64,000 nucleotides of DNA from positions 323,206,001 to 323,270,000 of the forward strand of contig CM126204.1 in assembly GCA_052327205.1 (NCBI GenBank), given 5' to 3'. Shown here piece by piece: positions 1-64,000 of the stretch. Every line of letters starts with the position of its first letter. Position 1 is the first letter of the stretch. Below the pieces are notes generated by a model. It did no database searches, was not told the DNA's origin, and saw nothing but the letters and a program-made list of their open reading frames with translations. Source of the DNA: Somniosus microcephalus (Eukaryota). The position numbers and the translations under genes are program-made.

Positions 1-350
1 TAGTACTGTATGTCTGCTTCGGTGTTTTGAAGTGGGTGAATGTGTGTAATGGGTGAAGCATAAAATGGGTGCGCTCTGGAAATATGAATATTTTGGCAAG
101 TAAATCTCTCAAAGTGTACCGTTAAGTAGTGTCGTTGATGGTATCCACCTGTAAGGTTTCTCTCTCCTTTAGTGTTAAAATCAGTTTTCTGACTTACTGC
201 TTATTTTCTGGGGGAAAGCAATATTTTTTTTTCTACGGTAAGTTCTGATATCATCATAGAGGGCACTATGTCGGAGGATTTGCTGAGTCTGACAGTGTGA
301 AGGAGCTGAATTAATGGAACATTTAAGGGACTGCAGCATAAGGTACTACA

Positions 351-1809
351 ATGGTCTTTTCCTCTCAAATCTGTGCCCATTTCTCCTGCAACTCCATTTC
401 TGAATCTCTCCAATCAGGTTTCCATCCTTGCCACAGCACTGAAACGTCCCTAACCAAAATCACAAGTGGCATCGTCTGTCACTATGGCCGTGGTGCAGTA
501 TCCCTCCTTGTCTTTCTCAGTATCTCTGCAGCCATCGACATGGTCACCACACTATCCTCCTCCAATGCCTTTCCTCCATTAGCCAGCTCAGTGGGATTGC
601 CCTCGATTGGTTTCACTCTTACCTATCCGATCATAGCCCGACCATCCCACCCCTGCACTGTTACCTCTGGAGTCCCCTAAGGATCTATTCTAAGCCTCCT
701 CCCCTTCCTCATCTATATACTGCCCCTAGGCAACATCATCCGTAGACATGGGGTTAGCTTTCGCCTGTACACTGTCGACACCCAGCTCCACCTCTCCACC
801 AACTCTCTCAACTCTACTACAGCCTCTGTGCTGTCAGCCTGCTTTTCCAATATCCAGTCTTGGATGAGCCAGCATTTTCTATCGATAAACATTGGGAAGT
901 CTGAAGCAGTCATTTTTGGTCCCCATCACAAATTATGTACCCTCGCCACTGATTCCATCCCCTCCCCATCCATTGTATCAGGCTGAACCAGACTGTACAC
1001 AATCTCTGCGTCCTATTCGACCCCGAGCTGAGCTTCTCCATCACAAGGACCGCTTACTTCTATCTCCATCGCCCACCTCCACCCCTGCCTCAGCATATCT
1101 GACGCGAAAGCCTCATTCATGCCTTTGTCACCCGAGACTCAACTATTCCAATGGGTTCAAAATACGGCCTCGGGTGACTGTCTGTGTGGAGTTTGCACAT
1201 TCTCCCCGTGTTTGCGTGGGTTTTCTCCGGGTGCTCCGGTTTCCTCCCACAGTCCAAAGATGTGCGGGTTAGGTTGATTGGCCATGATAAAAATTGGCCC
1301 TTAGTGTTAGGGGGGATTAAAATACGTGGGGTTACGGAGTTACGGGGATAGGGCTTGGGTGGGATGGCTGTCGGTGTAGGGACCGGGTGCTAGGGTTTGG
1401 ATGATCAGCCATGATCTCGTTGAATGGCGGAGCAGGCTTGAAGGGCCGAATGGCCTACTCCTGCTCCTATCTTCTATGTTTCTATGTTTCTATGTCTCCT
1501 AGCCGGCCTATCATCCACCATGCTTTGTAAATTTCAGGTCATCCAAAATTCTCCTGCCTATATCTTATCCGACACTAAGTCCCTCTTACCCATCCCTCCC
1601 GTTCTCTCTGACCTACATTGACTCCCAGTTCCCCCAATACCTCAAATTTTAAATTTTCAGCTTTCCTTAAAACCAGCCTCTTTGACCAAGTTTTTGGTTA
1701 ACCCTCCTAATATCTCCTTTGTCTCAGCGTACATTTGTGCCTGATTACGCTTCCGTTATATAGCGCCTTTTCTACATTAAATGCGCTATATAAATGCAAG
1801 TTGTTGTTG
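351..1809 (+). mobile_element. L2-clade LINE, 3' part, degenerate, split by a SINE insertion at 1154-1495
   Basis: RT-like remnants SLQSGFHPCHSTETSLTKI...SLLVFLSISAAIDMV and GVP*GSILSLL. The sequence resumes after the SINE (CCAATG|TCTCCTAGCC) and ends in an L2-type tail GCGCTATATAAATGCAAGTTGTTGTTG. Confidence 0.8.
1154..1495 (+). mobile_element. V-SINE (HE1-like), 5'-truncated, with CR1-derived 3' tail
   Basis: V-domain TGTCTGTGTGGAGTTTGCACATTCTCCCCGTG...GGTTTCCTCCCACAGTCCAAAGATGTGCGGGTTAGG, also present in the copy at 33991-34327. The tail matches the CR1 3' end at 47580-47677 and ends in (TTCTATGT)n. Confidence 0.85.
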
Positions 1810-2949
1810 AGTATTTGTGTAAAATAATTCTGAATTAATTTTATATAAAGATACAAAATTATTTAGTAAGTAAAATAAAACATAGCTGGCCTCTAGATTG
1901 GTAAGCAATGAAGAAAATTATGTTCTTATGTAGAAGCTGAAAGCCAGTATATCACATTGCAGTGCCCAGGCCTCAGACACAGCAAGAAGATGGCAGTTTC
2001 AACAAAGTGCCAGCTACCTGTAGTATGTTTTGTAGTAAGCAAGTTTCAAATGGTAAAATTTATGTACAGAGAGAAAGATTTACAAAATTATTGGAAGATT
2101 GAGCCATTGTTGAGACTACTGCTGGGATATTTCCTTTAACATCAGTAGAGCTAGTTATTAACCTAAGATGTGCCTCTGCTGCGACTCTGTGTATGTTAAT
2201 TAAGCACTATGGCACTATTGGTTCCCTTTACTATTTTCTACTAATATCATCAGTATGTACTTTTGTAACAATTTTTTTTAAAGAACTAACGTGATATTAA
2301 AATGACTCAAAATTTAATGAATTGATTATAATAAAGAGAACCTCAGTAAAAGCAGTTTCTCTTTAAATTTGTTAAAATGTAGTTTTAAAATTTTGGTACA
2401 AAGTGCTTCTATATCCTGCATTTCTTGGAGGCTTAATTTAGTACAAAGCTGTAACGATAATTGCTCTCTGACGATCTGTTAAGAAACAACTTCTGCGTAT
2501 GACTACATACTGAAACTTACTGGTAAACTCCCACTGAGCTTAATGAGGTTGTTGTAGGAATTAAATTCACAAGATTAGGCACTGTTGTCTGCCTTTAGAG
2601 GTAATTAGTTAAAACATCACAGTATAAACATCAAATTGACCCTGGTAATTAATCTCGCCACCCAAGCATGCGAGAGAATGAGGCCAAGGCAAGTATAGCT
2701 CTCTTAAAAAGGCTCGGCCCTATCTCACACTCCACTCTTATTGATTCTTTGCTTGATTTTTTAAATGTAATACAACTGTTTATAAGATTTTCACAGAAAA
2801 ACTATTGAACTATAATCCAACTGTCCATGACTAATTAATGGTTTTAATGAAACGAAACCAGTTAATGCTGTAAACACACAGCAGATAAGTCAGCAGTATT
2901 TGCTGATGACACTGAATTACCTCTTACAGAAGGTATGTACTGCAGGGAA

Positions 2950-3969
2950 TTCAGGGCCAGTGTGCTCCTGGACTAGTTTCGATCACCTAGATCAGAGAGG
3001 AGTTCCCCAGATTCCCCCCCCCGCCCCCCCCCCCAAGATTGGCCTGGGGTTTGTATCTGGTTTTTTGTCTCTCAGGAGATCACATGGTTTTGGGTGGGGT
3101 GGAGAGTATATATTGGCCCTGAAATTAGGATCGGGAGCTTGCCGCGCGTGCAAGCCCCCGATGTGCACTCACCCTGCGCGCTGACATCTGAAGCCCAGGC
3201 CTGCTTGCATTTCCTGTCACAGGCCCGGTTCCGATGTCGGCGCGATGTGCTTACCTGATCCAGCGGCGTAGTTAGTGCGATGTGCCGGCTGGGATCAGGT
3301 GAGCACTGTGCAGCCAATCAGGGGAGGGGAAACTCATTCATGAGTTTGAGAGTAAGAACTGTCAAACTCATGAAAAGTATGGGCTGCCAAAACACTACTT
3401 AAACTTTAAATAACATTTTAAAAAACATCCCACTGATTATATTAACTATAAATAAGTTTTAAAAAATGTTTTAAACAATTAATCAATTTTTTGAAAAAAA
3501 TAAATTTTTTAAAAATAGGGTCTAAAACTAAACTTACCTTACTGTAAATTCTTTAAAAATAATAAACCTGTGGAAAAAAAATTCTAAATTGTACTAAAAG
3601 CCCACTTACCTGTAAAACTAAGTACTTACGTCTGGTTTTTCCACACGTAAAAACCGGGGGCCTTTACCCTCGGGCAACTCTGAAAATAAAAAGGAATTTC
3701 ACTGCGCACGCGCTGCCTGTGCAGTCGCACGCGTTCTGCCTCTTAACCCCTTGGGTCAGAGGACAGGAAATGCCGGTTTTCAGCACATGTGCTGTGCATG
3801 CTGAAAACCGGCAATTCCTCCGGTCACACGCGTGAGTACCCCGTCCGTACTCACGCATTGTGACAGGAATTACTGGGCCATTGTGATACACAAGGTATTG
3901 CAATTGTGTGGGACAAGCTCGATGGACCAGAGGGTCTTTACCTGTCCGTCATTGCTCGTACTTTCGTAA
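2950..3969 (+). mobile_element. Retroelement 3'-tail-like fragment (2950-3114 plus 3880-3969) interrupted by a MITE
   Basis: The right part ends GCTCGATGGACCAGAGGGTCTTTACCTGTCCGTCATTG, resembling CR1/SINE tails. The two halves are separated by an ATT-flanked insertion. Confidence 0.4.
3115..3879. mobile_element. Non-autonomous PIF/Harbinger-type element (MITE) with multiple internal hairpins
   Basis: TIRs GGCCCTGAAATT / AATTACTGGGCC, 3-bp TSD ATT (3112-3114, 3880-3882), AT-rich core. Homologous to 61397-62107. Confidence 0.8.
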
Positions 3970-4892
3970 GTTAGGTGGCAGAGTAAAAAGTGTAGATGGG
4001 AGCAGAAAGTTGCAAAGGGACATTGATAGATTAAGTGAGTGGGCAAAACTGTGGCAAATGGAGTTCAATGTGGGGAAGTGTGAAGTCATCTACTTTGGAT
4101 TTAAGAAAAAGAGATCAGAGTATTTTCTAAATGGTAAGAAGCTGGGAACTGTGGAGGAGCAGAGAGATTTAGGGGTCCATGTACAGAAATCACTAAAAGC
4201 TAGTGGATAGGTACAAAAACTAAATTAAAAGGCTAATGGAATGTTAACCTTTATCTCAATGAGGCTGGAATGGGTGGAAGTTATGCCACAGTTGTATAAA
4301 GCTCTGGTTAATCTGCATCTGGAGCACTGCGTTCAATTCTGGGCACCGCTCCTCAGGAAGGTTATACTGGCCTTGGTGTGGGTGCTGTGCAGATTCACCA
4401 GAACGATACTGGGGCTAAAAGGATTAAATTATGGCGATAAGTTGCATAGACAAGGCTTGTATTTCCTTGAGTATAGAAGATCAAGGGGTGATCTAATTGA
4501 GGTGTTTTAAGATGATTAAAGGACTTGATAGGATAGATAGAGAGAAGCTGTTTCTGCGGGGGTGGGGGGGGGGTGTGTGAGGGGGAAGTGGTGGAGTCCA
4601 GAACAAGGGTGTAGAAGCTTAAAGTTATAGCTAGGCTATGCAGGGGTGATGTCAGGAAGCACTTCTTTACGCAAAGGGTAGTGAATATCTGGAAACCTCC
4701 CTCAAAAGAGTGTGAGGCTACGTCAATGGAAAAATTCAAAACTGAGATAGATAGATTTTCATTAGGTAAGTGTATTACGGGATAGGGAGCAAAAGCAGGT
4801 AACTGCAGTTGAGGTATAGAACAGCCATGATCTAATTGAATGGCAGAACAGGCTCGAGGAGCTGAATGGCCTACTCCTGTTCCTAAGTTCCT
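3965..4892 (+). mobile_element. CR1 LINE 3' fragment (RT C-terminus + 3' UTR), degenerate
   Basis: KLQRDIDRLSEWAKLWQMEFNVGKCEVIYFG and LYKALVNLHLEHCVQFWAP. Tail CAGCCATGATCTAATTGAATGGC...GGCCTACTCCTG. Confidence 0.9.
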
Positions 4893-5030
4893 ACCTGTGG
4901 AGAGGACAGATAAGTTACCATATTGGGTGAAGAAGGGCTTGCATTGGAAACATTAACTGCCTGATCTGCTGTGTGCTACCAACATTTTATATTTTGTGTT
5001 GGATTTTTAACAACTGCAGTATTTTGCTTG
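4893..5030. mobile_element. Degenerate Penelope pLTR fragment
   Basis: TGAAGAAGGG...GAAACATTAACTGCCTGATCTGCTG...TGCAGTATTTTGC resembles the Penelope 3' end at 16330-16460. Confidence 0.55.
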
Positions 5031-5467
5031 TTATTTGTAGTGGTTTTAATGAGGTTCTTACAAAAAACTATTGATCTATAATTTAAATTCCTTTGGATTA
5101 AGTAGCCTATCAAATGAGGTGAAAGATGATGGTTACAATTAGTTTTAAGAGAGTATCTAATATAAAAAACACAAATTTTAGTCTTCTGCTACTTCAGTTT
5201 TTAAAGGTTATTTTCCCCACTCCAACTACAGATCATGGAGCCAAAAATCTGTGTAAATGCCTGCCTGTGACATCTGGTGAAGGCCCTGCAAAGTTTGCAA
5301 GGTCAGGGAGAGGTCACTTAATTTAAATAACATGAATATTTGTCCGGGAAACTATAGGTACATCTCGAGTGTCTACCTGTCCAAGGAGACTGCAAGTTGC
5401 GCTAAATATGCTGCCCCCCCCACCCCCGCAAATTTCTGAATTTGCCCCAATTGGCTTGATTTATAAG

Positions 5468-5761
5468 GTGGGGGAGTAAAATTTCACTCTAAATTTCTTA
5501 ACTATTTTACGTTCCGGCAGACAATTCTGGTTTGGATCCCCAGGTGGGCTGTATGTTTGCCATTCAACAGGTTTGGTGCACTTGCTTTCATATGGGGTAC
5601 CAGCCCACCAAAGTCCTGCCAGGCTGGGGACACGGGCACCCCTGGTCTGGGAGTCCCCGCCCCCTGGAATAGCCAGGTCCCAGCCTAATTTGCCGCCCAT
5701 CTCCTGGACCCCGCTGAAGTTACAGCGGGTAAGTGTCAGAAGGTCGGCAGAATTTCAGCCC
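5468..5761. mobile_element. Probable Harbinger-type MITE, degenerate
   Basis: Ends GGGGGAGTAAAATTT / GAATTTCAGCCC, with a GC-rich interior in AT-rich flanks. The TSD is not clear. Confidence 0.4.
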
Positions 5762-6050
5762 GTTTATCAGTTACAAGGACAGGGAAGAAAACTCTTCAGT
5801 TGCAATACAACTGGTCATTAGAAAATACACGAGTGAAGCCCCTTGCAGCAACTCACCCGTTGATTGTCCTCTTGTTCTCATGTTGAAGGCACCTCTGTGA
5901 GCTAGCCTGCTGAGCTCCGGAACTCACCAAGATCAGAATTGTGGATTACTCTGGTATATTTAATATTCAATATTTAGAAAATTTAGATTAAAATGTTTTG
6001 TACAAAAAATAGTGGTTTATTATGAAATATATTGACTTGGCTCGGACTTG

Positions 6051-6200
6051 CATAAGAACATAAGACGTAGGAGCAGGAGTAGGTCATTTGGCCCCTCGAG
6101 CCTGCTCCGCCGTTCAATAAGATCATGGTTGATCTGATCTTGGCCTCAACTCCACTTCCCTGCCCGCTCCCCATAACCCTTGACTCCCTTACCTTTCAAA
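6051..6200 (-). mobile_element. CR1 LINE 3' terminal fragment
   Basis: CATAAGAACATAAGACGTAGGAGCAGGAGTAGGTCATTTGGCCCCTCGAGCCTGCTCCGCC is the reverse complement of the CR1 tail seen at 47590-47677. Confidence 0.85.
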
Positions 6201-6279
6201 GGTAAAGGACTCAGATAACAAAAACAAAAATAGAAAAATAATGATGGCAAAGTTAATCAGAGGTATTTGTAAACTCTAA

Positions 6280-7055
6280 GGGGGAGAAATTGAGTATAGC
6301 CCCGTTTGGGGCACCAGCCTCGCCAGGGCGCTAAAAGTAACGCCCCGGAAGCATTCGCGGCTGCCCGCCGGAAATTGAGTGGTAGCGCCCCAAAGGGAAG
6401 CGCGGCACTACTGGAGGCGCCCCGCATCCCTCTTGGGGCGCTGCGACTGAATATCGTGGCGCAACGTGCCGCAGCACCACACGCTGCGGCACGTCGCGCT
6501 GCGGTATTGCAGGCCTTCCTCCCCTTCTTAAAGGGGAGGGGCCTTGTGCAGCGCGATCTGGGGCCCAGCTCGGCCCCCGAGGATCGGGAGTGCAGGCAAA
6601 AGAGCCCGGCACCGAAGAGAAGTGCCTGGCTCTTGGAACGCAGCCGGCACTCTGTGGCGGGGGGGGGGGGGGGGGGGGCGGTTCAGGAGGCCGGGGACAG
6701 GAGCGCAGGCAGGTGCTGGCAGGCGGCCAACAACAAAAATGGCCGCCCCGCACCTCTCCTTTAATTTGCGCCTCCCCGGCCGCAGGTAGGCCCCCCTGAA
6801 CCGGTCAGACATAGCGTCCGGCGGTAAATCGGGGGCGCTGCCAAATATCGCGGCCGGGGTGTCAGCGGGGCGCTGCGCACACCGATGACGTCATCGGTAG
6901 CGGCACAGCGCTAACAGTTAGCGCCACCACTAACGTCCCGCGGAATTTAGCTGGAGGCGTGGACAGTGCCGCGACCGGGCGCCAGTTGGCTTGCGACCCA
7001 CTTAGCGCCCTCTTAAGGCGCTAATGGGTGGCGCAGCCAACCGAATTTTTTCCCC
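6280..7055. mobile_element. GC-rich Harbinger-type MITE
   Basis: TIRs GGGGGAGAAATT / AATTTTTTCCCC, TSD TAA (6277-6279, 7056-7058), many GGCGC/GCGCC subterminal repeats, CpG retained. Confidence 0.85.
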
Positions 7056-9860
7056 TAAATATTTTAAAGTTGTTCCTGATGGTGAAGCTCATTTTTTATT
7101 TCAGTAAATATTTTTATTGTCGAATAATAGAGTGGGTTTACCAGCCAACCTCTGGATAACTGTTGCTGCTGTTTACAATTATTTAGTTAATTATTATTTT
7201 AAGTTATAGCCAGCTGAAGTATGTGCCTATTATGATGACACATCCAAAAGAAATTAGCACACCTTTTCATGATTCACAAAAAGTTGTATTTGACGGTTGT
7301 ATTTTTATCAGCTCAGCAAGAAAATTTCTACTGTGTCAGTGCATTTGAGTAAAATTCCCAACCATTCGTGAATTACGAGCATTTCTGTGCTGTCTGCGGG
7401 ACACTAGATTGGGTCTGATCAAACTCACCTCATTTAAGATCTTTATCAGGCAAAAGAGAGCGAGAATTCAATGCCATTTTTCACAGCTGAATTTAAACCC
7501 CACGAGTGAAAAAATGAAGTTGCAACTTCCTACACTGTACTGGGTGTGGGGCAAATTTGAAACCGAATTCTGTATGTATTACTTAAAAATCTCAAAAATG
7601 AGCAGAGTTCTATTCATTCCAATGAGTCTGCAATGTGTCTGACTGTTTTTCCCCTCATAAAACGGCACTGTTGGCAATGGTCTGACCTTGGCAAACACAA
7701 AGATCTCTGCAGCAGAGTGGATGAAGTTTTAGTGCTGTACAGATGTAATTCTTTTAAAGTATTATCAGAACACATGTTGCTCAACTAAAATTGTTTGGCT
7801 TCATTCAGCCTTCCTTTTGTTACGAGTACATTTCAGTCTAGATATGCGTTGGGATAGGACCTGAGTCATGTCAACTGAAATTATGCCCCCCCACCCTCCC
7901 CTGACACCGTTTGGATGGTAGTGGGCGAAAGAGGATAGTGAGACAAAATTATTTAGTGAGGTTTTTTTTTTACACAAATAACCAAGCATAACTGTCTCCA
8001 AAGAGTGCCACATTGATGAATGTGCACTGATGACGGTGATAAAATCTCTGAATTAGGACATGGTGACATCATTTTCCCTTTGTGAACACTTTTAAACTAC
8101 AATAGTTTCTATGTTTAATAGCACCAGCAAGTCTACCTACTTCTTGTTCTGCTGTTGTGTCAGTCTGAAGAGTCCCACACTGGGCCCAAAATATAATTAG
8201 CTGTCTGTAGGGGCCAGTAGAATATGGCATTTGACATACTGAGATGTAATAACCCTCATACTGCCAGCTCAAACTCGAATCTTGAATGCAGACATAACCG
8301 TCAGTTGCTGAACAACATTGATGAAGCATGCATTTAGTGATGGAAAATCAGTGATTTACATTTTGGTGTCAAACCTCAATTTCTTCAACTCTTTTTGTGC
8401 TTCTAGACAGCACCAGAATGCGATTTGTGATGTGAGACATCTGTCCTTATTACATTCACTTCCAGTAGCACCTTGTTGTTCTGTTAGCTAATATGAACAA
8501 AAATAACTCCTAGTAGGACTCAGTTTGCATTTGTGGTGTTCGTTCAAACATAGAGCGCTTTACACTGTTTTAAGATAATGGAAATTTCAGTAGTTCATTC
8601 ACAAATTAAATCCCCTTTCAGTGCTCTGAACTGGATGATGCCATGTTGCAGAGAACTCCTTCTTAAAATATTGACATATACTTGCACCATTTCAGGAAGG
8701 AGCGAGAGGGGCGGTGGGTTGGCAGGAACAATTTTTGTTCCTACAGTAGAGCTTGAAAATGCTCAAAAGAATTTTGCTTCATGAACAAAACAGATTTTTT
8801 TTAATGAATTGAAGTCACTAAGAAAGTTAAAAACCACCCCTCGCTGAATAAATTGCACAAAAGAAGAGCTCTGCCTTTCCCCCCAGTGATAGAAAAAAAA
8901 AAGCATCCCATATGTCAACGCACGGCTTAGAATGCTCAGCAGAGGATTGTGTTTGTTAATGAATCAGTGAAACTTGTACCATTTTTTTAAATAACAAAAA
9001 AAAGTCTCATTTAAGGATTTCCTTGTTCATTTTCTGTTCTTTGTCAGTACTCTGGCAAGGTAAGGCACAATTATCTCGTGCAGCTCCGAGCAGCCTGCTC
9101 AAGAGGAGCTTTGGCAGGGGCTTGGTAACAAGTTGTCTGTCTGCCCTCTTGGCTGGGAAAAGTGAATTTAACAGTATAAATGTGCCTTCAATTACTATAT
9201 TTAAAAAAAAATGTAACTGAAATCTTTATTGAACTGTGTCCATTTCAGTAGCAGAATACTGCACTGTTGCAATTATTGATCTCGACACAAGCATAAAGAT
9301 GGTGGCATGCATGGAAATTCCTAGCTCAATCCAGAGGATAGATAGCACAAGCCTTGTATGTTGGTGAAAGAGTTAACACAGCTTTCTGATTGTACTGCTG
9401 TCTGTGGGACAGGCTTTGATTTAAAGATCAGTATAACAAAACCTCAAATCGGGAAGATTTCTAATTTGTAAATTGCTGAGTACGTTCCAGGGCTGTTCTA
9501 TGACAGCCGTTACCTTTCATCCCAAATACTTCAAATATATATTATTTCGAAACTCCATCTAAGCATCACGACATCATTGCTGTCCCTTGTGTCTGAAATA
9601 AAACACCAGATGTATCTCCCATTAAAATAAAACAATTACTTCAATGTTTTCAGACTGTTAGTCATAGTACTGTTAGTCATACTAGAGTGGCCCGTTATTT
9701 TTTAAATCCCGTACTATGTGCAAAAGTAGGATTTTAGAAATGTACATTCTGTCATTTGTTAATATTTGTTTTAATTTGAGATGCCCCAGAAACTGCTCTG
9801 TCTGATTTTAAAACCCAATATTAAAAAGTCTCAACATTTTGACCGGCTTTTAAAGATAAA

Positions 9861-10536
9861 GGGGGAAAAATTCAGTTGTTTGCGCCTCCCGTTAGCGCCT
9901 TAAGAGGGCGCCAATTGGGGCGCAAAGCAACTAGTGCCCGGGCGCGGCGATGTTTGTGCTGCTCGCGAAATTAACTAGACATTTTGCGGCGGCGCTAAAC
10001 ACTACCGCCACGACCTCCTGCGCCGGCAGATTGTGACGTCAGTTGAGTGTGCAATGCCCCGGCAACGCCCCGGACCGGATATTGAGTGGCGCCCCCTGCC
10101 TTACCGCCTGCCGCTAGCAACGACAGGTTGAAGGGAGCGTTATGCTGTCAGAAAGGGACTAGGGGAGCGCTATTTAAAGGCGACTGCTTCCTGCCTTTTT
10201 TTGTCGCTGACATTTTTGCACCACGCATTCTGAGAGAGAGAGAGAGACTTCTGGAGAGATTCAACGCTGTGTGAAGGAGTTTTGAGTACTGAACAGCACT
10301 TTGCAGGTTTATTTTGATTTGCCCTTCCTTGCTTCGCCAGCACTCTGAGGTAGCGCCTCATTCTTCGGCGTTTGTGCCTTAAGACAGGTGTGAAACGCCT
10401 GATTTAGCGTTCCAATCACCTCCAGGGGCGATAAAAGCCAAGTTTGCTGTCGGAGGCGATAATTAGCACCAGGCGTTAAACTTTGCGCACGGCCGATAAC
10501 GGCGCCCCAAATGGGGCGATACTGAATTTTTTCCCC
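9861..10536. mobile_element. GC-rich Harbinger-type MITE, same group as 6280-7055, opposite orientation
   Basis: TIRs GGGGGAAAAATTCAG / CTGAATTTTTTCCCC, flanked by AAA on both sides. The first ~90 bp align to the reverse complement of 6975-7055 (shared TTAGCGCCTTAAGAGGGCGC). Confidence 0.85.
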
Positions 10537-11309
10537 AAAATCTCACAATCAGGAGTCCCTTTAAAGAGTCCCAACATCAAGGCCATTTTTGAAGTTGGAG
10601 TCCCATACTTGGGGCTCTGTCTGAGAGAAATTTTAATTTTAAGAACCCCTCTTAAAACAGTAGGATCCCCTTTAAAGCTCTCCATCTCAACAGCTGACTA
10701 TCCCATCAAATTTAGACATTTAAAGAGAGAAATTACCACTTTCTATTTATTTGTGAACATTGTTATATAAAAATATGATTGTTGATAACAGCAGTGAGGG
10801 AACTGACATGGATGACATAACTAACTTGAAAGCGTGAATGAGCCAGATTAATATTAACACGCATTATTATTAACCCAATCGTGCTTTGGTGAGCATGTCA
10901 CTTTATTTATGCAAGTTTATTGGCAAGAGCAACATGGGCGCAAGTAGTAAATCCAGCAACTTCTGAGAGACAAATTGAGAATAAGAGTGTCCTCAATACC
11001 AAAAGATCTGGGAGGCTAACTTCGATAGGCCCCGAAAACGGGCACGGGGATCGCGATGCATGATTAACCCGCGCCCGTTGAATGTACTGCAGGCAGCATG
11101 CCAACTTCGTGCTACCTGCTCATTTCAATGATTTCAGGGTGCAGCCAAGCATCAGCAGGGGGCCCAAAATAGTTACTTGCTAGCTCCAGTTAAAGCTAGC
11201 CTGCACTGCTTAAAGCTAGCCTGGACCTCTTAAAGGGGTGGTGCATTGTGGCTGGAGCAGGTGCTGGATGTCGTTCAGGAACTGAATCTGACCTGGGAAA
11301 TAGTGAAGA

Positions 11310-13182
11310 ATGACACAACATGGGAGAGAGCGGGCTACAATGTTTTCGGACGCTGCAACAGAGACCTTGGTGGAGGAGGTGGAAAGGAGGAGAGATGTCC
11401 GCAGGAGGCCCTCCAGTCATACACTCAGAAGGCAGCAGGAGCAGATAGCCCTGGAGGTCCGTGCCAGTAGTCAAGCCCTGATTACCTGGATGCTGTGTCG
11501 CAAGAAGTTCAATGAACGCACACGAGTGGTCAAGGTGAGTGAATGCATCTTCAAATACCATATCCTACCAACTGCACCACTAGCCTCAGCCACTGCTCAA
11601 TGCACCACACCCCCATCACTCATCTACCAACAATCTTTATCAATCAGGACTCATACCTAACATTCATAGTCTCACCTCACCCTCACACACAGCACTGCTG
11701 CAAGCCTCACACCCACATCTCACAGCTTGCACACATTGCCAGCTAGTCAACCATGACAGCCACATCACCCAAACTGATTGCATCACACTCACTATCATAT
11801 TTCCCTCTCTCCTGTAGGACAAGGTGGTGCACAACTGGAGACAGCAGGTGCTAACCGGTGGGGCCAGGTGCACCTGCATGTCCTAACCCCAATAGAGGAG
11901 ACAATACTGGCCATTATTGGAATGGCCATTGCTGAGCCCGTGACCAGCGACGGTGCTAAAACCATCGAAGATGACAGTATTCTCACACCTAATCCTCCTC
12001 CTTACATCCCACTTCACCCACATCCCACAATCTCTTCTGATTTACAAGCTACAGATGGTGTAAGGATGCACCTCTTACTTCCCCCCCCTCCCCTCACCAC
12101 AACCTTCCCCTTGTGCCTTTCTCCTTTCAGATAGCCACGAACTGCAACCTGCCCAGGCAGTGGTGGAAGAGCAACAAGTGGAAGAGCAAGAAGACACTGA
12201 TGATGAAGAAACAGCCTCACTCGATTTCACACTTGCAGACACCAGCTCCGATACTGACTGTGCGTAATTTAGAGGATAGCATAGAGACGGGATCTGTACA
12301 TGGTGAGACACCAGGCATGAGTGGCCTGCAGCCGGGGCAGGGGGCAAGGATAGTGCAGGTGCCAGCTCGCTGGAGGGCGAGGTCGTACAAGAGTTCTGCT
12401 GCACAGGACTCATATGACGACTTTGATGGGGCAGGCTACAGAAGAAGGCTGATGGGTATGCACAATGAATCTGCCAGAAAGCCTGCGTGCAATGTCAAGG
12501 AGCATGGAGGAGTCTGGCATCAACTTGGCACAGGGCTTTGCGCAGAACTTGGAGCCGCATCCTGTCCAACATGGAAGTGGTGGCCAACTCCATTAGCACA
12601 CTTATGGACCTAACCATGATGTGCCTGATGGCCGATGTCTCAGCTTCCATCGCAGCACAAGCAGTAGCCACCCAACGTCTGAGTGCTACAGTGGAAGGTT
12701 AGACTGCAGTCATGCAAGCTCAGACTGCTGCCATCATGGCTGTGGATTACAGTGTTCAAAGGGGCTTGCAGGGTGTCACACTAGTCCAGCAATCTCGTCC
12801 AACAGATTACTACAATTGCTGAGACGCCGCCCCAAGGGAGGGGGAGTGGCAGTGGTTCCATGGAGCACGAACCTGCTGTCCTCTCTCAGGCTGACAGCAT
12901 TCATCCTCCCACCCCTGCCACTCCACCAGTGCCCTTGCTGTTGCCTGTCAGCCAGCTCAGACTGCTGCCGCCCATGCCGAGATGGTGCAGTCCGCAGCCG
13001 GGCCTACTAGGCCCAGAGCTACTCGGTGTCATCCTCTAAGGCCATCTGTAGTGTCCTCCACTGAAAGTCAGCAGCCTTCCACCAGCCATGCTGCAGCCAC
13101 TGGGGTAGCACTGCGTAGGAGCACTAGGACAGGCAAAGGCACACAGAAGATAGGCACTAAGAGAATGCACATGGGTGGTTAG
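11310..13182 (+). pseudogene. Harbinger Myb/SANT-like (MSANTD/NAIF1-like) DNA-binding protein gene, 3 exons, frameshifted
   Basis: Exon 1 (11310-11534) reads MTQHGRERATMFSDAATETLVEEVERRRDV...CRKKFNERTRVVK and is followed by donor GTGAGT. Acceptor CCTGTAG leads to exon 2 from 11818 (DKVVHNWRQQVLTGG / LTPIEETILAIIG). Acceptor CTTTCAG at 12130 leads to an acidic, low-complexity last exon. Confidence 0.75.
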
Positions 13183-13352
13183 TTTATGTTTGTATGCAAT
13201 ATGGCATGATTTGATTTATAAATTTGGTTTGGAATGTTTATCTTGTGGAGGTATTTATTTTTGCATTGTGGCCAAGGCGAGGATGTGATGGTCATTAACA
13301 GAGGGAAGGTAAGGAGTGTGGGACTGTTGTTGAATGGGGATTGGGGTTGCGG

Positions 13353-14440
13353 TTACCTGTATCGCACTCGGATGAGTTTCTTCACGGACAGCCTGGACAG
13401 AAAAGGGCTTCCTCTTCCTCCTCCTCCTCAGCTGCTTGCCGTATAGCTGATGGCAAAGGCTGTGCCCTCACGATGGCAAGGTTGTGCAGCATGCAGTATA
13501 CCACCACAAATCTTGACACCTGCTATGCCGAGTACTGCAGCGCTCCTCCAGAACGGTCCAAGTAGCGGATGCATTGTTTCAGCATGCCAATGGTCTGCTC
13601 TATCACATTTCATGTGGCAGCATGGCTCTGATTGTGTGCATACTGCGCACGTGCGTGGGCAGAGCATTGGAATCATGAGCCGTGTTGTCAGCAGATAGCC
13701 CTTGTCACCCAGTATCCACCCTTTGGTTTGCCGTGGTGGCTGAAATGCATCTGGCACAGTGGACTGTCACAGAATGAAGGCATCATGACTGCTGCCAGGA
13801 TACCTGGCATTGACCTGCATGATTTGCTGCCTATGGTCACACACCAGCTGGACATTGAGGGAGTGGAATCCATTTTGGTTCTGGTATATGGCAGAGTTAA
13901 CATGCAGTGCCCGCAAAGCGATGTGCATGCAGTCAGTGGCACCTTGGGGAAGCCTGCAATCCTAGCAAAGTCGTGTACTCGCTCCGCTTGCTGGTCTCTG
14001 GCAAGAGGGAATGAAATGTAGTCAGCTCTCTTTGAATAGAGAGCTTCAGTGACCTCCCATACGCAACAGTGGATGGCAAAATATCTCCAGCACCAGCCTA
14101 GAAGGAGCCAGATGCATAAAAATTAATCACCACAGTCACCTTCACAGCTGCTGCAATGTGGTCCTTGCCCTGCTCTGAGGTTGGAGTTGTGGCTACAGCA
14201 GGTGCAGATTTCAGTGAGGACGTCCTTACTGAAGTGTAGACGTCTCAGACATTGTTCCTCACTGAGGTTCAAGTAGGAGAATTGCTCCCTGAACACCTTT
14301 GGCAGATATGGCCTCCTGCTGAGAGCTCGTCGCCCCCTCTTCCTCCTCCCTCTTCCAACAGCTTGTCTTGCTCTGCATGGCCTTTGTTTATTCTCTAAGT
14401 CATGCTGTATTTCAAGGGGAATTCCTACTAGTGCCCCCAT
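13353..14440 (-). pseudogene. HARBI1-like DDE transposase, multiple frameshifts and stops
   Basis: RRPYLPKVFREQFSYLNLSEEQCLRRLHFSK, NFYASGSF, FARIAGFPKV, SLNVQLVCD...NARYPGSSHDAFIL, GWILGDKGY, CMLHNLA. Confidence 0.85.
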
Positions 14441-14510
14441 GTCTGGCAGCAAGTAGTTTGTGCAGAAGCCTTGAAGTTAGGAAAAAGTCCTTCAGCACCT
14501 GCCACACCAC

Positions 14511-14695
14511 TCAATTCAATTCAATTCAATTCAAATCGCTTTATTGGCATGACAAGGTACATCTTATGTTGCCAAAGCATCAAAAAACATTCATGGTTGA
14601 ACACACAAACACAGATCTATCCATACAGTGTATAAACAGATATATCCCTGAGTGTATAAATATACATTCATATAATTTGTATATACTCTTTTCTA
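14511..14695 (-). mobile_element. Short LINE 3'-tail insertion (AATAAA + (TTGAA)n) inside the Harbinger
   Basis: TCAATTCAATTCAATTCAATTCAAATCGCTTTATTG has the same architecture as the tail at 25214-25245. Confidence 0.55.
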
Positions 14696-14811
14696 CTCCT
14701 TGTAGACTTTTGCAACGAGAGAAAACACCAAACATTTCTAGAATCAGCCAGAAGAAATCAACCAGCAACTAACCTGGAAGTAGTTGATGATCCCTTTAAA
14801 TAGTGCTTGTG

Positions 14812-16460
14812 GAGGCCCGACCAGTCCCCATCCACCACTACCCTCCTCCGCCTGGCTGAACTTGTTCTCACATTGAACAACTTCTCCTTTAACTCCACTC
14901 ATTTCCTCCAAATCAAAGGTGTTGCCATGGGTACCCGCATGGGTCCTAGCTATGCCTGCCTTTTCGTGGGCTATGTGGAACAATCTTTGTTCTAGTCCTA
15001 CTCGGGTCCCCTCCCTCACCTCTTTTTCCGATACATTGATGACTGTATCGGTGCCGTTTCCTGCTCTCGCCCCGAACTTGACAATTTCATTCACTTTGCC
15101 TCCAATTTCCACCCTTCCCTCACCTTCACATGGTCCATCTCTGACTCTTCCCTTCCCTTCCTCGACTTCTCCGTCTCCATCTCTGGGGATAGGTTATCGA
15201 CCAATATTCACTACAAGCCCAGTGACTCCCACAGCTACCTGGACTACACTTCCTCCCACCCCGCTTCCTGTAAGGACTCTATTCCATTCTCCCAGTTTCT
15301 CCGTCTCCGCCGTATCTGCTCCGACGATGCCACCTTCCACACCAGTGCTTCAGACATGTCTTCCTTTTTCCGCAACCGAGGATTCCCCTCTACCGTGGTT
15401 GACACTGCCCTCGACCGTGTCAGTTCTATCTCCCGCACTTCTGCCCTCACCCCTGCCCCTCCCTCCCGGAACCACGATAGGGTTCCCCTTGTCCTCACCT
15501 TTCACCCCACCAGCCTCCACATTCAACGGATCATCCTCCGGCATTTCCGCTACCTCCAAAGTGACCCCACCACCAAACGTATCTTCCCCTCCCCTCCCCT
15601 TTCAGCATTCCGCAGGGACCGCTCCCTCCGAGACACCCTAGTCCGCTCCTCTATCACCCCAAACAGCCCTTCCCCTTCGCCTGGCACCTTCCCGTGCAAG
15701 CGGAGGAGATGTAACACCTGCCCCTATACCTCCCCCCTTCCCACTGTCCAGGGCCCCAAACACCCCTTCCAGGTGAAACAGCGATTTACTTGTACTTCTC
15801 GCAATCTAGTATACTGTATTCGCTGCTCACGATGCGGTCTCCTCTACATTGGGGAGACCAAACGCAGATTGGGTGACCGCTTTGCGGAACACCTCCGTTC
15901 AGTCCGTAAGGGTGACCCCGAGCTTCCGGTCGCCTGTCATTTTAATTCACCGCTCCATTCCCACTCGGACCTCACCGTCCTTGGCCTCTTGTATTGTTCC
16001 ACGGAAGCTCAACGTAAACTCGAGGAACAGCACCTCATCTTCCGATTAGGCACTCTGCAGCCTTCCGGACTCGAGTTCAACAATTTCAGATCATAAGTTC
16101 GGCCCCTATTTCATTTTTTCTTGTAATTTTTCCACTCCTTTCCCCCCCCCCCCTTTCCTTTTGTTTCTCTCTCACACCTGGCAGCTATCTCTTGCCCTGC
16201 CAGTACACTTTACACCTAATCTCAGCCTATTACCATCTCGTCTAGCTTCTAATCTCTTTTACTTCTTTTGTTTCTTTTATTCTTTTGTCCGATCGCAGCC
16301 CTGCCTTCGATCTAGTTTCTTTTCTTTCCAGTTTTGAAGAAGGGTTCGACCCGAAACGTCAACTCAAATTTCTCTCCACGGATGTTGCCTGACCTGCTGA
16401 GTTTTTCCAGCATTTTCTGTTGTTATTTCGGATTTCCAACATCTGCAGTATTTTGCTATC
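14812..16460 (+). mobile_element. Penelope-like retroelement, 5'-truncated, young
   Basis: A single frame runs to 16096 with one TAG at 14993-14995. RT motifs QIKGVAMGTRMGPSYACLF and FRYIDD; GIY-YIG endonuclease CKRRRCNTC...LVYCIRCSRCGLLYIGETKRRLGDRFAEH; pLTR-type 3' end. Confidence 0.95.
16330..16364 (+). ncRNA. Minimal type I hammerhead ribozyme motif in the Penelope pLTR (C3 position mutated to U)
   Basis: AGTT-TTGAAGA-AGGGT(TCG)ACCC-GAAAC-GTC-AACT: stem I AGTT/AACT, core (C>T)TGANGA, stem II, GAAA, palindromic ACGT in place of stem III, GUC triplet. Confidence 0.75.
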
Positions 16461-19400
16461 GTGTTAGCTGGAGTGTTGAGCTCCAAAATAGCAGCGCTGG
16501 CATCAAATCAGCATTGCACGCTGATTGACGTCATGATCCGCCTGCTCTGCATACTTCAGGCGGACATTCACTGCGCGCGCGCTAATGCACTCACTAATAT
16601 GGCGTCCAGCACGATTTGCCCCATAAGTGTGTGTACGTGCACTGTGGATGCCATTTTGGAGCTCTCAGGGCACTTATAGTGCCCAAAAAATGGGTACTAA
16701 TGATCCGAATTTTGTGCCCCTGGCGTTTAGGATGAGATTTCATGTGGGGTGTGAAAACCATGTTGAATGGTGTCATTGTTTTTTTTTTACTATTTATACC
16801 TATTCTAAGCAGTTAAACAACAGTTTGTAGAAGTTCAGTCAAATGTGTCCATTTGTCACAAGACTGAACTCAGTACAAGTACTCAGTCAGAGAAAGCCAA
16901 ATATGAAAGAAATCTCCACTGGATTAAATTCTTCTTTTCAACAGTCTGGGTCACTCTGTGAAGTTAATCCTGCTTCCATTAATTCTGTTAAATTACCTAA
17001 GTAATGTGTAGTTTTCAAACTTAAAGCCTCACAAACCACAATACCCTTACTGCTGGAGCAGTGAGGGCATTCTTTACTAAAGTTCTGAGCCACTTGTTAC
17101 TCTGCATAACCGTTCGTGCAATTAAAAATAATTCATAGTGCGTGAAGCACTTTGAGGTGTTTTAATATGATACAGCACTACATAAATGCAAGTATTGTGT
17201 AACGTCACTTGGGCTTGTTCTGTGCTTTTCTATATTAACTATTCATTACAAATAATGTACAGACATCTTAATGATGGTTTCTTTATCCTTTATTTTTCCA
17301 GTTATCATTCTTTTGAGTGAAGCTAGGGATAAAGAATAAAGAGCAGGCCAATGCATTTGTATTTTAGCACCCATCCTCAGGTGTAGTTACATACATCTGA
17401 CAAGCAAGCTGGAAGAATTTCCCAGCCTGCAAATTGGGTACAAGTCCAAACTCTGCAGTATTTTTATAACCTCCTAACTTTTAAAACATCAAACTGTGAT
17501 GACAGCAGATGCAGGATACCTTCAGGTCATCCCATTTGACTTAAGCTTAACGGTTTTCACCAACCTCAATCTTACAGTTCACAATGCCCTGTGTAATTCT
17601 CGGTGTTGGTTTCCAGCATCAGTTTTTCAGAATTTCACATAGCACGAGATCTCTTGCTGTTGACCTACTGTTTTGTGAGTGACTGAGATGCCAGGATATG
17701 GCCCAACTTAACACAGGGATTGCAACTGTATCCTTCCACTCTGACCATATTGTCCCTTTTGCAATAACTCCATCTTACTGACAAAAGAAAAATATTAGTG
17801 AAAATTGTGCTCGAAAATATACACCACACATAGAAGAACACAAGATTGGAGAATTTGCCTACATATGTTACCAGGCACACAAGAGTGCTCACTGATAATG
17901 GGATTCTGCTGCAATTCTACTGCCATCCTGCAGTTTTTAATGTGAGCGGTTTGAGGGACCCACAGTGGCACATATGTGCAGTCTGACCCCGTAGTTTCCC
18001 AGGCAACGTGTGGTACAGGGTACAGATGTAATTGGCTCATGACCAGATTGGTCACAGTATCTGACGCAGGAAGACAGCAGCATGGAGTCAGACAGGACTG
18101 CCTGGGTTGACACTGTGTTTGCTATTAAACTTCCCCAAATTATTCAGATTTTTAAAATTTAAAAATACCCTGAGGGGCATTGGAGGTTTGGAATGAGAGG
18201 ACCCGAGATCATGCCCAGTCCCACAGATGTTGCATTTGCACTTTGATGTTGAGATGTGCAGAGTGGAGCCCGACCATTTCTTCACTAGGAAGGAGGGCAG
18301 AGAGACAACCAGAGCAATAATCACCCTGAGCGGCCCCTGTGTTTTGCACAGCAGGTAGTTACAGGGTGGTATCGGCAGAGGCCTGGGAGCAGGATGTCTG
18401 TCTGGCCTCTTGTGCATGGGCCAGTGAGACCTAGAGAGAGGAAATGGGAAAAGCACATTCTTCAACAAAGATAAGGGCAGTGTAATTCCTACATTTTTTT
18501 TTAAAAGAGGAAAGATTAAAACACACACTGCTCTTTTAAATGAACTGGCATGGGGTAAGCGTCCCAAAACTGAGGCTCCAGTTAAGGCTACTTTATTTTT
18601 ATTTCTTTTTTTAAAAAGTGGGAAAAGGATGTGCTGACTTAATTCTCTTCCCCCTGCAGCTACTGGTTAAGGTGAATATGTGAATAGCTAACCCGGCTAG
18701 GCACCTTCATTTTGAGGGTCACTGCTTGGGTAATGGTCTATTAATTTGCTCTATTTTCCCATGTGAGACAAACTCAATTTCTTGGGTGGATTGTGAGCTA
18801 ACTGTTGACACTGTGATTGATTGGTTGAACAGATGTTGCAACCCCACCCCCCCTCTGAAAAAAACACTAACGGGCAGTATTTGCTACATGCTATATGTGC
18901 CTCACACCATGAAAAATGACAGAAATATTGTACAATAAATAGGGTTTACAAACCCAATTTAAAATTATTATGGAAGGCTGTGTTACAGATGGGGTTGCTT
19001 GATACTCATCTCAAATAAAATAGAATTTTCTTATCGCCGTATTATTTTAAGGCATTATCAAGCGCGGTAATGCAGTTATAAATTCAATTTTTGCTGAAAG
19101 ATTCTGTTGTTTGCAGTTGAATGTTGCGTGACAACGTAAACACTGGATGCCTGTCAAAAAATTAATTTCCCAAACTTGGGCCAGAAGGAGAGACCGATCT
19201 GAATTTGTCAAGGGCAATAGATGTCACTGGCTCCAAGTGGTGGATGCTGGTGCAACTGAGAAACTTCTCATTCTTTGTTTCTTCTTGTCATTCTATTACC
19301 CTTTCTAGTTTGCAGAAGTTTGTTTTATATTGTATCGCCTGTTTCTTCTTTTTGTGCCTCCCAAGCCACTTTTCTTGGGAAGAGGGTGATTAGGTAACCT

Positions 19401-19736
19401 GCTCCCAGGCCTCTTCAAATATCCTGCTTGTTAGTTGGCAGCTGCACAGATGAACTGCCTCTAATTTTCTTTCTCACCTTCCTTGTGAGAGAGGGCAAAA
19501 GGGACCGGAGAGAGACAGAGAGAGGAAACTCATAATTATATGGTTTGAAATATTCCACTCACCAGTCTACAATTCCTTAATTTGTTTCCAAATTATCTGG
19601 AACAGTAGCAGAAAATTTCAAGTAATTTCTCACTGGTTTGTTACTTTTGTTTAACATCTCATCGCAACACCTGTCGAGAATGAACGTCAAACTGGGCCAC
19701 AGTTCTGGTTGCAGTATGACTAAAATAAAACTGAGA

Positions 19737-20182
19737 GAAAGAAAGAAAGAACAAACAAACTTGCATTTATATAGCACCTTTCACGACCTCAAGACATTCC
19801 AAAGTACTTTATAGCCAATTAAGTACTTGTGTAATGTAGTCACTGTTGCAATGTAGAAAAATGTGGCCAGGTCCCACAATGAGATAATAACCAGATAATT
19901 TGTTTTTTAGTGATGTTGGTTGAGAGATAAATATTGGTTAGGATACTGGGGAGAACACCCCTGCTCTTTTTCAAATAGTGCCATGGGATCTTTTACATCC
20001 ACCTGAGAGGGCAGGCAGTGCCTTGATTTAACATCTATCTGAAGGACGGCACCTCTGGCAGTGCAGTATTCCCCCAGTACTGCGCTGGAGTGTCAGCCTG
20101 GATTATGTGCTCAGTCTCTGGAGTGGGGCTTGAACCCACAATCTTCTGACTCCGAGGTGACCAACTGAGCCAAGGCTGACAC
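19737..20182 (-). mobile_element. DeuSINE (SacSINE1-like), tRNA head + L2-type tail
   Basis: The minus strand has A/B-box-like TGGCTCAGTTGG and GGTTCAAGCCC. The body aligns with 63361-63818, and the tail is GCTATATAAATGCAAG. Confidence 0.8.
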
Positions 20183-20448
20183 CAATGGACTGAATTAAGC
20201 AATGCAAATTGCTATTCTGTTACTTAACAAGATTTATTTAAAGAATTAAAATTAAATGTAAATCCCTCAATTTTTGATTGTCAGTTGCATTTAAAGAAAT
20301 AGGTTCCAAATATATGGGAGCGGAGCCTCCTTTAAATCCCAAGATGTGACAGTTTAGAAGTCTGGCGGGGTACTCCAGACATACCGTCCTACCATTGTAA
20401 GACATTCTGCTATCACAATGCTCATGTCCCAGGTGACTCAACCAAATA

Positions 20449-20746
20449 CAGGAAACTCTTTTTTATCCGGCACCGACGGGACCGGCATGGTGCCGGTTGA
20501 TCAAAAAGTCCGGATTACAGAGAGGTATACTTACTAAGGTACGAGAGCCCCGTACACGGCCACAGATCCAGGCATCCCTGTTGCATGACAACAGGTGCAG
20601 GAACCCCGGTTACACGGCCACAGATCCAGGAACCTCAGTTACACGGCCACTAATATGAAGTAAAACTTACCCGAACCTACTCCTGAATTTTGCCGGTTAA
20701 GAGAGATTTCCGGTTATTTAGGTGCCGGTAAAAAGAGAGTTTCCTG
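20449..20746. mobile_element. Tc1/mariner (pogo/Tigger-like) MITE, 298 bp
   Basis: ~26-bp TIR CAGGAAACTCTTTTTTATCCGGCACC / GGTGCCGGTAAAAAGAGAGTTTCCTG, TA TSD on both sides, internal repeat TACACGGCCAC x3. Confidence 0.9.
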
Positions 20747-22666
20747 TACTGGCCGAATACATTGCACCTAATGTAAGGGTTATGCCGCCTCGCTTTACAT
20801 ATGCCAGTTTGAGGATGTTTTATGGAATCCTGACCAGTAGCGAGAGAGTCGGGTTGGCGGGCTGAAGGCAGAGAGAAAAAGAGAGAGGCTAGACTATCTC
20901 ATTTCAACTTGGTTTTTTAAGTTATTTTTAAAAGACAATGTCCAAATCCCTCTGCCAAGGAAAAGTTCAAGGGCTCCCATTAATTCAAAACTAAAATGAC
21001 GAATTCATCTTCTGATGACAATTAAATGAAGTACATTTGTAATTGATACTAATTGATCCACAGAGAGCTATTTCTTATTTTACAGTCTGCACTAAAAACT
21101 GCTAACACAGCGTATTTTTTGATTTTTTTTTTTGGTCAGCAGCAAGATTTGTTCAGTCAAGCTGCCAAAGGTTTATGGGACGCAGCAGTTCTAAAAAAAA
21201 TGCGACACGTGTATGATTAGCTAAAAATTTATATCAGTGCCAGCTCCTGACATGAGGGTGCCTGCTGAGCTTTTCTGATCCCTACAGGTACTCATTTCCA
21301 CATCAAAAGGGGACCCCCCTTTAAATCAGCTCTTTTATAAATTTCATTTGGAACACAGGTAACTGATAATTTACATTTGTAACCAAAAATTTACAGCTTT
21401 CATCTGGATGTGGTTTTCTCCACATCATTTTCCAGTCAAACATCAACCGTTTGGTGCTAAAATACAGCCGTCTTTCCAACTATGACAATGTTAGCACATT
21501 TACTTGATTTAAGTGAATTTTTTTTCTAATGAGGCGCTTTGTTCTTTTGCCACTCATTGCTGTTTGAGGGGCAGGCGCGCACTGTATGCTGCGGTATAAT
21601 GAAGCTAATGGCATAAGACATTTGTGCCACTTTGGGGAAAAATAAAAGGAACAGGCAGCAACTTTTTTTTTAATCGTTTGAAATCCTGAAGGTTTTTTGA
21701 CTCACTTTGGCCTTCCTCCAATTATATTCTTTTATCACCTAGTTTCTTTTTTGTTGGCAGGGGGGGCGGCGGCGGTGGGGGGGGCTGGTGGTTACTGTCT
21801 GCAGAATATATACACTCACTATTTTAATGGGATAAATGATGATTTTGCAAAGAACAAAATGTTGACTAATCAAAGCGTTAATTCATTTATATGAAGTATG
21901 TTGAGACGGGAGTCTCACCACCATGATTTCTCATAATGCTCAAACAGCCATAAAGAATTATGATTGGTATTAATATCATTTGTTCTTTGGCTACCATTTT
22001 ATTTTTCTTTAAAAACATATTTTTGTTTAAACATTGGGTGCTGGCAACATTAAGAGGGGAAGCAGCTTAGAAAGGTTGTTGAGCATAGTGATAAGCTGCG
22101 TTAATATCATTGAAAATGTGTTATTATCCACTGTGAGCTATTTCAGTAGTCCTGTGTGTACATCTGCTGCAACCTCACCTCCTTGTGCGAGGAAGCATAC
22201 CCCTTACCATCGATGCCACTGAAGAATTGTGGCATCTCCCAGATCCAGACTTGCAGCCCAGGAGCAACATCAACACTGCGTTAACATTGGCACTCTATTT
22301 TTATACCAGAGGGTTCCAGCACCTTCCGTGCACTGACTGGAGACCTCGCAGGGAACAACTGGTTTGCAGCTTACCATTGTGTTATTGAGGTCACACATGC
22401 TTGAAAATCATTACGTTTAGCTGGAGGGCAATGCCAGCACCCATGTGGCTATTCAAGCACCCATGGAAGATTGCATCAACAGAAGAAGATATCTTTCCAT
22501 GGAAGTCCAATGTTCAGTGAGCACCAGTGGATACCACTGATGTTGGTTGCTGCACTTTGGGAGTGAGGTTAGCAGCATCTCTTTTTTTAGGGTTGAGGTG
22601 ATTCTGAGATGGCACATCTGATGATGGAAACTTGGAACCAAGTCAATCTTCCATGGTAGACTCAAT

Positions 22667-22991
22667 GGGGGGAGAAATTCAACTTGAGTGGTTTCCGGCA
22701 CGAAATGGGCAGCACAATTGGAACACGGTCCCGGAGATGTTGCCCTGAGGCCTGATTTAAAATTGGACTTTGGGAAATCTCTCTCAATTCACAGGCGAGC
22801 TATGGCTGTCCATCGGGTGTTCCGATGCAGCTCGCCGGTTGGGGACTGTCCAATTCCGACCAGCCTGCAGGTAGGTCCTGGGAGGGAGGGGGGTGAACTA
22901 GAAGGGGCAGGCTCAGTCTGGCAGTGGTCCGCAGTATTTTAGTGGAGCCAGGAGAAGCACTCCAGGCACAGCGATGCTGAATTTTTTCCCT
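22667..22991. mobile_element. Harbinger-type MITE
   Basis: TIRs GGGGGGAGAAATTCA / TGAATTTTTTCCCT, with AAT on both flanks. Confidence 0.7.
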
Positions 22992-23570
22992 AATAATCCG
23001 ATACCTGAACCAGGTGGGTCCTCCTTACCCCAAAGCATTGTTAATGAATGACCAGCCAGCCTAGCTGACTAATGGAACCTGGTGTAAGCTTGTCACAGGG
23101 TCTGAAATTCTTCCTACTAAGTTCCCGATGGAACTGTAAGCCAATGCCCCAACAAGTAGGGGGTCCTAGCTTACTAGTTCAGGAAGCTTACCAGTGCGCT
23201 ATGCCAGTAAGCTGTGCGGTTTTAGCAGGACTCCTGTGTGTACTTTGGGGTTCCAAAGCCAACCTGTACTTTAGTTCTCTGGTCTTGGACAAGTAGGATG
23301 CACCCATACATCAAGAAAGCATGCACTCCATATTGCACATACAGAAATCCTATAGTGGATGCACACTTTTCACTAGCTTGGGTTTCTGCATATGTCAGGC
23401 ATCTTGTTGACCAAAACAAACGGGACCTTGTATATCGGACAACCATCGCTCCATGATAGTGCACATCTTAGTTGAAGAATTGGCAACGTTGCCCTGACCA
23501 GCTTGCATCATGTTCTGCAAGGAGACAAATGGCTGGTTCATCTGCTCATGAAGTATCCTTCATTTCAGTG

Positions 23571-24228
23571 CTGGCCTCCCATGAGGTCAGAATCATGAAA
23601 CATTACATCAAGGCCTCCACTGAATAGCAGCCAAACCTTCTTCACCCACCACCTCTGCTTCTTCCACACCTGATGAATGTCTCACCCTGTGTTCCCTCCT
23701 GTAAATCGCTGAAACCATCTGACCTATTCACATCTGAGACAGTGCCTGCTTCATATTATGCTGGTGATAGAGTGCAATGCTGAAACACCGCTGCTGGAAT
23801 TCAGGTAGCTCTATAGAAAGAGGAGATGGCATATGATGCTTACATGCACATACTAATGCGTGTTGTGCTGCACAAACCCGACATACTATTTTTTGCAATG
23901 CAGCACAATCCTTCTTTACATCTCCTGAAAATCATACTCAGTGGCACAGTTAAAGAAGATGTATAAAAATAATTTTAAATTTGCCTTTTCGGTGCATCTT
24001 CTGCTATACTGCCTGCCTGCCCAGTTATCTGTCAAAATTGCAATCGGGATCCTATGTACGTCATAGGACCGCGATTTTCATATTAAAAGGACCTACAGGA
24101 GGGAGCACAGGGTGAGACATTCATCACAGGTGTGGAAGAAGCAGAGGTGGTGGGTGCAGAAGGTTTGGCTGCTATTCAGTGAAGGCCTCGATGTAATGTT
24201 TCATGATTCTGACCTGATGGGAGGCCAG
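23571..24228. repeat. Local inverted repeat: 23571-23703 vs 24094-24228
   Basis: ~134-bp arms, reverse-complementary with few mismatches and one 2-bp indel, and a 390-bp spacer. Confidence 0.9.
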
Positions 24229-25213
24229 TGCTTAGGCTGGCCAGCAGAAGGCCCCTTTGGGAATGGCGGTGGCTGGAGTGCTGGCGTAAATGCCATTGGC
24301 AGGCCGCTACAGCCCCCGTTTACGCGTGCGACCCGCGTTAAAATCGACCCCATTGTCTCCTGTTGAAAGCCGTTTCCCTCTGCAGGGAGAACAAAAACAG
24401 GCATTGAATGAGTGGGTATTATGCAGTGTATTTTTGACTACAACATGTCTTTAACCTTATGCATAGCTTCACTAAATGTGGCAGCTTGAACCTCTAATAC
24501 TAACTGAGTCAACTACTATTGTCAATGTTAGGACTACATAATGACGAGCAGTCATCAAGCTGGAGTAGATAGCTCCAGATGAAGAACTAGCACTAGGACA
24601 CATGGACTGAATAGCTTCCTTCTATGCTATGATTGCTATCATTCTATACTCTATTGATCAGGGAATGGCACAGGTATACTTGAAGAGAGTGGAGTAAGGA
24701 CAATCGGGTGAGGCCTATCCTGTGGATTTGCTTGTCACAGTTAGATGAAGCCTTCTACTTGGAGTTATTTTTTTTTATCCTCCTTTGAACTGGCTGAGGT
24801 TTGTCAGGTCAGCTGTAACTTCCAACCGTGTGTAGGCCAGATCTGATCAATTTATAGATCAACTAGTCAGAACTGGTCTTTTTATTCCTAATGGCTAGAA
24901 TTTTTAGTTGGGTAGTTTGTGTTTGGATCTTGGATGAAATCTCATTTAAAGAAGATTAAAGAAATCCTCCCAATGTATCGTGTTGGATTCCAACTCCTCC
25001 AAAGGTGTTTATTCTGTTGCACTTTAGATTTGCCGTTTTCCCCTTTTTTTCTTCTCACGAACAAGTTTTCTTACCCGATGGTAATGTACCTCAATCAGAC
25101 ACAAACGTGTTATTTATTTGAATCTTCTCAAAAAATCAAATGTTTTGTTCTCTTAAAGGGAAAAGAGGGAGAAACTGGCCTGATCTTGCGCCCGCCTTAT
25201 TTGAGCTGAACCT

Positions 25214-26140
25214 CAAAATCAAATCAAATCAAATCAACTTTTATTGTCATTGTTAGTGCACAAGTGCAGTACAACGAAATGTAGGCTTGCGGCTCCCGAG
25301 AGTGTACAATTTGGATTAGGACACTTAAACATTTCAACATACATTTGTACATATATATTAGCATAAATATGACCATAATAAAGTGCATCGGCAGATGTGC
25401 AGGCTTTAGAGTTTATTTGTGGAGTTCAGTAGGATGACAGCCCTGGGAAAGAAGCTGTTCCTAAATCTGGTCGTACGGGTGCGAATGCATCTGTAGCATC
25501 TTCCAGATGGTAGGAGGGCGAACAGACTGTGGCTGGGGTGGGTAGGGTCTTTGATGATGGACCGTGCCCTCCGTAGGCAGCGTTTCTGATATATATGTTC
25601 TATGGTCGGTAGCCGGGTGCCGGTAATGCGTTGGGCAGTTTTGACTACCCGCTGCAGGGCTTTCCGGTCATGGGAGCTACAGCTGCCGTACCATACCGTG
25701 ATACAGTTTGTCAGGATGCTCTCTATAGTGCAGCGGTAGAAGTTAGAGAGGATCAGGGGTGACAGATTACATCCCTTCAGCCTCCTTAAGAAATATAGGC
25801 GCTGCTGGGCCTTCTTCACCAGAGAGGAGGTGTTGAGGGACCAGGAGAGGTCTTCCGTGATGTGGACTCCGAGGAACTTAAAGCTGGCCACCCTTTCCAC
25901 CTCCGCCCCATTGATGTGGATGGGGGTGTGACTTCCGCCTTTGGACTTCCTGAAGTCCACGATTATTTCCTTTGTTTTCTTGGTGTTAAGGGCCAGGTTG
26001 TTGTCGGCGCACCACTTCACGAGATGCTGGACCTCCTCCCTGTAGGCTGACTCATCGTTGTTGGTGATCTGGCCTACTACCGTGGTGTCATCTGCAAACT
26101 TGATGATGGTGTTGGAACCATTAACAGCCACACAGTCCAG
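25214..26140 (-). mobile_element. Rex1/Babar-like LINE, 5'-truncated, intact C-terminal ORF (25406-26131)
   Basis: IIKFADDTTVVGQITNNDESAYREEVQHLVKWCADNNLALNTKKTKEIIVDFRK...FKFLGVHITEDLSW...YRCTIESILTNCITVWYG, then AATAAA and a (TTTGA)n tail. Confidence 0.9.
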
Positions 26141-29100
26141 TTACAGGGCAACAGTGATGGCTGTTGTGGGGATATAATTTTGCCATACCAGCTCGAGGGC
26201 TGCAAAACCAGGGGGGAAATGTGATTAAAATAAGGAGGAAAGCAGCCACTTTTTAATTTGAGAAAAACGGTGTTTGTTTTTACATTTAACGTCGAGGAAT
26301 CTTGGACAATTTGAGTTATGTCGCGATGATTATGACCTCACATACATATACTTTGCGATTGAACTTTGGTTTTTAAAAATAAAAATATAGATGAAAGTGA
26401 AGTGACTGGAGGTAGAGGGCAATTTCCCCCCCCCCCCCCCCAAAAAAAAGGGGTTTTGAAACAACATTACAAGACACTTGGGGGCTAGAAGGCAGATTAA
26501 TTTGTGGTTTTGTCTCTACAAAAATCACAGGGTTTGATGCTGGCATAAACATAAGCAATGATCCCTTTTTCCCTTTGGTAAAATGGGTACATAACCACTC
26601 GTGGAGTCAATATTTATACAGTATTTAAAATTCATTGGAGCACCTGTGCTGCAGATCCAGTAAGTGCTTCCATCTGGGTCTGTGTGTGTAGTTAGAACCT
26701 TATCAACTCTTTATCCTGAGAAATTATGACGCACAGATACGTAGTGAAACTAATTTATCATATGTGAACATTACACTATGGAAACATAACAGAAGGACTA
26801 GACTTAAGCAAGTGTATTACATGGATAATGTATTTGACATATTAATAGACTGCTGCATAGCTCAATATCACAGATGTGGGATGCCGATAAAGTGTGACAG
26901 ATTGCTTATTGATGAAATACATATGTTTTGAATCATCAGCTTAGGCTTCCCATACAGAATAAGGTTGTTCATTACATAGTTTAGTGTAGTGGGACTTAAA
27001 TCTTTGCATGCTGTGATAAAAGAAACTGTCTGTGTTCTGGGATCTTAGCAGGGGGACCTCAGGAGGACCGAAAGGACTTCAGGATGTTAAAGAGGGAGGA
27101 TTTTGGTCATGATAAACTGGTCAGGTTAACCAGGTTGATCATGATACAGCTGGTGATATGGGGAAGGCATTACGTCAAAAGTCACATCTGCTGCAATGAA
27201 TTAATTTTTTTCTTCATTTTAATGAAAGGCGTTCGTTTTTTTTTAAAAAGGAAAGTGTACAATTTCTCAAACTAACTGTGGAAATTCATGCTGATATAGT
27301 AACTGCAATGAAACAGCATGAAATGAGCTTGCCCCAAGTCTGATCGTTACTGAAGTGACAGTGTCTCTTTTTAGCGTGTTGGGAGGAATGTGAGAGTGGT
27401 GGGAGTCATTGATTAGATTCTGTTACTGGAATAGACTGGAACAAGTCCAGGTGAAACTCCACCCTGAAGGGCACTGTCAGCGCATTTTGTGATCCAAAAG
27501 ACATGGAGTTGGAACCTTTAATGGTGTTTTTTTTTCTTCTAAATGTAATTGAATTTGAAGAATTGTTTTAATGGGTGTTCTGGCTGCATATAGTTGACAC
27601 TGCTGTGTACCAACACATTTTCATGCATTTGCAAAAGGACTTTTTCTCTTGAAATAAGCAAGTTTTGTCATTAGAAGGACTCATCATTGCAAAGAATTAT
27701 GAGTAAATTGAACACCATTTTGTTTATTTTCTTTCTGTTTGCTTCTGTTTTTGGATATTTTTTTAAACTCCTCAGGCCTCAGTAATTATAAATTTTGATA
27801 GAATCCTGTAACCTTTAGTTGAAAGTCAATGAGTTCTGTAATAATACAGCATGAATAAAATTTATGCTTCACATGTGTCATTTTGAAGAATCTTCAGTGT
27901 CAAATGTTCAAGTGATTCTCGTGCCTTCATTTTAGTAATAAATGGGAGCTGAGGTGACACATTATTTGGCTCTTTTCCATTATAAATGGCACAAATTATA
28001 GAAATCCAGTTATTGAGGATCTCATCTTTCTGGTAGGTTTCTAAAAGTTTGCAACACTAGCTACATTTCGGAGCTTTTCATTGTATGTGAAAGGCTTTGG
28101 GTTGTTTTTGACATGATAAGGAATATCTAAATTCATGTCCTCTCAAATCAGTCATAGCTTCAAACTTCACTTTCCTGCTCATATGAACATTGATGATGTC
28201 AAAAATTAAGTCCGTGGAGGCCAAATAACATGACTGTTGCCTGCTCTCCCATTGTGTTGGGAAAACAATTACACCCACGTATGGTGATGACTGAGATTGC
28301 TTTGGGTGGCCACATTTGGCAGTGGTTGTTATTTTGGCACCTGCTTTCACCTTCTTGCCCCAAAGAAACACTAAATATACATTGCCAGAAGGCACCTACT
28401 GCCAATCCTACCCCTTCAGATTTTACTATAAATTTGGTATAGGAAAGATCTCACCAAATAGTACTAGAGTAGGGATTCTGGGTGCTTACCAGCTCCGGTA
28501 TTTCATAATCTGTATACTTGTGGGCACATTAGGACCACTTAGGTTAAATATTAAAGGAAGATAGTATTACGAGGAGAACTGACTTGGCATTCTGGCAGTG
28601 TGAGAGAGCTGAATTTGTACGTATTGTGAACAACATTGAATATACTTCTATTGGTCGTCGTCGTACGTGTCTTCACACTGTTCCCTTTGGGGAACTGTAT
28701 GAAGTGGTGGAAGGATTTCTGGCCGCGATTAATGCTCCTTCCGTGACGGTAACCATCTTTGTACCAGCCATTAGGGTGGTTAGTCCTATGGCGGGAGGGT
28801 TTTACGGGCTCCCACAACCCATATGAGGGGGAGGGCCACCCACGGACGCAAGTATCCCGCTGGATGTCAACCCAGAATTTAGAGCTGGCGTCTCTCACTG
28901 TTGGACTCAGTAACTATTCCCAAGTCCTTGTGTGTCACACACTAGCATGTTATGACTCTCACTTATATCCAGTGGGAACTGATCTCATATGAAACTGGTG
29001 GTAGTTGTCACCTGTATTTCTAATCTTAGAAGAATTCTCTTGATAAATCTTACACAGCAGGATAGTAAATGCTAAAGCTTGTCGGCTGTTCAAGTCTAAA

Positions 29101-31304
29101 TTGTGTTGGTTGGTGTATATAATGTTCAGCATTGGGAAAACTAAAACATTCCTCGATAAGTCTTATTTAGGAGCCCAACCATGCTAAAGTCCAAATGGTG
29201 GTAATTGACAGTTATACTCCTTAACGTATTCACCATAAGCCCTAGTGAATAGTTTCACCTGCAAAAAATCAACTCTTCGGAAAATATCTCTGATAACTTT
29301 AAAAGCTGCCACACCTTGTGAAGATACAGTATATCTGTGCCCAGAACATATGTCTAATTCTAATCAGTGATGAACAGTAAGATACAGATCACGGCCATGA
29401 TTCGCCACAGTGACATGTCCTATGAGATTTTGCAATGCGTAAACAACTCTGTGCAGTTTGATCTTTATTTCCACCACTGAGGTGCCTGAAGAACTCACCA
29501 GAAGAGAGTTGTGAGTGAGTAATGACTAGCCCCAGGAGTGGGGAGAAAAGATATTTTGTACAGTCGGGTTTTAGCAGTTGTGCTATGTATTTTAAAAAAT
29601 ATGCTTGATTTAAGAAACACAATAAACAATTTCAGCTTGGATATGAATAGTAAACCAGTGTGATGATTTCACTGCTTTATTGTGACCACATGAGTATTTA
29701 AAGGTGAATTTTATTTTGTGGGTTTCTTGGACCATAATAACTGTTATATTATAATATTGAAATGGCAGTGTACCTCGTTCTAACATTTAGAAAGTACAGT
29801 GGATAGGGCGGCCAGAATTCTGCATACAGTAACTTTGGGAACTGTGCAATGATTTTATTTTAGACATTCTGAGTTGCAGAAAATGAAGGAATTGTTTGGA
29901 ATCCATGATTTCTGCCTCTGTCTTCATCTCTTCTCTATTTGGAGCCTATGAACATCAGGTGGAGAAAGAAAATTTTAAGAATTCAGAGTTTTTTTCTAAA
30001 TTCTCAATCACATAGGCACCGTTGATAAGGAATCAACATGCTCCAGGGTGGGGGAGTGGTGGGGTGTGAATCCTTCCAACAATTGTTACTTCAAACACTT
30101 GCCATACTTTTTGCAGGTTGAAATGGGGTGGGGGGGGGGGCGGCGGTGGCAAGGAGCATACATGGGGCTCCTCACAGGAGCTTTGTAAATATATTTACTT
30201 TTTAAATTGTACTTTATAATCAAAATAGTTACATGGGGGGATCTGTAATTACTCCCCCACAGAGTTACTGTCTCCCTTTTGCTTGAAAGCCACGTGTATC
30301 AGATTGCCAGTTTGCATACATGCCACCTATTGGATCTGTACAGTTAGTACCGTTAGTGGGGACAGCATTGCTGGAAACAGTCATCACATTGATCAGGTGT
30401 TCTGTCTCTATTAAGCAAAACCTACCAGCATTGAATCAATTGGTGCCTGAAAAGTGGAAGAATGCCCCAATTAACTGGCATTGATGATATTTTGAGCACA
30501 GGGGTTCCCAAGTGCAGGACTGTGAGACTATTCCAGTCTTGATCGAAAGCATCTTCCCGCCAGTGCTAGTTCCCAGCTTTACGATAGTTTTCCTGGTGTC
30601 TAACCTCTACCGATCTGTAATAAAGATAATTGCACTGAAAGCAGCGGGAACATTAACTTCTGCTATCAAAGGTTTTCATGATTTCCTCGGGGTCTCAGGC
30701 TGAGATATATAAGAATCTCATGGACATTTAAAATCTCCCTCAGTGGTGTGCATATTGAGAGCAGATCCCAACTCCGTACTTTGCTCACCAAAATACCGCA
30801 TACATTTGCAGTTTCCTGCGTACAAAGTCGTTCCATTCCCTGTGCCCATAAATCGCATGGTAAAATGCCCCTTTCTCTTACGCTCAGTTGAAACATTTTT
30901 TTCCTTTTCCTATGGAAATCATTTTTGACTTGGAGCTGTCAAGTCAATCTATTAGCAAGTCGTTTGCAGTGCCAACTCACTACACTGCATCTACACCTGT
31001 TAGATGTAAATATATATACTTTTTATGTATAAAGAAAAGCCTGTCAGGTTTCAGGTGTCAGGCATTGCCTGCGATCTATACGGGCTCATATAGTAGCACT
31101 CTTGTTTGGGCTGATCTGAGCTGCCTCACTCCTCAAGGGGAAACTCATGTCACTTTATGTTAGCCCATACAGCCACTGGCTGTTAGCTCAAACTGCACTT
31201 AGCAGGAGCAGACTGAAAGAGATCGAAACTCTTGAGGGCCGGACCGTTCATAAGTGTGGTGCCTGAGAGGTGGAGGCAGAGGGAGGGGGGGGTAAAAGTG
31301 TTGG

Positions 31305-31990
31305 CAGCGTGTGCCCAAATGAGCAGAAATTACTGAAATGATAATAAATGTAGATGGTCTGGACAAAATGAAATGATCCATCTCGGTGCATAAGCAGCAC
31401 TTGAGCCGCATTCAATCAGCCTGTCATACTTATTGCCTGGCATTTTTGTGAAGAATCTGTCCACTAAAATTTTTTGTCATTCCTATTTCCTTGTTATCAG
31501 TCCGCTCCTCAATGGCGACCGGAGATTAACAACAATTCATAGAGCACATCCATTTCTGATAAACCTTATCCATTACTTCACGATCCGCGGGTCCATCCCA
31601 TTTCACCTCAACCATTTATCATCTTTAACGCTGACAGCTAAACAGAGTGCTTTAAAATTTATCTCGGTGTGTCGACAGGGCGGATCTATTCGTCAACCTG
31701 TAGAGGTGCAGCTTAGCCTCTTCCTCTTCTTATCAGGATTCCACAGTAAAAGATTTGGCACAGATGCCCGATTAATCATTGGCCGCATCAATTTGCTTGA
31801 TTTACTCTCTTGTGGGAAAAGGGTGTAAACACAGCGTACTGAGGCAGCGCGAAACATAATGTGTCTGTCTATAGGAAAAACATTAGCAGATCATCCTGTC
31901 TTGTGATTGATGGAGAAGTGAAAGGCACGACTCTTGCGGGCTTGAATCTTATAAAGGACAATAAAAAGGTGAAGCTGTTTTTAAAAATAA
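31305..31990. promoter_or_regulatory. Candidate conserved non-coding element / developmental enhancer
   Basis: Repeat-free, non-coding, CpG retained, with TGACAG/CTGTCA, GATTAATC and ATCAAT motifs, in the long RNF220 intron. Conservation is inferred and has not been aligned. Confidence 0.45.
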
Positions 31991-33915
31991 TCATACCAAC
32001 CGTTTAAGGTGCGTCACCTCAACGTGAACTCTGATGTTTTAATTTGCGTTTATATAAATATAAAATAGTTGTTTAACAAAAAAAATGTTTTTGCCCAAGC
32101 AGAAAACACAATGCTCATTGTCCTTGTCTCTAACTGAAAGATTCATGCTGTTAATTTTTTCTCAGCATATTAATGCAAAAAGCCTTCAAGCTTTAGCAGC
32201 ATTCAGCAACAATAGGGTTAAGCAGAAAATAACATATACAGTTTCAATGGTGGGTCAATACTGAGTCTTCCTGACTTGAACAAAGGTTTCATCACGATTT
32301 AATTTTTTTCGCACTTTGTCTGTGTGTGTCTCTCTCACTCTGCCTTTCCCCCGCACTCAATGTCCTGTTAACTGAAGTTTTTCAGCTAAAACTAAAATGT
32401 AAAAAAAAAAGAAATGTATCCCAGTATAAATCTGTCATCGATCAGGGCAGTGACAGATGGCTTGCTGGATTGTGTTTCATTATAAAACATTGCAGGAGTC
32501 ACTCAGATTCATACTGACACGCATGCTGAAAAATTCTGAAAAAATTGGCAGCCAACCTGTTAGGGAGGAGACCAGATTAGAAATTAGAGCAGAACATGCA
32601 CAGTTGTTTAATGCTTGAATAAATGTCATTCATAATCAACTATTTGTACATAATGGGATTAAATTCTTATCTTTAGCACATCATTTCTTTTCTTTTCTAC
32701 CAGTCTACCTGGTGATTCTGATTTTACATGTTGGCGTGGTATTATCCATGCTTCGGTATAACATTGGCTATTGTACATTTATTTAGTTAGTTAGTGACAC
32801 CATTTCTAAAACATTTATATTTTCATTTTAGATAGTTTGTTCTAGTACCAGGATTTAGCTAGATTGTTTCCTCAAGAGTGACATAGCACTTCTCTCTTCA
32901 TCTGGATGAAATTGTCCTCTGTGATTGAGCACTGGGCTACAGGAGGACATTGAGACGGAAGGAGCAACTGGTTTTAGCTGAGCACTCAGGCCAATCCAAG
33001 CAGTCAGTGCGAGTTGGGGCTGGGGGAATGACAAGTATAACAGTATTGTGGCCAGATCACCCTCCCATCCCAATATAAGCCGAATTACAATGAATGAGTG
33101 GTGCCTTCATGTTCCTGCACCAAGGCTGCTGTGATGTTGCTAGTTTTCCCTCGTAAAAGTGAAGTTTGGCCAAAGGAGGGGATTAATGATTACCCCCAAC
33201 ATTTGTAACTCCCTCCCGGATCTTTACTGTATGCCTTCTTCCACTGCAATACCGCATATATGACTAGTTTTCCTGAGTGCAGTAGGAGTGGGCACGGAGT
33301 GTCTCAGGACAAACCAATCTTGCAGTGGGGGCTTTAGAAAAAGGCTTTAGGCCCCTCATTTGCATATGCAAAGGGTCTGATGCCTGTTTCAGGCGTGGGC
33401 ACTGCACGCTATCTTTTTGGTCTTTACCAATATGGCCGGTGGCACGCTTCCTGCCCGCCATATTAGAGGCTTAGGAGATGGCTCAGTGCCCAAAAAATGG
33501 GCGCTGCACAGCCGAATTTGTAGGTCAGAGAGTTTTGGCATGCTACTTAACCAAGAGGGAAACATCACAATCTCGCCCCACATTTTGCAGCAGGGATTGC
33601 TATTTTTTTAAAAATTCCCCCGCCCTTACCACAGGAGCACTGACACCAATTGTAGTTCACCTAACGCTTCCAAGATCAGATCAACTTTGATCCCACATTT
33701 GAAGGAGAAAGCATTCTGAGTTCCCCAACACTGGCAGTAAGACAATTCTAAAGTTTTTGGTGTAGCCGCAAGCTGACTGTTTTAAAGCCGTTACAACCAT
33801 TGCAGAAAAAAGACAAAGTAAGGATCAATGTCATGGAGAAACACAATAGGACAAGACTCCTGTAATGCCTTACATTATCTCATGGACCTGTTTATTTAGT
33901 GTCATCAACATTGTG

Positions 33916-34912
33916 GCCTGGAGTTTCCGCTTGGTTGCGCTGTTTTTTTCTCCGCGCAATTCGCCCAAAATCGGCCAAACCAGCGCAAAAGATTCACAGA
34001 AACCCCACAGTGCAGATAGAGGCCATTTCGGCCCACGGAGCCTGCACCGACACATATCCCACCCGATCCCTGTAACCCCTACACCAACACATATCCCACC
34101 CTATCCCCACGTATTTAATCCCCCTAACACTAAGGGTCAATTTATCATAGCCAATCAACCTAACCCGCACATCTTTGGACCGTGGGAGGAAACCGGAGCA
34201 CCCGGAGGAAACCCACAGCAAACACGGGGAGAATGTGCAAACTCCACACAGACAGTCGCCCGAGGGTGGATTCGAACCCGGGTCCCTGGCGCTGTGAGGC
34301 AACAGTGCTAACCACTGTGCCACCGTGCTGAGATCTGAGTTTCAAGCGCAAATGATGTCCAATGCAAATCAAGCTTCTGCGCTCTTTCCCACTAGTTTAA
34401 AAAATATTGTGCTAGAGCTGGCCCTGCCCCCAAAATTGGCCACACCCCTAGATAGAATGAATCACCATTGCAAGTGCCCGCTATCTGCAACTGTTTGCGG
34501 GCCTTTGAGGCGGTTCTTAAAATTAAGCTGGTTCTTTTGGACGCAAGGACCCTAATAGGCATGTTTTCAACATTTTTGAATATATATTTTTTTAATTTAC
34601 TAAGGAACTGACTACTGTACACCAATATAACCAGCCAGTGGTTCTGTATAGTTTATTAAAGCTATTTTTAGTTATTTAAAATTGGGTTACTAGACACTGA
34701 TTAAAAATGCTTATTTTTTGTGATAAACCCATTTTCAGCTGTATTAATCAAACGGCTTCAAGTTACCACTCTTAAATATATCAAGGAATACTTTTTAAGG
34801 CAAACATTTAATTTTTTTAAAAACAACGTTCTAAAGCACTGCTCGATTGCACTGCTTTATGGCAGGTTTTACGTTCAGTGATATGCAAATGAGTTTGAGC
34901 GGAAACTTGCGG
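33916..34912. mobile_element. MITE-like element hosting a V-SINE
   Basis: Inverted ends AGTTTCCGCT / AGCGGAAACT, AT-rich core. The boundaries are approximate. Confidence 0.5.
33991..34327 (-). mobile_element. V-SINE (HE1-like), near full length
   Basis: tRNA head with A box TGGCACAGTGG and B box GGTTCGAATCC, V domain, and tail GGGCCGAAATGGCCTCTATCTGCACTGTGGGGTTTCTGTGAATC. Confidence 0.9.
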
Positions 34913-35249
34913 GGAAAAAAACACATCTCAAAATTAGCGTAGTTTTGAGCACAGTTCGCACCCGGATTGCCATTTGCGCCCAAAGCGGATACTCTACCCC
35001 TTTATATTGTCTACTAGCTGGAGTGCCCGGCGGTGCCGAGGGTTTTTTGAGGGCATGTTGTTGTTGGAAGATAGAGAGAGAGACTGGGGGGAGGAGAGAC
35101 TGGGGGGAGAACAGAGAGATGGGGGGGGGGGGAGAGAGAGAGAGACTGCTGGATTTAGTTTGGGATTAGCCTGGAGAGAGAGGGGGGGAAGGAGTGCCTC
35201 AGGCCTGGCCTGATTGACCCCTGCGAAGGAAGGAAGGAAGGAAGAAGGC

Positions 35250-36615
35250 GAGCTCTCCCTCCCTCTCCCACCCCCTCACTCTTTCCCTCCCTCACCCTCT
35301 CTCTCCCTCCCCCTGTCTCTCCCTGCTTTACGCTCCCTCCCTCCCTCCCCTCTCCCTCCCTCCCCCTCTCCTCACCCTCCCTCCCCNNNNNNNNNNNNNN
35401 NNNNNNNNNNNNNNNNNNNNNNNNNNNNNNNNNNNNNNNNNNNNNNNNNNNNNNNNNNNNNNNNNNNNNNNNNNNNNNNNNNNNNNNNNNNNNNNNNNNN
35501 NNNNNNNNNNNNNNNNNNNNNNNNNNNNNNNNNNNNNNNNNNNNNNNNNNNNNNNNNNNNNNNNNNNNNNNNNNNNNNNNNNNNNNNNNNNNNNNNNNNN
35601 NNNNNNNNNNNNNNNNNNNNNNNNNNNNNNNNNNNNNNNNNNNNNNNNNNNNNNNNNNNNNNNNNNNNNNNNNNNNNNNNNNNNNNNNNNNNNNNNNNNN
35701 NNNNNNNNNNNNNNNNNNNNNNNNNNNNNNNNNNNNNNNNNCCTCCCCCTCTCCTCTCCTCTCCTCTCCCTCTCCTCTCCCTCCCCCTCTCCTNNNNNNN
35801 NNNNNNNNNNNNNNNNNNNNNNNNNNNNNNNNNNNNNNNNNNNNNNNNNNNNNNNNNNNNNNNNNNNNNNNNNNNNNNNNNNNNNNNNNNNNNNNNNNNN
35901 NNNNNNNNNNNNNNNNNNNNNNNNCCTCCCCCTCTCTTCTCCCTCCCTCCCCCTCCTCTCCCTCCCTCCCCCCTCCTCTCCCTCCCTCCCCCTCCTCTCC
36001 CTCCCCGCTCTCTCTCCCCCNNNNNNNNNNNNNNNNNNNNNNNNNNNNNNNNNNNNNNNNNNNNNNNNNNNNNNNNNNNNNNNNNNNNNNNNNNNNNNNN
36101 NNNNNNNNNNNNNNNNNNNNNNNNNNNNNNNNNNNNNNNNNNNNNNNNNNNNNNNNNNNNNNNNNNNNNNNNNNNNNNNNNNNNNNNNNNNNNNNNNNNN
36201 NNNNNNNNNNNNNNNNNNNNNNNNNNNNCCCCCTCTCTTCTCCCTCCCTCCCCCTCCTCTCCCTCCCTCCCCCCTCCTCTCCCTCCCTCCCCCTCCTCTC
36301 CCTCCCCGCTCTCTCTCCCCCTGCTTTACTCTCTCTCCCTCCCTCCNNNNNNNNNNNNNNNNNNNNNNNNNNNNNNNNNNNNNNNNNNNNNNNNNNNNNN
36401 NNNNNNNNNNNNNNNNNNNNNNNNNNNNNNNNNNNNNNNNNNNNNNNNNNNNNNNNNNNNNNNNNNNNNNNNNNNNNNNNNNNNNNNNNNNNNNNNNNNN
36501 TCCCTCCCCCCTCTCCCTCCCCCCTCTCCTCTCCCTCCCCCTCTCCTCTCCCTCCCCCTGTCTCTCCCTGATTTCGTCTCTCTCCCTCCCTCCCTCCCTC
36601 CCCCTCTCTCCCTTT
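35250..36615. repeat. CT-rich low-complexity tract with four N gaps
   Basis: (CCCT/CTCC)n runs interleaved with N blocks between 35387 and 36500. Confidence 0.95.
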
Positions 36616-36619
36616 CCTC

Positions 36620-37220
36620 AGAGCCCGGACGCGGTGACCCGAAGCCCCCGTGTGCGGATCAGCGCCTCAGGGCCGGCCAGTGCGCGGCCTAGCGCGTGAG
36701 GCCCGGCCGGACTCACCTTAACTCAGGTCGACGCTCTGGGCCGACGTTGACGCGCGCGCTGTCTCCCACCCTGCCAGCCTTTACCAAGATGGCGGCGATG
36801 GCTACGCTCAGCTCAGTCCCGCCCCGCCAGCCTTTACCAAGATGGCGGCGATCGCAGGGCGCGCCCAGCGGGACGGGCGGTGCCTAGCTCGGGCGTGGCT
36901 GGCGAGGAGAGGCCGAGGCTCTGAGGCCTGCAGGCAGCTCATCCACCGGCGAAGGGGGGAAAGCCTGAGTCCCCTTTGCAAAAGGATTTTTTTTTCTTTT
37001 AAAACCAACTTTTTTTTTGCTGGAAATCTATATTTCAAAATAAACACACAGAAAGTGGGATAAATAAATCAATAGTTAGGAATCAAGATGGCGGCCACTC
37101 ACCTCAGCTCAGAAGGATTAGGCCCGCCCACACACGCAATGAAACGCCCCCCGTGACGCACCGATTGGTCAACCATCAGGTTAATCCCCTGTACGATTGG
37201 TCAACCATCACGTCACTCAA
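36620..37220. promoter_or_regulatory. CpG-island/promoter-like cassette within the Helitron
   Basis: CAAGATGGCGGC (YY1 consensus) at 36785, 36838 and 37084; GC box CCCGCCC; TGACG half-sites; CGATTGG (CCAAT) twice in a 17-bp direct repeat. Confidence 0.5.
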
Positions 37221-38389
37221 CGCTAATGAGCGGAATGTTGCCATTTTTTGAACCTTTTTTGTATACTGTCCGAACAATTTTTGTCTGACCAAAAAGTAAA
37301 TACGCCTATTATACTCCCCTAATGATAAGCTTTCTTTTGATATAACATGCGTGTAGGTACGCTCTATAATATTTGAGTGTATAGCGGACAGACAGACAAA
37401 CAGACAGACAAACCAACCGCTTTTTATATATATATAGATAGATAAAAAGGAGAAAGACGCTGGAATGCAGCTTCTTGACATAATTGTGTCACTGAGCACA
37501 GCTGCCGCTACTCATTTTTCATCTTTATATAAACAAAGGTAAAAGTTCCTTTAAAAAAAACCCAGAACATATTGATTGACCATCTACTACAACACTGCTA
37601 TTCTGTGGTCACCCACGTGGTGCAAAGCAGTTCAGTTTTGGAGTAGCACAATTGAGGCATTGATGCCACTTTAATTCCTTTTAAAATTAACGTTGGGAAA
37701 GAGAAATAGCCTGAGTTTTTTAAAAAAAATGTATTTTAAATTGTAAAATTAATATAAAGTACTTTTGGATTTCTTGCACCATTAAACCTAAAAGTAACAT
37801 TCATATTTCATGGATTATTCAAAAGGTCCTAAAGTGATCCTTCAGGCTATCTCCACATTTTTCGAAAAGGAAACAGCTAACAGTTTTCTTATGAAGAACC
37901 CAGCATCAGGAAGTTTGAAATGATGAATCTACATCTGGAAATATTATTGCTGATATTAAGATGTTTTAGGTAGCTTAATCTAATACAATGTCATTTACTT
38001 AAGACCAGAAGGGCAGTTTATCTGTCTAGATGGGTGGAAGGCGGACTTTAGGGATGTACGTGGAGAGGGAAAAATGGACCGTTTGACAACATGATGTTGT
38101 AAACTGAAGGAACAGTATGAAGGCATGGCTGAGGTTCAGTTTATGTCATCATTAATAGAAATGTCCAAAAACAAAAAGAGAATAGCATGTTTGAAAATAG
38201 AATTTAAGGCATTATGGTTTTTAATACGTTTGATTCTAAATTGACAAGGGACCTTTCATCTATCAGATTTGTTATTTTGGTGCTGTTATTCATGGACTGG
38301 GTCTTGCCTTAATAATAAAACACTTAATGTTGTATTCTATATTTCTACCATCTCTCGCTTTATAACATTCTGCTTTGTAATTTAATCTA

Positions 38390-39200
38390 AAACCAATTAT
38401 GACAGTGTCTGTGTACATGGATGTATTAGAAAATGACTTCAGTCATATTGAATTGATTGTTGCATAATTTACCTGATTCAGGTGATTAATTTGCAGATTC
38501 TGTTTTTGATGGCGCAAAGAATGGCGGAATTATTCACAAATTATTTGGCGAAGGCGATAAATTATGGAACATTGTTCAACCTCAGGCGACATCATCTCAA
38601 ATTAATTAAGCAAATAATTAGACCCTCCCCTTTAAAAAAAAATCGATTGGAAGAGTGTACATGCTGCTGAGTGATGATTCTCCTTGAGTCATTCCCAAGT
38701 GCAACAACATACACGGGATGTGGCATTTTTCAGGATTATCCAGTATGTCAACTTAATTTGACTGAAAGTTATTGGATGAAAACAATTTGGCGAACAAAGA
38801 GGTATTTGCAAAGAGAATATTTTGTATAATAAAAGGGCAGAGCCATTAAAGGCCTATAAAGACACTTTACCTTATTGATCAGGGGGAAGGAGCTGTGATC
38901 ACAGCATCATGTCATCAAATGTGTCTGTCATTACTGATCTTTTGATTTCAATAAAAACTAAGATTTAAAAGAACCATTGAAAAAATATTGCGCTGTCGAA
39001 GATCTGGGTTTCCAGAGTGGGCTGTTCCTGGAACAGACAGGAACAGTCAACTTCAAAAGTGCCCGGCAAGGTGACAACAACCCTTTAATAGAAGATTGCT
39101 TGGGATGGTGAAACAATGTTGGTAACTTTTGACACATTTATTGCTAAAAAGTTTCCCCTAAGGAAATCGTGGGCTTGGTAAGTAAAAGAATAGTTGAGTA
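38390..39200. promoter_or_regulatory. Candidate conserved non-coding element
   Basis: Repeat-free and dense in TAAT/TGATTAAT/TAATTAA, TGACAG and ACAAAG/ACAAT motifs. Inference only. Confidence 0.4.
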
Positions 39201-42200
39201 GCAGATTGTCACTGAGGCTTTCATTAACTTAAAGCAATGTTTATTTGCTTAGAACTTCCAGCAGTCTGTGCACCTGTAAGAGGCTCAGTCATTTACATTC
39301 TGTTCTGGATCAAATTCAAATTAGACCAGATTTTTCCATTTACATCAGATTTTCTATATTTGAAAGTGGATTTAGTCAAGCGGGCTCTCAGAGGGGAACT
39401 GGTGAAAGCTGAATTAACAGATAGTAAGTACATACAAATGGGGATAGCTTTCTTAAAGGGACAGACCACCATGTCTGACTTGGGGAAATTCAGATCAAAT
39501 TTTGAAGTTGAAATTGATTTAGGATTTCATTCCTACATGACAGTAAATACCCATGTAACACTTTTCAAACAAAAAAAAATCTTTGTAAAAGTAAATTTTC
39601 ATAGCTCCTCAGCACTGGGTCAAAGTGATTACTTTAATTTCAATATTTCTCATGCTGGGTTATGGAAGATTCTACACAAGAGGAGAAATCAGTAGGCTGG
39701 TGATAGTGGACCTTTTTACACAAATGTTTATATTTTATCTCATCATTAGAGCCTGATCCGGCAAGCTAAACGTAAACCTAAGGAATATCTAAGTTAACTG
39801 AAGGAATACACTGCCATCTCGTGCAGTCAAAGTGGACTTGATTGAAAACTTCGGAAAAGAAACAGATTCCCAATTCAACTGAAGGGGTAGAGGGGTCGTC
39901 GAATACGATGTTCTCGACCAAACCCCTTTACTGTGTTACAACCCATTCCCAACCATTGCTGTTAGCTTGAGAGAGAGAGAGTTAGAATACAGCGCGTTGC
40001 TCATTTCACCAGTTGCAGGAAAGGTACACATTCTTGCTGGGGAATAAAGAAGGAAATTTCCTGGGAACCTTTTCAAAGTAATTCCTTTTTTTCAAATTAA
40101 ACTTTACAAGGATGTTCAGATATTTAAGGGAAGAGATGGAGCATATTAAATCTAAAAAAATAATTTCAGATATGCCACTGCCGCTCCAGTTTTGTTTAAT
40201 TTCCAACGCTATTTTTAACGTTTTCTTAATTGTCAGATATCCTGAGGAGCTGAGGGGAAGGTCACACGTCACCAAGGTACACCCGAGCAACCTCAAGGTT
40301 GTGGCTTTGGAAGATGTTGTTAAAAACCTGTATCAACAGTGCCTCAAGTGGAATTGTCTGGGCCCTGCCTATTCATTAGTGGTCGCAGCTGTGCAGCCGT
40401 TCAATTACTTGGAAATAATAAGTACATTTAGTAGTGAATTAAATATTAATTAGTCTTCAGCGAGTTCCTTTTTAGCATTGGGAGCCAGAAATGGAATGTC
40501 TGGAGCATGGAGTTCCTGGTGCCAGAATGAGGAGAGACAGAGAAGTGTGCAAATATCTTTATTTGTTCTTACTCGCTCTCTGTGCCTCTTTTTATTTTCT
40601 TTCTCTCACACCCATCCCAAGGTGAAACGAAGGCAGGCTGCAGAGGAGAGGACTGGCATGATCTTGTGATTAAACAAAAGGATTCAGCCAACATGTGTAA
40701 AATTAAGTGATCAAGAGTTGATTACAGAGTATATTGATTGTGTACTGATGGATTAAATAGAGTCGTGATCTGGGTGAGATTCGAGGGAGAGAGAATTTAC
40801 TAGTTAGCAAGGAGCTGCTGGGCCAGCCGCGGCTTTTCATACATTTTTGGAATAAATCTGTGGAGAACGCGCGGAATTATAATCGATTATCCATTTCTCA
40901 AAGTCACTTAAGGGGCCAGAGCAACGAGCTAAGTGCGTGGGGCGACAATTCCTAGTCCATATGCATCGTCATGTGTGTGTGCTGGAGGGGTGGAAACAGC
41001 ACTGACCCTGCGTGCTGCAAGCTGATGAATCCATTTTCTTGTAGGAAATAGTTTTGACAATCCAATATCTGTGTTTCGATATGTGCCCCCCAGGGAAAAG
41101 ACACTGCCCCAGTCGCCCTTTCAAATTATAGGCATATCAGTATATCACTATCCTAACAGGCTGCCCTCCAAGTCAAGGACATAGGCGCTTAACTGTGGTG
41201 TGAATAATTTTATTTTATTATTATTTTTAAAGAGACCTTCTCTTAGCAAAACATCTTACAGGATTTTGAAATTGCCCTACAGGATCAAATTAGATCTTGT
41301 AAGACATCGTAGAAAAAGTGCTGCAAGATTTATAGTCTGCCTTATGGAACCCTACAGGATTTATCCTACAGAATGATGAAAATCCTATATAGGATTTTGA
41401 ATAGTGTACTGTAGGGTATTATTTGTAAGTGTTATCTATTTTCTTAACATACCTTAATGATTTGAATGGGGAAAATTGTCATTAGAAATTTCTAGCTTCC
41501 AAGCAATAATTCCTGTTTGGAAGCAGCAGGCTTGTTCAGGAGCCTGAAAGATGGTCTTAGAAATAAAAACCTTTTTTTTTTAACAATGCTGATTTTTTTT
41601 TCATTACTTGGGTCCAGCTTTAGAAAAGCTTTATTCCTGATGGCCTAGGGTGAGGGGGTGAGAGGAGGGGGGCACATTGTAATGACGCACTGTGTTATGA
41701 ACTGGTTGGAATGCAGGCTCACTTTGTGATCCTTCCCCCCCCCCCACCCCACTCAATGCCGGTTTAATTTAACTGCGGTTTGCACCACGCCTCAGCTGCT
41801 GTGACTTCGGGGCAAACCACTTCCCGAGGAGCATGGAAAGACGGCTGGTGTCATTCGTTGCTACCCTTGCTAACATTTTTGCTGGCAGTTAGAGAATGAC
41901 TTAGGCAGAGGCTAGGGAGCAAGTTTTCTTGGCCAACCACCTAGAATGGATAATGTGGCTTGGTATGGGTGGACAATGGTCTTGATAGAAAGAAAGATTC
42001 ACTTAGAAAACATTTAGAAGGAAGAGAAGCAAATAATATATAAATTACTATGAGGCAGTTCAGCTGTATATTCAAATTGTAACTGTATAAGAATACAGAT
42101 CTCCAGTGGCATTGCTCATGGAGAGTGGAGAAGTGGGATACCCCTGACGTTGGCAGCATAGGTCATTAAAAGTGAGTAAAAGCTCAGATGTGTAGAGGGA

Positions 42201-43259
42201 TCCCAAAAACTGGGAAGAGAAGAAGCATGAATGCAATATTGAGCTACGGCAGCAATAAAGGGTTGGGAGAAGAATAGGAACTCCGGGAATGGGAGTTGAT
42301 GGCAAGGCTGAAGCTTTTGAGAAAGGGGACGGGTTAGGAGGGAAAAGTTGGTGAATGTGTGGTAAGATGTGATGGTTAACTCAGATAAGAACGTAAGAAA
42401 TGATAACTTTTACAAGATTCTTGAATTTTGTATGAGTTTATTATTATATTATATGAATGTAGATGGTCCAGTGAGTGAAGAAGTAATATGGTTGCTGATA
42501 GATTTTGCCACTAGATTCAAAGAAATCACAGGGATAGTTCAGTTAATGAGAAGAATTTAACCTTATTGTGCCTTGGACACACTTAAAGTGGAATGTATGC
42601 TGTACACAAGACTTTTAACTATATATCAACAACACTTACCTTTGACAATACCTGTGATTTTAATACCACATAATGAAATCAAATTATTGCTTCAGAACAT
42701 CAAGGCCATTATTATGTACTTACCTGAACAGTCTCTGGATACATCACAGGAAAGGAAGGTGGGATATGATGAAAGCACACTTAATAATAGGGTCAGAAAT
42801 GCATTGTAAAGTGATGAGAATTTTCCTTTTAAAGAAATATATTCTCAAACTGCGATTACTGCAAGTACAGGTTGTTGTGACATTTCATCTGAAGTTCACA
42901 TTCATTTGATATTTTAAAAAGTATCAATATTAATGATTTTTGCTCCATTTTTATTGGTCTACGTATATTTCCTTATTCTGCGCAAGTGCAGTGTCCCATT
43001 AATTGTAAAGGCTAAGGAAGTTTGGGCTGCTGACCCAGATATAGGCCAATGTGGTTATTGTCGAATGTGTTTGGTGCATAAGCTACATCAAAGTGAGATC
43101 CTAAATTCATGTCAGACTTCTCCCACAGATTTCCAGTGGTACGTTATTTGGCACTCAAAGCTCAGTGATGGGCACCCAGTAAATAGGTACATGTTAGGAG
43201 AGAGAGGGTGAGAGCAAAAGAGAAGTCAGAGTGGGGGAACACTAGTTATTCTTAATCGA

Positions 43260-43920
43260 GGGCCAAAGTTTCTGTGTATGAAAGATTCATGTCAGTGTCA
43301 GACTTTAGCCAGATGCACACGTGAATCCGCGCTTCCCTTCATAAATTATAGTGCTGCCATGCTATACTTCAGTAAAGACAAAAAATTGCACTCCATCACC
43401 GTCTTGCCTGGCTTTTAGCGGTATTGATCATGCTGGTACCTAGTTTACTGAGGCAGTTAAGTGTGGCATCTTATTTTGCGCTGGGATAAATGAAAAGAAT
43501 ATTAGTACGCTGACTTTTCATCCAGTTTTATTGAATCTTTTGAGCAGCTGCCCTTTCGTGTAATGACATCGCTGACAGGGTCCTCATTAAGGCCCAGACA
43601 GTAATTGTGATGCATCTACTGTCCGACATTTTCATTGAGTTTTAGATCTATGGAGCGGTAGGATGTATGGATTCGCTCAGTTTCTCAAATTAATACACAA
43701 CTCGATCCATCAGAGCCCCTTCCATGCTCTTTCATCTTCCCTGTCCCCCGAGGTCCATACGCGGTAATGTGGAGCATCATTCTCCCAGACAACTACACAA
43801 TGTCTCTTTTCTCCTGCTCCTTATTTATTCAATGTTTCTGAGCAAACACGCCAGATAAAGTTGTCAGGCTTTATTAAAGAGGTCCCTGATGAAGTATTTA
43901 TGAAAATCTTAATCAGCTAC
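43260..43920. promoter_or_regulatory. Candidate conserved non-coding element
   Basis: Repeat-free, CpG-retaining, with homeodomain/TALE-type motifs (CATAAATT, TGACAG, TAATT). Inference only. Confidence 0.3.
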
Positions 43921-44640
43921 CTCCAGTCCAAGGGGGGGGGGGAAAGGCAAGGGAGTGTACGTTGAAAAAAGAACTAAAAGACAACAAAAACATTAATATA
44001 GAATTGCATTGATTTCTGAGATTTAAAAAAAAATCTGTGCATTTGCTGGTTGGGATCTCAGTGCAAATGTTTATTAAGGCTGTTTAAAAAAAAAAATTGC
44101 ATTGAGCTTGTATTTTTCTTATAATGTGAGCTGGACCTGGGTTATTCAGAAATATTCAAATTTAAAGCTGAAAAAATCTTAAGATTTGTAAGCATTTTAA
44201 TACTTTTAAATTAGTTAAATGCAAATCATCAAAACACAAGCTTCATTCAACATCTTGGACAATCATTTCTGTATATTTTAATTCTTAAAGAGGGAACCTA
44301 ATCATCAAAATGTCTTTTTCAAAATCAAATATATACAAATCATTATTGGTAACTTAATATTCTGCTTATTTCAGGTGGTTTATTTGGTTCATAGATTTTT
44401 TTAAATTTAATTGCTCAGCGCTGATAGTGACATCACCAGGAGTAATGATTGGGAGGAGTTACATGGTTGACACTAGTGTGAAAAAAGTGTACCAACATAT
44501 GCACGGTTGAAGCTGAATTACTCCTGGGTTAATGACAACCTCTTCTGATATGAATTTTGCTTCTTCACAGCGATGTGCCCAGTCACTCCTGTAAGACAGT
44601 TCCATCCTAGCACTCCGTGATGTTATCAGTACTCACTGGT

Positions 44641-45269
44641 GGGGGCGATTTCCATGTGACTAGTGCTCCGTTCACTCGGAGAAAAAGGGGGCGGTAGGCA
44701 GATGAAAGTGTTTTAATTTTAAATGTCCTCCCGCCCAGTGGCTGCCAGAGGCCACCTCGATTATCAAGTGGGCCGCAAAATGAGCAGCCGGCGCTCCTGC
44801 CCGACACAGGCGGGGCGGCGGATTTAAGTCGGTGTCCTGTGCTGATTGTAGGACCTCGATGCAATTTTCCGGCACCAATAGACGGAGTAGTAGGCCGCTC
44901 CATAAATGGGGCAGGGACTTCAGTGCCATGGATTTTTGTGAGGCCAGGGGGATTAAATAAAAGTATTCTATGGGGAAAAAAATAACAAATTAACCAAATA
45001 AACAGAATCAGTGTCCCACCCACCCCCTATTAATGTTTAACTCCTAGCTCAGCTCAGCGAAGGGTCCCTTGGAGTTCCCCACTCCCACCCACCCCCCAAT
45101 CGGCAAGCTGTCTGTCAGTGCTCGGTGAGTACTTGCAGCTCACAGAACAAATTTACATGAGACCCGACTATGAAAATGGTTCGGGCCTCTCGCTAGTGCC
45201 ATCAGGCAGGTGATGTAATCAGTCCACCCACCACTAGCCCAATGTGCGCTATCATTGAAAACCGGCCCC
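44641..45269. mobile_element. Harbinger-type MITE, degenerate
   Basis: Ends GGGGGCGATTTCCA / TGAAAACCGGCCCC, GC-rich subtermini, AT-rich core. Confidence 0.55.
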
Positions 45270-45879
45270 GTTTTTAAAATTCAACACCACCACCTCAAAG
45301 TTCTTCATAATGGCGCTGAAATTTTGCTGTGGCACACTATCATACAAAGGCTTCTACTTTAGTACAGTAGTCGTATTAACCCATTTATTTTAAGAATAAG
45401 CGAGAGGAATTTCAGACAAATGCACTAACTGTTTGGATGGCAGTATCTTCTGGCATAATTTCAGGGCCCATGTCTTTGTAAGTATGTTTTGAAACAGTTC
45501 CAGATGTTAAAACTTTCCTCTTTAATAAAATGTCAATAGATAAAAGTGAAAAACTGCTGGACATTTCATCAGTCTCTGTAGAGGTAGATTTTACAGGCTT
45601 CAATTTAAAAAATGCAAAGTGGGAACTGCTGAGAGCTGAAGCTTAGTGACAGAGTGCTATATGTTCACACCCCAACCTTAGAGACGCCAAGAAGATGGTA
45701 GTCCTGATTGGCAGGACAGCCATCCCATGGTGAGTTTTTTTTAATTGAACAGGGACCTGTATTTTTTTAAACTAATAATTGAAGGTTAAAAAAATGAGGC
45801 ATAGAGAGTCACTGCTGGACTTTCATTATTCTTCTACATGGAGCTTCTACTGAAGTGGTTTGATTCATTGTGCATATGC

Positions 45880-46078
45880 ATGTGTACACACACATACATC
45901 TATATAAACACACACACATCTATACACACACTTATATACATACACATACACGTCTACACACATACATTTATACTTCTGTATGCAGACACACGTCTACACA
46001 CACGCACATGTCCACACGCACATGTCTACACACACACATCTGCACACACATCTATACACACACACATCTATGCACAGG
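45880..46078. repeat. CA-rich cryptic microsatellite
   Basis: Repeated CACACACATCTATA-like units. Confidence 0.9.
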
Positions 46079-46184
46079 CAAATGCGATTATTATATTATG
46101 AATTTAAAATACCTGAATGCACAGAGTCTATGGCCTTATCAAGTCTCGATACCTCCCTCACAAAACCATAAATGTTCAGTATCT

Positions 46185-46735
46185 CCCGACTATGCACTGA
46201 ACAGACTACACTTAGAGCACTGTGTTCAGCTTTGGTCAACATGCCACAAAAGAAGATATACATACATTGGAAAGGGAAGAAAAAAGCAACATTATTGTTC
46301 CCAAGTGTAAAAGGAGATAAGCAATGAAGAAAGACTAGAGAACCTAAGCTTTACCATCTAGAAAGAAGATGGTTAGGGGAGAAACCTCATCAAAATATTT
46401 ATTAAAATATTATAGATAATGTATATAGTCTGGCACAGACACGATGGGCTGAATGGCCTCCTTCTGTGCCATAAATTTCTATGATTCTATGAAAGTGAAC
46501 TCTGATTATTACTTTAAAAAGTAAATGAAGAAATAGGACCAGAGATTATAAATTTGAATTAGTGAAAAATAAATTTAAAACAGATATCAAGAACAACTTT
46601 TTGTTCAAATAGTGTTAATTGCCAGGCAGGGAAGCAGAGACATGAATATTGGAGTGGTTCAAAATACATTTGGATGCTGTGATAGGAAAGTTAGGATATT
46701 ATGGGGAAGAATTTTGATGGACCATATGATCTAGA
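46185..46735 (+). mobile_element. Old CR1 fragment with an inserted short tail (46430-46492)
   Basis: ALNRLHLEHCVQLWS remnant; tail GATGGGCTGAATGGCCTCCTTCTGTGCC...TTCTATGATTCTATGA. Confidence 0.6.
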
Positions 46736-47677
46736 TGGAATATCTCCAAGTTTGCAGACGACACAAAGCTGGGTGGGCGTGTGTGCTGTGAGGAGGATGC
46801 CGAGAAACTCCAGTATGATTTGGACAGGTTGGGTGATATGGCAGATGCAGTATAACGTGGATAAATGCGAGGTTATCCACTTTGGTGGCAAAAACAGGAA
46901 GGCAGATTATTATCTGAACGGCAATAGATTGGGAGAAGGGGAAGTGCAACGAGACCTGGGTGTCCTTGTGCACCAGTCGCTGAAGGTAAGTATGCAGGTG
47001 CAACAGGCGGTTAAGAAGGCAAATGGTATGTTGGCCTTCGCAGCGAGAGGGTTTGAGTACAGGAACAAGGATGTCTTGCTGCAGTTGTACAGGGCCTTGG
47101 TGAGACTACACCTTGAGTATAGTGTACGGTTTTGGTCGCCTTATCTGAGGAAGGATGTTCTTGCCATGGAGGGAGTGCAGCGAAGATTCACCAGACTGAT
47201 ACCTGGGATGGCAGGAATGACGTATGAGGAGAGATTGGGTCGATTGGACTTATACTCGCTGGAGTTTAGAAGAATGAGAGGGGATCTCATTGAAACTTAT
47301 AAAATTCTAACAGGACTAGGCAGACTAGATGCAGGAAGGATGTTCCCGATGGCGGGGGAGTCCAGAACCAGGGGTCACAGTCTAAGGATAAGGGGTAAGC
47401 CATTTAGGACAGAGATGAGGAGGAATTTCTTCACCCAGAGAGTGGTGAACCTGTGGAATTCTCTACCACAGAAGGCAGTAGAGGCCAATTCATTAAATAT
47501 ATTCAAGAAGGAGTTGGATATATTTCTTAAGGCTAAAGGGATCAAGGGATATGGGGAGAAGGAAGGGACAGGGTACTGAGTTTGGATGATCAGCCATGAT
47601 CTCATTGAATGGCGGAGCAGGCTCGAGGGGCCAAATGGCCTACTCCTGCTCCTATCTTCTATGTTTCTATGTTTCTC
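46736..47677 (+). mobile_element. CR1 LINE 3' fragment, young
   Basis: ISKFADDTKL, then an open frame to 47579 (WQMQYNVDKCEVIHFG...RGHSLRIRGKPFRTEMRRNFFTQRVVNLWNSLP), with a (TTCTATGT)n tail. Confidence 0.95.
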
Positions 47678-47824
47678 ATTGCTGACTTTTCTTGCATTTT
47701 AGGGACTTTTTTGGGCAGCCTCTTTTTCTGGTCCACTCCTTCATGGATTTATCATGTCTGTGTAATTTTTTAGTTATTGTTATCATGCAATTTTATTAAA
47801 ACTGAGATACACAAAAAAAAAACA

Positions 47825-49295
47825 GGGACTACAAATGCTGGATATCTAAAACAAAATAAGAAAATGCTGGCAATACATACCAGGGCAGCTAATATCTGTA
47901 GAGAGAAAAGACAAGTTAATGTTTTGGGCCGAGCTTTTCTTCAGAACTATAAACTGAAAGATAAACACCAGCATTTTAGTAGAATTGGAAGAAAAGTGTG
48001 ATGGGGAACAACAGATACTTCAATCACAGAGTGGAATTTAATGGAAATTTAATTTAAACTTAAACTTAAATGAAAAGCTAGCAATTGTTACTGATGTTAA
48101 AAGTTCATCTCAGTAAGGCCTCAAAAAATGTTCAACTAACTAAAACAATAAAAGTATACCTAAATTTGGGCCGTGGACAATGCTGTGGAAGAGAGAAATG
48201 AATAGGCGCTGCACTTGCTGTAGTTGTATAGTAAAGTGCCAGGGGGAGAGCAGCAGGAAGTTAGGGTGGTGGAAGAATGAACAAGGTTTCTTGAAGGGTT
48301 CAGTCCCTCTAGAAAGCAGAGCAGGGTGTGTGGGGGAACATGTGCTTAAAGATTGGATTATGTGGAAAGTGGCAGCAATGGCAGATGATGATCTGGTGAA
48401 TACAGAGGCTGGTGCAATAGAATGTAAGGACAAGGATGAACCTGCTGCTGTTCTAGGAGGAGGGGAGGGGTTGACGGTAGGAAAACGGGAGGATGCAGTT
48501 GGAGGTCCTGTCGACCACTGTTGAGAAGATACCTCAGCTGAGAAAAAAGGAGGACATTTCAGAACCTCTGGTGCAGAAGGTGGAGCCATCGGAACAAATG
48601 TAATAGATCCGGAGAAACTGAGAGGAAGAGGTATCAGTAAAAAGAAGTTTATTGTCGGGAGTTGTGGGTGACAGTGGGCTTGTAATAGATATCTTTGCCC
48701 TTCTCTAGAGATAAAGAGAGAAATCTAAGAAGGGAAAGGAAGAGTCAGAGATGAGCCAAGTGAAGGTGAAGGGTGAATGGAAATTTGATCCATAGTTAAT
48801 GAAATTCTCAAGATCAGAGTGAAAGCAGAAAGCGGCACTCATATAGTCATCAATGTAATGGAAGAAAAGTCAGAGTTGGTGCTTGAGTAGGACTGGAACA
48901 AAGTGTTCCACATGCCCTACAAAAAGAAAGGCATACCTGGGATCCGTGCAGATTCCCGCAGTCATACATTTAGTTGGAGGAAGTGAAGGGAGATAAAAGA
49001 GTTAATACTGGTGAGAACAAGTTAAGCCAGATAGAGGGTGGTGGTGATGCAGACTGGTTGAGCCACTGTTTAAGGAAGAAGTGGAGGACCCAGAGACTGT
49101 CGTGGTGAGGGATGAAAGTATAGTGGAACTGTATGTCCATGGTGAGAAGAATATTTTGGGGGCTGGGAAACCTGAAGTTGTCAAAGTAGCAGAGGACATC
49201 AGAGGAGTCACGGTAGATGAATGGAGACTACACAAGGAGGGAAAAAATAGAGTCAAGAAAAGGGAAAATTAGGTCAGTGGGACAGGAATAGAATG
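47825..49295 (-). mobile_element. Degenerate Penelope-like element with pLTR (47825-47955)
   Basis: The reverse complement parallels 14812-16460 (FFHYIDD-like; MAPPSAPEV corresponds to MPPSTPV). The pLTR contains a decayed hammerhead AGTTCTGAAGAAAAGCTCGGCCCAAAACATTAAC. Confidence 0.75.
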
Positions 49296-51352
49296 TCTTG
49301 TAAAAATTCTTACTAATAAAGAGATTCATGAGTTACAAATCAGTGAGGTAGTGATGTCATCCAACTGTCAATCATGTCATTGAGCTCACCTCAGTTTATA
49401 AGCGAGGTAAATTCCTCGCAAGACACTTCGGCTTTGTGATCCAACCTTTTTAATTTATCAACGTACAGCATCAACTTTACATATTCATACTATATTACAT
49501 TGCCTCTTTATAATTGCATTTTTCAGTTAAAATGAGATTTCAGATTTTGGGGCCGTGGACCTCTAAAATCAAACCTTTGCAATCAGATAATTTTATACGC
49601 GGAGCAGAAAATATCACAATATCAAAACTCTGTACTAATTTTAGCATCCTAATGATCAGATGCTAAATAAACTATTTCAAATTTACCAGTAACATTACGG
49701 ATTTAAAAAAAATCCATGTCTGAACTTTGCGATTGCCTTTGAATTTTAAAGAAACTCGATTTAAGACATTACTTTGAGGTGCCGGCTTGTCTTCTCCTTT
49801 CTCCATCTGATTTGCTCAGTATCAATTGCACTGACCAATTCCATTAACCAGAGCTGTGCAATTCATTGTACAGTACTGTCTTCAATGTACCAGAACAATT
49901 CTGTTGTGCGAATGGTGGGGGAGGGAAGGGGGAAGAGAGAAAAAGTGAGAGAATGGTTAAATATACTGCTGTCCACTGAGGGAATTGTTTGATCCCTATG
50001 GAATGATCATCAATCACTTAACTAAGCATTAATGAGGAATAGTGCCTTGCCTACAATTTGCCAGACCTATGAACATCCACAGTCCTTTGGAACAAAATGT
50101 TGCCCTTTCAGTTTCATGAAATGAAAATTCGAGTTTGAGTTGAGGATGGGGGTTGGGCTTTGAGGATTAAATGGTTTTGCACATGGTTATTTGTTAGTTG
50201 TAGATGCACTGCAAGGAAATGTGACGGTTTGATTAAATGTTCAGAAATAGACTTAACCCTTTTATAGCCTGTACGAAAGGATGAACAGAATCCCTCCAGG
50301 GTGATGTTTAAGAGTCTCCTCCCCTCCATTTTGTCTGTTTTCCTGGTGACAGCAGACAAAGAGAATGTGATTTCCTGAATGCTGGTTTACTTATAGCGCA
50401 AATGTAGCAGAGATTATGGCCGGCTGATCAATGACTATTTTTCATAAGCAGACTCGATCGGTTTGTACAAAAAAGTGAACTATAATTTCAGCAGCCATGT
50501 GTAAACATATAAAACAAGCCCCTCCTCTTTCAAAACCATCATAACTACTTCTAGACCAAAAAGACAGTACAAGGCCTCAAGGGTCATGGTCATGGTTCAC
50601 CTTGCCAATTATGGAAGACAGAAATTTGGCAGGTGAGGGGTAGGGAGTTATCTAATCAGAAGGTACTTGTGGAGGCCACCATTATTTTCATAATAAAGGC
50701 ATTTTTCATAAGTTTCAGAGATGATATTGTCAAGCATCAGCAGAGAGCCGGGCCGAATGTGGGCAGAGAAGTTTAGGGGCAGAAGCTCGGGGTAGGGTAG
50801 GCCCAATGTTTTCCTTGTTGGGCCAGGAGGAGTGCTACTGCTCCTCTGGCCTACAAGAAACCTTTCAGAAATTAAAAAAATAAACATTTACCTGGACCTC
50901 TTCTGGCCCAATGCTGCAAAAGCTGGCGGACACATAAAGGTTGTCTCTAATTGAAGGGGAGCACCTCCCAAACCCGCGTCCTCTACCACCTAGAAGGACA
51001 AGGGCAGCAGGTGCATGAGAACACCCATCTTAAAATCTATAGTTAAAATTTGGAAATTTTAATGTTGTGATCATGTTTTTTTTCGGTGTTACTTGCAACA
51101 GCCTAATGCTGGAATAGAGAAAGGTGCCCTGCAAATTCAGAAATGCTTATCATTGGGTCAACTAATAAAAAAATAGGAACAGATCTGAATAAAGCCCATC
51201 TTAGATTAACTCAAATTCCAATGAAGCGTTGAAGGGCATCCCTACAGTAAAAACAGTCTCAGTATGAATGGGCTGAATTGAATTCTGAACCCAGAGTTTA
51301 AATTAAGATGAACACTTATCCAAACTGCTGAAAACAGGTTGTTCTGAATATA

Positions 51353-51549
51353 AAATAACAACAGAAAATGCTGGAAACACTCAGCAGGCCAGGCAGCAGC
51401 CATGCAGTGAGAAACAGAGTTAACGTTTCAGGTCTGAGACCCTTCACGTTAACTCTGTTTCTCTCTCCACGGATACTGCCTGGCCTGCTGAGTGTTTCCA
51501 GCATTTTCTATTGTTATTTCAGTTTTCCAGCATCCGCAGTATTTTGCTA
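51353..51549. mobile_element. Fold-back element made of inverted Penelope pLTR sequence, with 14-bp direct repeats
   Basis: Arms ~51353-51427 and ~51446-51519 are reverse-complementary. TTGTTCTGAATATA occurs at both 51339-51352 and 51550-51563. Confidence 0.85.
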
Positions 51550-51629
51550 TTGTTCTGAATATATTTTGAATTATTTTTAAGATATTTGATTTTCCCCTCT
51601 CTTTAGCTACGCAACCCCGACCCCCGCTC

Positions 51630-51661
<32 letters not shown>

Positions 51662-53614
51662 TCCCCTCCTACACTCCATTGGCTAAGATGGCAAGCAAGC
51701 AACCTCTTCCTAGATCTGACAGTGCTATTCTTGGTACAATGCTTTTTGTTGACTCACTCGCTGATTTTTCCTCCTTCCCTCTTTCCTTATGGGAAGCATC
51801 TGGCTTCTGTTCGATGCCTTTACTTGGATGCGATGGCCAGGATCAGGAACTTGCCATGTGGAAAATCTCAGAAATGAATCTGTATCCCTGTTTATCATAT
51901 TGAACAGTTCCCCAGCTGCCTTCCTCTCGTATATTTCTGATCAAGTTCCTATTAATCACTCAACTGACCAAAATTGTGTCGTGAGACCCCATCTGACTGA
52001 TCAGAGCAGTTTAAAAGAGATCTTAACCCAAAACTTATCTCTGAAAGGACACAGATTTTTGTTTAATTTTATTTGCGTATCCTAGTGATTAGAAGAAATC
52101 TTTTGTCAATAAAGACCAGTGTTCAGCCAAGCTGCAGTGAATATAAGCGCCTGCCATGTGTTCAGTAGGTGTCAGGATGCTTAGCTTGTTAATTGCTGAC
52201 CTATTAATAAATGAGACTTTAATACAGTACAGCTAGAGGCAGGGGATGAGGCCAAGGGTGGAGGCAGCTGTTTACATGACATCTGTTTGTGCTGGTGCAT
52301 GGCTGTAACAGGATTTCCCTGCTGGAAACGTGTGTGCTTTTTTTGGGAGACCGTCACAGCAGTTTGTATTGTTTGTGAAAGGTCTGGGGACAAAAATAGA
52401 ACCCAAAGTAATTTCTGGCTGAGATCAGTTTTCAGTTCCCTCCAATCTTTTTTTTCCAAAGATTAGAGGAAATAGTTTCTGATTGTAAATATTGTCAGTT
52501 ATTTTTATCAGAGCAAATTTATCATTATTGTCTGCAAACTCTTTGGCGTACCTTATCAGGAATGGAAAAAAAAGTGCTGGAATCATGTTCAAACGTTACT
52601 CACTTTCCCCTCCCTTCTTTTAAATAAAATCTGAAAGGACTGTGTACTGCAACATTCCTGTCCATCTGTCCCTTTAATGATGCAATTGTATCTATAATTG
52701 AGATGGCTTAAAGCCATTGTTATCTTACTGGAATGCCTGATATTTGGTGACTTATTAGACAAAGAATGCTGGATGGAAAGTTTAGGTATCAAAGTTTGGG
52801 AACTATCAGAATAAAACTTTTGAGAGCTTGTTGGCTTAGCAGCACAGAATAGGTTTATTCAAATGAGACAGTCAACTTAGATACAGACCTCTTTGTAGTC
52901 TGGCACTTCATGTTCTTCTACCATGATGTCAGCTCATCTATTAGGCATCCCTCTTCAGCTGGTAAGACACATAAGAAGCTTCTAGATTCCTCCGTGTCAG
53001 GCAATCCTGTGCCGTGCTGATAGGAAGCACTCCTCTTGATATTGATGCCATTCTTTTCCTCCTTTTTCTGATTTTGACTTCCTTTGCGTCCTCCACCTAA
53101 AAAACAGAAGCCTGTCAACTCTACATGTCTCTCTCAGTCAGCAGGATAGGATATCCAGGTTGCATGACAGAGGTTCCAGTTAAAATTCGCAAGCATAATT
53201 CAAATCAGTTGTTCCACTGAGGTGATACGAGTTGCTTTGAAATCGTGTCAATTGGGAATTTGGAGCAGGGTATTAAAATACGGTCTTGTAGTCGGATGAA
53301 AGGACAGTTTGAGGATTTTTTTTGCAAATTGATCAGCCCTTCCCTCAATCCAAGTGCTTGGCTGAACCCAGGAGCTTCTGATATATTTGGGAATTGTTGC
53401 ACCTTATCGCTGCGATGACCTGGAACAGGCCTATATTTTGAAATTTTCAGAGTGTTTATTCTTTGAAATATGTTCTTTTTTGTGTATTTTGTTAATTCAG
53501 TAAGGTTTGTGATAACACGTTACTTAGCGCCATACATATATGTTGGTAACAATAAATAAGATTGAAAAGTAACACTTTTAATTGACCACCATAAGATAAT
53601 CATTTATCAGCCCT

Positions 53615-54182
53615 TGACTACACCTTGAGTGTTGTGTGCAGTTTTGGTCGCCTTATCTGAGGAAGGATGTTCTTGCCATGGAGGGAATGCAACGAAGATT
53701 CACCAGACTGATACCTGGGATGGCAGGAATGACGTATGAAGAGAGATTGGGTTGATTAGGCTTATATTCGCTAGAGTTTAGAAGAATGAGAGGGGACCTC
53801 ATTGAAACTTATAAAATTCTAACAGGACTAGACAGACTAGATGCAGGAAGGATGTTCCCGATGGCGGGGGAGTCCAGAACCAGGGGTCACAGTCTAAGGA
53901 TAAGGGGTAAGCCATTTAGGACCAAGATGAGGAGGAATTTATTCACCCAGAGAGTGGTGAACCTGTGGAATTTTCTACCACAGAAGGTAGTTGAGGCCAA
54001 CTTATTAAATATATTCAAGAAGGAGTTAGCTATATTTCTTAAGGCTAACGGGATCAAGGGATATGGGGAGAAAGCAGGGACAGGGTACTGAATTTGGATG
54101 ATCAGCCATGATCTCATTAAATGGCGGAACAGGCTCGAGGGGCCGAATGGCCTACTCCTATCTTCTATGTTTTTATGTTTCT
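53615..54182 (+). mobile_element. CR1 LINE 3' fragment, same young subfamily as 46736-47677
   Basis: Near-identical to 47104-47677 (MRGDLIETYKILTGL...KGYGEKAGTGY plus tail). Confidence 0.95.
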
Positions 54183-54454
54183 GTGAAATTTAGGCAGATG
54201 ACTGTTAAAGGAGACGAGTACCTATCTGAATTGATGCATAGTCCTAAAAGTTACGAAGGGAATATCTGTGTATTTACCACCAGTAGTTTTTTAGTCACTC
54301 CTTGTTACTATGTTGTTTCTTTTGAAGCTGCTGATTAGAGGGTGCCCTGACAGCATGTATTTTGAGTGGAATGCTACTGTATAAGTAGGTAGTACCAGCT
54401 CCAGCCTCCCTTCTCCATTCTCAATCTTGCTGCAAAGCTTCATGATGTCCCATC

Positions 54455-54634
54455 ACAGGAAGTTCATGACAAAGCCCTGGATTCTCCCCTTTCCACCAGA
54501 CAGGAAGTTCATGACAAAGCCCTGGATTCTCCCCTTTCCACCAGACAGGAAGTTCATGACAAAGCCCTGGATTCTCCCCTTTCCACCAGACAGGAAGTTC
54601 ATGACAAAGCCCTGGATTCTCCCCTTTCCACCAG
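54455..54634. repeat. Perfect minisatellite, 4 x 45 bp
   Basis: Unit ACAGGAAGTTCATGACAAAGCCCTGGATTCTCCCCTTTCCACCAG, repeated four times without mismatch. Confidence 0.97.
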
Positions 54635-55309
54635 AGTAGTGTCAAGAAAGGACTTCCACCCAGTGCCACAACCCTGCCATGACCCCTGACTCATTTTCCT
54701 AGCTCGGGTCATTTCGGGCAGGATTCCCGCCAGCAAACGGGAGCTTGCCGCTGCACCCAAGAAAAGTTCTGGCAGTGCTGTAATGAAATTGTTGCTGCAA
54801 GACCAGAAGAAGCAGGAGAAAGGTTAAAAGGGCAACAGGGCCCAGCAGATCTGGCTTACGTTTTGCTGTTAGCCTTTGGTTCAGGAACACGGCTTAATAG
54901 GAGGGAGTGGTGCCCACTACGAGACCTTCGTTCCCCACAAAGGGCTAGGGCGACATCCATTGCTGTACCAGAGATTACTGCCACCCCTCTGGGATGGCTA
55001 GTGCCTATATTTGCCACTGCCCTGCCTGATGTGGGTGGGATAATGGAGGAAAATCCAATCCAAAATGTCCGCTTCTAGGTTGCCTCTAACCGGTAGTTTA
55101 AAGCGTAAAACATAACAAGGAACAACAGGGAAATACTGATCAGTGTATCAGGTATTCACATCAGTAATAAGCTTGACAAGTAAACTGGTCTGGTAGTCAT
55201 TACCTAGTTTTTTTTAAAGAAGGGGAGGCTAGAGAAACCTTTAATTTCTCAATTAGTGACTTTTAATGTGGTATATTTGTAATCATTTTTCTGTTTTACT
55301 TCTAATCAG

Positions 55310-55439
55310 GTAAGAAGAAAGCGACTCTGTATGACACGCAAGCCCCAATATGCCCCATCTGTCAGGTGTTGCTCCGTCCAAGTGAACTGCAAGATCATAT
55401 GGAACAGGAATTGGAAAAACTCACTCAGAGCAACATATG
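55310..55439 (+). CDS. RNF220: Internal coding exon of E3 ubiquitin ligase RNF220 (or its paralogue)
   Basis: Pyrimidine tract + CAG acceptor (AG 55308-55309), GT donor at 55440. Phase-1 translation (G)KKKATLYDTQAPICPICQVLLRPSELQDHMEQELEKLTQSNI matches my recollection of human RNF220 KKKAAALFDSQAPICPICQVLLRPSELQEHMEQELEQL. The exon is absent from the ORF track. Confidence 0.9.
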
Positions 55440-57039
55440 GTATGACATCTTTACCTTTTTACTAGTGTTAGGGCCACAACATTGAAGAATCTACACACAC
55501 ACACACAGAGGGAAAAAAATTATAGTGAACTATCATAGAAGCAGGCAAGCTGATAAGATTTACACACAGATTATCTGTGTTGTCACTGGTGATGGAGTGC
55601 ACATGCACCCGGTCACTCAGGCTGGGTTGGGATTGAAATGAACATCTATTACAGATGAGTTAAAGACTTGGCTTCGATGTGCCCCTTTCATCGCCACTTA
55701 TTGCCTGCATTTTTTTTGGTTCGCTTGTTTTCTTTTGTATTTTTCTACTGGTTTGCTTGAGTCAAGTAAAATTTATAATTTGCAGGATGGAATGGAGGAG
55801 TTCCACCATTTTTATTTTGCATGATGAAGGGATGTTATAATGTATAGAAGTTTATTTGCATGAAATGAGTGTCTAATGACAAATTTTCTAATGGCTAGTT
55901 TTAGTGTTTTAACTAGTTGATTGATGTAGAGAACAGAATGACATAAGGTGATATATTTGCTATTTCGCTGGAGAACTGGCTGCCGATTCTGAATATGAGC
56001 CAGTAACGTAGTTGTTCAGATTTGTTTTCAGGGGCTACTTGTGTTTACATTCCATTGACAGTCTGAGAAAATAGTCTTTAAATTGATCAACAAACTCTGT
56101 TTGCTAGAGACATAAATTGTGAAAATCTGGACATCCAACTGGCTAGCTTAAATTCACATATGCAATGAAACTGTCCAACCAAACATGCCTCTATTGCCAG
56201 GGCAATCTGGTACAAGGTATAAATTTTATTTATTACTTATCTATTAAAAAGACAGCTGTATTGAATCAGAACAGACCAATATATTTTATTGTGTTGTATA
56301 GGAATTAATGCTGCATTTATCTCATAGCTACCTATCTCAAACTAGTAGCTTCAGTATGGGTTCTAACCAATACACTGTTTAGCCAAAACTTCAATTGTTA
56401 TGCCCTGGAGAGAGCTTTATGTATGCGTGCTGATACGCATGCACAGAGCCCAGCGGTTAAAGTTTAAATGTTTGGAGACCATGCCTGAATTGACTAAGCA
56501 TTTAAATTAATGTCGAGTAGGTTTAAAAAGTGCTCAGGAGGTCCGAGGGACCCCCCTGGGCATTTTTAAACCCGGTTTGACATCTTGCTGGATTTACACT
56601 CCCTTTGGTATCAAACTGAAACAGTGTGAGATTATCTCTTCCAGAAAGTCTCACAGCACCTCTCTCAGGCCCTGACCCCAGATCTATACTGTAACTTTAG
56701 TGTTGATCCAAAGTGGAAAGGTTTTTTTACATTTAAAAATAATTATAAAAATCTAGAAAAAGAAAAGGCAGGTGAGACTTTTTTCTAATGGAAGTTTTTA
56801 CAAAACAGTGGTTTAATTTTAAGAAGCTTGTCTGTCAGAAAATATCCACTTAATTATGATGAACATTATTTTTTTTTAAATTATCTGTTAAAATGCAATA
56901 ATTTTTTTAAATACAGTATAGACCTATCAATGATACCAGGCATTGTAGGTTTTTTGGGGGGGATCTTTTCTAATCTTCTTACCCTAGATTGTTTCGGCTC
57001 TTGTATCTTAGATCTCTCTCACAAGGCCCATACATAGAA

Positions 57040-57170
57040 AGAAAGAAAGAAAAACTTAATTTACATAGCACCTTTCATATTCTCGGGACACCCCAAAGCT
57101 CTTCACAGTCAATGAATTTTGACATGCAGCCGCTGTTTGCATAAGCAAACATGGCAGCCAACATGTCTTC
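57040..57170 (-). mobile_element. DeuSINE/L2-type tail fragment
   Basis: (GAAA)n then ATTTACATAGCACCTTTCA...CCCAAAGC, as at 19750 and 63365. Confidence 0.6.
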
Positions 57171-58085
57171 AGAAGGCCCTTACTGCCTTCATCCATATTA
57201 TTAATAAAGATTGTGGAGAGCAATGGTCCTAACGCCAATCCCTGCAGGACTCCACTGCATAACCACTATCATTAGTAATTTTAGATGGGCAATAACTGCT
57301 GACCTTGCCAGCGACGCCCACATCCCGTGACCGAATATTTAAAAAAAAATAACCTTCTGCCTAATGAGAATGCAACCAATTCCTTATCCAACCCACGATC
57401 TGTCACTCCCACTGGACTCTATCTTACTAAGTAGCCTATTGTGTGGCACTTTGTCAAAAGCCTATGGAAAATCCAGGTATATGATATTAACCCTGGGCTA
57501 CCTACATCCACCACCCTAGTAATTTCCTCAAAATATTCAACCAGGTTGGTAAGACGTGAGCTTTTTTTTTAGAAGCTGTGTTGGGGGTCTGTAATAACCC
57601 CTGCTCCATCCAGGTGCGTTCAGAGTATCTCTAACAATCCCTTGTAGCAACTTGCCTATAACCAAAGTTAAGCTATTGGGCCCTATAATTTCTTGGTTCT
57701 GACCTGAATATTGGCACCACATAGGCCTCCTCCAGTCCATGGGAACAATCCTAGATGCTAGCAACCTGTTAAATTGATGAGCAAGGTGCTTGCTGAGTAC
57801 AGCACCCAAATCTTTGCGCACCCTCAAGCAGATGCCGTTAGAATCAGCAGCCCAATGTGGTTTGACACCTCTTATTCTATCCAGGACTATATCCGCATCC
57901 ACTTTGACCCATACAACTTTAGAGTAAACTGTACAATGCATTATTAGTAACTGACCATCATTTATTGGCGTGTAGACTGATACAAAACAGCCATTTGAAA
58001 CCTCTGCCATATCCTGCAAGTTTACCTGAATCTGCTCTGAGGAATCCTATAATGGCCCTCTGACACTGTTCTTTCACTGTTTGGG
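57171..58085 (-). mobile_element. Old CR1 RT-region fragment, with a + strand LINE tail inserted at ~57275-57350
   Basis: LGPLLSTIFINNMDEG and SLTLVIGKLLQGIVRD remnants; insert GATGGGCAATAACTGCTGACCTTGCCAGCGACGCCCACATCCC plus an A tail. Confidence 0.65.
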
Positions 58086-58886
58086 AGGATGAATCCAGCC
58101 CAGACTGATGGGATGAAAGTCTCCTTTCTTTGCCAGCTGTAAATGAAAAGGGGTTGGGAAGTCTTAACCTGCAGCACAAAACGGTTTATAACTCAGCACT
58201 AATTTGCACTTAATCATCATTTTCACTCAGCGAGGCCATAAGGATGACTACTTAGGGAAATAGAAATATTCACACCCGTGCAATGGTCAAAGTGATGAGA
58301 ATGCACATTGTTGGTACAGAATAGGGAGAACTTTATTCAGCATCTAACTTGACATCGGAGCATTTGATGCTGATTGATATTACAGTTCCACAGTACATTA
58401 GGTTACATTATATTACAGAACATGTACATTACATTATATTTCAGCTCGTGCACAGTACATTATGTTACAGTACATGTTCATTACTTTTTATTACTGTACT
58501 TATCCAATATGTTACTATGCATTACACAGTGAAGTGATAAGCCTCATGAATATAATGGTCCCAAATATGTGCAACCGTGCTGGCAGACACCTGCTGTAGG
58601 TTTGGCGGGAGTACGACAGATGGCTGCAAACTGTGTAACTGCCAGGGTTGCACCCCAGTGGAGCTTCTAAGCTCATGTTTATAGCTGGTGTTTGTCCAAA
58701 TTTAGATCAGGTAACAGATTACAGATGTTATATTCTCTTTCTTACTTTAGTCTATTTTATTTTCTATTTCCCAAACCGGTGAAAGGTAGTGTTCCATATA
58801 ATCATAGAAATTATAGCACAGAAGGAAGCAATTCAGCCCATTGTGCCTGTACTGGTGCTTGTTGTTCAGCTGGAACTGTCTACTCT

Positions 58887-59405
58887 AACATCAACAACAA
58901 CAACTTGTATTTATATAGCGCCTTTAATGTAGTAAAACGTCCCAAGGCGCTGCACAGGAGTATTATAGGACAAAAATTTGACACCAAGCCACATTAGGAT
59001 AAATTAGGGCAGGTGACCAAAAGCTTGGTCAAAGAGGTAGGTTTTAAGGAACGCCTTAAAGGAGGAAAGAGAGGTAGAGAGGTGGAGACATTTAGGCAGG
59101 GAATTCCAGAGCTTAGGGCCCAGGCAACAGAAGGCACGGCCACCAAAGGGTGAGTGATTATAATCAGGGATGCTCAAGCGGGCAGAATTAGAGGAGCGCA
59201 GATATCTCTGGGAGGATTGTGGGGCTGAAGGAAATTAGAGATAGGGAGGGGCGAGGCCATGGAGGAATTTGAAAACAAGGATGAGAATTTTGAAATCGAT
59301 GCGCTGCTTAACCGGGAGCCAATGTAGGTCAGCGAGCACAGGGGTGATGGGTGAACCGGATTTGGTGCGAGTTAGGACACGGGCAGCCGAGATTTGGATG
59401 ACCAC
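58887..59405 (-). mobile_element. L2-clade LINE 3' fragment
   Basis: (CAA)n CTTGTATTTATATAGCGCCTTTAATGTAG is the reverse complement of the L2 tail at 1770-1809. Confidence 0.85.
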
Positions 59406-59415
59406 ACTAAGATAG

Positions 59416-59930
59416 TGGGGGTAATTTTAATGCCCAAAAACGGTTTGGGTCGGGATGTTAAAATGTAAAAAACTTCAAACCCGTCCACTTCTGGTTTTAA
59501 TAGAGACGGGATGGGACGGGGGTGGGGGAGTGGGGGTTGCGGGTGGGTGACCAACCCACTCCCAGGAGGCGCATGGCTCATATAAATATTTTAATGAGGC
59601 TGCGTGCCTCACATTTTATCTCTCTTCCAGCTTTTAACACTGGCCGGCCGGGTTTCCCGGGCCTCGGGAAACGCGGCAGCTAAAGGGAGATGAGGACTGC
59701 TGCATGGAAGAGGTTGTGGGCCAGGGGGAGCAGGAGTGCTTCCCCACGTCCACCCAAGCAAACCTGTTTCCCACTCCACATGATCGGACCCCATCACGAT
59801 CACCAACCCCCCCCACCCCCCCGCAACGACCACCAACCCCCCGCGATCACTGACCTCCCCGACCCCCCCATCTCTGCCCCTCGATCTCCCCCCCCGACCC
59901 TCCAAACCACGCTGTAGCTACCCCCCCTGT
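59416..59930. mobile_element. Partial Harbinger-type MITE
   Basis: Starts GGGGGTAATTTTAA, GC-rich, with CGATC/C-rich internal repeats. No right TIR was found. Confidence 0.45.
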
Positions 59931-61396
59931 GATCTCTTAGATATAAAAAAGTGAGACAGCAAACTGTATAAAATCAGAATCCTCTCTGAGTAGAGAGGAT
60001 GATGAGAAGAAGGCCTCCTTTTTCACACTCCTTTTATGCTACCAGATTTCCTCCAACAGCAGAAGTGTTATTGAAAGTAACCCTATAGTATTATAACCTG
60101 ACACGCATGCTGTTGGAGGCAGTGAATGAGGGTTTCACTCACTGTCTCTGATGGAAAGTGCAGGTGGTGGCAAGTATAAACAGCTCATACTAGCGGCAGT
60201 TGCCATCGGGTCACTATTTTAGGTCTGGCCTTGGGCAGGGTGATCTCTCCGGCAATCCCATTCAGGCCTGTATAGACCTTCCTCAGCATTAAGGAAGATC
60301 TGCAGCTAGACTGGCAAAGTGTCAAATCTGATTTTGCACTCATTGCTGGAAAATCAGTTGAAGCAAGTTGGCAAAATGTATTTATCATGGTGATATCAGC
60401 AACGGAAATATGGTTTTGAATTGTACAAATATGAGTAATCTAAATGATTTTCTGTACAAAAAAACACATGTTTTACCGTGCTTGCAGGCATACAGATATA
60501 CTGTCACAATACAGGGCCTGGCCTGCACTTGGATCACTTTGGCATGTGTACAACCGGTTCTGTAATCCTGAGCAATATAACTGGGTACAAATGCACATGT
60601 GATTGTTTCTTCATTATTACCATCTCTGTGTGTGATACTCTGAGTAAATGAAAGAGAAAAACTCTTTATTCTGAACAACAAATTCAAGTGATAATTACAT
60701 GTATAGTCAATATTTGCTATATCCAATATCATAATTATGATCAACTAAAGAGCTTTCCCATTTTCTGATAATGTCTTCAGTGATGCTGCTTCTATAACAT
60801 GCTAGTGAAAATGAGGCACATTGAACATCACAGCCTCATTCACTCCAACAGGCTATACCCACCGCTCACCGCACACATTTTGCTTTGTTTTGAACTTCAG
60901 ATTGCTAATGAGTAGGTGAAGTGGAAACCAGATCACTCAGTAACTCATATAACCTATTCCTACACTATGTTCCGTGCCCCCATTGACCCTGTCAACCTGC
61001 TTTGCTTCTCTGTCCCTAATTCACCTACAAATTCCTCCAGGGGCCGTGCCCTATCTTATCTCTGTAGCCTCCTCCGGCCCTACATGCCAACACGTACCCT
61101 CTGCTCTTCTGACTTACGCCTCCTTCACAACCTCCTTCCTCTTTTAAATTAGCCAAGGGATTGGGTTTGTACCAGCACCTAGTAGTGGGTAGTTTCCATG
61201 AGTGAAGGCCCTCATTTCCTCTCTCATTTCCATAGCTGCCCCTTGCTTGTGCCTACAGTCTCTCAGACGATCCCCAGGAAATACCTGGGCAGCATAAAAA
61301 GGCGTAATCCCAACAACATAGGTCTGAGCATTACCCAGAGGCAGAGAAAAGAAAAATCTGAGCTAACGATGTTTAAAGTTAAAGGGATAAAATAAT

Positions 61397-62107
61397 GGCC
61401 CGTAATTTCCGATAAGAGGCTTCCTGCGTGCAGATGCCTCCTATCGGAAAAAAATCTACAAACTTACCTGAGGGCTCCCAAGGTCCGGACACTTCCGCTC
61501 CTGGACCTCTCCAAAGTCGAAATGCGCAGGGCCCACGTATCCCAGGGGCACATGCAGTTAGCAAGCATCCCTGGGATCATGTGGGCCAGGCGCGCCAATG
61601 GGAGAAGGGAATCTCCCATCATACTTTTGACAGATAGACCTTGTCAAATATATGAATGGAGATCACCCCATAAAGACATTAAAACATTAAATACATTTTT
61701 AAAAAACCATCACGTTTTTAAAATGAGTTAAAATGACATTAAATTAAATATTTTAAACAAAAATTTAATTTTTTGAAAAAAGAATTAAAGTTTTTTACAG
61801 GGCTAAAATAAACACCTTTTTTTAAAAGTATTTTAAAATTATAAATGAGTGAAAAAAAAATATTTTTAAACTTTTTTTCAACTCTTATGCTGGTAAAAAC
61901 AGGCCTTACGCCTGCTTTTACCAGGCATAAGATTTCTAAGGGTTTTCTGTGGGCGGAGGTTCTGCAGAAAGCAGAGAGCATTCTTGACAGATTGGAAATG
62001 CTGGTTTTCAGCACATGCGCTTCGCATGCCTGAAACCGGCATTTCCGATGTCCCTACGGGTGGGTACACAACTCGTACACACCCATAGGCATCGGAAAAT
62101 ATGGGCC
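61397..62107. mobile_element. Harbinger-type MITE with multiple hairpins, relative of 3115-3879
   Basis: TIRs GGCCCGTAATTTCCGAT / ATCGGAAAATATGGGCC, TSD AAT (61394-61396, 62108-62110). Confidence 0.9.
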
Positions 62108-63360
62108 AATAAATACGATGGCAGCTATGGACTTAAGGTTACAGATATAAAGATAGATTCATCAATCCTATGCTTTTACGGTGTGGGGTTGCACTTGAAG
62201 GGAGCATGGCATTACAGTGTTGTAACCCTATTTCTGGCCCAGTGCTCCTTTAATCTACTAAACCATTTATACCATTTAAACTGTAGATATTCTTTTGAAA
62301 AGTTTGGAAAAATCAGTTCGAGTAGAAAAGTGTACATTAAAAAAAAATCAATTGGCATTATTTTAATCAATATAGTATGGATTCAAAATAACAAGAACCA
62401 AGAAGGGTTAAAGAGGGTAGGGAGCAGGGATCGTGTTCAGGGAGCCATTGTGCTAAAGATTAGCCAGTATTGCCTGAATAACTGAATGGATTGAATGTTA
62501 TCTATCATGGCACAAAGAGAGCCATTATTTAATAATTAATACTGAGGCCTTATTCTTCTGCTACTTGTGTAAGGATGAGTGTATCAGGAGACGAGACTTG
62601 TCTTTTATTCGATAGCAACTATTATTTAGGCAAAGGCATCATTCCTTTTCATTTGTCACAAGTAGACAACAGTGTCAGCAGAGTTTATGATTTAGCTTTT
62701 TTCACCAGATGATCAGCTGTAGCTTTAACTCCTTGCAGTCCGTGGCTATACATGTGATCTGAATGAAGTAAAGGTAAGAGAGGAATATTAGTGCTTCCCC
62801 ACAGGGAAGGAGGCAGATTTGCAACCAACAGTTGCAAATGATGTGTCCAGCGGTTTTACTCCCACAAACCCACACCTCCCCCCCCATCTATGGGGACATG
62901 CCTGGCCTCCATTTGTTTCCTTGATGGCTTGACTGAGATTGGAAAAGGCACAGTGTAGAGAAAAGCACACAAAATAGGAGAGAAACAACAAATGAAAAAT
63001 GTAAAAATGTCATTGGCTGTGTTTTTTCCCCATACATTGCATGTTACATAGTATAATGGTCCTGTCCTTATAAAGCAGCGTATCCTCCAATCCACCATCT
63101 CAAGGGAGATGCACTAGTGTCACAAAAAAGCACTGAATGATTTGGACCCTTATGGCTACAGATGTAATAAAACCTGAGGTCGTGTGCTGACCTGAGCTGT
63201 GTACATTGTGCTACGCTAGATGCATGGCTGAGAAGTTTATTTCTGTGCACAATGAAATAGGCTCTGTTGTTTTACCATATTTTCATTCTATACTGCAGTA
63301 TCATATGGTCAGCTGTCAGCAAAAAAGGTTTAACTGAGAAATTATACATTGTTTTACTAT

Positions 63361-63818
63361 AAAGAAAGACTTGCATTTATATCACGCCTTTCACGACCAC
63401 CGGACATCTCAAAGCACTTTGCAGCCAATTAAGTACTTTTGGAGTGTAGTCACTGTTGTAATGTTGGAAATACAGCAGCCAATTTGCACACAGCAAGCTC
63501 CCACAAACAGCAATGTGATAATGACCAGATAATCTGTTTTTGTTATGTTGATTGAGGGATAAATATTGGCCAGGACACCAGGGATAACTCCCCTGCTCTT
63601 CTTTGAAATAGTGCCATGGGATCTTTTACATCCACCTGAGAGAGCAGACGGGGCCTCGGTTTAACATCTCATCCGAAAGACAGCACCTCCGACAGTGCAG
63701 CACTCCCTCAGCACTGCACTGGAGTGTCAGCCTAGCTTTATGTGCTCAAGTCCCTGGAGTGGGACTTGAACCCACAACCTTCTGACTCAGGCGAGTGTGC
63801 TACCCACCGAGCCACAGC
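63361..63818 (-). mobile_element. DeuSINE (SacSINE1-like), near full length
   Basis: Head GCTGTGGCTCGGTGGGTAGCAC...GGTTCAAGTCCCACTCC (A/B boxes), conserved core, L2-type tail with (TTTC)n. Confidence 0.85.
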
Positions 63819-64000
63819 ACATTGCTGTGTAGAAAATAATGAATCAGTGGGAGTATTCCTATTGAGGGGCATCAAATTATGTTACAACTCATAGGTTTGT
63901 GACCATCATCTGAACCCCTTATTGAGATACCGTGTAGGTATGATTTTTAAAAATAATCTGTTCCGTGAAACTCATGAGGGTCTTTTGTTCCACTTTGTTT

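Follow-up and report, generated by a model that had tools for sequence, protein, structure and literature searches.

Covarying hairpins and unlike target junctions in a Harbinger-type MITE family of Somniosus microcephalus

Two elements and their autonomous relatives

The window (the whole 64,000-nt stretch of Somniosus microcephalus DNA analysed here) holds two related elements, A and B, whose outlines are as follows.

3112..3114, + strand: ATT, the trinucleotide left of A, repeated at 3880-3882
3115..3879, + strand: element A, subfamily A1, a 765-nt non-autonomous PHIS/Harbinger element
3390..3595, + strand: AT-rich core of A, which appears to resemble the AT-rich predicted first introns of both autonomous-element genes
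61394..61396, + strand: AAT, the trinucleotide left of B, repeated at 62108-62110
61397..62107, + strand: element B, a 711-nt copy of subfamily B, whose consensus is 761 nt long

Both elements start with GGCCC and end with GGGCC, and they align in collinear order with 415 of 789 columns identical; with the matching flanks (ATT/ATT and AAT/AAT), these data bear out the coordinates, ends and collinearity given in the initial annotation of the window. Element B has a 50-nt deletion relative to its subfamily consensus, with parts of hairpins H5 and H6 gone, and A1 copies diverge from their consensus by ~2.4%. Folding, when compared with dinucleotide shuffles, gives z-scores of -12.8 for A and -20.8 for B, with 0/20 shuffles as good in each case. 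The elements are short, non-coding, high in copy number and uniform in length and have terminal inverted repeats (short and imperfect in the A subfamilies), and are MITEs in this sense.

MITE copies number tens of thousands in this genome. A first look at the 6.45 Gb gave 3518 candidates with the A query and 10,989 with the B query (40 candidates each were scored), an 18-nt motif from stem 4 has 8089 exact matches (control 0), and a terminal-stem motif occurs at 35,091 places (control 11). Nine consensuses were derived, from A1 (33 copies), A2a (11), A2b (10), A3 (3), C (19), E (20), D (20), B (27) and F (24). Their length is 756-771 nt, and the divergence between them, F set aside, is 5-41%. 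Several copies are mosaic between subfamilies, and related sequence is present in sequencing runs of three organisms. The consensuses have a CpG observed/expected ratio of 0.93-1.23, and their CpG sites mutate only ~2 times faster than others, which is low for methylated vertebrate DNA. Two copies (L223, L224) represent a 990-nt hybrid non-autonomous type in which ~330 nt of an autonomous left end is joined to a MITE from H2 onward, and one C-type MITE (L145:1477-2310; contig C1, ~2298780-2299610) repeats a 63-64-nt terminal hairpin unit ~13 times head to tail before its true end.

The MITE profile, applied to 20 transposase loci, recognised 17 left ends and 19 right ends, and the 16 loci with both ends span 3.5-5.7 kb, with the same termini as the MITEs and with AWT-type flanks. 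One autonomous copy (L136) carries DDE_Tnp_4 on its minus strand (PF13359, E 6e-42) and a Myb_DNA-bind_5 exon on its plus strand (L136:2257-2508; PF13873, E 5e-12, above the cut-off); longer fragments from other autonomous copies gave no match to a Myb/SANT domain. The nearest proteins to the transposase are shark sequences labelled 'putative nuclease HARBI1' (59-67% identical). The Harbinger transposase expansion in this genome is very large and fairly recent: a PF13359 profile search returned 96,622 first-look candidates, and many of the 150 that were scored have 386-aa open frames. Three autonomous copies (L131, L136, L140) have the same flanks at different contigs or places and are thus carried by a larger duplicated segment.

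The MITEs match the autonomous elements over their first 70-105 nt and last 190-260 nt (D consensus 511-756 and the right end of L132 are 95% identical, and A1 consensus 581-766 shares 88% identity with L136). BLAST found no match for the MITE middle (~105-510) in six autonomous loci; in some autonomous loci the MITE profile extends further into the AT-rich part. Judging from the gene layout, the element ends would be two promoters, the AT-rich core would derive from first introns, and the repeated ACTTACC words may be splice donors; no splice joints at these words were seen in two RNA runs (low depth, 85% likeness).

We conclude that A and B, which are non-autonomous and carry no genes, derive from a cut-and-paste transposon of the PHIS/Harbinger type with two genes (DDE_Tnp_4 and Myb/SANT), GG..CC ends and an AWT target. 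The Harbinger Myb-like protein binds palindromic subterminal sites, and the link of A and B to a Harbinger system with a Myb-type gene is now established through ends shared with elements that encode both a DDE transposase and a Myb/SANT domain. These shared ends, the Myb/SANT second ORF and the 3-bp target duplication place the elements in PHIS/Harbinger. The target is not the strict TWA of PIF/Harbinger (position 1 is A in 121/134 and position 3 is T in 113/134 cases, on each side) and agrees with the ANT/AWT target duplication of the Pangu type; ISL2EU elements have a 2-bp AT duplication in A|AT|T and a YqaJ second ORF, whereas the second ORF here is Myb. A 2-bp duplication behind AAT|ATT flanks was rejected for one copy (L014), for which 17 of 20 paralogues have a 3-base AAT empty site.

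Pangu_CGig (Harbinger-3_CGi), as presented in excerpts of PMC4482050, is similar in its 3-bp AWT target, GG termini, DDE_Tnp_4 and Myb-type ORFs and length of ~4-5 kb, a likeness that lies in target, termini and ORF content. Pangu terminal inverted repeats are given there as 11-40 bp, whereas the ends of A match over ~12 bp with mismatches, and the same excerpts show no vertebrate among the Pangu entries, no hairpin array and no junction heterology. The mPing/Ping/Pong and Harbinger3_DR systems (excerpts of PMC2836001, PMC4561436) also share with the present elements two proteins, non-autonomous derivatives, a 3-bp duplication and an extended palindromic target preference, but their target is TWA rather than AWT and the excerpts describe no covarying internal hairpins. 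According to the excerpted surveys, PHIS is absent from sharks (PMC4482050) and no Harbinger was found in elephant shark (PMC9179366); the large expansion reported here falls outside the samples described in both.

The window contains further repeats. A third GG..CC element (~33915-35000) belongs to a separate, older MITE family with its own hairpins (5634 candidates, 75-80% identity) and is split by a short interspersed repeat, another copy of which lies at 1153-1337. An element at 23571-24228 has 135-bp inverted arms (23571-23703/24094-24228) that are 95% alike, and a palindromic repeat near 16339-16462 has a copy near 51353-51553.

Hairpin order and covariation between subfamilies

The hairpins of A and B are listed below (without strand), with the stem numbers of the initial annotation where these apply.

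3130..3162: A hairpin H1 (stem 1), in autonomous left ends too
3177..3244: A hairpin H1b, strong in the A subfamilies, partial in C and E, absent in B, D and F
3247..3306: A hairpin H2, common to all nine subfamilies
3337..3374: A hairpin H3 (stem 2), its inner arms wholly replaced in subfamily F
3610..3644: place of H4 in A (stem 3), decayed
3765..3819: A hairpin H7 (stem 4), in autonomous right ends too
3813..3872: A terminal hairpin H8, whose inner 10 bp (3830-3839/3847-3856) are stem 5
61406..61450: B hairpin H1, its outer arm overlapping the terminal inverted repeat
61530..61587: B hairpin H2
61611..61663: B hairpin H3, arms 61611-61632/61642-61663
61880..61935: B hairpin H4 with CTTAC loop, arms 61890-61904/61910-61924, 93%
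61991..62049: B hairpin H7
62042..62098: B terminal hairpin H8

Of the five stems first described, four are present in both elements. Stem 1 is real in both (12/13 pairs in A, 16/19 in B), as is stem 2 (16/17 pairs in A, with the B arms now located at H3), and stem 5 has 10/10 pairs in A and 9/10 in B, the subfamily B consensus being fully paired there. Stem 4 is real as well (20/21 pairs in A) but is kept mainly by sequence, A and B being 85% identical in this part, and stem 3, with its CTTAC loop, is strong in B but is not restored in A, where the equivalent register has 8/15 Watson-Crick pairs. Two further stems of A, H1b and H2, had gone without mention; the second is shared with B. A blind inverted-repeat search of A1, B and F found 10-11 hairpins covering 360-516 nt, compared with 2-6 hairpins and 96-270 nt in eight local shuffles each. 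Across subfamilies H1, H2, H3, H7 and H8 are fixed in place and H1b, H4, H5 and H6 are variable; subfamily F has its hairpins in the same order, though the arms of H3 and H8 differ in sequence. RNAalifold recovered H1, H2, H7 and H8 but not H3 and H4. The autonomous end consensuses contain H1, H7 and H8 but not H1b, for which the left ends offer 2-5 of 16 pairs.

When stems defined in one subfamily were read in another and compared with a permutation, covariation across the consensuses was significant in 15 of 18 comparisons (the exceptions are the three closest), which upholds the proposal that pairing is restored with different bases; with their common history the 18 comparisons are not independent, and the mosaic make-up of the family stands in the way of a clean event count on a tree. 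From A1 to B, 113 pairs divide into 61 unchanged, 18 compensated (5.1 expected), 28 single and 6 other changes, and CpG decay is not the source of the compensated pairs, because 11 of the 18 are not transition pairs. From B to F, 15/157 pairs are compensated where 3.0 are expected. In 21 real copies 87% of cells pair and 35/96 pairs change on both sides, as against 10-16 with slid partners and 27.2 in shuffles, 1/500 of which reached 35; the count of further pair types in these copies showed no excess over shuffles. The statement that the array is conserved 'rather than through sequence' was too strong, given that stems diverge less than other GC-rich positions (0.34 vs 0.49, A1 to B).

A recurring motif of 7-8 nt occupies five to seven homologous positions, its orientation alternating from one to the next, and is altered across whole subfamilies (TTCCT in A, TTCCG in B and D, TTGCG in F); it accounts for the outer base of H1, H7 and H8, the hairpins of stems 1, 4 and 5. 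With this motif and the palindromic words in the element ends, which we take to be NRF1-, ETS-, E-box- and CRE-like, one might argue that the stems are by-products of inverted short sites for proteins (Myb-like or host promoter factors) whose specificity drifts by subfamily. We consider this improbable, since most compensated pairs lie outside the motif (H1 8/9, H2 4/4, H3 4/4, H8 5/5, H7 3/6), no sequence is common to the arms of different hairpins and the H3 arms of F have been replaced outright. The suggestion that the covariation goes beyond what short binding sites need is thereby supported.

Maintenance of pairing

A repeat may covary significantly without being an RNA. Selection on RNA folds in host or element transcripts would agree with the presence of element RNA in two runs of a related organism (raw runs, chosen by species label) and with the strong folding of both strands, yet we regard it as very unlikely. 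The RNA reads fall on both strands of the MITE and have heterogeneous flanks, their A>G differences do not exceed in frequency those of two contig runs, and an Rfam scan of the window gave 0 matches; the two ORFs have few reads, most of which fit sense transcription if the libraries are stranded as usual. The distinct mismatches in consensus stems (12 G-T, 18 A-C, 28 other) give the + strand no surplus of wobble pairs and the - strand a slight surplus (18 vs 12). Moreover, inserted stems decay neutrally, and H1, H7 and H8 of the autonomous elements would lie outside the predicted transcription starts.

Resident copies decay neutrally, without detectable repair. Private substitution rates in stems and linkers are 0.020 and 0.021 (AT), 0.024 and 0.024 (GC) and 0.041 and 0.043 (CpG), respectively. 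The 165 copies left after identity thresholds contain 558 single stem breaks as against seven doubles, all of them Watson-Crick (0 non-pairing) and confined to the older sets C, B and F, with none in the 109 youngest copies; at 2002 mismatch cells there were 10 pairing-restoring changes where 9.3 were expected, and thus no excess. An apparent excess of private doubles (20 non-CpG vs 7.9) was set aside, as 15 came from F, 10 of these in the badly left-aligned copies L290, L296 and L297; outside F there were 5 (3.6 expected).

Variants that have transposed, defined as non-CpG variants shared by at least three copies (10 of the 24 F copies and the 3-copy A3 being left out), are depleted in stems, with a ratio of 92:579 for arms and of 128:481 for loops and linkers (odds ratio 0.60, p 6e-4). 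The depletion is less marked at family-variable columns, where the odds ratio is 0.76 (p 0.09) relative to loops and linkers and 0.65 (p 0.01) relative to the core, and part of the signal is therefore plain sequence constraint. The constraint on stems is mild, because 71/74 shared stem variants break a pair and 3/74 are compensated; one stem-breaking variant is present in 20/45 A1 copies. Mismatched intermediates are found, as at A1 711/750, where T-A is accompanied by G.A in 10/45 copies and G-C in 13/45, and also at H1 16/48, at H1 20/44 (in the single copies L072 and L200) and in an H7 pair of a six-copy autonomous cluster. Deletions of at least 5 nt touch hairpins in 39/63 cases (a count with no null comparison), and several are recurrent.

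Among the mechanisms offered in the initial annotation, symmetry of the DNA itself fits these data best; RNA structure is disfavoured by the missing G-T excess and the both-strand reads, and conversion was undetected in resident copies (10 vs 9.3). We suggest that selection on the inverted symmetry of the DNA in transposing lineages keeps the hairpins, an account that we hold equally likely to prove right or wrong. The 7-8 nt motif would be a putative site of the Myb protein, and the longer arms beside the motif sites may fold transiently, as a cruciform or by fold-back on either single strand, which would favour end recognition, excision or copying; pairs would change one step at a time by way of tolerated mismatches, and an occasional template switch may supply some of the repairs. 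Against such selection it can be said that single stem breaks do transpose, that the depletion is in part sequence constraint and that seven of seven pairing doubles are expected from copying too. Further, most internal hairpins are dispensable, because H1b, H4 and H5 come and go between subfamilies and the two 990-nt variants lack one H2 arm.

The hairpins may instead confer no benefit, arm-to-arm copying (template switching or hairpin mismatch repair) re-perfecting the stems while the DNA is single-stranded, in gap repair or in replication that raises copy number, with motif constraint explaining the depletion. We find this rather unlikely, though it is the main rival. According to an excerpt of PMC8794818, stems can arise and be fixed in a single step in this way, and stem changes are then compensatory without point-by-point selection, as they would be here; template exchange is common in this mosaic family, H1b is fully paired in the A MITEs and absent from autonomous ends with similar left arms, and the pairing of all seven private doubles and the deletions that touch hairpins also agree with it. 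In that excerpt, however, template-switch maintenance is known for RNA genes, whereas here it was undetected in resident copies, which have no excess repair; few shared stem variants are compensated, and mismatched intermediates are seen. We place selection before copying because copying by itself is not expected to lower how many sites vary, whereas stems here show less divergence and a deficit of shared variants. Selection on symmetry and copying coupled to amplification can act together. The success of some MITEs in amplifying has long been a puzzle, and an architecture that is flexible in sequence and constrained in symmetry bears on it.

Target junctions

The target consensus is ANAY-AWT-RTNT. 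The junction sample comprised 201 full-length matches, 178 of them with GG..CC ends and 121 of at least 95% identity to consensus; 58 of these 121 young copies have unlike flanks, which differ at the middle base in 47, the first in 14 and the third in 12, where decay predicts ~6 per position. The A1 query included the ATT flanks; the E query did not, and E copies found with it have unlike flanks in 19/41. Paralogous empty sites were recovered for 42 insertions, and each holds one trinucleotide. Among 28 well-supported empty sites, 11 agree with both junctions, 10 with one and 7 with none; where one junction agrees, the other reads AAT or ATT in 6 cases, ATA or ACT in 2 and GAG or CAT in 2. One copy (L064) has AAC at the empty site and ATT as its left flank. 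For the 10 insertions with one matching junction, hybrids of two different insertions were rejected as an explanation of the unlike flanks, since both flanks are contiguous in the empty site. Conversion by another copy, reaching just past the element end, is a possible cause.

The empty sites appear to point to carry-over of bases from the donor site. With the donor base taken at each junction in half of the cases, the expected middle-base mismatch is 37.5%, and 39% was observed. The excised element would carry 3-nt overhangs from the donor duplication, and their ligation into a new AWT site would often leave one junction with donor rather than target bases. The piggyBac transposon integrates without DNA synthesis by ligating donor overhangs and can alter bases at imperfect targets; it belongs to another superfamily, has a 4-bp TTAA target and forms a hairpin intermediate, and the likeness lies in the donor target-site overhangs that are carried along. 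Donor bases left on the element would also follow from staggered cleavage of the mPing type, for which an excerpt of PMC4561436 gives a model of cleavage within the duplication with 5' overhangs. As excerpted, the mPing and Harbinger3_DR accounts treat how the excision site is repaired rather than donor bases at new insertions (PMC2836001, PMC4561436), and a search of titles and the first lines of abstracts found no description of covarying hairpins or of donor carry-over in Harbinger MITEs, which is not proof of absence. The junction result bears on how PHIS transposases integrate and, if the carry-over is true, annotation based on target-site duplications misses or misclassifies close to half of these insertions.

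Taken together, we tentatively put forward, as a doubtful but possible reading, that this is a family of eukaryotic DDE transposons in which the cis requirement is partly a DNA fold, with compensatory evolution like that of RNA genes, and in which 3-nt overhangs brought from the donor are ligated into AWT sites on integration, making the target duplications heteroduplex junctions. The ideas on fold and overhang can be tested, because this genome itself has many copies whose transposase frame is open. Members of the family are also found nested in each other or in autonomous copies (L043, L077, L090, L128, L137), the AT-rich core providing a preferred target.
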